Assembly (NCBI GenBank): GCA_010093745.1
Contig: MU005968.1
Span: forward strand, 62,001-126,000
DNA: 64,000 nt
DNA from: Piedraia hortae CBS 480.64
Lineage: Eukaryota
Reading direction: 5' to 3'
Below are positions 1 through 64,000 of this stretch, piece after piece (within the stretch, counting starts at the first letter, position 1; each line of letters starts with the position of its first letter). Below the pieces are notes generated by a model. It made no database searches. It had not been told where the DNA came from and saw only the letters and a list, made by a program, of their open reading frames with translations. Both the position numbers and the translations under genes were made by a program.

Positions 1-937
1 TAAATCGCTAGGGCAATCTTTAAGAAAAGCTAGAGGATTTAACCACATTGGGAAGGTTGTTAGCCCATTTCGGTAAAGTACCGCGGAAGGGCCCGTACAC
101 GCTATCTGATTGGCTGTCTGATGTTCCTCTCTCGCACCCTCTGGAGCAGGGTTGTTGAGAAAGTGAATAGGAATAAATAATGGGGCTTCCAAGCACAACC
201 TCAGGCATCAAGGGCCGGCCCGATCCTGTAAATTACTGAAAATTGCTTGTTGAAAAAGTCTGTTTGGATTACATCAGCAATTCCGCGTAATTTCAGATCG
301 GATCGATCTGTGATGCCTGAAGAAGATGCCTGAATGCCCCACTATTTATTCCTATTTACTTTCTTAACAGCCCTGCTCTGGAGACTCTCATGCAGGCTCT
401 CCATTGGAGAGCCTGCATATTCCAACCCTCTCAACCTCAGGCTTAATTCTTCACGAACAGAAGGAAGTATACTTCGAATCCTAGATACCTACCGGGCGAA
501 CAGGTAGTTGATCAATTGAACGAGCAACACAGCCTGTGGTACGCGCGGATGTGGGAGGAGAGCTAGATTGCCAGTCCCGAGCAAGCATAAACATCTGTAG
601 CTTCTGCGGGCGCAATGTACGGGAGGCATTGGCACAGCTACGAACCGAAACGCAAGCCTTGCGTGAAGAATCGCTCTTGGAGCCCCTACATTGACCTCGA
701 GGGCCAGAACAGGCCGACGATACCTGAGACGTCGGATTTTTGGTATCCCGGAGCCTATCTGCTTGCCTTGTGGGTGAATTTACGTGATTCAGGCTCGAAT
801 TTAGGCACTGGCTACAGCAACTGACAAAAAGGTGAAGATGGTACGGGTCATTCCGTGACACCATTCCAGAATTAGTTAGCGACTTTTTAAATGCCGTTAG
901 ATTCCAAAGCTTTTTCTAAAGATTACCCTAGAGATCT
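1..937. mobile_element. Nested foldback / MITE-like element (probably continues left of the window)
   Basis: The reverse complement of 1-98 aligns with 841-937 (gtacgg...agcttttt.taaagatt.ccctag). Inner arms 139-210 and 311-383 (ccccactatttattcctatt.actttct.aac) and ~220-250 and ~275-301 also pair. No credible ORF. Confidence 0.65.
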
Positions 938-1040
938 CGGGTTTGCAGAATCGGTCAATTCCTGCAGGGACGCAAGGGCTGGCAGACGGCTTAGGGTTAG
1001 GATCGCGACTCATTCGCATGAACAACATCACCTGGAGCCA

Positions 1041-1373
1041 ATGTCGTCCACGCCGCTCCACCAGCTTTGGGAGGCCTCAGCCAACCAGCCCTTCCAGCCT
1101 ACAGTTGGCAAATCTGCCCAGTTTTCTGTTGCCTTTACACTCCTCGCCCTAGGCTTTCTACTGACAAGTCTATTCGGCCTGAGTAAGAGCAGTCGTACCG
1201 TTACAAGACGACAGTGCTGACGGACAGACCTTTCGCTCAAAAACGTTCCCCTCTATGGAATCCCCGCTTCTCTCGCTATTGGGTAATGAAACTCTTATGG
1301 TATGTTAACAGGGCTGACAGACGTTAGATTTGGTGCAGTTTATATGATTTGCGCCGTGGGCGTGTACGTGTAG
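1041..1373 (+). CDS. OST5: Oligosaccharyltransferase subunit OST5, 80 aa; exons 1041-1182, 1228-1282, 1328-1373
   Basis: Two 45-nt GT..GCTGAC..AG introns give MSSTPLHQLW...TVGKSAQFSVAFTLL...GIPASLAIGFGAVYMICAVGVYV*. It has two hydrophobic segments and the family-typical GVYV C-terminus. Confidence 0.88.
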
Positions 1374-1384
1374 AAGACAATACA

Positions 1385-2338
1385 ATGGCCCTATTTTCCG
1401 CCGTGTTTCCATCTGCACGCCAGCTGCTCGTACTTCTCCGTTGCATCTCCTTTGCGAAGAATGTGCAGGTTCACATTTCTGCCCAGGGCCTGCGGTTCAG
1501 CAGTTCTGACGGGAGCGTGATGGAGGCGTCGATATTCATCGACAGTTCGTTATTTACAAGCTACAACTACCAGGCTGCTGCTTCATCGCAAGATCCGCCA
1601 GTGTTTGAGATAAATACATTATCGCTCATGGAGACGCTGAATATATTCAGTCTGTCTGATCCGAGTGCGACGAAGCGGGCGACTTACGACATAATGTCTG
1701 CCCAGCGAATGAGTCGCCAGGTCAATGCATTTTCTACGCAATCTGCGGGCGTCATAGGCGTGTGCACATTCAGCTACGACGGTGAAGGGCGGCCGCTGCG
1801 GCTTCAGATGGCTGAGACGGGCGTCAGCACCACGTGCGATCTGACGACGTATGAAGCTGCTACTACAGAGGAGATTCCTTTTGACCGCAACGCTTTGGCC
1901 CTTAAGACGATTATGCGAGCGTCGGATTTATTGGAGGCTGTGAATGAACTGACGTCAATGAATCCCCCAAGCGTAACCATCGTTGGCTCGCCTTTTTCGA
2001 GCTCCGAGCCTGATTTATCCGTTTCAGCTACGGGCGCGTATGGCTCGGCGACGGTGACGTTCAGGTCGGATAACAGTGTGTCTGAGACGCCATGTCTTGA
2101 GATGTTCTACTGTCCTACGGGCGCGCGCGCGAGTTTCAGCGCCAACTTAATCAAGGCGTCGCAGCGGGCCATGGCGTCTGCATTGAAAGCCTCGTTGAGA
2201 CTGGATGTGGAGGGCGTGCTCAGTCTGCAGTTTCTCCTTCAGCTCGACCCTGGGTCTAGTGAGAACGGAGAGACTGTTACTTTCGTTGACTTTCGTCTTG
2301 TTCCACTAGTTGAAGACGAGGATGTGGGGGAGTTATAG
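1385..2338 (+). CDS. rad1: 9-1-1 checkpoint clamp subunit, Rad1/Rec1/Rad17 family
   Basis: MALFSAV..ARQL..LLRCISF...V.IS..GLRF N-terminus, TTCDLTTYE, and C-terminal ASLR.D..GVLSLQFL / FVDFRLVP motifs. First ATG is at 1385; intronless. Confidence 0.85.
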   Translation: MALFSAVFPSARQLLVLLRCISFAKNVQVHISAQGLRFSSSDGSVMEASIFIDSSLFTSYNYQAAASSQDPPVFEINTLSLMETLNIFSLSDPSATKRATYDIMSAQRMSRQVNAFSTQSAGVIGVCTFSYDGEGRPLRLQMAETGVSTTCDLTTYEAATTEEIPFDRNALALKTIMRASDLLEAVNELTSMNPPSVTIVGSPFSSSEPDLSVSATGAYGSATVTFRSDNSVSETPCLEMFYCPTGARASFSANLIKASQRAMASALKASLRLDVEGVLSLQFLLQLDPGSSENGETVTFVDFRLVPLVEDEDVGEL

Positions 2339-2490
2339 CGTGAGCCAATGTACAATCATCAAGACGTTGAGAAGCCGTCAATGGCATTCCTGTGACAGTT
2401 TGACGTGGACCCACTTCCCCGGATTCCATCCACACGGCTCCACCCGCCGCGACGTCAAACGTCAACAACATCCGCCAGGAGGCGACCAGC

Positions 2491-3780
2491 ATGGCGACCG
2501 CCGCGACCGCTAACGGACACCCAACCCTCTCGCTCGGCATCAAGCGGTCCAACTCCGCGACCCCCTCTCCCACTCGCTCCCCCAAACGCGCGCGCACCTC
2601 AGAGCCCCCAATCAAAACCCCTCACCCCCAAACCGTCCCCTTCCCCGAGAAACCCGCCGTTCTCGAAGAACGCACGGGCGAAATAACCTTCCAAGTCGTC
2701 AACAACGACAACACTCCCCATTCCATCATGATCTTATCAGGCCTCAAAACAATCTTCCAAAAACAACTGCCCAAGATGCCAAAAGAGTACATCGCCCGCC
2801 TCGTCTACGATCGTACCCATCTCAGCATGGCGATCGTAAAACGCCCTCCATCTGGAAGCCACGCGGCATCCTCCTCCCTCCCTGGCGAGGTCGTGGGGGG
2901 GATAACCTACCGCCCCTTCCGCGGCCGGGGTTTCGCTGAGATCGTCTTCTGCGCAATCAGCAGCGACCAGCAAGTCAAAGGCTACGGCGCGCATCTAATG
3001 AGCCATCTAAAGGACTACGTCCGCTCTACCTCCGACGTAATGCACTTCCTCACCTACGCGGACAACTACGCGATCGGCTACTTCAAAAAGCAAGGTTTCA
3101 CGAAAGAAATCACCCTCGACAGAAAGAAATGGATGGGTTATATCAAAGACTACGAGGGTGGGACGATTATGCAGTGCTCTATGCTTCCTATCGTCCGCTA
3201 TTTAGAAGTTGGGAGGATGCTCCTGAAGCAGAAAGCAGCCGTCTACGCGAAGATGCGCGCCGTCAGCAAAAGTCACGAACTCCACCCCCCTCCAGATGCT
3301 TGGCGACGGGTGAAACCCGGCCTCCCCCTTCCGGTCATAGACCCCATCTCCATCCCCGCCATCAAGGCCACAGGCTGGAGCAAAGAAATGGATACCCTCG
3401 CACGCCAACCCCGCCGGAGTCCATCCCATTCCCTTCTCGTTGGCCTCTTAAGCGCCCTACAAACCTGCTCGGCCGCGTGGCCTTTCCTCCAGCCCGTGAA
3501 CGCGGATGAGGTGCATGATTACTATGATGTCATTAAACAACCCATGGATCTGGCGACCATGGAGACCAAGCTGGAGAAGGATCAGTATGAGGTTGTGGAG
3601 GATTTTATTAGGGATGTGTTGCTTATTGTGAGAAATTGTAGGAAATATAATGCGGAAACTACGACTTATGCGAAAGCGGCAGTTAAGTTGGAGAAGGAGT
3701 TGTGGAGGAGGGTTAGAGAAGTGCCCGAGTGGTTGTATATTGAACAGGAGGGATTTGAGGGGACGGGGAGAGAGGGGTAG
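2491..3780 (+). CDS. GCN5: Histone acetyltransferase GCN5 (GNAT + bromodomain)
   Basis: [62 protein letters not shown]; bromodomain AWPF.QPV....V.DYY.VIK.PMDL. Confidence 0.96.
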
Positions 3781-3807
3781 ACCACCGATTGCGGGGAGGG
3801 AAGGGAC

Positions 3808-4377
3808 CTAGGAGGGTTTGGTCCGTTTTGGTGGGGTTTGATCCTGACGGTGAGGTGAGCGGTGGGGGGATGTGGCCTGCGTTGACCGGTATAGAGGGAT
3901 TGGAGATGGTGTAGGCTTTGTGGTCTTGCCGTGCCCGTATCGGTTCGCTTTCGAGATCCCTTTCTCCTTTTTCGTTCTCTTATCCAGTTTCGTCCCCCCC
4001 TCCCCCTTCTCAGTCTCTTCATCAAGACACCCAACCCAAGCCGCAATTTCAGCTAAATGCCTCTCTGAACAGAGCACCTCCCCACCCCTTCTCTTCCGCA
4101 TGTAGTTCCCTCTTCGAGGGGATGAGGGGAACGTCCAGTCTTTGTCGCTATTGTCTTGATATGTTTCCGCGGAATCGTAACAGATTAGCGCTTCGCGCGA
4201 GAGGCGAGAGGTGGTTAGGTGGGTGCAGAGGAGGGTGAGAGTTTTGTCTTGTTTTTCGTGTTCTTCTTGGATTTCTGCTTGCACTTCTTCGAATTTTTCG
4301 TCTTGCTTTTCTTGTTTCGCTTCGTTGGTGGTTTGGGAGGGTTTCTCTTCTGTAAGGGGGGTCGTTTCTTTCGCCAT
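3808..4377 (-). CDS. Hypothetical protein (189 aa; acidic N-terminus, basic/proline C-terminus)
   Basis: ATG-initiated ORF filling the space between GCN5 and GH31, convergent with GCN5. No family recognised. Confidence 0.5.
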   Translation of the reverse strand: MAKETTPLTEEKPSQTTNEAKQEKQDEKFEEVQAEIQEEHEKQDKTLTLLCTHLTTSRLSREALICYDSAETYQDNSDKDWTFPSSPRRGNYMRKRRGGEVLCSERHLAEIAAWVGCLDEETEKGEGGTKLDKRTKKEKGISKANRYGHGKTTKPTPSPIPLYRSTQATSPHRSPHRQDQTPPKRTKPS

Positions 4378-4642
4378 TTTAACCTCTTTGTTGTTTTGAG
4401 CTGAGTATAGATTTCAGTTGCTCTCGGAGAGATAGTTATCTTGAACGGCCCGGGAATTTCTACTTTTAAAGAAAAGGGGTGACATGTAGTCACACTACCG
4501 ATCTCCTATCACTTACCCGAATCGGACAATTTCTTTTTCCCCACGGGGAAGTGTCATAGAGTCTAACTGACGTCAATTCGGTCATCGTAGGATCAACCAT
4601 CACCTAGACTTTTGAAATCCCTCAAGGCTATAAAAGAATAAA

Positions 4643-7624
4643 CTACTTTCTTGCCCTCTTACATCCCCAGGTCAATTTCCAATTCTTCTCCCACGCCGCA
4701 GGGACCTTCTTCTCGAGTCCGGTTACCGTCAATGACTTCATCTTCTTGTCGTAGTTGAAACTGTCTAGTTTGACACCATTCAATGTGACCGTCTTCGGCG
4801 CGGAGGCGACGCCCATGATTGTGATGTTTGCCAATGGATTACCATCGCGATAGGCACCCATAGCCCGCGCCTTGAGGATGCCCTTTCGAATCTTGAGATC
4901 AACGAGTCTTGTGGCGTTTGGGTTCAGGCTTTCGCCGTCGTCAATGTAGATTTCTCCACGGGCGGTGCCGTTGGTTGATAATGCGCAGAGTAGCGACCAT
5001 GGACTGTTGCGCGACTCGGTGGTTGTGTAGAGAGGTTCCTGCATGGGTAAGATTGACCCTCCACGTACAAATAAGGGAATTTGGCCAAGAGGAGCTGGAA
5101 TAGTCTTGTTCTCGCCAGGCGCCGCTTTGACAGCCTGCTTAGTGTACCAGTCATACCACACTTCGCCTTGTGCGACGCCTGGAAATACCCCCTTGGCCTC
5201 CTTCAGGCCTTGTCCCAAGACGGGCGTCACGAGCAATGACGGTCCAAGCAGGAATTGATTGTCGATGCCTGCTAGTGTTGGGTCAGTGGTGAATTCCCAG
5301 GCTAGAGCGCGCATCACGGTGCTGCCTGTTGTGTGCGCCTTCTGCAGAAGCGTGTACATGTACGGCAACAGGCTATATCGGATTTTCATGGCCTTTCGCG
5401 ACGCCTCGGCGACAGATTCCCATACATATGCCTCCTGCGGTATTGCTGATAGCACGTTGTGGTTGCGGTAAAAGGGGAAGAAGGCACTGAGTTGCATCCA
5501 GCGGTTACACAATTCTTCGTCAGAGTTTCCGCTGAATCCGCACGTGTCGACCCCAAACATGGGCACGCCAAAAAGACTATAGGTCAAGGCCTGGGATATG
5601 GAAAAGTACATGTGCGCGAACAAGGCCTCGTTATCGCCACCCCAGTGGCCCGACCACTTGCCAGCTCCTGCAAACGTTGATCGACCAATGATAAACGGCC
5701 GCTTGTCGGGAAAGACCTTCAACAAGCCTTCATACGTTGCGTGGAGCGTCATGCTGCCATAGAGGTTGTGGACGTCGTACTCCTCGGTCCCGTCGTGGTG
5801 CGTTGCATTCGGACTAAGCGCATGCACAGCCAAGTCTCCGTGGACATGATTGATGGCATAAGGAGGGTGGTTGACGTTGCGCTCCCACGGTATAACTGTG
5901 CTTGTGTGATACGGTATTGTCCTGCTACTGGTAGACGTAGCCGAAGCTTGCAAGGCCGAGGCTAAACTTGTAGATGCCGCTTCGGTCGCGTTTGTGAGAT
6001 TGAAGCCCTCTGGGTAGTCAAGGACTAAATTACCTGGTTCCCCTGGCAAATGAAACGGAGGATGCGCAGGGTTGAAGGAGAGATTCTTCGACCCACAGCT
6101 ACCAATGCAAAACGATGCCACCTCGTTCATGTCCAGCCAAATGCCATCCCATGGGATGTAATCATGGTGATCCTTCATAGAGTCCGCCCACCACGAGATC
6201 GCTTCGGGCTGGAACCAATCGGTAAACACCGTGTACCCAGGCCATACTGCCCCAATATAGACAGAGCCATCGGGATTCTTCATGTACAGGTCGCTCGCCT
6301 GGCCATTTGAATACACGTCATAGGCATCAGAGGCGTTGTCTGGGTTGGGAATGTAGATGGCGGCGTCCACAATCGGCACATAATGCTGATGGTTTGAGTG
6401 GAGTCGTTGAAGAAATGACTGACCAGCAGGAACTGGAAACGTGTTTGGATCATTTGTAAAGTCCCTGTACTGGAACATGGAGTCAATATCGGTCCAGATC
6501 GTCTCCAGAGGAATGTCAAAGGACCGATAAGTGTCAATGACCTCCTCCAACATGCTCCAGTTCTTGTAGCCCCATCTGCATTGGTGGAATCCCAGTGTCC
6601 AATATTGTTGCATGGCGGGCAGTCCAACAGCACCTGTCAGGTACTGTTTGGTGACAGCATCCTGCGTGGGACCGTCAAAGAAGTACAGATCAACCGTCCC
6701 CCCGAGCGTACGCCAAGTGAGGTCGGTTGATCGCAGCAAAACTTCATGAGCATGTGCATTGCGCAGATACACTCCATGAGTGAGGCTCTCATAGCTGCCA
6801 GCGGCACTGGCGTTCTGGGTGCTGACCAGCTTCCTGCCCTTGCCTTTGCCTTCAAAGTAGCGTGTCTCGTAGTAAATTGGATGAGTGCCATAGCTGTTGT
6901 AGTCGACGGGATTGCCTGCATCGGCATTGTACATGGTAGCGGTGTAGTTGTTCCCGAGTCTTAGGTCACGGAAGTGCTCCCCAAGCCCGTATATATTGTA
7001 ATCTGCTGGCAGTTTGGTCACAAACTCGATGAACTGATTCTCATAAACCAGCACGCTGCCTACGGTGTCGAACAAGACATCTCCAGTGGACTTTCTGATC
7101 ACGGAGAAGGAGAATGTGGGGTCGTTACTCCAATAGAAGCGCAAATCGGAACGCTGGTAAGAGTCGTACGATGAGTCAGATTTGGGGATATCAACCAGGT
7201 CATCGGGGAGGATGTATTGCGTTGCATTGGTCGCATCCAAGTGTGCCGGTTGAATTGCTACACGCAGACGGTGCTCGTCCTGCAGTTCGACCTCCAGAGT
7301 CAAGGCATCGATATCAGTGCCGTAAACATTACACGCCGGGCCGGCAAGGGTCAAGGTAGCCTCTACACCATTTGGAGTGATCTGGATATCGCTGGCTTTG
7401 TAACCGGGACATATATCCTGCGCCTGAACGGCCTTGGGGTCTAGGATATTGGGCAGGATGTGTGCTCCCACATCGGCCTCGACGGGAATGGTAAAAGGCA
7501 CACTGTAGCTGGTTGACGTGGCCTCCTTTACCGTGGCAGAAGGCGCGGATGTAATAGCCTGTCCGTAGACCACCGAGAACAAAGAGATAATCGAAAGCGA
7601 TCGGCCGTAGGTTAGTAGCACCAT
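4643..7624 (-). CDS. Secreted GH31 alpha-glucosidase (993 aa)
   Basis: Signal-peptide-like N-terminus; GFHQCRWGY, nucleophile motif WLDMNE, acid/base HWGGDN, RWMQLSAFFPFYRNHN, QFLLGPSLLVTPV; intronless. Confidence 0.95.
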   Translation of the reverse strand: MVLLTYGRSLSIISLFSVVYGQAITSAPSATVKEATSTSYSVPFTIPVEADVGAHILPNILDPKAVQAQDICPGYKASDIQITPNGVEATLTLAGPACNVYGTDIDALTLEVELQDEHRLRVAIQPAHLDATNATQYILPDDLVDIPKSDSSYDSYQRSDLRFYWSNDPTFSFSVIRKSTGDVLFDTVGSVLVYENQFIEFVTKLPADYNIYGLGEHFRDLRLGNNYTATMYNADAGNPVDYNSYGTHPIYYETRYFEGKGKGRKLVSTQNASAAGSYESLTHGVYLRNAHAHEVLLRSTDLTWRTLGGTVDLYFFDGPTQDAVTKQYLTGAVGLPAMQQYWTLGFHQCRWGYKNWSMLEEVIDTYRSFDIPLETIWTDIDSMFQYRDFTNDPNTFPVPAGQSFLQRLHSNHQHYVPIVDAAIYIPNPDNASDAYDVYSNGQASDLYMKNPDGSVYIGAVWPGYTVFTDWFQPEAISWWADSMKDHHDYIPWDGIWLDMNEVASFCIGSCGSKNLSFNPAHPPFHLPGEPGNLVLDYPEGFNLTNATEAASTSLASALQASATSTSSRTIPYHTSTVIPWERNVNHPPYAINHVHGDLAVHALSPNATHHDGTEEYDVHNLYGSMTLHATYEGLLKVFPDKRPFIIGRSTFAGAGKWSGHWGGDNEALFAHMYFSISQALTYSLFGVPMFGVDTCGFSGNSDEELCNRWMQLSAFFPFYRNHNVLSAIPQEAYVWESVAEASRKAMKIRYSLLPYMYTLLQKAHTTGSTVMRALAWEFTTDPTLAGIDNQFLLGPSLLVTPVLGQGLKEAKGVFPGVAQGEVWYDWYTKQAVKAAPGENKTIPAPLGQIPLFVRGGSILPMQEPLYTTTESRNSPWSLLCALSTNGTARGEIYIDDGESLNPNATRLVDLKIRKGILKARAMGAYRDGNPLANITIMGVASAPKTVTLNGVKLDSFNYDKKMKSLTVTGLEKKVPAAWEKNWKLTWGCKRARK

Positions 7625-7735
7625 GATAAGGAAGAAGAGACGAGAAGAGGAGAAAAAGACATGTGGCTGCCTGCTCCTACCTTAAGTAGCAGATCCATAT
7701 CATATGACTACCAGATAACTACGTCAATATGACTC

Positions 7736-7986
7736 CCCCGCTCCATGCCGTGTCCATGTTGATTACCATGCCTAGAGCATGGTAGCGGATCCCTCAAGCC
7801 ACGCCAGCGGCCGGGATTGGTCTAGTAGTCGAGTTTCGACTGCGGGGATCTGGGGAAGTCAATGGCTGCGCGATCATTTGACAGAAGATCGCGCCTATCA
7901 TCTCTCACTGAGGAGGTGAAGTTGAGATGGTTCCATTGACAATCCGGGGTTCTGTCACCCATGACGTCATCCATCATGTACCCCGC
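7736..7986. promoter_or_regulatory. Cluster of CreA/Cre1-type SYGGRG motifs upstream of the GH31 gene
   Basis: SYGGRG matches at 7736-7741(-), 7842-7847, 7850-7855, 7944-7949 and 7981-7986(-). The motif is short, so function is inferred from context only. Confidence 0.4.
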
Positions 7987-8781
7987 CTTGCCATCTACGT
8001 TCGCAGTTACATCTTCCGTGTTGAATTAGCCAGACATTGGAAGCAATATGGATGATCAAAGAATAAGAACACAGACTGAAACCAGTCGTTTGTCAATGTT
8101 TTTCCATCCATAACGCTTTTCGTGGCTTCAACGGTTACATATGTGCCAGACATCCTGCCGAGGTTCAACATCAAAAGGAGATCTGATCAAACCCATCGAT
8201 TGGAGACTTTTGACCTGCGTCAGGTGCAGGCCGAAACTGACATGGAGAAGAGCGGCCAGATATGTCCGGCGGCTTGGGTAAGATTCGAAAGTGTCGTCCA
8301 CTTGACACCAAGAACAGCATGTCTAGATGTGAGCCTCGGGTGAATCGTCTTTGTGCTGGATCCGGTTGACTCTGGAAATGACCACGGATCCGCTCAGACT
8401 GGCTGTCCATCTATCGCTTCAAGCGATTGAAGTCTGACTCACTTAGCATTGGAATTGTCCTAGGCAGTTTTGGCTGTTGCGCAAGTTGAGAGCTCCAGAC
8501 TCAACACACTGACATAGTATACTGGCAATATGAACAAAACTGTCAGTCATACTGATTGTGCCGTAACTAATATGGCTCTAGGCGCTCTCAAACACCTGCA
8601 TTGCCAGTAAAATGCGTAGCATGTCTAAGGAGAACGAGTTGTGGTGCAAATAGAAACAAGGCTGAAGGATTAGATAGCGCAACTGCTCGGGCAACATGGT
8701 GTGGCTATGCAATCTCTCCCCGACTGGCACAAATATCCCAGGTTGGCTTCGTGTTCGTAAGCTCTCGTGCGCAACGCCGGC

Positions 8782-11266
8782 ATGTTGCGCCGGATGATTA
8801 AGCGCCCAAGTAAGCAGGTCCGCGTGCTTGGAAGAAGGCCCTCACACTCACAGCAGGCGCAAGTTCCAGTGGCAATATCGACGCAGCTGCACAATTCATT
8901 AATCAAGCTATCCTTTTATTCTGCACCTCTCCTGCCAATCGCGAGGATGCAGATACTTTCATCGATGCACTCGAGTCCTCGCCGGATAATGCTCTCCATG
9001 CCGCCCAGCAAGTTCGTAAATGTCTTATTGAGGGTAGAGTCCTAGGAAGGGATCGCTACAAACTTGCCATGCTGGCTGGAATGATGAGCGACATTCCGAG
9101 TTTCAACTTTCACGGCTATTTCGACAAGACATTCTCCAATGCTTTGAAGGAATCCTATAGGGCCACCAAAGACGGCGGCTCGCGCAAGGTGTTTCAAATT
9201 GAGCTGAACCACATCGAGGCTACCAGGGCATGGGATCCTGATGCACAGACACTGATCAAGATGTGGCGAGAGGAGAAAGAGAGGCTGATTCTTCCCGATG
9301 GTCTCTTCCAACAACCGTATCGAGAGAGTCAGACAAAGGTGCCAGAGCCACGCTTACCCCTACCAAAGATAATAGAGATGAAAGTGCAGTATGCGATGCA
9401 AGCAGCAAATGATCTCATTGACCACATTGACCAAACACCCACCGAGACACGTCTGCACACGTCTCAAATCAAGGCGCTTTATGGTCACTGTCAAAGGGCA
9501 CACACTGACATTCTGAATGTCAAAGCTTGCGATAAACCGCCACCAGACAGTGGTACTATGCAAACCCTGAGTCGGGCGTCGACTTTGTTGTATAATGCTG
9601 AGAAGAAATACCTAAGAGCCATGTCAGCAGCAGAGAGGGCTTTTGAGGATCAACACAGTAAGCCAATCGCAAATCTGATTTTCTTGGCTAATTTTCAGCG
9701 CCGCTGCCAAGTACAAGTCCCCGCCCAACTGGTTTGAGCCACAATCCGCGGGCTCGAGACTCGACTTGGACTTCTTCCTCAGACACAGCCACAATGTCTC
9801 ACCTGACCTTTGTGAATGCTTCGCAGGGAAGGTCACACCTACGCTCTCTGTTGTCAAGTCGGTCGCCCCCTCCTCCTTACGCAATGCCCACCACCGTGCC
9901 TCTTGTACCGCTGAAGTTTCCAATAGAGGATGACGACAACGCATCTCGGCCCAGCATTGACCAAGACACGGCCAACATCTCCGCACTAATCAAACACTTT
10001 TGTGAGTATTGTCGGAGCGGTCAGGAACAGAGATACCTTCCCGCCATAGTAGAGATTGCGGAATCCGCTCCCACGGCAGCCAGCGATGCCTTCTGCGTGA
10101 TCAAGCAGTATCTTTCGAACGATGAGCACCCAGCACATGTTCTTCACCGCGCGGTCTCCCTCATGGGCGTTCTGAGCAGTCATCCTGGTGAAGCGTTTAC
10201 AAGGTTCTTTGACGAAGTCTTGGTACGCGCCGTGATCAATCTGTACAGAACGCGCCAAGACTATGATCTCAGCATATGCATAACAGATAGACTGAACGAG
10301 ATCGAGGCCCGTGGAGGGAACAATGCAGGGGCGAAAGCCATGATTGATGCATGGAAGCAGGAAAAAGCGAGATCCAGAGTCGAACAAGAGAGGATGAGGC
10401 TGCAAAACCGACGAGAGATAAACTGTCATTGGACTCAACATGAGAAGGTGGAATCATATGCCCGACAGGCGAGTCTGTCCTCCCAGCAAAACGGATCGAC
10501 CACGAACCAAGTTGCTGGGAATGGGCCAACAAGTTCGTTGGAGGGGAAAACTAAGGAGCCTACTATGACATCAAATGAGACCATCAGACCAGGGGGGAGC
10601 CCTGCTGGCATCACTAGCACTAAAAAGCCTAATTTCCACGCCAGAGTCCCTAGTAGCGAAACCACCAGCTCCAACGCCAAAAACTCCAGTTTCAGCACAG
10701 GAAGACTTCTCCCCAGGGACACCAACACATACCCCATTTCATTCATCTTCCCCCCCAAACACGAACGCACAGACTCCCAAGCAGGAACATCTCTAACACA
10801 CTACACCCCGCACGAAACCAGCCCGTTGCGATCTCTCTCCAAGGAAGAACTAGCCGCCTGGATGCGAAACAGCAGCGCAATAGCAAGCACGCTCAAATGG
10901 CAAGCGGCCAACTTACTCTCTGAAGCCATAACCTCTCCCTTTGTCAAATCCGTCGCTGAACAATGCTGGGCCGCACACAAAGAAGCTCACGACTACCTCA
11001 GCAACCAGGACCCATCGCTCGATATCAATACCTCTCGAGCGCTTGATGATCTCGACGACGAACTAAGCCTTGCCGTAAATGCATATCGAAAAGCCATACA
11101 AAGAGCAAGGGAAGCCAAAGAAGCCAAAGAGGCGTTTAATCTGACAGCAAACTCCTGGCCGAGCACGAACACACCTCTGGCTTTATCCCCTGGTGATAGC
11201 GCAGGGTTTGAGAGGACTCAAAGAGCTAGTCCGCGTGATGAGAAGTGGAAAAGGTATTCGACATAG
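8782..11266 (+). CDS. Tandem double VHS-like/GAT-domain protein (TOM1/Lsb5-related), about 799 aa; exons 8782-8809, 8854-9657, 9699-11266
   Basis: Introns 8810-8853 (GTAAG..CTCAC..CAG) and 9658-9698 (GTAAG..GCTAA..TTTCAG) keep frame and join ORFs 9069-9737 and 9734-11266. Each half has an FC...ES(S/A)P..A..A...(V/I) segment, an F...FD..F-like segment, a W+.EK segment and a GAT-like helical C-terminal part. Confidence 0.7.
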
Positions 11267-11700
11267 CCTGTGGAATTAAGATATTTGGCGGGAGTAGAGG
11301 ATGGAGCATTAATACAATGTCCACTGGACACGAGACGAATAAGTTTCTATTTAAGAAAGATGGAGTTTGTAACGATACCAATGATTTGTATACTCTCGCG
11401 GTGTACCATACCCTTTATCATGCGTCGATGAGTGCTAATATCTGACCCTGCCTAGGTATAGCAGTATGATCAGCGATACAGTCATCCTTATTCAAATCTA
11501 CTAGCGAAAAAAAGAAAATTTCTCGTTAGAACGGTGTCTACAAACATCAGTCTTGGCAGATGTTCACGCCCGTCGGGAACGTCAATTAACTACACGGGTC
11601 ACAACCACGCCCACGCCCACTTAAAAAACCTCTACACCTCATGACAGCGTACTGTATCATACCGCCATAACACATCGTGCCCTACCGCTACGATGACTAC

Positions 11701-13125
11701 CTACCACCAATCCTCCACAAAACCGGGCGGATACGCTGTGCCGCCGCATCTATTCTTCAACCTCTCCATGACGAGCGTAGACCTCAAACTCCCATCATCA
11801 ATCGCCAGACGCGTCAATTTCGGAGCATGGCAGGCTAGGATATGGTCCACATGGGTGGCCTCGTCTCTGACCTTTCTATTATTACAACATCAGCATCATA
11901 CTGCAGGTATGGTTAATGGTTTAGGTAAAACTCACGCGTCAAACGCATCCGGACTGACCAGCTCGCGGGCGAGATGCATCTTCTCCAGCTGAGGGAAGTA
12001 TGGCGCGGGGGCGCTCCTGTAGAGGGAGAGGAGGTCAAAAGGCTGATTTGTACGGAGGGCGCGGAGGGATTGACTGTGGCGGCCTAGTTCGATGAAGATG
12101 TCCGCTGAGGGGGCATTGGGAGTTGGGACCAGCCAGTGGAATTCTTTGAGCTGCTGGAGGGAGTAGAAAAGGGCGGTAAGGTCCTGGGGACGGAGGGATA
12201 CGCTGTTCGCCGCGCGGAGACCCAGGTAGCGGAGAGATTTGAGGTTGTGGAGTTTTCTGAGATCCATGCGGGAGATGGGGCCGGGATGGCGGCCGTGGAC
12301 GATGGCTAAAGACTGGAGTTTGGGCATAGCCTCGGCGGCGTCAAAGACTTTATAGTCCGGGTAGTGGATGTGGAGGGTAAGCGAGCGGACATGCTGCGCA
12401 AAATGAGGGACGCGAGCGACTACCGGCCCTTCGAGGTTGATGTTTAGGTTCTTGAGACCGAGGAAGGAGGTAGTGCGCGCCAGGGCTTGCGCGACGAGCT
12501 GGTCTGCGCCCGTTTCTGTCAGGTTCTTCTTGAGGCTGAGGGTGTGGATCTTGTGGTTGTCCGCGATGGCGGCGATGATGGGCGCGACTAGGAGGTTCCC
12601 GCCAGGCATCCCATTGATACTGAAGGCCTCGAGCTGCGGCAGCTTGGCAACTAAGTCACGGATCATGTGGGCACGCCAATGGGCGGACAAGCGGCTCAAA
12701 TGCAATTCTTTGAGATCAGGGCACTTGACGGGGATCGTGTGCAGGATCTTGCCAAGTTCCATGAGTCCGTTGAAGCGAATGACCTCAAGTGTAGGCTTGA
12801 AGAACTGCTTGAACGGAATGAGGGTGCCGTTTTGGCGCAGTTTCAACGTGAACGTGATGGTCCTGAGCTTCGGGAACTGCAGACGAGATGTAGCGACGTA
12901 TAAGTGACGCGGCAGGTCTTCCTCAACGTCAAGAGGCTTGACCAACGGTGCATAATACTTCTTGCGAGCGGGAGAAAGACGTGCAAAGGCAGTGTACTGC
13001 GGGTGAGACCAGAGCACCTCCGATGCGACGTCAGCCCACTTCTTGTTGACCCTGGAGCATTTGGCGAGCGTGTTGCGGTCGTTCTCGGGGTGCAAATTGC
13101 CAACAATGTCAAGGACAAGTTCCAT
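11701..13125 (-). CDS. F-box / leucine-rich-repeat-like protein; exons 13125-11936 and 11875-11701
   Basis: F-box-like (LNVP)MELVLDIV..L...TLAKCSRVNKKW...A.EVLW followed by LxxLxL repeats. A 60-nt intron 11935-11876 (GTGAGT..GCTGAT..TAG) extends the ORF to ...GFVEDWW*. Confidence 0.72.
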
Positions 13126-13879
13126 CGGAACGTTCAGCTTCTTGTCTTCGCCATTCGACTCACCAGCACGGGAGCCCTTGCCCTTGCCCCTGTGATTGCG
13201 ACGCTTCCCGCTACGAGCCGTGGTGTGTTGTTCAGGAAAGGAAGCGTTTGCAGTGCGAGAGCTGTTGATTTCAGCTTATGACATAAGCGTTGAACGTATC
13301 GCAGTGCCCCACCAAGAGCTCACCTCGCCATTCGCGTACCTGACTGGCGCAGTATCATCCGAAGTTTCGCCTCCTTATTCACTTCACCCCGATGGACCTA
13401 TCCTCAATGACGCGCTTGTCTCGCCTAATCTCATTCTCTCACCCCTCTCAGGGTTGGAGTGACGTTCGGTAGCCGCCGGTCGGGCCGGGCCTAGTGAGGG
13501 GTATGGTCGTGCACGTGGCAGCCACATCTCTGAAACACCCCACCTTGAATTCTGAAACGCCTTTGCTACATCTGGCGTCAAATAACCAGGTCGAATTAAA
13601 TCAAATGAAGTCCCTTACTTCGCCCACAAAGTTTTACCATGCATAATGCCACACTAAAATCGAAGCCCTTAGCCTCTCAACATTACCAAATACCATGTCT
13701 CTGTAGGAGCTCAAAGTCTCACACTGCATAAGCTTTGGTAAGCTCGATTCTTAAGACGATGTCACCTGATAAAACACTCAAATACGAAGAGTCAAACGAA
13801 TTGCTCTCTTAACCTAATACCCATCCTACTGTGAATCTACCTACTTCCCAACACGTTTATGCATAACCCTCTCACTATA

Positions 13880-14437
13880 TTAACTATGCCTCTTGGCAAT
13901 AAAAGTCTCCCATTCGACTTTCGACTTGTCCATCGGAACCGGGATCTGCGATCGACCGCCATGCGTACGCCGATTGACAACAGCGTTTGAACGCGGAGAG
14001 TACGGTGCATCGGCTCGCGAGGCGGTAGGCGTGACACATTGTATGGTTCCGTGAGAGGGGAGTTGTACGATGACCTCCAGGGCGACAGAGGGAGCGTGCG
14101 AAACACAAGCACACGGCGCGGAGGAATGCGAAGCGCGCGATACAACTCGCGAGTCAGAATGAGCGTTCGAACCTCCAGCATGCAAACGCGGAGCCGCCTG
14201 CGAAGCAACCGACGGCGCAACCGACCCCGATTTAGCAGGGACATGCCCGCGGTCAGAATGCTTTTGGTTCTTGGCACGCTTCCTATATATGTCCATTGAG
14301 TCCTTGGTTTTGTTGCCCACTGGGGAGAATGAACCATTGGAGATCTCCTTCCGATCGTAGACCGTGCCTGCGTAGGATGCTTTGGATGAGGTATGACCCT
14401 TGTGGTGGTTTGACGAGTTGTGGTGAGATGAAGGCAT
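13880..14437 (-). CDS. Hypothetical Ser/His-rich protein (185 aa)
   Basis: ATG in good context (CCAACATG) after a CT-rich leader. No family recognised. Confidence 0.45.
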   Translation of the reverse strand: MPSSHHNSSNHHKGHTSSKASYAGTVYDRKEISNGSFSPVGNKTKDSMDIYRKRAKNQKHSDRGHVPAKSGSVAPSVASQAAPRLHAGGSNAHSDSRVVSRASHSSAPCACVSHAPSVALEVIVQLPSHGTIQCVTPTASRADAPYSPRSNAVVNRRTHGGRSQIPVPMDKSKVEWETFIAKRHS

Positions 14438-14447
14438 GTTGGTTTTG

Positions 14448-14585
14448 AAAACAGATGGTATGTGCTAATGAGAACGATGGATGGAGGGTAGAGACGTATG
14501 TACAAGTGTATCTACGAGGGGACATCAGAGAATATATTCTGGGCTGGAAGGCCCGTGCGTAGCCTCGTATGAAGAGTCATCAATT
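14448..14585 (-). repeat. Inverted dispersed repeat, copy A (partner at 18023-18170)
   Basis: Its reverse complement (aattgatgactcttcatacgaggctacgcac.ggccttccagcccagaata.attctctgatg...ccatccatcgttctca) matches 18023-18170. Confidence 0.85.
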
Positions 14586-15796
14586 GTATGACCATAAGCA
14601 AGTGGTCATACATGCAGTAAGACTGTCAGCATGCAGTCTTACTCCATGACTCACCTCATAACAGTAGCAGGGCGCATTCACCATGTCGCATGCGACATGA
14701 CCCTGAGGGAAACCTCTGTGAGGACAAAACCTAGGGTGCAGCTGCTGGTGTAAGAGGTGTCGCGCAGTGGCATCGTACACTGATAGCAACGAGACTTCAT
14801 GCCAACAGAGACGAGTCCTGCGTGGATATGGTCGCAAACTGTAAAGACCCCTTGCGATGAATGAATTTGTCGTCCCCGTTGAGCTTGGTCCAGAACTTCA
14901 GGAGGATGATTGTGCCACTCAGAAGCCTCTGGACCTTATTATCGGTGCTCACGGCCCAATTATCGATGATGGCCTCGTTCCAGGCTTTAGCCAATACAAG
15001 TACTCGCTATGATGGCTTCATGGACACACAGTGAGACAGTGCCTCGCCATTCTTAGATTCATGCCCAACCAGGGTCATCGTAACCCCCCTTACTGACGTA
15101 AAAAATGGTTACCGGAAGCTGAACGTGGGGACTGGTCAGTGATATAATGCAGTATTGGCATTCCAATTCTGTAGTGCTATACACACGTAGACATTGAATA
15201 TCGTAGACCCAGTTTTGGTTGCATGGGGCGTGAAATTGTGTTGTTTTGCCGCTTAATTTTGTGAAGCGCTAAGAAAGGATGCTAATCTTGTCCACCATGT
15301 GATGGGTTTGTTGAGGAGGGTGGCCGCGCTAGGTCCGTGCCGTGCCGTGTGGGATAAAGTTTGAAAGATTTTCGGCGTGAGGATTCACGGAATTGGTAAG
15401 ATATTCTTAAAAGAACAGACACATGGTTGTGTCGAGGACGGGAAATGCATCACGGTACGATGGCGTCGACCATTTGACGGCCATGGTGATTGTGCAGCAG
15501 TTACCTTTTCGGAGAATGGCATTGTAAATGCCTCATGTTCCGAGTTCATTCTTGTAAACTCAGAAATGGAATAAAGATTTCATGTCGTCTATTCATTCAA
15601 TTCCCTTGTGTGGATACAAGATATCCCTGGGAACAATGCGTTTTGTTTTGCAATTAACAAAGAATAAACAATCCCATTCTCCCAACCCCTATCGAACAAT
15701 CCATGGAACTCGTAACAACACACTGACCTTCTCCGTCGCCTTATAAATCCTGTCTTGTCCTCGTCCATCTCCCAAAAATCAAAAGAACCCAACAAC

Positions 15797-16057
15797 ATGA
15801 ACAATAACATACCTGCTCTTACCTCTAACAAGTTTCCCAAGGGATCTGACTGCCCATCCAAGAAACTCAACCCCAAAGCCGCGGTTTTCGAGTTTCAGAA
15901 GCAACCATCTCCACATCGGGAGGTGGCCATTCGGTACGCCCCAATCTGCCTCTTCCCCCACCCTCTTCGGGGGAGATCTCTTTCCCCGGTGGGGAGAGAC
16001 GTGTTTGAGGACTACTCAACTTGTGATCATTCGCAAGCTGACACGCAAGCTTGTTGA
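15797..16057 (+). CDS. Small ORF (86 aa) with PAM2-like motif KKLNPKAAVF
   Basis: TATAAA at about 15742 followed by a CT-rich leader and CAACATG. A paralogous pseudogene at 36285 keeps the motif. Confidence 0.45.
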   Translation: MNNNIPALTSNKFPKGSDCPSKKLNPKAAVFEFQKQPSPHREVAIRYAPICLFPHPLRGRSLSPVGRDVFEDYSTCDHSQADTQAC

Positions 16058-18022
16058 TTAGATTAGTTTTGTATTAAGTTAATGGGAATTTTTTTTTTCA
16101 GTTTTTCGTGTGAGCTTTCCTTGTTCTGGGCGTGACAAGGTCGTAGATGGTTTTTAATGGATATGAGACGGGTTGGCCCAAGCGATGTTTAGGTCTTGGC
16201 TCAGGAAGAGTGATGACTCAGTGTCGATATTGCTGTGATATATTCGGGTTGCAGACTGACGCAGCAAGGTGCAATCTTAAGGTCATGTTTGAGGAAGGAG
16301 GCTGGACAGATGTCTTCGGGTTTGGATCGGCTCTTGCAGATCCTGTTGTGACTTTCCTTTGGATCGTCTTGAGGACGTGTTGACACCTTCTAACCGGTAC
16401 TGGACCGACCAAAATTGGATGTCATTCGACAATGTTCAACGATCATTATATCTCTTCAGCACATGGCTATAAGAAATGGCGCGAAAAGCTGTAAGATTTA
16501 CCGTGTAGTGGTCATGTTGTAGATTTGGCAAAACGGTTGCACTCACCGTCACGATGTCACAAGTATGGAGAATCTTCTCGTGATTGATCCAGGGTGTGAA
16601 GGCATATGCGCAACCTTTATTTTCTGAGCGATCAAAAGCAATTGTTCGCCTCTCCCAGTTTCTTTTGACTCGTCAATTTCATTGGACGCAAGTAGAGCGT
16701 TCATTTGTTAACAAATTTGGCTGTCAGCCGAGCTTCCCTTCGACATATCTCATATCTTAACGTGTGGCTGTTCAAGTGTCGCTTGAGAGGATAAGTCTCA
16801 GAGATTATCAGTTGAAAACTGGCATACTGTAGAAGCCTTGCCCACTGCGTACACACTTTTGAACCCCACTTCAAACTTGAATAACATTACGCACAACCAT
16901 GGTACATAGTTATAGGTTGGCTTTTCCGAAAGCGCATGTTCTAAGGATTTGTATGGCTCAGGTTTTGTATTTTCATGTTCCCTTCCGCGACCGGTATACT
17001 GCGCTTCATGTCAAATGGCACCATGGCAGAGATGACGCCAGTACAGCACCAGCTAAAATCTTTTACATACTTTATGCCCATTAACGTACTATTTGAGGTC
17101 TTGCGTTTCTAGTGCGCTTTGTTTCAGGCAGGCACGAGGTCGGGTCGCTGTGTTCTGTCCGTTCAGAGTTGGCGGGTTAAATTTGCGAAGTCGCTTATTC
17201 AGCTTTGAATCGACCTAACACAACGCATAATTGTCGCAAAATAGTCGTAGGCGGCCTCATACGGTAGCTTGCATTATGTAGACTCGAATAGTATGCAATT
17301 CGCATGGTTAATGTCCTGTTTTGCTTGTTATATAGTCAGGTTTGTTTCGCCCCTTAATGACCCTAGACACCCGCAAGATTTCGAGCCATAGCCCTTTGAA
17401 TACTAACATGAAAAAAGGAGTGGAATATAGATTTAAAGGTATGGACTTTCGCCTCAAATCAAACATCAAGTGTTTGAGTCGTTCAGATGTCGCGCTACAT
17501 CGCTCGAAAGTCGACGAGTTTGAGAGGTTTCGAGGCGGCTTTCGCCTGGGGGAGTGCGGGACGGACTTCTTTCCCCTCCCCCCCTCCCAACGCCCAATGA
17601 CACACGCCAACTCGACGTTCAACGGCTTGTGCGCTACACGGATAGGAATACATCTATACTGCCTACTTAATGATACGAATCTAACTGTTCTTACCGATCG
17701 CCTGTCTCGTGGACCTGGTGTCGGAGGGGTGAACCTCCGAAGACTTAAGGGAAGCGGATATCGACGACAAATGTTTTCACTCAACTTTGACTGGAAAGGT
17801 GAATGTAGGTGTCTATATGCATGTGAGGTGAGGTTCGAAACCTTCCCCCCGCTACCTTAGTCTAACCGCATTCGCCGGGACAATGTTAGCGAACCATGCC
17901 CTTAAGCATGAACGTGACAATGACCCGTCTCAAGGAAAATTTTCTCTACAGACGTAAAAACCCTGGGAAGTTTCGACTTCTATCTAAAGTTCTGGTCATG
18001 GTGGGTGCCACATCCTTCTGAA

Positions 18023-18170
18023 AATTGATGACTCTTCATACGAGGCTACGCACTGGCCTTCCAGCCCAGAATAAATTCTCTGATGTTCCCTCGAAGATAT
18101 ACTTGTATTCACTCATAAAACACATCTCTACTTTCCATCCATCGTTCTCACTCATACATACTATCTGTCT
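18023..18170 (+). repeat. Inverted dispersed repeat, copy B
   Basis: Matches the reverse complement of 14448-14585 with scattered substitutions and a short indel. Confidence 0.85.
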
Positions 18171-18173
18171 TCT

Positions 18174-18944
18174 TCAGTCTCTTCCGCGCAGGATACGAGG
18201 GTATCCAAGAAATGCAGCCTGAAGACTCGCTCTGGGCGCTACGTAGGATGAAATAACCACCCTCAGTCGTCTGTCATCATCGCCGGTGAGAACTTCCATG
18301 AAGAGATAACCCAGAACGAGGCCGTGTCCGTCATACTCCCCAAGAACAGCATAGAGAGGGATACCCTGTTTATCCCGAATGTAGAGTGAATCACCATTTC
18401 TTTCATACCGTTCATGGCCTCTAGCAAGATCTGGGTCGCGAAGAAGGCCAGCCCACGAACATTTTGATTCGTAAGATGCCATGTCAGGGTGCAGGTCCAA
18501 TAGCATTCTCGCCGAAGTGAAGAGATCTTTGTGGAGGTTCGAGATGTGCGCATTTGCCAGCCACCATTTGTAGTAGACCTCGTTCTGCGATGCATCTTCC
18601 CACCCATTCACTTTACTCTGTCAGAGCTGCTTTCGGGTATGCTTGGGCTTCATGTACGAGACTCGCTGTGCAATGAACTCCTTGCTCTCATCCGCCATGC
18701 AAACTTCGAAGGGATCAGGATGATTCATATGTTTGAACAGCACCTTGAGAACCTGCCTATCGTTCGAAAGATTCATACGCAACATGCTCCTACATTTGCG
18801 AAGATATTTAAGGAAGGTGTCTTTTATATGTCTACTTTTTGAACCATATGGATGATCGCCATCCTGCGCACAATAAGAAGAAACACGTGTTCTGATCTGG
18901 ATGCACAGAGTGGTGATAAAAAAACCGCCTATCCGCGCTAACAA
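18174..18944 (-). mobile_element. Degenerate MULE/Mutator-like transposase relic
   Basis: Frameshifted KEMVIHSTFGIN / PLYAVLGEYDGHGLVLGYLF resembles the fungal MULE motif 'E+.+DAT+.TN....L+AV+.E.DG.G.PL.Y' with the catalytic D lost. Upstream KCRS.L...V.FKH.NH segment. Confidence 0.6.
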
Positions 18945-18999
18945 TCAAATTCCCCAGTTCTTAGCCCATCACGGTTGGGAGCTTTCAAGGCACTTGGTG

Positions 19000-20110
19000 G
19001 AAGGAAAACCGGAGGACTATCAGTGCTGAAAGTTTCCTTGGCTTCAAATGGATAATCAGATTGCTTATGGTGTTAGCAAAACAGGCACCAACGGCATTGG
19101 TTGTCAGAACTTACCTCCTTGCTCCAATTTTGACAGCTTTTCTCGAGATCACCCCACTGAGAAAGCGCGGGACTACGTTTCTTGAGGTTCTTATTGTGCA
19201 TCCTATAGCACTGCTTTCTACGCTCGTTCCCACTGTGACCAAGGTGGACTTTGGGCGAGAAGAGTTGCACCTGGAGCATCAAAGCCTTTCCTCGGGTACG
19301 AATGCTGTCTGTTCAGTAAAAATGGTTTCAGACCATAATCTCCATCCCAATTTCGTTCTTGCTAATCGAAGTCTTCCTACCATCGGCTTCTCTTCCACAA
19401 TTATCTTTTCTTCCTCGCATCTTACTTCGCTTCTTCAGCTGCAGCCTTTCTCTCTCGTGTTCAAATTTTTCCCTTTCCAAAGCCACTTCATCTCTTCCAC
19501 GCACGTTTATCCTGTTTCCCCATCTCCACCTGGAGTTTCTCCTCCTCGAGTTCCAATTTCAAAATCAACTCATCTCCCCACTTTTTCTTCTTAAACTCTA
19601 GTTCGCGAAGCGTGCGTACGCCCGCTCGAAATCGACAAGCTCTTGATCAGTTGCCTGCAAGCCAGCGCGTCAGCGAGCCTCTTCGTGTGTATTCTCCCCA
19701 GCTGCTTGAGTATCATGCGCTAATGACCCCGCAATTTGTGATGGTGTTTCCAAGATACCTGCAGTGTCAGCGTCCAGTCACTGTCTGCGGTCTTACCTGC
19801 GTTGTCTTCATTTTCCACGCGCTGGGAGCGTAATCAACACCCTCCATATTGCCGCGCTGGCCGTCGTAACCCACTTGGTCATCCAACCGAGTGTATGTCT
19901 GGCTTCGCGAACAAGCGAGAGCTCGCATCAGGTAGCAATCAGTGGAGACATGATTGAGCTTATCACGAATAAGAGGGACCGAAAGGGTTCCCCCAGTGGA
20001 GTTTATCTCTGCGTGCGTTGAACTGTCATTTAATACCCCTCCACTTTGATGAAGTTTTGGCGACGGGTATGAGGGAGCGTTCTTCTCCTGCGACCAAAAA
20101 CTCAAACCAT
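19000..20110 (-). mobile_element. Possible PIF/Harbinger-like relic (coiled-coil accessory ORF plus transposase N-terminus)
   Basis: Broken frames give ELEFKKKKW...EREKFEHERERLQL, then QVQLF...HLGHSGN, which resembles Harbinger transposase 'QL...L.R+GH.GNG'. Intron-like GTAAG..GCTRAC..AG segments are present. Confidence 0.35.
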
Positions 20111-20814
20111 TTGGTTATGCAGGCGTCCTATGGCGTGGAGTTATCGGGCAATGCACTCCCACACTCTTCCCAAAAACACAGCAGAAGCTTGTCGGGACAA
20201 TACTGGCGCGACGAGCAGCCGTTTCAATAAGGATTTACAAACTGTAGGCGTATATTAGCCGTTAGACATTGTAAGTGACTTTCCAAGTGGATCTGGTTGC
20301 TGCAGAGGGGGAGGAGCAAATATCTCGCTGAGCTTAGCAAGCTCCTCTGTAGAGTATCAACAACCTTGGACTAAATTCCACGTAATGGCTAAAAGCGGAG
20401 TGAATCTTGCGGTGGTGTGTGATGCCAGGCGTACGGAGGGGACTGACTGGGGCGCCCGCTGGGCAGTTTTTGTGAGACAGCTGTCTTCGGACGTGAGACG
20501 ACGTTGTTTGAGACGGCATTGCTTATTTGATACAACAATTCTTGTCCGGGATAGCACCGCTTTGTCAGAATCGGCGCTTCTTGCCATAGCGTTTTATAGG
20601 CCTGGAGGCGGAAATCATCATTTTGTTCTTTCTAGCCTCTCTCTCTCTGTGTCCCTTTTCCCTTCGTTGCAGCACGGTCTGATATCTGCCCGTATTCCCA
20701 GTGTCCTAGAATCTTGCCCAATGCCACAGTATGGGATGTGGACGCTAAAATACCGGTGAGCTTACGTAAACAGCAAAGGTATCAGAGGGTAGATGGTGAG
20801 CTGTGACGCGGGTG

Positions 20815-20960
20815 GGGCCAGATGGTTGTTCGCGTCTTCCGGATGACTTTTTTTTTCTGTAATTTGCGGCATGGCTTTAGATAAAAACCGGCGCTCATTT
20901 AGATAAAGCCCTCCCACCAGAGAGGACAGCGATAGGGATAGCATCATTTGTCCAGCGCTC
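20815..20960 (+). repeat. Diverged direct repeat (partner at about 35803-35950)
   Basis: Shared blocks gggccagatggtt, ttcc.gatg, gg.ctcatttagataa and ccaccag..agga occur in the same order. Confidence 0.65.
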
Positions 20961-21665
20961 ATCACTCATTTGCACAGTCCTTGTGAGGCCCGGAAATTCA
21001 AAACACTGTCAGGGCGACTTCGCGCTTTGAGAGCGGAGAAGGTGAAGGCGGAAGCACGGATAGCTCCCTGCTGCTAAGCCCAGCGAGGCTCAGTTTTGAG
21101 TGACATCAGGCCCAGTTGCTGTCTGGCGGGTGACGAGCATTCACCCACGCATGTTGAATTTACGTTTCGGGTCGGGCCAACGTCGTAGCGACACTTCACA
21201 GTCATAGCCCCTATCTTATCATCAATTTCCAATTTCGATTGTGAGTCTCGTCTTCTCGCATTTTGGTTACGTGCGCTCCGATATCGATAAGTAGCGGAAC
21301 AAGGTGCGATTCGATCCACGCCTGTGGATGTGTGTGTCTACGAAGAAGGACGAAGCGAAGGGAAGACTTGTGTGCCAAGACTGCCGGCCGGGGCCGCATT
21401 CGCCGCGACGAAACGACGTCCTGTGACGTGACCGCGCCCCAGGGAAACATCCTCAAAGATAAAAACACTGGGAAGTCCGGCGCCCTATCTACCTCCGGCA
21501 GGCGTCTGACAAGCCTGGAGGCGCAAACACGAATTCATCACCTAGTAGCGTTTATCTTTCGCAGTGAAAAACAAAACACTTCATCTTCAGCCTCATAACC
21601 CTTTCCATAAGAATACAAAGCGCAATAAATGTTATATACAGTTTCGTGTCTCCCACACCGCTAAC

Positions 21666-21865
21666 NNNNNNNNNNNNNNNNNNNNNNNNNNNNNNNNNNN
21701 NNNNNNNNNNNNNNNNNNNNNNNNNNNNNNNNNNNNNNNNNNNNNNNNNNNNNNNNNNNNNNNNNNNNNNNNNNNNNNNNNNNNNNNNNNNNNNNNNNNN
21801 NNNNNNNNNNNNNNNNNNNNNNNNNNNNNNNNNNNNNNNNNNNNNNNNNNNNNNNNNNNNNNNNN
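21666..21865. other. Assembly gap (200 N)
   Basis: Run of N. Confidence 1.
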
Positions 21866-24800
21866 AATCCCTCCATCCGTATACCCCCTATCAATCCCCG
21901 GTCTAGGCATCGCACGGAGTAAACTCTCCTCCATCCCCTTCTCAATTGCCTCTTCATTCTGCTGAATCCTTCTCTGCACACACCGTAGAATGGTCTGGAC
22001 CAGCTGGCTCGGTTTGAGCGGTTTGGAGAGGTACTCGTCCATTTGTGCGGAGATGCATTTTTCGCGGTCTCCGAGCATGGCGTGGGCGGTTAGGGCAATG
22101 ATGGGCATTCGGGGGAGGTTGTTGGCTTCTTCGTGACGGCGGATTGCGGCGGTGGCTTCGAAGCCGCCCATGACGGGCATTTGGACGTCCATGAGGATTG
22201 CGTCGAAGCGGTGGGTTTTCATAAGATTTACGGCTTCGAGGCCGTTGTTGGCGACTTTGACTCGATGGTTGTGTTTGGAGAGGATTTTGACGGCGAGTTT
22301 TTGGTTCACGGCGTTGTCTTCCGCGAGGAGGATGTCGAGAGGTCGGGATGAGTCGGATGAGGCGGGTGCGGCGCGGCCTTCGAGCGCGGGGATGAGGGCG
22401 TTGGCTAGGTCGATGGGTAGACAGGGGGTGGTGAAGTAGCTTGAAATGCCGAATTCGAGGGCGGTTTTGAAGTTGACGGAGATCTTTGGGGCGGCCATGA
22501 CGATGGGGCTGAATTTGAAGCGTTCGGTGCTGCGGAGGAGTTGGGCGGTTTCGGCCATGTCGACTATTATGCAGTCGTAAATGTCGCTTTTGGAGTCCGG
22601 GACACGCTGTCCCGGTCCGACGATGCAGGGGACGAGGTCCAGAGCGCGGATATTGTCGGCCATGTGGTCTGCACAGCCGGTTACGCCGTAGTCTAGGAAG
22701 AGAACCTTGTGCTTGCGGTATTGCTCTAGCTTGGGCATGATGCGGGATATGTCTGGACCGGCAATCTTGGCATGGCAGGTGAAGAAGAAGGTGCTGCCTT
22801 GGTCTAGGACGGATTCAACCCACATCCGTCCGCCCATCAGGTTGACCAGACGCTTGGAAATCGATAGACCAAGGCCGGTGCCGCCAAACTTGCGCGTGGT
22901 AGACCCGTCGGCCTGCTGAAACGTGTCGAAGATGATATCCTGCTTGTCATGGGCTATGCCAATGCCCGTGTCACTGACAGCAAACTTGACAACAATCTCA
23001 TCGTTAACGCAGACTGCATCTTCATCGCGGTATATCCGCACCCGCACCTCGCCCTGGTTGGTGAATTTGATGGCGTTGCCGGCCAGATTCAGGATGACCT
23101 GGCGTAAGCGGAACGAATCGCCTACAATCCAGTCCGGGACGGAGCTATCTACCTCGCAGATGAGACTAATGGCCTGTTCGTTGGCCCTGACCGCCAGCGA
23201 CTTGAGGCTGTTAAACACAAGACTCCGCAGCGGGAACGGCTCGGCCTCGAGCGTCATGCGGTTGGCCTCGATCTTGGAGATGTCGAGGATGTCGTCAATA
23301 ATGGTCAGCAGACTGTTTGCCAGCGAACAGACGGTGTTGAGCATCTCACGCTGGCCCTGATCGAGTTCAGTGTCAAGCGTCAGCTGCGTCATGCCAATGA
23401 TGCCGTTCATGGGGGTACGGATCTCATGGGACATGTTGGCGAGGAACTGGGACTTGGTGCGGTTTGCCAGTTCAGCTGCATGTCTCGCCTCGTTGTTCTT
23501 GTCAATCGACTCCCGCAAACTGATGACCATGTTATTGATCTTGTCTTTGAGCTCATTCATCTGGCCGGACGCTTCTACGGTGATCATGTTGAAGTTGCCG
23601 CACATGGCAGCGTGGCTGATTTCGCCAAATGCCCGCACTTGAGACGACAGATTCTGGGCCATGGTGTTGACGTCGATGGTGATTTCCTTCCACCGCCCAT
23701 CGATGGCTCCCACCTCGGCCTGGCCGCCCATGATGCCGTCGACGCCGACGTCCCGCGCCACGCGCTTCACCGACAGCGACCAGGCGTCTAGACGGGTGAC
23801 CATATCGTTGATAGTGTCCTTTAGCGTCTCGATCTCGCCCTGAGCGTGGACCTGCACGCGTTGGCTCATGTCGCCGCGGGCAATGGCCTGGGTGACGTCC
23901 GAGATGCTGCGGACTTGGCTGGTCAAGTTGCCGGCCATGGTGTTAACGTTGTCGGTCAGATCTTTCCACTTGCCCTCGACGTTGATGACCTCTGCCTGGC
24001 CACCCAACACGCCCTCCGTGCCGACTTCTCGCGCAACCTTGCTGACCTGCACCGCAAACGTGCTCAGCTGGTCCACCATGCCGTTGATTGTGTTCTTGAG
24101 CTCCAGGATCTCGCCCTGGACCTCGGCGTTGACCTTTTTGCTGAGATCTCCGCGTGCCACGGCGGTGGTGACCTCTGCAATCTCTCGCACCTGCGTTGTG
24201 AGGTTGTTGGCCATGTTGTTGACGCTCTGGGTGAGATCCTTCCACGTTCCCTCGACGCCAAACACCGTTGCCTGGCCGCCCAGCCGCCCTTCGGTGCCGA
24301 CTTCCCGCGCAATCTTGGTGACTTCCTGCGCAAACTGCCGCAGCTGGTCGACCATGTTGTTGATGGTCGACTTGAGCTCGAGGATCTCGCCGCTGCAGTC
24401 GGCCTTGACCTTTTGCGTAAGGTCTCCACGGGCCACGGCAGTCGTGACTTCGGCAATGTCCCGCACTTGCGTCGTCAGATTGTTGGCCATGGCATTGACG
24501 TTGACCGTCAGATCGTTCCACATGCCCTGCACGCCCTCGATCTTGGCCTGGCCGCCCAATACGCCGCGGATGCCGACGTCCCGCGATACCCGCGTCACTT
24601 CGGTCGCAAACGTCTGTAGTTGGTCCACCATGGTGTTGATGGTCTGCTGCAGCTCCAGAATCTCGCCCTTGGCTGGTCGCTGGATCTTGCGGCTGAGGTC
24701 GCCGCGGGCTACGGCGGTGGTGACGACGGCAATCTCCCGCACCTGGTCAGTGAGGTTCTGGGCCATGACGTTGACATTCTGAGTGAGTTCCGCCCAGATG

Positions 24801-25576
24801 CCGTCGACTCCAGGGACGTCGGCCTGGCCGCCCAGCTGGCCCTCGGTGCCGACCTCCCTGGCCAGATACGTCACTTGACCGGCAAAATTCTGCAGTTGGT
24901 CCACCATCTTATTGATGGTCTTCTTGAAGTCGATGATCTCCTGGTCTGTTTCCACTTCATTGACGCCCACCTTCCTGCTGAGGTCTCCGTGCGCGACGGC
25001 TGTGATGATGGTCCCGATCTCCTTTAGAACCTTGCTGTAGGTTGTGTTGGCCTGTCGATACCGCTCGTTGTCCTGCTTCAACTGTTCAATCGACGACAGA
25101 GCATCGAGCGCCGCGGTGGTCGCGTCCTGTTGCTTGCCGACCTCCTTCTTGATCTCATCAATCACCTCGCGCTGCCGGTCAATCTCCTGCGCCTGTCGCT
25201 CCATGTGGTCCCGCAGGGAGCTGAATTGCTCGGCCGTAAGCCGCGACCACGGCTGGTCCTCCTCGCCCTTGTTCAAGAGGCTGCGCATCCATGGCGCTGA
25301 TCGCTGACGTGTCTCGTCGTTGGCAAAGGCAGAGACAAAGGGTTCGTTGGGCGTGACGGGAAGCGATGCCGCGCCATTTGCTGCGCGTGCCTCCAGCTCT
25401 CGAATTCGTTGCGCCAAGGCATTCAGTTCGAACTCCACGGCTCTCTTCCCTTTCGAATCGCTGCCTGGTAGGCTGATGGGTGACTTTTGGCGGTCGTGGG
25501 CCGAGTTGAGCGAGCTTGGGGTGGCCAGTCCGCTCAGAATGCCCACGAGGGCGGCCGAGAGAGCCTCGTCGGGCAT
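21866..25576 (-). CDS. nik1: Group III hybrid histidine kinase (HAMP repeats, HisKA, HATPase, receiver); 3' end falls in the gap
   Basis: Five ~92-aa V(A/S)R(E/D)VG..G..GGQA repeats, H-box [34 protein letters not shown], receiver LLAEDN..NQ / LMDVQMP. Likely ATG at 25576 (MPDEA). Confidence 0.95.
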
Positions 25577-26662
25577 GACTGTGTCGTTGGGAGGTCTGCA
25601 ACGACTAGTAGCTGTCGTGGGACGCGCCGAGGCGTCGAAATAGGGTTGCGGGCCGGACCAGTGGCGGGGTTCGGGGAGACAAGCGGCGTCGTTCCACATT
25701 CGTCGTGGACAATGGGAAAGCCCCAAGCTGTCGGCCCCACGATCGTCGTTTCGCAAGTTTCAGGCCAAGTGCCACAAGATGTCGTATCCCGGTCGTGGTC
25801 TTAAAATGCCGTCATCCCGTGTCGTTGCTACATTCTACTTGATCCGCAACGGTCTCCTCTATTAAAGGTTGACGCGTTATTTATAGCCGAACGCCTTTCT
25901 GCGGTGTCTAGGGAGAGTTTCCGCTACAGCAAAACGTCTCCGAATTAGGATCGGCAGACAATGACGCAGGAGGCCCAAGCCTTGCCCCGTGCGGTGCGAC
26001 GTCTGCTTTTGGCCTGGTATTTCTGGCCGAGCACATCAAAGCTCCAGGCCAATTGGAGCTCGCCTTGGTCAGCAGGTGACCGTCATCTGTCTGCTTCACG
26101 CGCGTCCATGTAGAATGTTATGCGGTCATCATGGCATGCTAACTGGCGTGGTAGACCCACTGCTACTTCGCCAAGGCCATTAGATAGGAGTGTTTACCTT
26201 GCTGATAGCTACCTTGGGTTGTCTATGGCCTTCCACCACCAGATTATAGTTCTAATTATAACTGAAGGTTGCAAATCTGTGACCGCTGGCCCTGCTGATT
26301 AGGTCTCAAAGGCCTCTGACAGCATCGTTAATGCCTCCACGGCTTGATGGCCCATTCTCATCATGAAAAAGCAATTGGCAGGCTATCGAGGGCGAATCTC
26401 TTCTCCGCGTCAATCTTGGAGGACGTTTTCCTATCGGCTAGCCCGCGAATTTGCCCAAGAATACACTTACATTTCCACTCCACGCCTCGAGTTCCGCTTC
26501 AAGCTCATCTCAAGTGTCCCAATGAAGATTCATCCCGCCTTTTTGCACCTCGCTTCATTCATTGCACGGCTGATTGTACGTGGCCGACACATTGATCGCT
26601 GTCTCTTTGGTCTTATGTACTCCAAAGAGATGTTCATCACGGAACAGTGCAGTATCGAGTAG

Positions 26663-26872
26663 GTACTGTACTCACTCGAGACGAAGGGTTTATCGCTACC
26701 GTGCCTAGATAAGTCTAGTTCCGTACTCCGGCCAATCAGACAGAGCTGTCACTTTCCCACTAACCTAGTATAGGTGTATATATTGTAGTCCCCGTCTGAT
26801 TGGCTGCGATGCGGCACTAAACCCGAACAGGCACGCTAGCGATAAAACCTTCGTGTCGAATGAGCATGGTAT
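26663..26872. mobile_element. About 210-bp foldback (MITE-like) element
   Basis: ctcactcgagacgaagggtttatcgctaccgtgcct pairs with aggcacgctagcgataaaaccttcgtgtcgaatgag; inner gccaatcagac pairs with gtctgattggc. Confidence 0.75.
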
Positions 26873-27661
26873 ATCGAGCATGCTTACAGTCCTACAGAGG
26901 TCACACCCCTACTTTTTGGGAGCTAGGGAGACGCTCATGAGCCTGGTTAGCTGTCGATATTTGGAGGCTAATGAAGATTTGAAGAGCTTTTTGCAAATGT
27001 GACGAAATGAGAAAGGGCCAGAGACGAGAGGTCTGAAGCGAATGGGTGACAGCGGGAAGAGCCGAATGTCCAACCGGTGTGTTTCCGAATGGCCTGATCC
27101 AGAGCCTGAAAGCAGTTACGTGAACAATTGAGAAATAGGCTGAGGGATTAACATAGAATTTGTTCGTTTCGTTGCCCCTCAGGTACCTATCTGTCTCATA
27201 GAAGTAGTACCTGCTTGGATTGCGTGGAAGGAGTCCACCTGAGTTGCGCTATGTACCAGTTCCTCTGGCACCGAAGGGCTTTTTGATCCCAATGCCAAGT
27301 ACTGGTTGTTCTCCAACAATTATAGGCGAGTCTAGACATGGTGAATGGATTAGTGTACAGAGTTATGTATGCCTTATCAAGTAAGCTGTTATAGGGATGG
27401 AGTCAGTAGGCGGAACGGCCCATGCCGCTGATGCGTCACGTTGGCAGGAAATAGTCATTGGAGTTAGAGATGAGTATAGGTAGATATTTCAGTCTCGTTT
27501 CTGCCGGATTGATCTGAGAGTCTCTTTAATACTATAAGCCCGCTGTTGGGCGTCGAAAGGCGATGGCGGTTCAGCGGGCTGACGTCATACACGAGATATC
27601 TCCCAACCTTCAAGAACTTCGTAGCCACCATCCCAACCCACAGAATGAAATAATTGCAACA

Positions 27662-28246
27662 ATGACATCCATTCTCCGTCCAACTAGCAACCGCGCAGTT
27701 CATCTCAAGCTGACTCCACGCCCCTCAAGTCTCGGTGAATCACGCGAAATTTACCGTCTTCTATCCCAACTCGGCCAAATCGAACACTTTTCCAACCTCA
27801 AATACGACACCATCCCCGTCCCAAATGCTATAATCGTAATATTCCGCGACGAAAGCGCTGCGAAGGAATGTCTTCGCCTGTCGCCAATCAAACTCCGCAT
27901 GGAACGGCTCTCCCATAGCTCCACTGAAACCACCCTCGAAAACCAGTATCTCTCCTCTCCCTCTGAACCCGGCCCCAAAACAATCCAGATCATGTCCAAT
28001 CCGGCCTTTATATCATTCAAAGACCAACTCCGGCACGCGCCGTACCATGGGGCTTACGACCTTGACGGGAAACGAATTGACCAACGGGAGTTGATCAAGT
28101 CCGTCCCTCATGCGGGACTAAGCGTCGTCAACTGGCGCGTAGGACAACGGCCGTGGAGACGGATTCGTCAGGAGCGCGAATCCAGCGCTTCTTTTCCGGG
28201 CAGTGGAAGTCATAGAAAAGCCCTACGGGAACTACTCAGGAATTAA
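27662..28246 (+). CDS. Conserved-looking fungal hypothetical protein (194 aa; RRM-like 'G.IE.F..LKY...A+V+F' segment)
   Basis: ATG after a CA-rich leader. RAVHLKLTPRP.SLGESREI.R.L...G.IE.F looks like a conserved ascomycete family that I cannot name. Confidence 0.65.
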   Translation: MTSILRPTSNRAVHLKLTPRPSSLGESREIYRLLSQLGQIEHFSNLKYDTIPVPNAIIVIFRDESAAKECLRLSPIKLRMERLSHSSTETTLENQYLSSPSEPGPKTIQIMSNPAFISFKDQLRHAPYHGAYDLDGKRIDQRELIKSVPHAGLSVVNWRVGQRPWRRIRQERESSASFPGSGSHRKALRELLRN

Positions 28247-28299
28247 TCATACAAATCAACGTGCTATGGTCCCACGAAAGGTCTGAAATTCATGTTGTG

Positions 28300-29220
28300 G
28301 GCAAAGCGCCCACAACGAATGGGCATTTAAAGCCAACCTCCAAGTTTATATTCGCCAGGCTTGGGAAAGCCAATCATCAAGAGACCGGCGATGCAGAGTG
28401 GTGGGCGCTGCAAAAGCTCTGCTGAACCGCCATCATCTCAAAAAATCAAGCAAGGATAGAATCCTATCTGATTCACGGAAACGCCCTCCTGGTCGTCATA
28501 TGGGATAGTTTCGGTAGTGAGACTGAGGTATATAACATCTCAACCCACCTCCCTTTTCTTTCCAATCACCTCCTTCACATTCTTCTCGATGATCACACTG
28601 TCTGAAACCAATCAAAAGATTGGGCGTCATCTATCTGACCCTGAAACCAATTCGCCTGTCAGGCGACTCGTACCCAAGCCAGCCCTGGACGTTAGAAACG
28701 CATCGTCGCCTCTCCAACTCCTTGAGTTTCCCATTCAGCCGGATTGTCACAATCGCGCCGACATGCTCCAATTGAAAATCCTTTAACCCCTGGAAATGGT
28801 CTCCCCGAGCCCAAGCAGAGTAGATTATATATCAACTCCCCACTAGTACCACAGCAAGAGCCTCTGAGCCCCGCGCGGATTGTTCTCGCCATGTCCCTCT
28901 CTTAAACTCGATAGGGATAGCTCACCCTCAGAGCCAGCTTGGCTCTACCAGGCCATGAACGCGCCGCATACCACTAAATGGCACGCAGCCAGCGAAAAGC
29001 AGCTTGACAAACAATAGGCACGCTCACCTAGACCCTGAAGGCTATCATCTCCAATGATCATCCTCCTCAAGTGGAGTTTCAAGTACAAATTCGACGAAGA
29101 TGGCCACAAGGCTCGGCTATGCGCAAGGGAGGGACCTTCAGGCCACAGAAGGGAAGACATACGACGCATAGACTTTCGCCATCCCAGGTACTGCGGACTT
29201 TGAAATTACACGGCCTGGCT
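28300..29220 (+). mobile_element. Ty1/Copia retrotransposon relic (RT fragment)
   Basis: 29069-29128 translates to KWSFKYKFDEDGHKARLCAR, the Copia RT motif KW+FKYK.D.DG....KARL..R with a deletion. Boundaries are approximate. Confidence 0.65.
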
Positions 29221-29589
29221 AGGTATAGATAGAGCCCTTCCGCTGGGGAGGACGTGGATAGAGAGCTTCATCACACCTCTTCGTTTGGCTTGCCGACTCA
29301 CTTTTTCGTTTTCATCCTGAATAAAGCTTGAACTGTACCATTAGCCATCACACCAACGAGCCCCGTGTCTTTCCACCCTTAATTTAATCCACAACAAACC
29401 ATGCAGCAACAAGAAGACGCAGCAAACGCGTGAGCGTTGAAACCTGCCTTTGAACGGAAAAGTCGCACTGGAGCGGGACCCAGAGCGCTCAAAGTATCAA
29501 CATTTGTACACATCATCAATGTAATTAATACACCCCTCTTCCCATTATCACAAAGCATCACACAGTCCCTCTATCCACCACCTTCCTCT

Positions 29590-30471
29590 CTATCCACCAC
29601 CCTCCTCTCTAACCCCTTCCACCCCCCACCCCTCTCCCTCTCTTCCCTCCCCCAGCTCATCCACCACCTTCCCCTCCTTCTCCCGTTCCCTCTCCCCCCT
29701 CCTCTGCTGCACCCACCCCCCAAAAACGCCCCAAATCCTCTCCTTCTCCCCCCTTGTCAAATGCGCAGCGAGTCCACTTGTCGACGGCGCCACGAAAACC
29801 CTCGTCCCCCCAAAAAGTTCTTCCTGCCACCCATACTCAAACCCCCCCTTTTTGCCCACCACAACCTCCCAATTCCCCTTCCCCACAAAACAGACACTCT
29901 CCGGCTTGAATCTCCTAACCTTCTTCTCCAACACACCAACCCCAGATTTTAGCTCTTGGCGGGTTAACTCCCCCGCGTTTCTCGTAGGCCGTGCAACGAG
30001 GTTGGTGTTTCCTAAAAGGTAGTGGGTTGGTAAAAGGACGTCGTCGGTTGGACGGAGGAGGACGTCTGTGCAGCCGGAAGAGTGGAGGAGACGCCAGAAG
30101 AGGTTGGTGGGGTGGGCGTATGTGTGGCCAAGGGTGGAGGTGAGGAGGCCGGGATTGGTGCCGATGAAGATGGAGATGAGGGAGGGGGTGAGGAGGTCGG
30201 GGAGGGGGGGGTAGGGGCCTGAAGTGAGGGTGGGATTGCGGGTGCGGGTTGGTTTTTTGCGGGTGGATTGAGGGGATTTATGTGCCGGTTTTGGGGGTGT
30301 GGATTTCTTGGTGGATTTTTCCAAGGTAGATTTCTTGGCGGCTTGGCGTTCTTGGACAGCTTGGCGTTTGGGGGATTGGGATGTTGGCGATTGCTCTGGC
30401 GCTTTGAATTTGGATAGATGAGACTTGAAGGTTTCGATTGATGCTTTGGTGTGTTGGTGGGTTTTTACCAT
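29590..30471 (-). CDS. G:T/U mismatch DNA glycosylase (TDG/MUG family)
   Basis: IFIGTNPG, GHTYAHPTNLFWRLLH, GNTNLVARPT, CFVGKG, APSTSGLAA. Confidence 0.9.
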   Translation of the reverse strand: MVKTHQHTKASIETFKSHLSKFKAPEQSPTSQSPKRQAVQERQAAKKSTLEKSTKKSTPPKPAHKSPQSTRKKPTRTRNPTLTSGPYPPLPDLLTPSLISIFIGTNPGLLTSTLGHTYAHPTNLFWRLLHSSGCTDVLLRPTDDVLLPTHYLLGNTNLVARPTRNAGELTRQELKSGVGVLEKKVRRFKPESVCFVGKGNWEVVVGKKGGFEYGWQEELFGGTRVFVAPSTSGLAAHLTRGEKERIWGVFGGWVQQRRGEREREKEGKVVDELGEGREGEGWGVEGVREEGGG

Positions 30472-30725
30472 TTTGTTTTTTTCTTTTATTGGTTTCGGTT
30501 TGGGGTGAATGTTGGAGTTTGGTGGGGAAATATGGTTGTGGTGGGTGACACGGCAGCGGGCCGCGGGCCGCGGCGGGATATCCCAGAGGGTCTTCATTGA
30601 TGCATTGGCTGATGGATTGATTGCTTGAATTCTTTCAGATGTGATTCCTAGAACTACTTTAACAGCACAGGCAGATTGGTTGTTGTTTTAACTTTTGTCA
30701 TTAAACTACTACGTTTAGAGCAGCC

Positions 30726-31127
30726 CTATTCACCCTCACGCTTGCGCTTCTTCTTATCTTCAGCCTTCTTCTGGCGTCTGGCTTCGTCGTACAAGGCGTC
30801 AATCTGTTCTTGGGTGTACCCGGCATCGAGAGCGCGTTGGCTAAGCTCCTTCTGGATTTCCAGCTGCTTCTTGAGGTATTCGACGCTAGCCTGGAGCATG
30901 ATGGCTTCGCTGCGGCCCTGTCCACTCATGCCAGGCACAATCTCGGCCAGCTGATCAAAACGGCTGCGAATGGCTTCACGACGCTTCTGTTCTGAACGAA
31001 TATGATTCTGACGCTTTTGCTCCTCGGTTAAACGCGGCTGCGCAATGGCTTCGCTGTTGACGGCATAAGACGGACGACGATCGCCCGACGATGATGACGC
31101 GCCCTGGTGGGCCATTTTTGGTGGCAT
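30726..31127 (-). CDS. Small bHLH(-zipper) transcription factor, Ino4/Max-like
   Basis: RLTEEQKRQNHIRSEQKRREAIRSRFDQLAEIVPGMSGQGRSEA.ML..SVEYL. Confidence 0.88.
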   Translation of the reverse strand: MPPKMAHQGASSSSGDRRPSYAVNSEAIAQPRLTEEQKRQNHIRSEQKRREAIRSRFDQLAEIVPGMSGQGRSEAIMLQASVEYLKKQLEIQKELSQRALDAGYTQEQIDALYDEARRQKKAEDKKKRKREGE

Positions 31128-31446
31128 TGAAAAGTTTGTGGCTCAGATTAATGCTCGATGTTGTTGTTGCAACGTCACTAAAGGCTCCCTGAACGCGTTA
31201 CTGAGCATATCGCCAAGGTGATGGTTATGGTCGTGTTTTACGCTAGGCCGTAATAGGCGGGCGGGGCATGCTGTCATGGGCGCTAAGCTTATATCGAGCA
31301 AGTGCTGTGAAGCAGTGGGGTAAGGCTAAGCTAAGCCGTTTCAGGAAGATAACAGCGGGGCAGAGTGACGTACGCGCTAGCCCCTTTTTGGAGAAACGTC
31401 TCCAGGCTCTAGGCGCTCCTTGTGGGAAGATTTTGTGTGCGCGACC

Positions 31447-34400
31447 ATGTCGGCCCACAGCAGCATAAACTCGCGGCCGATGACGCGAGGGAGGCGGCAG
31501 CCGTCGGGGACGGTTTGGCGGTCTTTTCCGGTGCGCGACGACGACGCCTATGAACACGCGCTGCGGGCGGCGTATCTGGCCTACCTCTTGCTGCCGCGAG
31601 CGAAGCGTGTGCAGCATGTACCGGCAGGACCAACCAAGGTGGTGCAGCGGAGCGCGACGAATATCCAGGACATGGTGCGCGATCTTAACCTCCTACGCGA
31701 CTCCAAGAGCACCCGTTTTCCCCACGGCTTCATGAATGCGCTGGACAAACGCATCTCGGGCGTCTTGGTCGGCACGGAGCGCGGAGCAGAGTATTCGGAC
31801 GCGCTGGTAAAACGCTCGTTTGCCAACTTCCTCAACGCCTTCAAGGAGCCCAGCTTCCGCAAGACCATGGAGAAGGACCGGCGCGTCGAGGACCTGCTGC
31901 TCATCTTTTTCTCGCGCGCCACGGCGGAGCTGCAAAAGGGAAAGCAGGACGACGACAGCTGGAAGTGGATGGTCGACCGTCACGTTGCGCTGTTTGTGCG
32001 TCTCATATCAAGTACGCTACACAACAACGACTGGACGCGCGACCGGCCAGAGCTCAGCAGCCGGCTCAAGACGCTCGAGACAAAGCTGCTGCAGCACGAT
32101 CAGGATTTGGCTGACGAGAGACAGCGAAACGGGGGCCAGGGAGGGCAGAGCATCGAGGTCGAGGTCCCACGCAGCTACGAAGTTCGTGATATGCCGCTTG
32201 TTTTGCGGGTCTGCAGCGTATTTGGCCGTCCTCCTTTTCAGGCCCAGGCTGATATCGATGCCCACCGGAACGAGTGGACGGAGCAGGCTGCACTCAGAGA
32301 CCTGAAGGAGTACCAAAACCAAATGTCTTTAAACAATTTCATCACATTAACTCGCGAAGACTTTGCCACAGATGAGGCCTTTGAGAGCTGGCGGAAGAGT
32401 GAATTATCCGATCTAAGCGGTATGATGCTTGCCCTGGTCCAGAGCAACCCAGATCTTGCCGGTACCAGCACCGATGACACGTCAATACCGCAGCTCTCAT
32501 CGCCCGTATCTGCTGGGGGAAATCCGTTTGGACAGGATCCAATTGTGGATAATGCAAGGCCCAACTACCTGATCGATTTGCCGCTCGACATGTCCGGTCT
32601 GGGGCTGGAAGGGTCAGGACTGGTGGATTCCGACACAGATACAGGCCAGGTTAGCTTTACTTTTATTCCCCCCGATGCGCGCGCAGTCTACCGTGCCGTG
32701 CTCCGGTCTTCCTTGAATCATGACATTGCACAAGTGACTAACGACGACGGCCCCAAGCTGCTCTCAAAGCAGTCGTCTGAGTTGCTTAATGAACTCGCTG
32801 CCAGGTGGCGTGTTCCGGCCTTCACTCACAATATAATTTTCATGGATGTTATCTGCGAAAAGTTCCAGCACCAGGAGCTTGACGTTGAGACTCTAGACGC
32901 CGCTTTCATGTATCTCAAAGAACCCCCAATGATTGACTCCAAAAAGGGTAGGACAGGGCAGACTCCGATATCGTTAGGAGACAAAACCAGGTGGACTTTG
33001 ACTGAATACTCAGCCTACCGGCAGATACTCGGCAGCTTACACGAAGCACTGCTGAAGGAGCTCTTTGAACTTTTCCAGCACTGCTATGAGAACAAGGCAC
33101 CCAGCATAGGCTCCGTCATGTATGTGCTGGAGAACCACATTTACGATGACGAAGCCTTTGGACAATTGCCTGAAGACTTGGACGCCTTCTCCATCCAGCT
33201 GGAGGAAAGGCTGCGGGAAAAGGCAAGGGACAAGTACGCATTCTTACTGAAGAAACACGTTAGTGACGAACAAGCGGAATGGGAATTCTACAACATCATC
33301 CAGCTCGGCAAGGCTGTGATTGAGCTTTGCGAGAAAATCAAAAAGCGGTACCGCAACAATCCCGAGGTTATGGGAGTGAATCCGTTGAGCATCTTGGCCG
33401 AAGAGACGCTGCCTAGTTTCGTTGATGATACACAGGATATTGTCAAACGCATCATGGAGGACCGAGGCGAGGACGAGGCCATCCACATCCAGGACGGCTT
33501 TGACCTTTACGACGAGCTGGTCAAGTTCCGGCAATACTATGCTGAGATCTTGCCGACGCGCGAGTCTAGTTTCCACGTCGAGGGCTTGTTACAGTCGTTT
33601 GTCTGGCGATGGATCGCACTGACGGATGGTAAAATCAACGATTGGGTCGCGAATGCCGTTTCCCACGATGAATTTCAGCTGGCGAAACATGTACCGGGCA
33701 GCGTTCTCAGCGATGCAGAGCGACACAGTCAGTCGGTCGTAGACGTGTACCAAATGTTCAATCAGTCCATTGACCAGATTGCTAACCTCAAGTGGGACGA
33801 TGACTTGCAATATGCAAAGTTCATGACGGCCATTTCCAAGTCAATTGGCAGGGGCGTAGCTAAATACTGCGATCTGCTAGAGACGCAGTTTATCAAGGAA
33901 ATGGACAGACAGACGCCGGAGCAGGAGGCCAAGGCGCAACAGACGCAAAGGGACAAATGGATCGCTGTGGCCAAAGAAGCGTGGACAACGGGTGGAAAGG
34001 GGCCAGCAGAGAAGATTGAGCCGTTTCAGTTCTGGCCTGAATCGTTTGTCAAGCTCAATGACATTGAATATGCTATTCTCCAGTTGGATAATGTGGAAAA
34101 GGAGATGAATGTCGATGCCTGTGCAGAAGTCATCAACCGCATCGAGCCGCCGCCGCCTCCAAATATCAGAAACGGGCGTACTAAGTTTCTATTCACCATC
34201 AAAATCATCGAAGCAGAAGACCTCAAGGCAGGCGACTCTAGCGGATATAGTGATCCCTATGTTGTTCTGGGTGATGAATACCAAAAACGTCTGGCAAAGA
34301 CGAGGACGGTGTACAGCAGTTTAAATCCGCGGTGGGATGAGTCATTTGATATTCTCACGACGGGTCCTCTTAATGTTATCGCTACTATTTGGGACTGGGA

Positions 34401-35586
34401 CATGCTGGGCGATCATGACTGCTTGGGCCGAACATCGTTGAAGCTAGATCCCAGCCATTTCAACGACTACCTCCCAAGGGAATACTGGCTAGATCTGGAT
34501 ACCCAAGGCCGCGTGCTCGTTCGCGTCAGCATGGAAGGCGAGCGGGACGACATCCAATTTCACTTTGGCAAAGCCTTTCGCACATTAAAACGAACTGAGC
34601 GAGACATGGCCCGCAAAGTTACCGACAAATTATCAGCCTATATCCAACAATGTCTCTCCCGTCGCACTCTCCGCAGCCTTCTCGGTCAAACTGGCCTCGG
34701 CGGTGTAGCAAAAGGGTACTTCTCCAAACTCTCCTCGCAAGTAGCCGGCCGACCTGTCATCGTCGCCTCCCTCCCCGCACCCACCGCCCCCACGAACGAC
34801 GAAATCGACAACGCCCTAAAACCCCTCCTAAACTACTTCGACGATAACTTCGCCATCATGAAACAAACCCTCACGGACAGCGGCATGATCATGATCATGA
34901 CTCGTCTCTGGAAAGAAGTCCTCGTAACCATCGAATCGCTTCTCGTCCCCCCTCTCTCCGACAAACTCTCCGCGCAACGCCCTTTAACCCAACAAGAAGT
35001 CGACATCGCCTACCGGTGGCTCTCCACCCTCTTCGACTTCTTCCATGCCTACGACGAAGACGACAAAACTGCTCACGGCGTCCCCCTCGACGTCCTCAAA
35101 AGCCCCAAATACCACGATCTCCAAAACCTAAACTTCTTCTACTCCGAAAGTACCGAAAACCTAATCCGAACAAGCGACTCCATCGCACAAGCAACAGCCC
35201 GAAGACAACAAACCTCCACTGCCTTACCCCAACGGAACCGCTTCTCCGCCCCACCCGGCGCAACACCACCCTTCGATACCCTCCCCGGCGCGCGAAGAAG
35301 CAAAACAATCATGTCATCCCGAAACCTCGGCACGATGCGTGCCGCGAAGAGACAGAAACGCGCTGAAGCGCAGGCTGATCCGTCGGATGATATGATTTTG
35401 CGCATCCTTCGAATGAGGCCAGAAGCAGAGAAGTATCTCAAAGATCGGTCAAGACAGAAGGAGCGTCTGGCGGCGGCTGCGGCAGCGGAGGCGATTGTGA
35501 GACAGAGTTTGCTTGCTAGGGGGAAGGGGGGTATGCAGCAGGCTTCGCAGCAGAGGGTGGCGAGGTGGGATACGATTAGGGAGTAG
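31447..35586 (+). CDS. Munc13-homology (MHD1-C2-MHD2) protein, YOR296W/Ync13-like
   Basis: Intronless 1379-aa ORF. C2 domain TIKIIEAEDLKA.D..GYSDPYV...LNPRWDE.F...WDWD..GDHD, flanked by helical MHD-like regions (SVVDVY.MF; PL..YFD.NF). Confidence 0.85.
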   Translation: MSAHSSINSRPMTRGRRQPSGTVWRSFPVRDDDAYEHALRAAYLAYLLLPRAKRVQHVPAGPTKVVQRSATNIQDMVRDLNLLRDSKSTRFPHGFMNALDKRISGVLVGTERGAEYSDALVKRSFANFLNAFKEPSFRKTMEKDRRVEDLLLIFFSRATAELQKGKQDDDSWKWMVDRHVALFVRLISSTLHNNDWTRDRPELSSRLKTLETKLLQHDQDLADERQRNGGQGGQSIEVEVPRSYEVRDMPLVLRVCSVFGRPPFQAQADIDAHRNEWTEQAALRDLKEYQNQMSLNNFITLTREDFATDEAFESWRKSELSDLSGMMLALVQSNPDLAGTSTDDTSIPQLSSPVSAGGNPFGQDPIVDNARPNYLIDLPLDMSGLGLEGSGLVDSDTDTGQVSFTFIPPDARAVYRAVLRSSLNHDIAQVTNDDGPKLLSKQSSELLNELAARWRVPAFTHNIIFMDVICEKFQHQELDVETLDAAFMYLKEPPMIDSKKGRTGQTPISLGDKTRWTLTEYSAYRQILGSLHEALLKELFELFQHCYENKAPSIGSVMYVLENHIYDDEAFGQLPEDLDAFSIQLEERLREKARDKYAFLLKKHVSDEQAEWEFYNIIQLGKAVIELCEKIKKRYRNNPEVMGVNPLSILAEETLPSFVDDTQDIVKRIMEDRGEDEAIHIQDGFDLYDELVKFRQYYAEILPTRESSFHVEGLLQSFVWRWIALTDGKINDWVANAVSHDEFQLAKHVPGSVLSDAERHSQSVVDVYQMFNQSIDQIANLKWDDDLQYAKFMTAISKSIGRGVAKYCDLLETQFIKEMDRQTPEQEAKAQQTQRDKWIAVAKEAWTTGGKGPAEKIEPFQFWPESFVKLNDIEYAILQLDNVEKEMNVDACAEVINRIEPPPPPNIRNGRTKFLFTIKIIEAEDLKAGDSSGYSDPYVVLGDEYQKRLAKTRTVYSSLNPRWDESFDILTTGPLNVIATIWDWDMLGDHDCLGRTSLKLDPSHFNDYLPREYWLDLDTQGRVLVRVSMEGERDDIQFHFGKAFRTLKRTERDMARKVTDKLSAYIQQCLSRRTLRSLLGQTGLGGVAKGYFSKLSSQVAGRPVIVASLPAPTAPTNDEIDNALKPLLNYFDDNFAIMKQTLTDSGMIMIMTRLWKEVLVTIESLLVPPLSDKLSAQRPLTQQEVDIAYRWLSTLFDFFHAYDEDDKTAHGVPLDVLKSPKYHDLQNLNFFYSESTENLIRTSDSIAQATARRQQTSTALPQRNRFSAPPGATPPFDTLPGARRSKTIMSSRNLGTMRAAKRQKRAEAQADPSDDMILRILRMRPEAEKYLKDRSRQKERLAAAAAAEAIVRQSLLARGKGGMQQASQQRVARWDTIRE

Positions 35587-35802
35587 AGTTCTACGGCTCT
35601 GTGTATAGGAGTGGGGGGTGTATATTAGCGTGGGTAGGTATATTATTATCTGCGTCTGAGTTTTGCGGGAGTTGAGGGTTTGGGGTGGGCGGACGCCTGC
35701 GGCCGCCTTTGCGGGTTCGTGCGCGGGGGATAAGGTTTGGACGAATTTCGGCGTTGGGGGTTACGCGATTGGCCTAGCACACATTTGTGCCAAATACATG
35801 CG

Positions 35803-35950
35803 GGCCAGATGGTTTGTTGTTTCCAGATGCTTCTGTTTCTCTGCGGTTTGCAACCTGGTCTTAAATAAAGGCTGGCCCTCATTTAGATAAGATTCCTTCC
35901 ACCAGGGAGGATGTTGACAGAGCTGATCATCTCATCTTCTGGGCTGTCTC
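35803..35950 (+). repeat. Diverged direct repeat (partner at about 20815-20960)
   Basis: Same ordered blocks as 20815-20960. Confidence 0.65.
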
Positions 35951-36134
35951 ATCGCCACATATTTCTCCATCGAAGCCTCGACCTCTATATACGATCATCC
36001 AACGAGATTCCCATAAGTGGAAATGGGTTGCATGCATGACTCGATCCTATAATCAAAGACATGAAATTTCCAATGGAAATTTGAAACATTATGTCGAAAG
36101 ATAACAAGTTCCCAAGAACAAATCATTGAGTGGG

Positions 36135-36460
36135 AACCACAGCAAATCAACAATGGCGTTACCCCAACTATTGTCGAACAATCCATGAAAGTCGTAAACA
36201 TCACGACCAATTTCCTCACCTTATGGACCCGCCCTCTTCCCCGTCCATATCCCAAAAATCAAGGAAATCAATCTGCAAAGTGACATGTCTACACCGAACT
36301 CGAACTATATCCCCTAGGGATCCGACCGCCCCACCAAAAAACTTAACGCGCAAGCCCCGGTGTTCGAGTTTCAGAAGTAACCTCCCCAAATCGGGAGGAG
36401 GTTGCGTGGTATGTCCCAACGGGCCCATTTTCCCATCCTCTTAGGGGCAGATCACTTCCT
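36135..36460 (+). pseudogene. Pseudogenised paralog (leader plus ORF) of the 15797 micro-ORF
   Basis: Aligns with about 15655-15985. ATG at 36285 gives MSTPNSNYIP*GSDRPTKKLNAQAPVFEFQK*, with stops at 36315 and 36378. Confidence 0.65.
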
Positions 36461-37249
36461 CAATACCTTAAGAATAACAAGACAATTCAACTCAATGCAT
36501 GAGCATAATAACGGATACTGTTCTTGTTCCTACTTTCCGTGTCCATATTGCACATGACGCTGCGCTAGATCACCACCTCCATATTCCATCAAGAAGCATG
36601 TGTTATTTCCACTTCCATCGCTTGTTCGGTTTCTTCACAACAAATCACAACACATTTGTCCAAATTTGATGAGGTGGAATTCAGATCTTGAAGGCTGCAT
36701 TGAAAGAAAGCAGAACCCGTTTGCTAGTTGTGGAGCGAGGGCTTAGCCACGGGTCGTGAGCTGAAGTTGGAGGATAGCCGATGTTACCAAAGATATCATT
36801 TGCGTAGAATTATCGAGGTTCCCGGTTTCCATCTCCATGGTTATGTGTGAGCTTCTTCAGATGGCCCGACATTGTGGTAATCGCTCAATGATGCAAACAG
36901 ATATTTAAAGCTTGCCATACTCTTGCACTTTATGTGTACACACGTCATCGGTCGGCTGTATGCATGCACGCCACATTTACTCCTCATCATATCTCAGCAT
37001 TGGACAGGTAGAGCCTTGCAACAGCTTCTTTCATCCCGGCTTACTTCAGTCTTGGTCTTCTTACTTCCTTCATGCCCAAAAATGCCCAAATGGGTGAAGC
37101 GCTTCAAAGCGGAGGGTGTATCACAGCTCTCACAGTTACAAAACTCCACTTCAAATGCTTCTACCTCATAAACTACAGCTTCCACTGTACAGGCTTTGCA
37201 GCCTTCGCAGCTACAAAATGCGATTGTACAATCTCCAGTGCCATGGTTA

Positions 37250-39066
37250 GTTTCGCGGAACGCATTTCGGGGTAGAAGGCAACTGACGTTTGATGCTCTT
37301 GACTGTCTTCCATCGGAGGAATGCAGGGTTGTTAAGGATCAATTTGGTTGCGGTTGGAGTTCTGGCCTCGAGAGGGCAAAATCAAACTTAAAGGTCTGAT
37401 CAATGGACTATCAAGATGAGGAAAGTTACTCGTCAGATGATGTAGTTCGCATCGGTGTTTGGCATTGCGTCAAATGTCCAAGCTGAGGTACTTAGCTTGC
37501 CATGGGCCGGAATTCGGTCTTTACTGATGGTAAGCAGCTATTCTTCGAATGCATCACCTAATAAACTGTCTTCCTAGGTGGCTGAGAAGGTTGAAGCGCA
37601 AAGCGAGTCAATTCTGCGGTGAATCGAAACGGAGCTGGAGGCAAGCTATCTCCTCAACGTATACTTTAACACATACAGCCAGCTCAATTGGACGCCCGCG
37701 ATCGGACGCTTGTATCATAATGTCGTGGAATTGTACGGCCTGATTTTGAATTTCCTAGCGGACGCACGCAAAACATGCGGCATGAACAGGGGGGAACAAA
37801 TTGTACATGCCTTGGCCAGTGTGGTTATACTAAGTTTCAGAACAGATCATGACGTGATGCTGAAAGCTGTTAAACCTCATGCAAAAGCTTGCGACCTTGA
37901 GGTGTCGGAGGAGCAGCGGGCATGGGTCAAAATCAGCTAGGCCCTCTGAAAAAAGATCCAGGGGCACACAAAATGGGGACTCGAGGGCGTACAGCGAACT
38001 TTAGATCTCAATGCTCTCCCGACGGCAGCTGGTGCAGCTTTCAACTCAACAGACTATGATAATCGCGATCATATTGGCCCGTTGCAGTTGTGTCTGGATG
38101 GTACCCGGGTTCAAACCAGACAGACCGTACTAAACTGGGCAACCACCGCCAATAATCAAAGGGTATTCTGGCTGTCTAGGAAGGCAGGGTCGGGCAAATC
38201 TATAATTGGTCGAACCGTTGCCCATGGACTAGGAAAATAATGGTACTTGGTGGGAAGCTTTTTCTTCAAGCGCGGTCATGGTAAATTGAGCCATGTTCGT
38301 TATTTGTTCCCCACTATTGCCCGTCAAATGGCCAGTTCCATACCTAGCATAGGCCACCAAATTGCTGCCGCCTCTCACGGCATACCTCCTGTCGGTGAAA
38401 GGTCATTGACAAGCCGGTTCGACACTCTTGTTAAGAAACCACTTTTAGGGTATAGCACAGGTCATGCAATAGATTTCAGAGTGGTTATCATTGACGCACT
38501 TGATGAGGGCGAAGAATGGGAGCAATAGGTCATGCTGTTACTCTTTGGACGAGACTTCGTGCCCATACGTCCATGAATCTTAGAGTCGACCACAACGTTG
38601 TGGATAAGCTCAGCACATTGGATCGCAATGATCTCCAGCACGAAAGGCTTGAGGACTTGCAAATAAGCACTATAAAACAAGACTTGACGATGTTCTGTGA
38701 CGATGAACTCAGGAACCTTCGCGAGTGGAGCAGGGATACTTCAAGCTATGAACGACTAGAGGACAACTGGCCAGGAGAAATCGTTGTTAACAAACTCGTT
38801 GACATATGTCAGCTATTGTTCATTACGGCTTCAACAATTTTCAGAGAGGTGAGTATTGATCCATGACACCGGCTCAACTTCACTGGAGCGGAAGCGTTGA
38901 CCGTGATTTATGCGGACATTCTTAGACAAGCAGCTGATCTCGACACAGAGTGGCTGAGATTGTTCAATAAGATCATCAAACTGATTGCTGTACTACATTC
39001 TCCACTCACTATCCTGGCGCTTACGGATCTGCTAGGACAAGAAGACAACATGACTGTTTCTAATGC
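37250..39066 (+). pseudogene. NACHT NTPase (fungal NLR / HET-E-like) pseudogene, 3' truncated
   Basis: CLDGTRV..., FWLSRKAGSGKS (P-loop, 38166-38201), GSFFFKRG, LFPTIARQ, Walker B VIIDALDE. In-frame stops at 37938, 38238 and 38526 plus frameshifts; an intron-like GTAAG..CTAAT..TAG near 37530-37577. Confidence 0.85.
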
Positions 39067-42000
39067 TCAGGAACTCAAATATAGCCAGTTCAGTCTGTTC
39101 AGTTCAAGTGGCGATTTAACCATCGCCCTCTCCCCTTCTTTGTCCCCTAATGATCTTAGCCAGACGGTTACTGTGGATATCAAATCCGCATTGTCACCCG
39201 GCCTCGACAGAACGTTGGCCAGAACATTTGCTTTCCCTGCCTGATAGACAATCCTGACTGCGTAATGTTCAAAGGAGTCAATGAATCTGACAATTTTGGG
39301 TGGTTGGCTTGTCTTTGTCGAGATTTGCTTGAAGGATTGATGGTCGGTAAAAACCGTGATATTTGTGCCCAAGAGTCAGTGGGACCAGTTTTAAAGGGCC
39401 AGAACGATAGCCAAGAATTCCCTCTCCTATGCTGAGTATCGTGATTGGGGGTCGGCCAATTTTCGAGAGAAGTACGAAACAGGATGGAGGGTTGACTTCT
39501 TGTTCGCATCGTCTAGATGTGGCTGTAGGAGAGCCGCACCCACATGCTTTTGACTGACATCGACCTCCAAAAAGTTGGACAGTCGCCAATCATATGTTCG
39601 CAAAACAGGTAGCGATGTGAGCGCGTCACGTATATCCTGCCACTCTGCTTGTGCCTTGGCTGATAGTTCGACTTTATGGTTTTTTTGGTCCGCCAGTGTA
39701 ACTGGTCAGGTTGCTCACTCTCTGGGAGACATTCGATATTAAGTGTCTCAAATAGCCTGCGGCATTCACAAATCCACGAACAGGAGTAGTCGTAGTTGGC
39801 ATCGGGCGGTCGCGAATTGCGGATACCTTTGCTGGGTCTGCGTAAATGCGATGTCTGGCGATGATAAAACCGAGAAAATTCCCCTCGGTAACAAATAGAG
39901 CAGACTTGGCGGTGTTCAAAATCAGGCCGTATGTGTGTAGTTTCCCAAACACTAAGACGAGCCTCCGATTAAGTTCGGCGCGGCTGTCGGCCCATATTGC
40001 AATATCATCAAGAAGCCCTGCAGTGAACTCCTTGACATCCGATAAAATTTCCCTCAATAAGAGCTTGAAATGTGGCCGGGGCATTACAATGCCCAGATGG
40101 CATCACACGCCACTCATACATGCCAAGTGGGGTCGCGAATGCCGCTTTCCCTCGATCCTTCTCTGACATGCGCACATGCCAAAAACGTCTTTCAAATCGA
40201 CAAAAGCATAGTAGTGCTTACCAGCAGATCGTTGAATTTGATCGGCGGTATTTGGAAATGGGTGAGCGTGCTTTTTGGTGCGGCTGTTCAACTCGCGGTA
40301 ATCACAGCATATCCTCCATATGGTTTTTGTCGTTAGTGAAACGACTTGATTTCGTGCCCGGTGGCTTTTTAGGGGCTAGATGAGCGGCGGAGGACCGCTC
40401 CTCGCGGCTCTTCTAGATTATGCTGCCGTTATGATTCTTGACAAAGTCACGCAAAGCATGTTCTTGGGAAGGGCTACACCGTTTGGGAGGGGAACGCACG
40501 GGTGGATTGGCTCCCGTGTCTATTGAGTGTTCCGTTTTAGCAACCAAATCGGTTTTGCGCCTGCTCTGGTCGAACAGTCCTCGAAATTGTGTGACATAGT
40601 GGTTGATATAATTCGCTACTGCGGGGTCATCGACCGGCGTAGGAGCTTTCCATTTGATGTTGGACGGTGAAAATGGACTCTCCGTAGCTGTGTAGCAAGC
40701 GTGTGGTCGAGGCACCTTTTTAGCAGGGTGTAAAGCTGGGCTGCCATTGAAACATAATAGAACGACAGCTTCTTTGCCCGTACTGCCCTTCCAGGTTACT
40801 CCCCACCTATGGAAAACACTTCTACCAAGCGTAAGCTCGCCCGGAAAGGTCCCGTTAGGTACAACACCGCACGAAACGGTGAAACAGGTGCTCCAGCCAC
40901 CGCGTACCGAAATCTGGGCGGTCACCATGACATCTTGTCCGACATGTGGCCCTTTACCCTCAATGCCAGACATTGTGCTTGGCTTTTGAGATGCGTAGGG
41001 GTCCAGGTGCTTTGCGGGTGACTCTGAACAATAGAAAGAGGGGCAACCGTAATCGAAAAATGTCAAAAATTTTGTTCCGTTCGGTAAACGCGACGCCAAC
41101 AGATTGTGTGGAGTCCCGTAACCCTCTCTCAAGGCCTTCTGGCTCGAGAGTGGCGGTTTGTTGCCGGCACCCTCCTCCACAAAGAAGGCGCCTTGGCTCC
41201 CCTAGGCCGACCGAAGGGCATTAAGCATGGCATCAAGATCATGCTCTGCCTCGTCATCATCTAGTCGGGAATCTGCGTCACGTTTTCCGTCTTCGTCATC
41301 GTCCGTAAGTGGATCATTATAACCAAGGTGTATACCCTTTCCTCGGGCGCGATCTCGACCTTTCGAGGCCCTACGGCCAACCGCCTTTCTGAATCTCTCT
41401 CCAATGGGGGCCCGCTTATCCTCGTACAAAGGTCCTTTGAGGGTAACTCGTTTTCCTGATCATGATTTTTTTTGATTTGGCCCGACAATCTCGAGCCCAA
41501 TGACCTGTCCTGCCGCAATTGCAGCATATATTCTCACGTTCGCGAGCAGCGCCGACAAAATATCCTCCGCAGTGACCAATGTCAGGGCCGTAGTCGGCTC
41601 TGCTGTTTACACAATGCGCTGATCCTTCAAAAGCTTTATTCACAGTACGGTCATCTTACTGAGGATTACTGACCTGCGGTGGTGTTTGGCCGGCTGCGGC
41701 GTCATAGAGCAACTTGGGAGTTGTACCAGTCACACTCGCTTCGTACCATGGTGCAGACGTTCCTTGAAGTGTGATGTTCGTACTCGGCAAGCTATAGGTA
41801 GAGTTCTCTACAGCACTACGGTTGAACAGCTCTGCCCGAGTAATCGCTTTCTCCATTATCTCGGAGGTACTGCACTTAGCGATGCTGTCTTGTATCTCGC
41901 TATAGATTTTCGGCTGGTACGTTCTCAGCTTTTTCAGCAACATGGCTCGGATAACTCCTGCGTCACGTTGTTTGAAGGAAAACTTATACAAAGCGTCCCG

Positions 42001-43370
42001 TACCCTCCAGCTGAATGCTAAATAGTTCTCATTTTGCTGCGGAAGAATGGTCATGAACTGCGTATAGTTTGAAAATAGCAGCCCACGGTCGAAGAGAATT
42101 TGCAGGATTCCGAGAACGAGAAGGGTCCACGTGCATGCACGGGCGCCTGCCTACATGGCAACTTGTTCAAAATCTCCGCCATCTCTAGGGTGACCCTACT
42201 AGGCCAGAGGTGATACGGCACCATGGCCTGCTATAGGAGAACTTGGATTCGCTGGAGCTTACCAAGCGTCATATGGTACGTTTTCGTCAGTTGTAATTCC
42301 TTTGGTAACATGACCTTGTTCCTGCTAGTAGCTTCACATAGATCGAACTTGCCTTCTAGGACCGTCTTGGGGAAGTATTTCTTGACGTAGAGTTCCCGTT
42401 CGGTGGGCTCTCGGGTCCTAGTAGTGGTGGGCGGTGCGAAAAAATTGTAACGCGTGAAGGGTTTTAGACCATTGGTTTCTTGATTTGAGATTTTGTGTAC
42501 CGGATTCGGGCCTGATTCCTCGATGGTGGTGAGGTGGCGGCTTGCAGGTCTCCTTCCTCGGGCTGCTTGTAGTTCCTACGGCCTCCCGCATCCTGAGAAC
42601 GCCATTAGCTATCCGAACATCCTATTCTAGGCGACACTCTTTCCCATGTTCCTCCACATTGGTTCCGGGTGTATGTAGGACTGGGGGCGTCATGAGGCGC
42701 TCTTTCCACAGATGGGCGGGGTTCCACAGGAGCTTTATCCACTGCAACCCTCGAGCGTGCCTCCAACAGGCGCTTAATCTCATCCATGGCGTCTCTCAAG
42801 TCCGACTTGGATGCAAGATTGTCAATTTACTTTCCATAATCGACCATCGTAGACTCCACACGCGAGAAACGGTCGCTGATCAGGTCAAACTCATTCTGTA
42901 CAGTGTTGGAGAGCTCCTTGAACTGCTGTTCATTGCGTTCGAGTTTTCCGTCCAACTGGGTGGACAGGCGGTTCACGCGCGCATTCAATTGCTGAATCGT
43001 GATGGTATTCCCATGCAGATTGCCAGCGGTGAGAGTCTGTTCATCGGCCTCCTGCTTGCCGGCCTTGGATGACTCTCCTTCCATCGCTGCGAAAATTTTG
43101 ATGACTGGGATTTACCCTTAAAAATAGCTATTTTGTGGCTTTTCGAAATAAATTCACGCACAACAGTGTTAGACCACCTCTCTCACGACCTTCCGACGTT
43201 CCACAGGGAATCAACGAAGGTGCGGTGTGAAACTGAGGTATTGTCTAAGGTATCTCTATCTCCTGCGGTCGAGCGACGAGGAGCCGCTCTTGAGCCTTAG
43301 TTTCTACCTCACCTCTTCCAAGGCACACATGAAGAGCTTCAATTGGGGAAAACTATTCTGCACCATTCAT
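39067..43370 (-). mobile_element. Degenerate Ty3/Gypsy LTR retrotransposon (gag, zinc knuckle, protease, RT, RNase H; integrase missing)
   Basis: CCNCGRTGHWARDC knuckle (~41480-41525), protease-like FFDYGC, H.IDTG..PP+R, RT YAFVDLK / GLLDDIAIW / FLGF+I, RNase H TDHQS / YQAGKANVLANVLSR. Many stops and frameshifts. Possible 5' LTR ending in ..CA at 43226. Confidence 0.88.
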
Positions 43371-43372
43371 AC

Positions 43373-44941
43373 TTACGAGGAGTCATCACACAACACAGAG
43401 CCCTCCTCATCCTCATCCTTCCGCTTCTTACTCAAATAACCCTTCTTCTTATTCTCCACTTTCCTCTCATAACCCGACTTCGTACTAATCCTCTTATTCC
43501 TTCCCTCTAACCCATGCTTTTTCAACTTCTCTTTAGTCCTTTTATCCGGCTTCGGCAAAGCTTTCAGCCACTCCTCTTTACCCGCAATCTGAACCAACGG
43601 CTTCAGGACATCCAAATCTTCCTTTGCGCAGAGGGTAATTGCGACGCCTGACCGACCAGCCCTTCCAGTACGACCGACGCGGTGCACGTACGCTGCTCCA
43701 CTAGTGGGGATGTCGTAGTTGACAACGGCGTTGACTCCGCGAAAGTCCATGCCCCGTGCCAGGATATCAGTTGTGATGAGGACCCAGATCTCAGCGGCCC
43801 GGAAGCGTTTCATGACGTCTTCGCGCGCGGTAGAGGAGAGCTCGGCATGTAGAACAGCCAGTCTACGCGATCCGCCGGCTTCAGGGGGAATGTCGTAGCG
43901 GAGCTCGGAGTGTAAAGCTGCGGCTCGTTCAATAGTTTGGGTGAATACGAGATAGGGCAGGGGCGGGAGGGAATTTGTTTGACCGAGGGGGTGGAGTAGT
44001 TGACGAAGGCCCATTAGTTTACCTCGTTCTGTAGCCGCGTAAATTAAACGATGCTCTACATTGGCGACTGCTGAGCCCTTAATACCAACGACTAGCCGCA
44101 TCACGGGCTGGTCGAGCTTCGTCTGCACGAGCTCCTCGATGTTGCTGCCCATTGTTGCCGACCACAGACTCACTTGGATTGAGGAAGGCAGTCGATTCCA
44201 GATGGCGACTGTTTGATCTCGGAACAGACGATCTAGTAAAATGTCACCTTCATCGAGAACAAGATGCTCGACGGTAGAGAGAGTGATGTTATCATTCTGC
44301 TCCAACATACTCCACAGAATACCGGGAGTGCTTATTAGGATGTGGGATTTTACTGTGGCGCCTTCCTCACCCGGGAGCTTCATGCCTTTGCGCACTTGAG
44401 AGATGCGCACGGATGTCCCCGCTGCCCATCTTTGGCTTTCGTTTACAATTTGTCCCACAAGTTCTTTGGTTGGGGCAAGGACAACTGCCTTTGTGGTGGG
44501 TGTGAGTTGGCTGTGGGAGAGTTGGTGTATTAGCGGCAACATGAATGCAAGAGTCTTTCCACTTCCGGTTGGAGCAACGGTCAGCAGATTTCTAGTCGGG
44601 TGTTTTAGAAGTAGCGGAAGGGCGACCATTTGGACGTCTGACGGTTGGCTGAAGCCCTGATCTTCCACGTTTGAAACCAATTTTCTGGCGATTCCATGGT
44701 CGCGCAGTTCACCAAACGTCCGTAGAGGCGTAGGATATTCCAGTTCCTTTTTTCCTGCATTCAGCCATTTGACTTTGATCTTGTGCTCTCGAAGCAGCTT
44801 CTTGGTTTCGTCGGGGGAGAGCGGCGGCAACTGGGGAGCCGCCGAAGTCTTTTGTCTTTTTTTCTCCGTCGCCTGCGGTTCTTGATTATCGCGCGGGCGC
44901 TTGAGGTTAGACGTGCGTGAGAGCAGCTTGAAGGGGTCCAT
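43373..44941 (-). CDS. ROK1: DEAD-box RNA helicase ROK1/DDX52
   Basis: MDPFKLLSR start, Q-motif GF..PS.VQ, APTGSGKT, PTKEL, motif II DEGD, SAT, ATE.GKL.GLRQL, ELRYDIP.EAGGS.R, ARGMDF, HRVGRTGRAGR. Confidence 0.92.
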   Translation of the reverse strand: MDPFKLLSRTSNLKRPRDNQEPQATEKKRQKTSAAPQLPPLSPDETKKLLREHKIKVKWLNAGKKELEYPTPLRTFGELRDHGIARKLVSNVEDQGFSQPSDVQMVALPLLLKHPTRNLLTVAPTGSGKTLAFMLPLIHQLSHSQLTPTTKAVVLAPTKELVGQIVNESQRWAAGTSVRISQVRKGMKLPGEEGATVKSHILISTPGILWSMLEQNDNITLSTVEHLVLDEGDILLDRLFRDQTVAIWNRLPSSIQVSLWSATMGSNIEELVQTKLDQPVMRLVVGIKGSAVANVEHRLIYAATERGKLMGLRQLLHPLGQTNSLPPLPYLVFTQTIERAAALHSELRYDIPPEAGGSRRLAVLHAELSSTAREDVMKRFRAAEIWVLITTDILARGMDFRGVNAVVNYDIPTSGAAYVHRVGRTGRAGRSGVAITLCAKEDLDVLKPLVQIAGKEEWLKALPKPDKRTKEKLKKHGLEGRNKRISTKSGYERKVENKKKGYLSKKRKDEDEEGSVLCDDSS

Positions 44942-45088
44942 AATCAACTATCAGAATGCCCTGGTCGACTGCACTGTCTGTGGAAGCGGTGACGTCGGAG
45001 AATTCCGGGCGCGTTCTAACCCTAACTGACCTCCGCCGCTGGACCGCGCCGACACCCCCGACCTCGTCGACCTTCTTCATATCTCACA

Positions 45089-45785
45089 ATGCGCGCCAAA
45101 GCCCTCCTCCTTCGGCAGTCTCGTCTAGCTTTCCAGCGTCGCGGCCAGTCTACGACAGGGGATGCCGCCGCCAAAGCCCGGGAAGGCGCCTCTGACATGG
45201 CGGGAAAGGCCCAGCAGGGTCTCTCGCGCGTCACCAGCTCGGCTGGCAGCGTATTGAGCAACTCTGCCTCCACTGTCAGCAAGACTCTGTCGAGCGTGGG
45301 TGGCCGCACAGGCCAAATTATCCAGCTGGTACAGCGTAAGGGAATCCATGGATATCGACGAAAAATGGCTGATCCGCACAGGCATGATTCCTCCTACGAC
45401 CTACTACATGCGCGTGCTTGGCGAGCTTTTCAAGTTGACATTCCAGGCAAGGAATATGGCCCCACCGTAGGTTATCATCGGCAGCATTTTGGCTTAGCTA
45501 ACAGACGCAAGAACGATGCAAACAATCGAGCGATACATGGGTAGTATGCGTAATTCGCTGCGCAACCCCTCCAGCTTGATGCAACAGGCAACGCGAACGG
45601 CCGAATCGACGGGAAAGGAGGCGGTAAACAACCCACAGTCGCTCATGTCTCGCGTGCGCAACATGGACTCGGCAACCATGACCAGTATGGCCGTTGTCGC
45701 TGCTGAACTACTTGGCTTCTTTTCCGTTGGCGAGATGATTGGTCGGTTCAAAATTGTCGGTTACCGGGGCGAAACCCACCACTAG
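45089..45785 (+). CDS. ATP20: Mitochondrial ATP synthase subunit g; exons 45089-45335, 45382-45466, 45512-45785
   Basis: Presequence-like N-terminus. Splicing gives MIPPTTYYMRVLGELFKLTF..RNMAPP, and the C-terminus has the signature ELLGFFSVGEMIGRFKIVGY. Confidence 0.92.
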
Positions 45786-45978
45786 ATGTGTTATAGCAGC
45801 CCATGTACTAGAACGGCTTCAACTGTACCTTTGCCATCGAGCTTATTAGTTTCACCCTGCGTAATCTTTTGATCTAATGTCTGAGTGATCTCCAACGAAA
45901 CAAGGATTGTTTATGCGAAAATTTGACAGCAGTAAGGTCAGTATAATTACTTTCAATGTATCTCTCTTAACATGAAAT

Positions 45979-46075
45979 GGTCGGTTAGCTCAGTTGGTTA
46001 GAGCGTGGTGCTAATAGAATTCCAACCAAGATTCTTGCAACGCCAAGGTCGTGGGTTCGACCCCCATACTGACCA
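45979..46075 (+). tRNA. tRNA-Ile (AAT) with 23-nt intron 46017-46039
   Basis: GGTCGGT/ACTGACC acceptor stem, TAGCTCAGTTGGTTAGAGC D-arm, CT-AAT-A anticodon loop, GGTTCGACCC T-arm, downstream T-runs. Confidence 0.93.
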
Positions 46076-47275
46076 AAATGATCTTTCTTTTTGCCATTAG
46101 ATTCTCTTTTTTAAAAATATCTTGGATGCTGCGTACTAACCATACTAAGTCCTTTTGGGAGGAACTAACCGTCAATCTGACAGACCATCAATTCCGAGAA
46201 TCAGCCGGGACGGGAAGAACTTCTCTATGCATTTACGTCTCCCACAATCAATGTTACACTCTACAAGTCAACCCGGAAATCCACTACGCTTTACAACAAT
46301 GCAAACTGCGACATGATGCCTTGCAGCTGTGGCTCATTTCTAGGTGCATGTCAATCGACCTGCAGCGTGGGGGTTCATGTTGTGGCATCCCATTGAGGCA
46401 ATCTCAACACCGGTATTTCGAGCAGCATCTAATGGCGAGAACTTGGTTGAATGCCTGCATATACTGGCTGCCATCAAAATCTGCACAGGAGGATCAGCCC
46501 TGAGCAACTAACATTTTCGGAGCAATGAGGGTCTTCGGCATTCGAATGAACTGAGAGTACCGTATGATCGGTTAACGGGCGTTCGGAGAATGGTCAGCCG
46601 ACATGTAGTTCACCCCACTTAGCCGAATTCTTGGTTAAATCTCCCCTTTCATGCCAGTGGAGGAGGTCATAACTTGGAGTAGACACGAGCAATCTTGGTC
46701 GACAGGCCCTGAATGACATACGGGAGTTACCGACTCTGATCATGGCGCCACTCTGCACTGCCACATCGTTCGCTATAGCATCCCTGCCGAACTATTGTCG
46801 GCGTGGAGTCTAACCTTATTCTTTCCATTTTAGCAAACTCCAGACGACGTTGCTCAACCTCTGTGTGGAAGACTCGACAGATTAAATCTTGATGTGTGGC
46901 GTTTTACTTCTTCTATGCCTAATACTGGAAAAGCAGCATCGGAGCTTTTTTTCTACAGGTTCATACCGACATTCCGATGGTAAAATCTCAAAGCTCCAAC
47001 TTGGTTTCTTCGCAGTCTCCTTGTACCTGACTTTATCAATGCCAAGCGGAGATCTAGGTGGCGTTCGTCTTACGCCACATTCGTACTCTAGCTGTCAGGC
47101 TCGTTGGTACCTGTTCAGCTTCAACGACTGACAAACTTCAATAGTAACGGTGGTGCATCCACCTGCGCCTGCTAAAAAATGGGCCTCGGATGCAGACATC
47201 ATAATGTCCGCGAGGCAATGCATTTGTTGATTCATATACTTCTCTCATGATGCCTAACTCCCACCCTCAAACAGC

Positions 47276-48704
47276 ATGATTCCATGGCTGGCCCTGGCTT
47301 CTTTCATTTGGTAAGATATCTCTACAAGGCAGGGTGTGGTATTCATATCCCTCAGGCTTTTCAGGTACCTGCGGTTAATAATAAATTGCCTTTCTCATTG
47401 GACATATCGATCGACACCACCCCTGGAGAAGTCTTCCTATAATGCTCACGATGTGACGATAATAATGCCAACTATTTCCTTCGATTTGGAGCAGATTCAA
47501 AGAACTATTCGATCTTGTCTGGCGGCAGCTCAGTGCGAAATCATTCTTGTCGGAGTTGATGCCAACGTTGCCTTCCTAACCGGAATCGCCCAAGCAATTG
47601 GCCCAAAAGTTCGTGTCCTCTGCACACACGAGGCTAACAAACGAGGTCAAATTTGCCACGCTATACCTCAAGTCCAAACACCAATCACAATCTTTGTCGA
47701 CGATGATGTTATCTGGCCGAACACGATTATGCCATGGCTGCTTGCTCCGTTCCATGACGAGCAGGTTGGCGGGGTCGGAACCTCGCAGCGTCTAGTCCGT
47801 TCAACCAGACAAAGTGTCTGGTTCTTCCTCGGCGCTGCCTACCTCGAGCGCCGCAACTTTGATTGCTCAGCCTGTCTGCACATTGACGGCGGACTCCCAT
47901 GTCTATCAGGACGAACAGTCGCCTATCGCAGCGAGATTCTCCAAGATCCAGCTTTTACCTATCACTTCACGCACGAGGAGTGGCGGACTTGCCAGTTAAA
48001 CACCGATGACGACAACTTCCTCACTAGATGGCTGTTCAACCATGATTGGAAAATTGCCATGCAGTACCATGCCGAGGCAGAGGTTCAAACGACTTTGGCG
48101 GAAGGCCCACTCTACCTCACGCAATGCCTGCGTTGGGTGCGAAGCAACTGGCGAAGTAATTTGACTAGTCTCATTGTCGAGAGAAGGTGCTGGCGCACGC
48201 ATCCTTGGACCACATATGCCGTTCTACAAACTACCCTTACCGCATGGGCCTTGCCTTACGATTTGCTAATCGCTTGGGCGTGGTATCGCGCTATGGGAGC
48301 AATGTCCCTTTACGATGCGAAGATTGTTCTGTTGGTTCTATGGTTCGCATTCAGCAAGACCGTGAAGCTATGGGGCCACTTCTATCGCTATCCGTCAGAT
48401 ATCATCTTCGTGCCCGTTTACATTCTATTTGGGTACTTTCACGGCGTCATCAAGTTCTATGGACTGCTTACCTTGAGTGAAGTTAGTTCGATCCTGATCG
48501 CCGTAAGACTATGCTAACGTATGATAGACGAAGTGGGGCAGTCGTGCCGAAGCAGACACGGACGACAACGTCCGTATGATCAGACTCCCGTCGTATCAGG
48601 AGCAAGACGATAGTCACAATCACCGAGACTTTGCCATGTTGGAAGACGAAGAGACGAAGGTGTCTAGTGAGGAGCTGCCTCCTTACCCGACCATGAGCTT
48701 GTGA
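47276..48704 (+). CDS. GT2 membrane glycosyltransferase (Cps1 / hyaluronan-synthase-like); exons 47276-47310, 47356-48481, 48528-48704
   Basis: W.LFRYLR, DVTIIMPT, ANKR.Q, FVDDDV (DxD), CLSGRT..YR, DDDNFLTRW, QCLRW (QxxRW) and a spliced TKWGSR; 45- and 46-nt introns. Confidence 0.9.
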
Positions 48705-49037
48705 GTAATGATAATGAGAGTGAGAAGTGGGATTCTCTCCAGCAATTGACTGCTCGTGTATTCTAGTTATCATGACGCTTAATGAATAGATTATGACTTT
48801 CACGGCCAAAGTCGGGCATGAGATGACTGGTGCCTCTTCATTAGTGGAAAGAATCTCTTATTCACTGACTAACATTAGGCATAACAGCTTATGCTCCTGC
48901 CTCGAGCTCCTTCTCTTGGATAATAACCGCTCTCCTCTCGCAAAGAAATCCTTATCCTTACCCGCACCTTTACCCACAATTTTTACCATCTCACTCTATC
49001 ATCCATTGTTTACAGTCTTCAGTACAGCAAGCTCATC

Positions 49038-51407
49038 ATGCCTCGCAAGCGTGGAAAGCCCAGCCGTGGTCCAAGGTTCCCGATTGAATCGTCCGATGAG
49101 GAGGAAGGCCCGCCGAATACCCGTCATGGAGCCTTTCATAGAATTGAAGACAGTGATCCTTCTAATAGTCAGGGCAGCCCTTCCAATACACATGGCAATC
49201 CTGCAACTATTCAAGACAACCCTTCAACTACTCAAGGCAACACTTCCAACCCCCATGGAACGAGTCCCTCCACTGAAGGCGACCTCTCCATTACTGAAGA
49301 AAACACCACCTCCAGTCCTCCACAACCCCGCTCCCGTAACCCCCTCCGAAGAATTCGCCCCTCGCCTTTGCTAAGAGAAGGCCCCTTGATCACCCAACAA
49401 GCCAACAACTCTCCCAATCGCACTATATCAACCACAGTCGAAGTCACAACTCAACCCACCCAAGCCCAGCCAAAGGAGACGTCTACCCGCCGCTCAAAAT
49501 TCGCTGCAGCCGCGATGCGAGTCTTTCACCGCCACTTTGAGCCTTCTGCGGAAGAGGGACGCAAAGTACGCTCCCACTCTGAACCCCCGCTACGCGAGCG
49601 AGGAAGACTCTTTAAGCGTTCGATTGCGGGCTTGAAGTGTGATGGTAAAGAAGAAAATAAGGGTGATTATCAAGGTGGTGATAAGAGTTATGATAAGGGT
49701 GGTGAAGATGAGAAGGTTGATGAAGAAGGGTATGAGGGTGATAAGAGCAATTATGCGAGCCTTTCTCCGCGCATCCCGCACCTACGCCTTCCTCCTCCTC
49801 CTCCTCCTCCTCCCGCCCAATCACCTCCGCCGCATATCCCCCCGCTTCGCTTCCCTCCCCTCGGGCCATCTCCGCCTCCCCCTCCTCGAACTTCTTTTAG
49901 GGGGTATGGCTTGTTTGGCTCATGGGAACAGGGAGTGGTTGCGACGCCGTATGAGGCTATGACTATTGGAAGGGAGCCGAGGATTGGTCCTGCTGGGAAT
50001 CAAGTTGATGTTAATTCACCAGCTAGGGGTTCTGGAGCTGGGGACGCAATGGGTGGGGATCAGCCGGCTGGGAATCAACCGACTGTCTACTCGCCGAGCA
50101 GGGGTTCTGGAGCCGGAAATCCACAGACTTGGAATCAATCAATCGTCTATATACCCACCTGGAGTTCCGAAGTCGGGAATTCACAGGCAGGGAACCAACT
50201 GGCTGTCTATACTCCTTCTAGAGGTTCTGAAGCCGGTCAATCACAGGCCGTTGCTCGAGCATCCAGCAATCAACCGGCTGCCCATACACCCACCATAGGT
50301 TCTGGGGCCAGGCATCCATCATCCAGCAGCGAGCCCCTCTCCCCCTCCCCTCCCCTCGGCCCTGGCGCCAGCCATATCCATCCCGTTGCTCCAACACCCT
50401 CCGTTCCCTCTCACCTCATGGGTTCAAGCACCACCCCCTCCCAACCCCCTCTTCCAGGCGCAGGCTATCCCTACTCAACCCCCCGCTCCCCCACCCTCCC
50501 CCGTGGTTCCGGTTCAGGCAACCAAGCCCTCATCCACCCTACTATCACGTACTCCTCTTTTGTCAACCCAAATAGAGTCTCGAACCCGCCCGTGAGGAAT
50601 CCTCCTCTGAGATGGCCCCCTTCAGAGTCAAGACAAAATTCGACGGCCATGGAGTATCCGGTATTTTATAATTCGGGGATTAGAAGGGAGAGTTTGGGCT
50701 CTGTTTTTTATGCGACGAGCGAATCTGGGGAAGGGGATGTGGGGACTGGGGAGGGAACTTGGGGGAGGAGGCAGCAGCAGAGAACTGGGGATATTCAACG
50801 GCAGGAGAGAGATGCAGGAACTGGACAGCCTACAGGGACTCAGTGTTATGTTGTGCGGACTACGGAGGAGCCTCCCATGGTTCGAATTCTGTGGGATCAG
50901 TTTGAGTGGATTCTCAGGGTCGAGGATTCAGTGCGGGGTGTGAAGCAGTTACAGACGGCTGTTGACCCGATTGATGGGGAGACTCAAGGTCAAGGTGATG
51001 CTACCGCGGAAGGTCAGGGTCCAGACGATGTTGCCGCTGCGGAAAGTACGGAGCAGCAAATGCCGTATCAGGGACCACAGGATGAGGATGGCGTGCCGAT
51101 GACTTGGGCTCAAGTTCAGATGGAGTATCAAATTGCGGTTTTGGAAAGGCGTTGGAGAGCTTGGATGATTCGACATGATAATGACATGATTGAGAGAGAG
51201 TGGAGGTTGAGGGCGGCTCGGGCTAGACTGGAGAATGAGGAGAGGGAGAGACGATTGTGGGGGATGGAACAGGGGTGGAAACAGGAGGGGGAAAGAGAGG
51301 CGAGAACTAGGGAAGATGAAAAGAAAAGAAGAAATTGGGAAGACGAGGAGGAAGGGGGTGGAAGAAGTGAGGCAGATGAAGAAGAGAATGTGAGTGGTTG
51401 GCAATAA
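49038..51407 (+). CDS. Hypothetical low-complexity Pro/Ser/Gly-rich protein with internal repeats and a charged coiled-coil tail (789 aa)
   Basis: Long uninterrupted ATG-initiated ORF. No family recognised. Confidence 0.7.
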   Translation: MPRKRGKPSRGPRFPIESSDEEEGPPNTRHGAFHRIEDSDPSNSQGSPSNTHGNPATIQDNPSTTQGNTSNPHGTSPSTEGDLSITEENTTSSPPQPRSRNPLRRIRPSPLLREGPLITQQANNSPNRTISTTVEVTTQPTQAQPKETSTRRSKFAAAAMRVFHRHFEPSAEEGRKVRSHSEPPLRERGRLFKRSIAGLKCDGKEENKGDYQGGDKSYDKGGEDEKVDEEGYEGDKSNYASLSPRIPHLRLPPPPPPPPAQSPPPHIPPLRFPPLGPSPPPPPRTSFRGYGLFGSWEQGVVATPYEAMTIGREPRIGPAGNQVDVNSPARGSGAGDAMGGDQPAGNQPTVYSPSRGSGAGNPQTWNQSIVYIPTWSSEVGNSQAGNQLAVYTPSRGSEAGQSQAVARASSNQPAAHTPTIGSGARHPSSSSEPLSPSPPLGPGASHIHPVAPTPSVPSHLMGSSTTPSQPPLPGAGYPYSTPRSPTLPRGSGSGNQALIHPTITYSSFVNPNRVSNPPVRNPPLRWPPSESRQNSTAMEYPVFYNSGIRRESLGSVFYATSESGEGDVGTGEGTWGRRQQQRTGDIQRQERDAGTGQPTGTQCYVVRTTEEPPMVRILWDQFEWILRVEDSVRGVKQLQTAVDPIDGETQGQGDATAEGQGPDDVAAAESTEQQMPYQGPQDEDGVPMTWAQVQMEYQIAVLERRWRAWMIRHDNDMIEREWRLRAARARLENEERERRLWGMEQGWKQEGEREARTREDEKKRRNWEDEEEGGGRSEADEEENVSGWQ
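49990..50310 (+). repeat. Five degenerate in-frame tandem repeats (~21-26 aa; core GNQxxVYxPxRGSxAG)
   Basis: GNQVDVNSPARGSGAG, GNQPTVYSPSRGSGAG, WNQSIVYIPTWSSEVG, GNQLAVYTPSRGSEAG, SNQPAAHTPTIGSGAR. Confidence 0.8.
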
Positions 51408-51653
51408 GACTTGGAAGTCGTTAGCGTTCGGGAGGGACTTGATGATTTTGTATTTTGGACTGCTTTGGCAAGATTAGATGTGGAAGATATCGAGGTCCCT
51501 GATTGTTGATGTTCCGAAGTTTTTATGCCACAGTATTCAATCCTTGGGAGACATCCTATAATTGTGCAAGACGCTGAGAACAGTTGGAGTGAAGTAGGAC
51601 GCATCTTCCTGCCAATATTGCATGAATGCAAAATACTTTTATGTCCTCGTTGC

Positions 51654-52715
51654 CTACCTCGATAACGCACAAATGGTTTCGGGCCCTTCATACCATCCCC
51701 CACATTGCAGACTCCACTCGGTAGAATCCCACTCGTCTAAACGGGTTGGAAGCTTGAGATCAAGGTCCCCCAATCTCACCTCAATGTCCTTGGGTCCAGT
51801 CTCTGGAAGGAGTATGTACAACGTGCAGTCACGCAGCGTCATGGCCTTGCATAGATTCTGTGTCTTCTCCTCCCTTTCCATCTGTCCGAGAGAACCCCTT
51901 GTTATACCTAAAATGCCGTCCTTGTCGTAAACGCCCTGCCAATGAGCTAGCTTGTTAATCAAGTGTTGCGCTGAATGAACAGTGGCATTTTGCAAGTCTT
52001 TATCCGGTGTAAGAGCCTCTGCAGCACGAAGTCTCTCAGAGAGGTCCTTGCTGACGAGAGATAGAGGACAAAATTGCCCTTTTCCGGGTCGACCGTGGAA
52101 GTTCTCGCGCAAGGCTCTCAATGCGCATGTCCTACATCTGTTGGCATTTGCTGGCGCGTCAGGAGACTGTTGCAGCCATTTAGGTTTGAAATTAACCCAT
52201 TTTCCCCCTGGCGGAGTGAGGTTGGGCATTATTAATGCTTGTTTCTCTTCATCATCGATCATTACGTCCCTCCCCATTTGCTTCCCATGGCCCTTTTGTA
52301 AGTGAACACCGCCAATGGCACGCTTTTTCTCTCTGCCGGCGACTAGGGCGCGGTTGAGTACGCTACAAGCACCACTTCCCAGAGTTATAAGCCTGCAGTT
52401 GACAACTTCTGCGGGAGTGAAGATGTCTCCAAAATGTTCTTCAAAAGCGGAGAGGAATGATTCTGCATAGAGGGCGTGGGGTACAGACTTGCGGACACGG
52501 AGGAGTAAGTTCTCGAGGTTATTCGTTATGTAGCCCCTGTCAGGAAGGACCGCATTGCTTGCTGAGGCTGTTCCATGGCGATCCGATACTTTGAAGGCAA
52601 AAACAGCATTAGCACCCCCTTCATTAAGAAACTCGATATCGACCTGAACCCCCTCTGCCGTGGATGCGGTGCTAAGAAGATATTTGTCCTGGGAGGTGGA
52701 GAAGTACAACGCCAT
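51654..52715 (-). CDS. IPK1: Inositol-pentakisphosphate 2-kinase
   Basis: EGGANAVF, LLRVRK, FKPKWL.QSP, CRTCA, FCPLSL, AMTLRDCT, DLDLK motifs. Confidence 0.9.
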   Translation of the reverse strand: MALYFSTSQDKYLLSTASTAEGVQVDIEFLNEGGANAVFAFKVSDRHGTASASNAVLPDRGYITNNLENLLLRVRKSVPHALYAESFLSAFEEHFGDIFTPAEVVNCRLITLGSGACSVLNRALVAGREKKRAIGGVHLQKGHGKQMGRDVMIDDEEKQALIMPNLTPPGGKWVNFKPKWLQQSPDAPANANRCRTCALRALRENFHGRPGKGQFCPLSLVSKDLSERLRAAEALTPDKDLQNATVHSAQHLINKLAHWQGVYDKDGILGITRGSLGQMEREEKTQNLCKAMTLRDCTLYILLPETGPKDIEVRLGDLDLKLPTRLDEWDSTEWSLQCGGWYEGPETICALSR

Positions 52716-54936
52716 TACACTGGAAGAAGAGAATACGAGTGAGGTGGATAAAAGTCAGGGCGGGGGAGGGATTCCCGCGGGAATCGCTTTCCAGGAGCGT
52801 CATCTTTGAGGGGCCCACGATCAAAAAGTGTCACGGTCGCTCGCTCGAGACTTCTCCACATCTTACCGGCTTTGGGATAGGTCCACTGGGAACCTCAGCC
52901 GACCAATCAGATAGAGTCTACTTCAGCTGCCATCCTTGTGCGCCTGCAATGCAATTACGTCAAGAAGACGTTTTAATCAATGCTGCAAGGGCCGATATGT
53001 AAGCGGAACGGTTCCGGTCTCTGCAGCTCCTCCAAAGGCCGTAGCGGACGGAGATCGCTTCCACAGACGGCAAAGACAACTCTGGCTTCAGCTGAACCAA
53101 GTTCAAAGCCTCAGCTGCCTGCTTTGCGGCACATCAAGCTTATTCAATGCATGTGCTCCCTGGTGGAGTTCATCCAAGTGGCGATTCATTAATAGAAGCC
53201 TCAGGGTCCCAATCACGAGCTTTTCATCCATACGCCAACACGATAGGTGAATGTGTTGTTTCCTGCACATTCAGAATGTCCTTTATCGTGACTATTCCCG
53301 CCAAGAATGATCAGCCGTGGCAACATGAGGTCTTGTGTAACATTGGATGATATTGCAATGGAATAGGATCACCCCATGGCTCGATCAACTTGCATACACG
53401 CGGTATGAATGAAATGCTGCAGATGTGCACATTCACATTGATCCCGGGATTGCTCGGAAATGGATAATCAAAACCAATTTAATGCCGCAGTACCTGCAGC
53501 TATCTGACCCGCCAACGTGGTTCGTGCAGCCTCTTTGCCTATGACAAGTTGATATCGCTCACGCGAAGACGGAGAGTTATCAGGACAATGTATTTGACTG
53601 AGCCAGGTAATCCTTCTTGCCATTGGATACCATAAGCATTGCGGCGTAGCTCTGCATTGGGGGCTTTCAGCTTGAACCAGGCTGTGGATGAGGCACCTCC
53701 GGTTATCCAGGCTGCGTAACCCACGGCTGTTTCCCACAATTGAGTCTGCTCATGATTAGAAAGCACCCAAGCACCCTGCCATTCGATGGTGAACATCGAA
53801 ACTGCAGCCAAGGTTTCCGGAATCATTCGATGAAAACAGTTGATACCACCCCTGTACCTCCAAAGTTTGACAGTGCAGCCAACCATCATCATACATATCA
53901 AAATCTCTCACAAGACCTGTCTCTCAAAGCCACCTTCCCAACGTCGCGTAACCCTGCATACAAAGAGGCTTGTCACGAACAGCCGCTCTTCTGCTGGCCT
54001 ACTGCAGCCGAAAATGAGTCGAAATACCCATCTAACACTTCCACGTCCTGAAGAGCCGATGCCCTCCCCCCATTCCTTTAGCCAGCCTCGCACCTTTCCA
54101 CTCAGAAGTGACGGGTCTGGAGATACTCTCGACAGACTAGCTCACTCGGAAACGTGATTACGCTCTTCTAACACACACAGAGCTCTCATCCATCCATTAC
54201 AGAACAGAACATACTTTACCCCCAGTGTATTGAGAAGTGATACTACTCTGCCCGGGAACACGTCTGGGTTCGATCACTCTCTCCCATCTTCTAGCATCCC
54301 CCGTCCGCCCAGAGACTGGAGAGGTTATGGGTTAGGTTTTCAGGACAGTTTCCAGCTCCGATAAGATCGTTGGCGCACTTTGATAGGTACGAGAGGTATA
54401 TAATGCCGTGAAATCTAGCGTGATGGAGTTTGAATGTGGGTGGTGATTGGCTGGGTGAGATGCCATCGAGTGGCACATATTAAGTGCTGGTGGCTGGTGT
54501 AGGGACACGAGTACAATGTGTAAGTATTGGCGTATCGTTGGCAAGACTGCTTACCCGTTGATGAGAATTGCTTAGTGAAGGTGAAAATTGTCACCAACTA
54601 GATCGCTGCTTCGTTCAAACGACGGGAGAGACGTGAGGCCATTTGGCTGGTAGAGGTTGGTTGGTGTCTTCGCTGCTACACTCATTGAAACGCGTGAGAG
54701 CTCAAGTTAAGCCATGAAGCCTTGTAATAGATTGATGGAAAATGTCCTGCCATCGATGAATAGGGCAGGATCATCCATACCGCTGAGCTGGAAGCATGCA
54801 TATTTCCAGCAGGTGAACTAGCCCATTCACTAGGTCAATTCTTACATACAGAGTAGAATAAGCAGCAATGCCATGCACCTCATCATTATAATAAAACAAC
54901 AATTCGAAACTCGCTCGCTGTACAAGGCCATCAAGG

Positions 54937-56409
54937 CTACAAAGCATAAGCAGGCGGCGGCTCCGTCCAGATCTCATTGTTATCATGTTCTTGCTCCTCT
55001 CGTTTGGCCAACCAAGCCTCTCCCAACCCAACACCTCTCGAAGTTTTATCAGTGACTGCTATTTTCAACCCCGTGGACGGTGGAGAAAGGTATTGCCTCG
55101 AAGGGCGCGGGGTCTTCTCCTTCTCTGGACTGCTAAGGTCTCTAAGCGTCCTCGGCGTTTGTGTACGTGCAGCCCAAGCCGGACTTCCAGTTAATGGGTT
55201 CAGTGCGATCCCATCGCCCGGTGTACGCGGGGGTGTTTGTGGCGGGAGGGTATCACTGCACAGAGTGTGTGCTCTGCTGTTACCGCTGATAGCAGCTGGC
55301 TCGGAGTTTATGAGGCTTGAACAACAATCACTGGGGTTCTCTGCGCCGGATACACTATCTGCGGTGTCGGTCTGCAAACTGCGTCCTCCGCTCCGCAAAT
55401 CGACGACGCGGTTCTTACGTTTTCGAGGACGTGCACGCGCGCCAGAGGCCATGGTGATGGGTAGGCTTGCTACACTGTGACGGCTGGTGAGTGAAGTGGC
55501 GGAGGCTGCGGAAGCTTCGGAGGTATAGGAGCGGGTGGAGAGAGGTCCCGAGGCTATACCAGTGGAAATTCGGGAAAGAGTGGGGCGATATACCGGTGCA
55601 GGGCCACGATCCGGGTCGGCAACACTGGCCCACGCGCGATAGACGGTGTCACGCATTCCCGGCGTGAATAGGCTGAGTGTTCGCTGACTCTCTGATAGAG
55701 CAGCCAATCTCAGCAGGTTTTTTTGCGAAAAGGATGCGAAGTTCTCCGAGTCTGCTAGAACGGGCGCTTCTTTGTCGTGTTCTGGTTGTGTGACAGGCGC
55801 ATCAACAATGTCGGGGCCATCGGGGAACACGCGGAGGGAAAGACGGTGGATGATGGCGGGAAGATCCTCGACAAACAGCACGCGCAACTGACTCTCAATT
55901 GTCTGCTGGAGATAGTCTCGCACAAACGGGATGGCATCAAAGGTGGACGATACCTTGAGCGCATCCAGAGGATCATTTCGGAACAACAGCGTAATGCCCT
56001 TTTGCTTGGAGAAGACAAGCATGACGAAGCCGGAAAGCCGTATGTCGGAGAGCGTTATCTGCAGCGGAATCGTGAGTCCTGTGGCGGCTGCGAGCGGCTG
56101 CGGACTGGCGAATCCCGGCCGGGCGCCCAGGAACGTATTGAGCGGGTTGGCCTGGACACGCGTCTTCAATGTCAGATATGCATCACCCGTATACGTCATC
56201 TTGAAAATTCCCTTGAACCTATCCTCGGCGAGATCACCAATCTCCAGAATCTCCAGCTGCGGCGGTGTCGATCCTAGGTTGAGCTGGTTGACGACAATGT
56301 CGCCGACGATAATGGGCGGCTTGGGCGATTTGTTAAGTGCATGAGTGAGAAGATCACGTACGCGGTCTGAATCGGCTATCAGCGGTGACCAGTTGAAGTT
56401 GAAGGCCAT
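54937..56409 (-). CDS. MDM34: ERMES subunit Mdm34 (SMP domain)
   Basis: [10 protein letters not shown]...[41 protein letters not shown]-terminal PPPAY. Confidence 0.95.
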
Positions 56410-58935
56410 GAATCCCGCTCCGCCCTCGGCTCCGCCACGCGGCGGAGCGATGTGGTTACGGCGTCACGTGATGTGACAATCTGTCACAAACGAACTCCTG
56501 CAGGGTCTCGATCATCGTCTCTATCCTTGGGAACGTCGATGATCGGCGACAATTGACACACTGCAACGGCTGCAGAGTGCAGGTCCCGTATTGATTTACT
56601 ATAGATGTGGTTGCGCTACAAACTTGGGAGAGTGGTTCGACTTTCATGCTAGAAAACTTTGGATTGCTTTGCTGTTTTCATTTATTTAATCGATCACTCT
56701 TGTTCTCGCCCTCTCTTGCACAGCGCGATTCATGTACAGCAGGAAGTCGTCGTCATCGATCCTCGTCCCTGACTACTGGGGTCTCAGAGCTGCCAGCGAG
56801 TGAGACCGGAACGCGCCATTGTGGAGAAATAGAGTGCTACCATTCACTTGTCGGTTCTGTGTAGTCGCATTTTCCCTCATCAGGCTGGTCAGTAACCAAG
56901 CAAGTGGATCGCGATTTTCGGACCCGGGAACATGCTGTGTTCGTCTAATCAACATTGGACATTCAACCATGCGATTCATTGGCAGTTAATATGCGCACGT
57001 GGCCAGCCGGCAAGGCGGACAAAACGCACGGTCTCATCCCTCACAGATTGGACGAGCGTAAGTCCCTATGATGAACAGATGACTTGCGCAAAGTAAAGTG
57101 TCAATCAACCCCGTTGAGTGGCTGAAACACGGCACTACATGGTTCGCTAGCGTCGTCTTGTTCAAGTCAATTTGCAGTGACTCACAACCCATTTCCGGGT
57201 AAGCGCTCCAACGCAGCAGTAAATGATTGGACAATTCCGAACGGAATGGAGTATTAAATTGGTGATATGAATCCGATTAATAGGTAAATGCTGTTCAGTG
57301 GAATAGGGCAATTTGTTTTTGTGGCGCTGGGGTGCAAGGGATGAAAAGGGGAGTAGTATCTTCGCAAGACTCGGGCCCTGGCCCAAGGTAGCTTTCGCGG
57401 GCCACGAGGTGCACGTCCGGGCACAAGAGGGTCAGGACACAGCTGCGGTGCGCTGGACCACGACTGCGGCGTCGGCGGCGGCGACGTGCAGCCCGGGCCG
57501 CGCGTGCGCCAATCGACGGCGAGCGCATGACAGACAACCCGGTGGACGGAAAGAAACGGGGTTTAGGGGACACAAGAAAAGTATCTATTCGCAAGCGATA
57601 TGCGAGTATGGGTAATGCGCGCGATGTTGGCATCTGCAGCTAGGTCAATGACAAGAAAAAAGCAAGAAGCGTCATCCAACGCCGCGCCCGTTGAGTGACG
57701 TGTAGCAGTCATAGTGCCGAGGCGAAAACGGTCAAGCCATTGGCTGCCGTCTTGCAGGCAAAATTAGCGGTGGCGTTAGTGACCGTTCTTACACCCCCCA
57801 GCCTGACAATCGGAAATCCTTCCCCCGGCCTGTCAAAGGGGCGGTTGCGGAGACGGCCTTAGCGCTCTCGAGGCATACCCCTGCTCCGCTTCCCTCCCCC
57901 CTCCCCGGTTGGGGGCACTCGTTCAGCTTCTTCAAGTGTTTGCTGGCAGCTATGTGCCTGTGACCGCCGCTGATGCTAGCTGCCTCTCCTGCGTCGCTGC
58001 TCCTCGCTCGTGCTGCACCTGGAGCCTCGCCCCTCTCTCTCCACCCCCTCCTCGTGCTCACCAATCACGTTCCCGATCCCGGGCCGCTGCACCACGCCCT
58101 TGTACACCCCTCCTGTCGCTGTCGCTTGTCTGTGTCTGCATGTGCGTGCTGCCTGTCTCACGTAGATCTCCCTCCAAGCTGCAGGCTCAACACACTGCTC
58201 TGTTGCCCCTGCGAGTGGAGAGTGGAATCTTTTCTTTGATTACACAAGTCAGTATCTATGACGGAATAGGGGCCTCGAAGAAGGTTAAGAAAGTTGCAGA
58301 CGTTCGAGGACAGATGTCTTACCGGGTTGTGAACTACCCCACTCCGTTCCCCCCCCCTCCCAAAAAAAAAGTTACCCGTGCGCGATCTCTGCGATCGTCG
58401 CGAGCTGGCACACTTGCCGGAAACTGCCTCTACCAGATGTGGGTCGATCTGCAAATGCCGTCCTGTCCCGGGGCCACTACAAGCAACCCTGATTTGGGCA
58501 TTGCATTGCATACTGACAAATTGGGATTAGCGTGTGTGTCAAGGACTAGGTTTGTCCCGGCCGTCTGTTCAATCGAGTCATGCACTCAATAGGATTATAA
58601 TATCCTTTCGACAGCCACCTTCATTGGGAAGATGCTAACCTTCATGCTACTCGACATTCCTCTTGGTCATACTTTTTAGGCTCTCTCCTTGGTTTTGAAA
58701 AAAAAAATATGAGCCAGAAACCCACGTCACCGGTATGAAGCTCCGGGGAGTCATTGCCTATTGGAACCGTGGGCGGACTAAGTGCCCCTCTCACTTGATT
58801 CACCCGTTCCTATAAGACTGCCTCAGCCGCTACAGCTTTCTCTTCTCCTCCGACACACACTTTTGCACAGTCTACAGAGACTTGGCACCCATCACCCCTC
58901 TTGTCCCAATCTCTTATGATAGCATAACACATATC

Positions 58936-60118
58936 ATGGAAAAGCTTCCTAACGGCAAAGTATCTATCCAACGCATACTCCGGGACGACGCGGCGAATGG
59001 TGAGCGGGAGCTTCTACAAGCCGCCGAAGAGCACCGTGCTCTGCTCGAGAGTCGATGGCGTCCAAGAGTGTACCAACCTGGCTCCCGCTCTCGCTCTCGC
59101 TCCCCTCAGCGTTCACCGTCGCGTCAGAACTCGGGCTTTAGATTACCCTCTTTAAGCACTGTATGAGTACCCCAGATCGTTGTGAACAGCATTTCTGACT
59201 CTTTTCTCTCTTGCAGATCATTGGCTTGGATAACAGGCGAGAAACCAATCCACCTTTGAGCTCAACGACACAAGGTTCTCTTTTCTCACCCCATGAGCCA
59301 CCATATTCAGCAGAACGCAGGCCAACGGCACTCCATCATCCTAATTCACAACAATACTCACCCCGCGAGCCTCATTATATAACAAATACCAGAACGTCGA
59401 CGCTTCATCCTAATCCTAATGCTACATATAGCCGTTCGGCCTCGTTCGCCGATGGACAGCACCCTCGACCATATGGACCGTGGGATCCCTTCGATAGTCC
59501 TTGGCGGACTTGCCAGGCTCTCCCTCCGTCTCTTCCCGGGTTGCGTGATACAATGGGCTGGCGGAGCAGTCAGGATGGCGTTTTAGGTCCGTCTGTGGCT
59601 CCGCCCACAATGCGTGATCCCTTTACACAGCAGCCGCTTCCGGCACCTTACTTCAACCCCAACGGCTACGAGTACCATGGAAGCCGCAATCGCAAGCGCA
59701 GCAACCTACCCAAGCATGCCACGGAGCAGATGAAAACATGGTTCGATGAACACATTTCCAATCCTTACCCAAGCGAAGAGCAAAAGGCCTACTTTTCTAG
59801 AGTGAGTCTCCATCCATCCATGTCAACCAAGCTGGTGCTAACCAAACATCACAGGAGACTGGCATCACTATGACCCAAGTCAGCAACTGGTTCATTAACC
59901 ACCGCCGTCGTTGTCCCGAGTTGAAGGAACGTCGGCAACGGACCCGCAGCAGCGCCGGAGGGGACGAGAACGGATCAAGTGGCAGCGAGGAAGGTCCGAG
60001 TACCCAAACACCAGGCCTACCGCCCGCAGCTCCTAGTGGCCCAGTACCAGGAGCTTTCTCACCAGGAAGTTTAGCACACGGCGGCCCAGCACCAGGCGGC
60101 GGTCCAGCCACACGCTGA
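58936..60118 (+). CDS. TALE-class (KN/TGIF/Cup9-like) homeodomain transcription factor, 357 aa; exons 58936-59160, 59217-59801, 59855-60118
   Basis: Spliced homeodomain RKRSNLPK.ATE.MK.WF.EH..NPYPSEEQK...SRETG+T.TQVSNWFINHRRR with the PYP loop. Both introns are phase 0 GT-AG. TATA-like at 58811. Confidence 0.88.
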
Positions 60119-61149
60119 AGAGCAAGCAACAGAAGCACAAGACACGAAACGGGCAAGTAAATAGCGCAGTTTAGCCTTTTTTAGCAAGGCCGCCCATTCC
60201 AAAAGTCTACCAGAACCCCTTGACACTTTGCAGAAAGCGTTTCTTGTGACAAAAATAGCAACAAATTCACATGTACGTCATTGGTTTTAATCTATCAAGA
60301 TCCAGTTCTGACACCTGCCAGCTTGGTACTACCTGTCTGTCAAATGCCATGTGTCTTTTTTCCGAGACGTGGTAATTACTTCACTCCATTTCCCTGCGCA
60401 AAGCTGTGGGGTCTCAAGAAGAGAGTTCGTTTCAGGAATCTACGTTTCCGGTCTTGCGTAGGTTTGCGTAGGGAAGTAGTTGGAGCATGTTCTTTTGTGT
60501 TATTTTGGGGATGCAGTTCGAGAGAGATCGAAGGTTCGAGATCGGCGAGAGCATGATCTTCGGTTATGTGAGATCTTCACTGAGATTTGGTATCATGGGT
60601 TTTCTTCAGGGATGATTCCCATGGGATTTTTCCAGGGATTGCTACCTCAGATGATTTCCCCGCCCACCCTGGGTTACCCACCCTGGCTCCCCCGCCCACC
60701 CACCCCCCGGTCAGCTAGGGTCCGGACCGTTTAACAGCTGTGACGTGCTTTGATTTGACAATTGACGTTTCCGAATTAATCTTGATTTGGGCTCGACAGG
60801 GGGGACGTCTAGATCGCGCCCCTGTAGTGTTACTGCGTGATGCCGCTGGGATGGCGATTTCCAGCGCTGCTATGTCTACTTACGTCTTCTCCTACCGGTG
60901 GGGATGTCTGGTGGTCAACAAGTTGCGATGGATGGGTGTGCTGCTACATCTGCGGGGGCTCTTTCGGTGGTCCCAGAGACAGACAGACGAAGAAGGTCAA
61001 GGACGTCTGTGCCCGTTCATATGTATCAGTCTAGAAATACAGTCACTGGTACAGGTGATACGCAGAATCCAAATTTCTTACAGCCAGCACGCTTAATCCT
61101 GGTGCGTCTCTTCGATGGAATTGTGACTGTTCCCATTCGAGATTCTTTA

Positions 61150-62700
61150 CGACGCGTTTGGGATCAAGATAGACGTATGGTTGCTGTTATCACGTATACG
61201 CGACATGGCGAGCTAAATAATCTATACTTCCACCCTTTCTGCAAATCCATGCGCACGGTTGGTGTTGTAAGGTCGTCGGTTTGGTGATTGTGTGGTGATA
61301 AGGTAGAGGTGTCGTCGTGTGTGCCGTCTGGCGTGATGCCGAAGCGTGCAGCGACTTTGGCACATAGTGAAAGCCATACCTTACGGTCGGTCCTCTTTCG
61401 AAGGATATTGATTCCCGTAAACCAGGGCAAGGGGCTGACTTCCATTATGAACGTAGGGCTTGCTTAAGGCTGCGGCGTGTTGTCGGTGCTTCTCATCGTA
61501 CATGAGTACTACGTCGTCGATGTAGTAGAAGAGTAAGAGATGCTGGTTGGAGTAGACGCAATCGATCCCCGGGACGGGGGAGAGGCTCGGCCTGCCAGAG
61601 GTTCCTGGATTCACGGAAGTCGTAGAGAGCTTTCAAGCAGCGAAAGTCCATCAGCAAGAAACGTCCGGAATGCCCAGACTAGCACGACATAGGCTCATCG
61701 TGATACCGGACATGACATGCCTTCGCGGTGGCAGAGGTTTTGTCAGCCCATCTGCAGGGTCCGCCTGCCAGACATCCATCGTATTGGACTGAAGTGATCA
61801 ATAAAGTCGAGGAGGCGAACCAGTCGAGTCGACTGGTAAGTCTTCTCCTTAAAAGACTCATGTTCGGTGATTACTGTTATCTCCGCATCCTCAATCCCGT
61901 TTCCCCAGCGTGCTATCCTGCGTGCGGTAACGAGTTTGCATGCTCGTCAATAGACCAACAGACCGAGGGTTTGGGTGATTTGGATCTGGTTGCAAAAGAC
62001 TCGGGCTGCATCCCGCTCTCCAGTTACCAGGCGGAACCCGCACCAGAATTTGGATGTCCTCTTTCGTGCAGACGCTGCTTCAGCATTGCTTTTGCCATGT
62101 GCTGGGATCATGGGAAGATTCATATCGTTTAAAATGTTGGTGTAGATGTCAGGAGCGCAGTTGGTTGAAGTCAGAGATGAATTGCCCTATCTCGACGTGA
62201 GCCGGGGAATACCGCTCTGCCTCGTTAAAAGGACATCCCTCAGTCGGTTCTAGGAGGGAACCCAGGTCTGGTAAGTCCGGGAAGCATCATAGCCACATAA
62301 ATAGCCCAGAGCAGTGTTGAGGTTCAGCTTCATGAGCTTCGGTTCTGCCGCGGCACCCTTCTTAAGCTTTCGATCCGTAGGCGTAGAGGTGAGATACGTC
62401 GAGTCTACCAAGCACATCGAAGAAAATAACGGCCCTTGAGGTCGTTGTATAAGGCCCAGAACATGTCGAGATGTGCATTGTCGGGCTCTCCGTCGGTATG
62501 TTTGCTCTCCAGTGAAGGAGCCAATCAGGTTATCCATCGCCACGGTCTGATGGCTAGTCAAGCAGTGTCGCGACCATGGAAAGGAATGCATACAATGCTC
62601 TGTGTTCCGTTGCTTTGCTTTCGCGGCCATCATTGACTGCGTCAGGTGGTTCCCTCCGCAGTTTGCGCACTTTCTTGTTGATCCTCGCATTCGCGGGCTG
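61150..62700 (-). mobile_element. Degenerate Ty1/Copia retrotransposon relic (integrase C-terminal region plus RT)
   Basis: GYLCGYDASRTYQTWVPS...RDV (Copia G+L+GY......Y.+W), RT catalytic YIDD at 61513-61524, WFTGINILR..TDRKVWLS. Order is integrase then RT. Boundaries are approximate. Confidence 0.75.
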
Positions 62701-63730
62701 GATGCTCTCCTGCACTTTAGGCATAGCTCACGGTACATGAAGTAGACTTTTTCCAGTCATTTACCGATCTTACCCGCTTGTGCACCATCTTGTAGACTCG
62801 CCCAGGTGTGGTAGGGTGATCATCCTCGCTCGATTACCACCAGCAAATCACCTTTTCTCCACACGACATGCCCCATAGTTGATATGACATCTACACAGCT
62901 GCCATGTCTCAAGCCCGTCGTGTGACATGCCCGCGGTAGGTGAAGAAGACCCCTCTCCTCCCTCCCCCCTCCCTCCCCTCCCAGGATTTTGCACTGCAGC
63001 TTTGATTCGGCTGATGTCTCGAAGATATAGATGCATTCCCTGTCTCAGAAGTATTGAAGCAATGGCTACTTGACCTTTGGATGGTTGTAGGACCATCTTC
63101 TTGCCGCTGTCCGAGTACGCAAGGTGTGACTTTTCGTATGGATAATGGGTGTTCTTACCCTTGACTTCATTGATGGCTCGTAATTTGAATTTCCGCGTAC
63201 GGTTCTGTTGAACTTTTCGTTGCGGAAAGGCTCCATTCTCATAACCACAGATCGAATTCCTTTCTCACATGGTTCCAGGATAGTATAGTTGGCACCATGT
63301 GTCATCAAACGAAGCATATGCTCCTCGATTGACATTGTATACTGCCTACTATCGACTCTCAAAGCTGGTCAAGGGATGATTGAGCGACCTAGGTACCGTG
63401 GAAGACCTTCCTGTCGCAGGTCATGCTGGCTAATCTGTAGTCATCATGTGTCGTTGATCTGTATGCTGCACTGCCCTCGAAGCGGTGTAAGGATTTTCTT
63501 CACAGGGATAATGGCCCTCCACCCCCACCATCTGTGAGGAATCGGAGATGTTGCGCTTTTGCGGGAAGTGTCAGCTTGACACTAGACACTCCCAGCAAGA
63601 CTTTGACAATGTCAACTTGTACCCACTCACATTGCAAAATTCGGGACCCTGTAACTTGAATCCCAAAACAAGAAGAAGCGGGCACTCCCTTTGTTTCCTG
63701 AAGTTGAATGTACACGGGCAAAAAAATGAT

Positions 63731-63847
63731 TGCAGCTTTTGAGGATCGAACTCAATACCTCCAGATCACGAGATCAGATGCCTGATTCGCTTTTGAAACC
63801 AAAGTTAGGACTTCAGTCTGGCGCTCTCCCAAGTGAGCTAAAGCTGC
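63731..63847 (-). tRNA. tRNA-Phe (GAA) with 44-nt intron 63810-63767
   Basis: Reverse complement reads GCAGCTTTAGCTCACTTGGGAGAGCGCCAGACT-GAA-G [intron] ATCTGGAGGTATTGAGTTCGATCCTCAAAAGCTGCA, followed by a T-run terminator. Confidence 0.92.
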
Positions 63848-64000
63848 ATCTTCGTTGATTTAAAGAGGTGCTTGTAATATTTATGAACTTGGTAAAATTG
63901 AAATTAAATAGGGAGATGTTTCAGTGCTTTTGCTATACACAAGGGTAGGGGAATGAACGATGAAGATCTGGGGTCGGAGATTTTACATTGTCATCACTGT

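Follow-up and report, generated by a model that had tools for sequence, protein, structure and literature searches.

A closely spaced OST5-rad1 pair as a candidate dicistronic unit in Piedraia hortae and related fungi

Conserved bicistronic loci have been described in green algae, among them OST4_FAM32A, TOM22_SDHAF3, and REX1S_REX1B (PMC11892635, PMC7896298), and the published account of OST4_FAM32A attributes its translation to leaky scanning (PMC11892635). In Glarea lozoyensis, glpks3 and glnrps7 are reported to share a dicistronic mRNA with a 26-bp spacer (PMC4471562), and a Glarea-derived spacer of 9 bp, IGG6, is described as supporting downstream translation in yeasts and in A. nidulans (PMC10352335). 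The transcript of Drosophila Rad1 (CG3240) is described as carrying a conserved 179-aa upstream ORF (PMC2276209). Most polycistronic transcripts published for fungi are described as rare read-through products of genes that are also transcribed alone (PMC4503453; 10.1101/2021.11.08.467853; 10.1101/2023.04.26.537486). Our literature search found no paper on an OST5-Rad1 pair. As whole words, OST5 and Rad1 co-occurred in the literature only within an orthology database description, and no paper naming Ost5 was among the matches listed when Ost5 was combined with di-, poly-, or bicistronic or with uORF, or when OST5, rad1, and bicistronic were searched together.

Here, we describe an OST5-rad1 pair on the forward strand of a 64-kb stretch of DNA from Piedraia hortae CBS 480.64 (the window, to which all positions refer). 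The features of the locus, including a contig from the sequencing run X2, are the following.

1041..1182, + strand: OST5 exon 1, codons 1-47 plus 1 base, with the ATG at 1041
1089..2386, + strand: spliced, polyadenylated RNA contig linking OST5 and rad1 (X2 record 5, 1229 nt, mean word depth 170.9)
1183..1227, + strand: OST5 intron 1, 45 nt, GT..AG, spliced out in RNA (joint 1182>1228 in the X2 contig)
1228..1282, + strand: OST5 exon 2, 55 nt
1283..1327, + strand: OST5 intron 2, 45 nt, GT..AG, acceptor TAG 1325-1327, spliced out in RNA
1328..1373, + strand: OST5 exon 3, stop TAG 1371-1373, coding for FGAVYMICAVGVYV
1336..1338, + strand: CAG, an alternative acceptor proposed in a preliminary description of the locus, unused in the RNA contig and not conserved
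1374..1384, + strand: inter-ORF spacer, 11 nt, AAGACAATACA
1385..2338, + strand: rad1 ORF, 317 aa, intronless, stop 2336-2338; Rad1 is a subunit of the 9-1-1 checkpoint clamp
2339..2386, + strand: 3' UTR of rad1, 48 nt, up to the poly(A) addition site

On re-reading the sequence, we found all coordinates that the preliminary description had given for OST5, the spacer, and rad1 to be correct. The spliced OST5 product is 80 aa long and is assembled from three exons. Exon 1 alone matches the Pfam Ost5 profile (PF05251) with 31.4 bits (E 2.3e-7), above the curated cut-off of 27.4 bits, and two hydrophobic stretches, FSVAFTLLALGFLLTSLFGL and IPASLAIGFGAVYMICAVGVYV, can be read directly from the translation, in keeping with the build of the Ost5/TMEM258 family (about 80 aa, two hydrophobic helices). 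The rad1 ORF matches the Pfam profile of the Rad1/Rec1/Rad17 clamp subunits (PF02144) at full length, with 201 bits (E 2.3e-59). Because this match spans profile positions 2 to 256 of 257, we take 1385 to be the true Rad1 start. A total of 157 Rad1 homologues were found, the best named ones being about 60% identical. The next gene on the same strand is Gcn5, the ATG of which lies 152 nt from the Rad1 stop. Neither tRNA genes nor Rfam families were found in positions 1 to 3000. OST5 and rad1 are non-overlapping ORFs on the same strand, and the 11 nt between them are fewer than a 3' end plus a promoter would occupy, as had been remarked in the preliminary description. OST5 mRNAs should therefore enter or cross rad1.

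X2 is an independent run whose label as RNA is only a guess, and the splicing and A tail of its contig led us to treat it as RNA. The contig aligns in three blocks (1089-1182, 1228-1281, and 1327-2386) followed by 21 A residues. Both OST5 introns are absent from it, and it continues without a break across the spacer and the entire rad1 ORF. In the DNA run X1, in contrast, the introns are retained and the joint 1182>1228 is missing. The A residues at 2386 are non-templated, the genomic letters at this place being TTCC. As an internal control, rad1 and Gcn5 were not merged in X2: the first contig has its poly(A) end at 2386, the next one begins at 2525, and X2 contigs give no cover at 834-1088 and 2387-2524. 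These data support the transcription of OST5 and rad1 as an uninterrupted stretch that is spliced and polyadenylated.

In de Bruijn assembly, transcripts that overlap end up in the same contig, and one contig spanning both ORFs, even spliced and poly(A) tailed, is no proof of a single molecule. Assemblers may also clip short poly(A) branches. In addition, the 5' end of the contig (1089) falls inside OST5 exon 1, leaving the OST5 ATG uncovered. For Z. tritici, a relative, an Iso-Seq study documents the merging artefact for overlapping transcripts and describes tandem genes with overlapping 3' and 5' UTRs as common (10.1101/2023.04.26.537486). The locus could accordingly consist of nested, overlapping units: transcription of rad1 would begin within an exon or intron of OST5, OST5 mRNAs would either terminate at a weak poly(A) site in the rad1 coding sequence or continue past it, and two RNA populations, inseparable in contigs, would have been merged. 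The linkage would then be kept because the rad1 promoter sits inside OST5. The genome is very compact, as the 152 nt before Gcn5 and the short rad1 3' UTR illustrate, so that tiny promoters are possible. However, the Gcn5 contig likewise begins 34 nt inside its own ORF, so 1089 need not mark a start site and is poor evidence of one, and nested units would require a poly(A) site within the rad1 coding sequence at which rad1's own RNAs are left uncut. We regard this arrangement as a serious possibility that is nevertheless not the one we favor, and several of the comparative findings below bear on it.

The preliminary description had suggested looking at synteny and spacer length in related fungi. 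Of the 22 related metagenome loci having upstream DNA, 21 carry OST5 directly upstream of rad1 in the same orientation, with spacers of 60 to 384 nt, while at the 22nd locus the DNA ends 263 nt upstream and a middle ORF, described below, is visible there. Among 19 loci, 17 encode an 80-aa OST5 with the same two intron positions; the exceptions are L017 (79 aa, same two introns) and L025 (80 aa, intronless). The OST5 C terminus is nearly invariant across loci. Furthermore, the database proteins of 226 to 720 aa that begin with an Ost5 N terminus, 15 in number, are all fused OST5-Rad1 gene models. These models span four classes of Pezizomycotina (Dothideomycetes, Eurotiomycetes, Leotiomycetes, and Lecanoromycetes), and PF05251 is present in the fused relatives. 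Gene order across these fungi thus supports a deeply conserved OST5-Rad1 pairing. The shortest spacer of the 19 loci is the window's own. Judged from the sequences, this spacing is the extreme of a linkage kept in every relative examined, and chance is excluded for it.

If the linkage were kept by a rad1 promoter inside OST5, a conserved DNA element might be expected there. We looked for excess synonymous conservation in the OST5 exons and found none: third-base entropy at invariant four-fold codons averages 1.67 bits in exon 2 and 1.21 bits in exon 3, the synonymous sites of both exons vary freely, and no conserved embedded DNA element is visible, which speaks against nested units. On the other hand, the spacers of a Cladosporium-like clade, in which tight spacing (60 to 85 nt) without a middle ORF is stable throughout, are C/A-rich and leader-like and have a common ACGAA..ACGA motif, which speaks for nested units.

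The same comparison bears on a splice-switched locus, the second proposal of the preliminary description, in which use of CAG 1338 in place of TAG 1327 would produce a meaningful OST5(1-65)-Rad1 fusion protein. It is true that CAG 1336-1338 is in frame with Rad1 and stop-free, giving an open frame of 398 aa. The frame match alone has a 1-in-3 chance, as had been pointed out; 15 consecutive codons free of stops have a probability of about 0.49, and the product, about 0.16, is within chance. The fused models in public annotations might also seem to favor such a protein, but they vary in their join points, with linkers of 4 to 39 aa, and look like predictor artefacts. When the junctions 1282-1328 and 1282-1339 were compared, solely 1282/1328 was seen in the RNA contig (aligned as 1281>1327, cut +1), corresponding to acceptor TAG 1327 and not CAG 1338, although rare variants do drop from contigs. 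Intron 2 contains a branch-like GCTGAC at 1313-1318, and the first usable AG past the branch site is TAG 1327. Of 18 distinct OST5 sequences, only 3 have an AG at the equivalent exon 3 site, and no more than 3 of 19 loci keep the Rad1 frame open back to it. Moreover, the fusion would delete the nearly invariant OST5 C terminus and leave a clamp subunit that works in the nucleus anchored to a membrane helix of the ER. With its junction missing in the RNA contig and neither frame nor AG conserved, we rejected the splice-switched fusion as very improbable. A fusion by stop codon read-through was rejected as well: the Rad1 ATG lies 14 nt past the first base of the OST5 stop and is therefore out of frame with OST5.

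A third ORF lies between OST5 and rad1 in six relatives (L001, L003, L009, L012, L015 with its identical copy L016, and L025). This middle ORF is an unannotated membrane mini-ORF of 44 to 113 aa with the motif FHPVTSTLVIL (Mycosphaerellales). It shows an ATGA stop/start overlap in L001, L003, and L009 and ends 6 to 50 nt ahead of the Rad1 AUG in the five loci showing the OST5 end. Nested units leave such three-ORF packing, with its ATGA overlaps and gaps of 6 to 18 nt, unexplained. The middle ORF matched no Pfam family (best E, 0.14), a word-index search found no near-length homologue, and every match in the Atlas was below 0.9; it would add a candidate new membrane microprotein family. No copy was found in the 64-kb window (best E, 0.82), while the window's relatives of the same order retain it. 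Together with the shortest spacer of the 19 loci and a window Rad1 that sits on a long branch (0.76 versus a median of 0.15), this could point to a recent accident, in which deletion of the middle ORF made rad1 dependent on read-through from OST5 and poorly expressed, with no regulatory meaning here. The rad1 ORF is, however, intact, as its Pfam score attests, it has abundant poly(A)+ RNA cover, and close spacing without a middle ORF is stable across the Cladosporium-like clade. We consider such an accident improbable.

The start codons of the two genes differ in their contexts. The OST5 start (gagccaATGt) has C at -3 and T at +4 and is weak, while the Rad1 start (aatacaATGg) has A at -3 and G at +4 and is strong. 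All 19 loci combine a pyrimidine at -3 with T at +4 at the OST5 AUG, and 13 different hexamers are represented among them. At the Rad1 AUG, 18 of the 19 have G at +4 and 17 have a purine at -3; as a rough background, a purine occupies -3 in 9 of 14 ORFs from the window and in 16 of 19 from the relatives' loci. A weak context at the first ORF and a strong one at the second, found across the 19 loci, fits a leaky-scanning signature and is left unexplained by nested units. Two AUGs lie between the OST5 and Rad1 starts: one at 1255 in exon 2, out of frame and opening a 15-codon mini-ORF that ends at 1347, and one at 1344 in exon 3, in frame as Met72. AUG depletion is absent in the window (2 seen versus 2.26 expected). 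Over the 19 loci, which are interrelated and not independent, it is modest, with 46 AUGs seen versus 61.7 ± 6.8 in shuffles and 1% of the shuffles at or under the observed count. AUG density in these related loci is 0.65 per 100 nt between the starts versus 1.49 in rad1.

Taken together, we favor, with a probability of roughly 0.55, the reading that OST5 and Rad1 form a conserved dicistronic unit expressed from one shared message. Transcription would begin upstream of the OST5 ATG, both OST5 introns would be spliced out, and the RNA, with no 3' end in between, would cross the spacer and the whole of rad1 before polyadenylation at 2386. OST5 would be translated from a deliberately weak AUG, and ribosomes passing this AUG and the two further weak ones would initiate at the strong Rad1 AUG by leaky scanning. 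Re-initiation after short internal ORFs or after OST5 itself may assist, although re-initiation following an 80-codon ORF is discussed as usually poor (PMC11892635). The predicted output is much OST5 and little Rad1. The suggestion of the preliminary description that Rad1 is made from a shared transcript is thus strengthened by the continuous spliced RNA, the kept pairing, and the leaky-scanning contexts, while the splice-switch route to it falls away. A stronger version, which we put forward only tentatively, is an ancient, obligate polycistronic housekeeping unit in Pezizomycotina, in which Rad1 would be promoterless and OST5, the Mycosphaerellales microprotein, and Rad1 would be translated from one capped mRNA through graded leaky scanning, their start contexts being weak, weak, and strong. 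Translation of an ER glycosylation subunit would in that case determine how much of a checkpoint clamp subunit is made.

Natural fungal mRNAs for two proteins comprise a few secondary-metabolism loci and rare read-through, and a housekeeping pair across four classes, which include Aspergillus, Botrytis, and relatives of Zymoseptoria as well as lichen fungi, would differ from these. Such a pair would provide tractable models of how fungal ribosomes reach a second ORF. A recurrent annotation error, the fused OST5-Rad1 models of public proteomes, would also be explained by the pairing, and other annotations may miss OST5 or the middle mini-ORF. For DNA-damage biology, Rad1 dosage in these fungi would, if the shared message is real, be translationally set behind an unrelated ER protein.

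How, then, does this locus compare with those already described? The read-through transcripts of Agaricomycetes, Fusarium graminearum, and Zymoseptoria tritici resemble it in that one RNA covers same-strand neighbours in dense genomes (PMC4503453; 10.1101/2021.11.08.467853; 10.1101/2023.04.26.537486). As described, however, those genes are also transcribed alone and have the space for it, whereas the 11 nt of OST5-Rad1 exclude an intervening OST5 3' end plus rad1 promoter, and the pairing is kept beyond one class. In Drosophila, too, Rad1 is the downstream ORF after a conserved, translated-looking upstream ORF on one annotated transcript. This upstream ORF is, in the published account, traced within Drosophila only and not described as Ost5, and the arrangement is of independent origin. 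The Glarea system shares more: it comes from a filamentous ascomycete and has two separate ORFs, a spacer of about 10 to 26 nt, and, as reported, no intervening poly(A) signal, and the downstream ORF is translated, in A. nidulans too. It differs in consisting of lineage-specific secondary-metabolism genes, for which re-initiation has been proposed, while OST5 and Rad1 are housekeeping genes without relation to each other whose linkage extends over four classes. The green-algal loci are alike in having a small membrane protein as ORF 1, which in the algae is another oligosaccharyltransferase subunit (OST4_FAM32A), a short inter-ORF distance (14 nt in REX1), and a weak ORF 1 start context. Their pairing is likewise kept over long evolutionary distances, with ORF 2 reached by leaky scanning, as we infer for OST5-Rad1. 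They belong to another kingdom, have other partner genes, and, in the accounts at hand, rest on long reads and in vivo Kozak mutagenesis, compared with a contig and sequence signatures for OST5-Rad1, where AUG depletion is also weak. Overall, the OST5-Rad1 arrangement is unusual among fungi, yet of a kind that is already known.

The preliminary description had placed the exons, introns and stop codon of OST5 (a small subunit of the ER oligosaccharyltransferase), the spacer and the ATG of rad1 (a subunit of the 9-1-1 checkpoint clamp) correctly, as re-examination of the sequence showed:

1041-1182, 1228-1282 and 1328-1373, forward strand: exons of OST5 (80 aa; stop TAG 1371-1373)
between these exons, forward strand: two OST5 introns, each of 45 nt, GT..AG
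OST5 stop to Rad1 ATG, forward strand: spacer of 11 nt, read from the sequence as AAGACAATACA
ATG 1385, stop 2336-2338, forward strand: rad1 ORF, matching the Pfam Rad1 profile
ATG 2491, forward strand: Gcn5-type acetyltransferase with bromodomain, the next same-strand gene after rad1

OST5 exon 1 passed the Pfam Ost5 cut-off by itself. Since the rad1 ORF spans a nearly complete Rad1 profile (positions 2 to 256 of 257), 1385 is the real start. The genome is very compact, as seen at 2339-2525, with 152 nt from the Rad1 stop to the Gcn5 ATG, and inverted repeats are present upstream of OST5 (1-1029, especially 703-787).

Synteny and spacer length in related fungi were compared. When metagenomes were scanned with a Rad1 alignment, 27 loci were recovered, 52 to 60% identical, of which 5 begin within rad1 and 22 include upstream DNA. 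OST5 lies immediately upstream on the same strand in 21 of these 22; the contig of the remaining one, L012, has just 263 nt upstream of rad1. After removal of three duplicates (L006 and L007, equal to L005 over the region, and L016, equal to L015), 18 loci and the window were modelled. OST5 has 80 residues in all of them except L017 (79), and 18 of the 19 share the same final 14, L025 differing at two positions. The positions of the two introns are the same across the modelled loci, with lengths of 45 to 64 nt, L025 being intronless. From OST5 stop to Rad1 ATG, the spacers measure 11 nt (window), 60, 74, 81 to 85 (n = 10), 169, 193, 229 (n = 2), 239 and 384 nt. The tight spacing noted in the window holds, and it is one visible part of an arrangement that is deeply conserved; that it is a recent accident of no regulatory meaning seems very improbable. 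In the Cladosporium-like clade (L004, L005, L008, L010, L011, L018 to L021) the spacers are C/A-rich, 60 to 85 nt long and free of ATG, and 9 of 11 aligned Cladosporium-like spacers share the motif ACGAA..(T/C)ACGA.

The closest named Rad1 relatives of the dothideomycete window, from Meristemomyces, Oleoguttula and Pseudocercospora, are about 60% identical. A Rad1 tree of 36 rows (L020, L021, L024 and L025 being too short for inclusion) placed the window on a long branch within an unresolved Mycosphaerellales group. Its branch length is 0.76 versus a median of 0.15, and its Rad1 (ORF 1385-2338) reads AVFPSARQ near the N terminus versus AVSSSARQ in relatives, at nearly invariant residues.

Adjacency was also apparent in public gene models. 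A search of proteins of 226 to 720 aa with the N-terminal 80 residues of one such fused model, from Dothistroma, retrieved 15, every one with an Ost5 and a Rad1 domain. They come from Dothistroma and Curvularia (Dothideomycetes), Botrytis porri (Leotiomycetes), Xanthomendoza (Lecanoromycetes; classes by taxonomy look-up) and eleven Aspergillus species, which we take to be Eurotiomycetes. With one more from Cladosporium, there are at least 16 such models (P0067, P0078, P0121 to P0134). In seven of ten examined (P0067, P0078, P0122, P0124, P0125, P0129, P0131), a linker of 4 to 39 residues connects the very end of OST5 with the Rad1 start; in P0121, P0132 and P0134 the join departs from OST5 a few residues early or enters Rad1 past its start. 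The Xanthomendoza model even omits the Rad1 N terminus. The fusions are probably predictor artefacts of very short intergenic space. They nevertheless show same-strand adjacency of OST5 and Rad1 across four classes of Pezizomycotina, a list that bears only on the classes matched, as the search relies on shared words.

The longer spacers are occupied. A middle ORF of 52 to 113 aa, encoding a single hydrophobic helix and the motif GYRxFHPVTSTLVILG, was found in L001, L003, L009, L015 (and L016) and L025:

L001, 1973-2197: A-TGA overlap with the OST5 stop; ends 18 nt before the Rad1 ATG
L003, 796-1020: A-TGA overlap with the OST5 stop; ends 8 nt before the Rad1 ATG
L009, 969-1193: A-TGA overlap with the OST5 stop; ends 8 nt before the Rad1 ATG
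L015, 2818-2976: starts 4 nt past the OST5 stop; ends 6 nt before the Rad1 ATG
L025, 332-673: overlaps the OST5 stop by 8 nt; ends 50 nt before the Rad1 ATG
L012, approximately 25-180: at the contig edge, within the 263 nt available

The divergent L025 combines its intronless OST5 (97-339) with the longest spacer and the longest middle ORF (113 aa). A profile search over 1.84 billion representatives (E up to 0.001) found 14 clusters of 44 to 131 aa, the 131-aa P0135 being an ORF-caller read-through from OST5 introns. None of the ten clusters looked up carried a name or NCBI accession, and no Pfam family was found for this unannotated conserved membrane mini-ORF, which spans 44 to 113 aa, has the core motif FHPVTSTLVIL and often begins on the OST5 stop (ATGA). 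An MN start, present in 10 of 18 aligned members, fits this overlap. In the Rad1 tree, the Cladosporium clade is without the ORF, and three Mycosphaerellales subgroups (with Saxophila, with Meristemomyces/Oleoguttula and with Friedmanniomyces) have it. Because these belong to the window's order, the window, where the ORF is absent, has probably lost it, which would explain its extreme spacer. Separate promoters are hard to fit among three ORFs that overlap by 4 to 8 bases or lie 4 to 50 bases apart; of the indirect arguments that expression in the group is polycistronic, this packing is the strongest.

Two public runs contain window DNA: X1, a DNA run that may be the assembly source, and X2, from another sample and study, whose contigs were compared with window 700-2700. 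A single X2 contig of 1229 nt covers 1089-1182, 1228-1281 and 1327-2386, with both OST5 introns cut out precisely (GT..AG), runs continuously across the spacer and all of rad1, and ends in 21 A absent from the genome. Being spliced and A-tailed, it identifies X2 as RNA, and it places the rad1 poly(A) site at 2386, giving a 3' UTR of 48 nt. About 100 nt remain beyond it for the Gcn5 promoter and leader. Contigs of both runs contain a diverged second copy, with 8 mismatches, of the 85-nt stretch at 703-787. Neighbor merging is not automatic in X2, since rad1 and Gcn5 are kept apart despite the 152 nt between them, by a poly(A) end, a gap and a new contig from 2525. OST5 through rad1 is continuously transcribed, spliced and polyadenylated.

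Short poly(A) branches may, however, be hidden by de Bruijn assemblers. The X2 evidence consists of such contigs, with one depth figure apiece, in which overlapping transcripts get merged, as part of a Zymoseptoria tritici Iso-Seq study documents (10.1101/2023.04.26.537486). Of the shared transcript proposed earlier, the spliced poly(A) contig over both ORFs thus bears out continuity and not a single molecule. A rad1 start site nested in OST5, with overlapping transcripts, is possible, though less probable than a shared unit. The contig's 5' end at 1089, 48 nt within OST5, is more plausibly a routine 5' shortfall than a start site, since the Gcn5 contig also falls short, ending 34 nt within its ORF. 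Synonymous sites in OST5 exons 2 and 3 vary freely, so that neither a fixed internal promoter nor any other conserved DNA element is visible there; this is weak evidence against an internal promoter, because fungal promoters can be unconserved.

The alternative 3' splice site at CAG 1338, suggested to create an OST5(1-65)-Rad1 fusion, did not survive. The X2 contig uses the TAG-1327 acceptor, and the junction 1282>1339 is absent among X2 contigs over 700-2700. The site is a product of Ala codon choice (GCA then G). Of 18 distinct OST5 sequences, 3 have an AG at the equivalent position; no more than 3 of the 19 loci keep the Rad1 frame free of stops that far upstream, and all three OST5/Rad1 frame offsets occur. 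The fusion is thus a chance feature, and a splice-switched locus is scarcely credible.

Start contexts suggest how Rad1 could be reached. The OST5 AUG is flanked in all 19 loci, with 13 distinct upstream hexamers, by a pyrimidine at -3 and T at +4. At the Rad1 AUG, position -3 is a purine in 17 of the 19 and position +4 is G in 18. For a rough background, noisy because introns conceal true starts, long ORFs were scored at their first ATG: 9 of 14 in the window and 16 of 19 in relatives' loci carry a purine at -3. Just two AUGs separate the two starts in the window's spliced RNA, both with T at -3:

AUG 1255: out of frame, 15 codons, stopping 37 nt short of the Rad1 AUG
AUG 1344: the invariant Met72 of OST5, 9 codons, ending at the OST5 stop

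Upstream of Rad1, AUGs occur at 0.65 per 100 nt, versus 1.49 within rad1. Over all loci, which are mutually related, 46 AUGs were observed versus 61.7 ± 6.8 in dinucleotide shuffles, a modest deficit that the window taken alone does not show. We favor, at a probability of roughly 55%, a true dicistronic unit in which Rad1 would be reached by leaky scanning, with or without re-initiation.

No published description of the OST5-rad1 pair was found in the literature searched; supplementary lists of fungal Iso-Seq preprints might include the orthologous pair. Re-initiation over spacers of 9 to 26 nt is reported for fungi in parts of PMC4471562 and PMC10352335, and induced 80S-mediated re-initiation in part of PMC11952965. 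Passages of PMC11892635 describe green-algal bicistrons, one with OST4 as ORF 1, that have the same start-context pattern, demonstrated there by experiment and seen here as a sequence pattern. By analogy with these bicistrons, with Glarea operons and with the upstream ORF carried by the Drosophila Rad1 transcript (PMC2276209, in part), OST5-rad1 would belong to a kind of arrangement already known.
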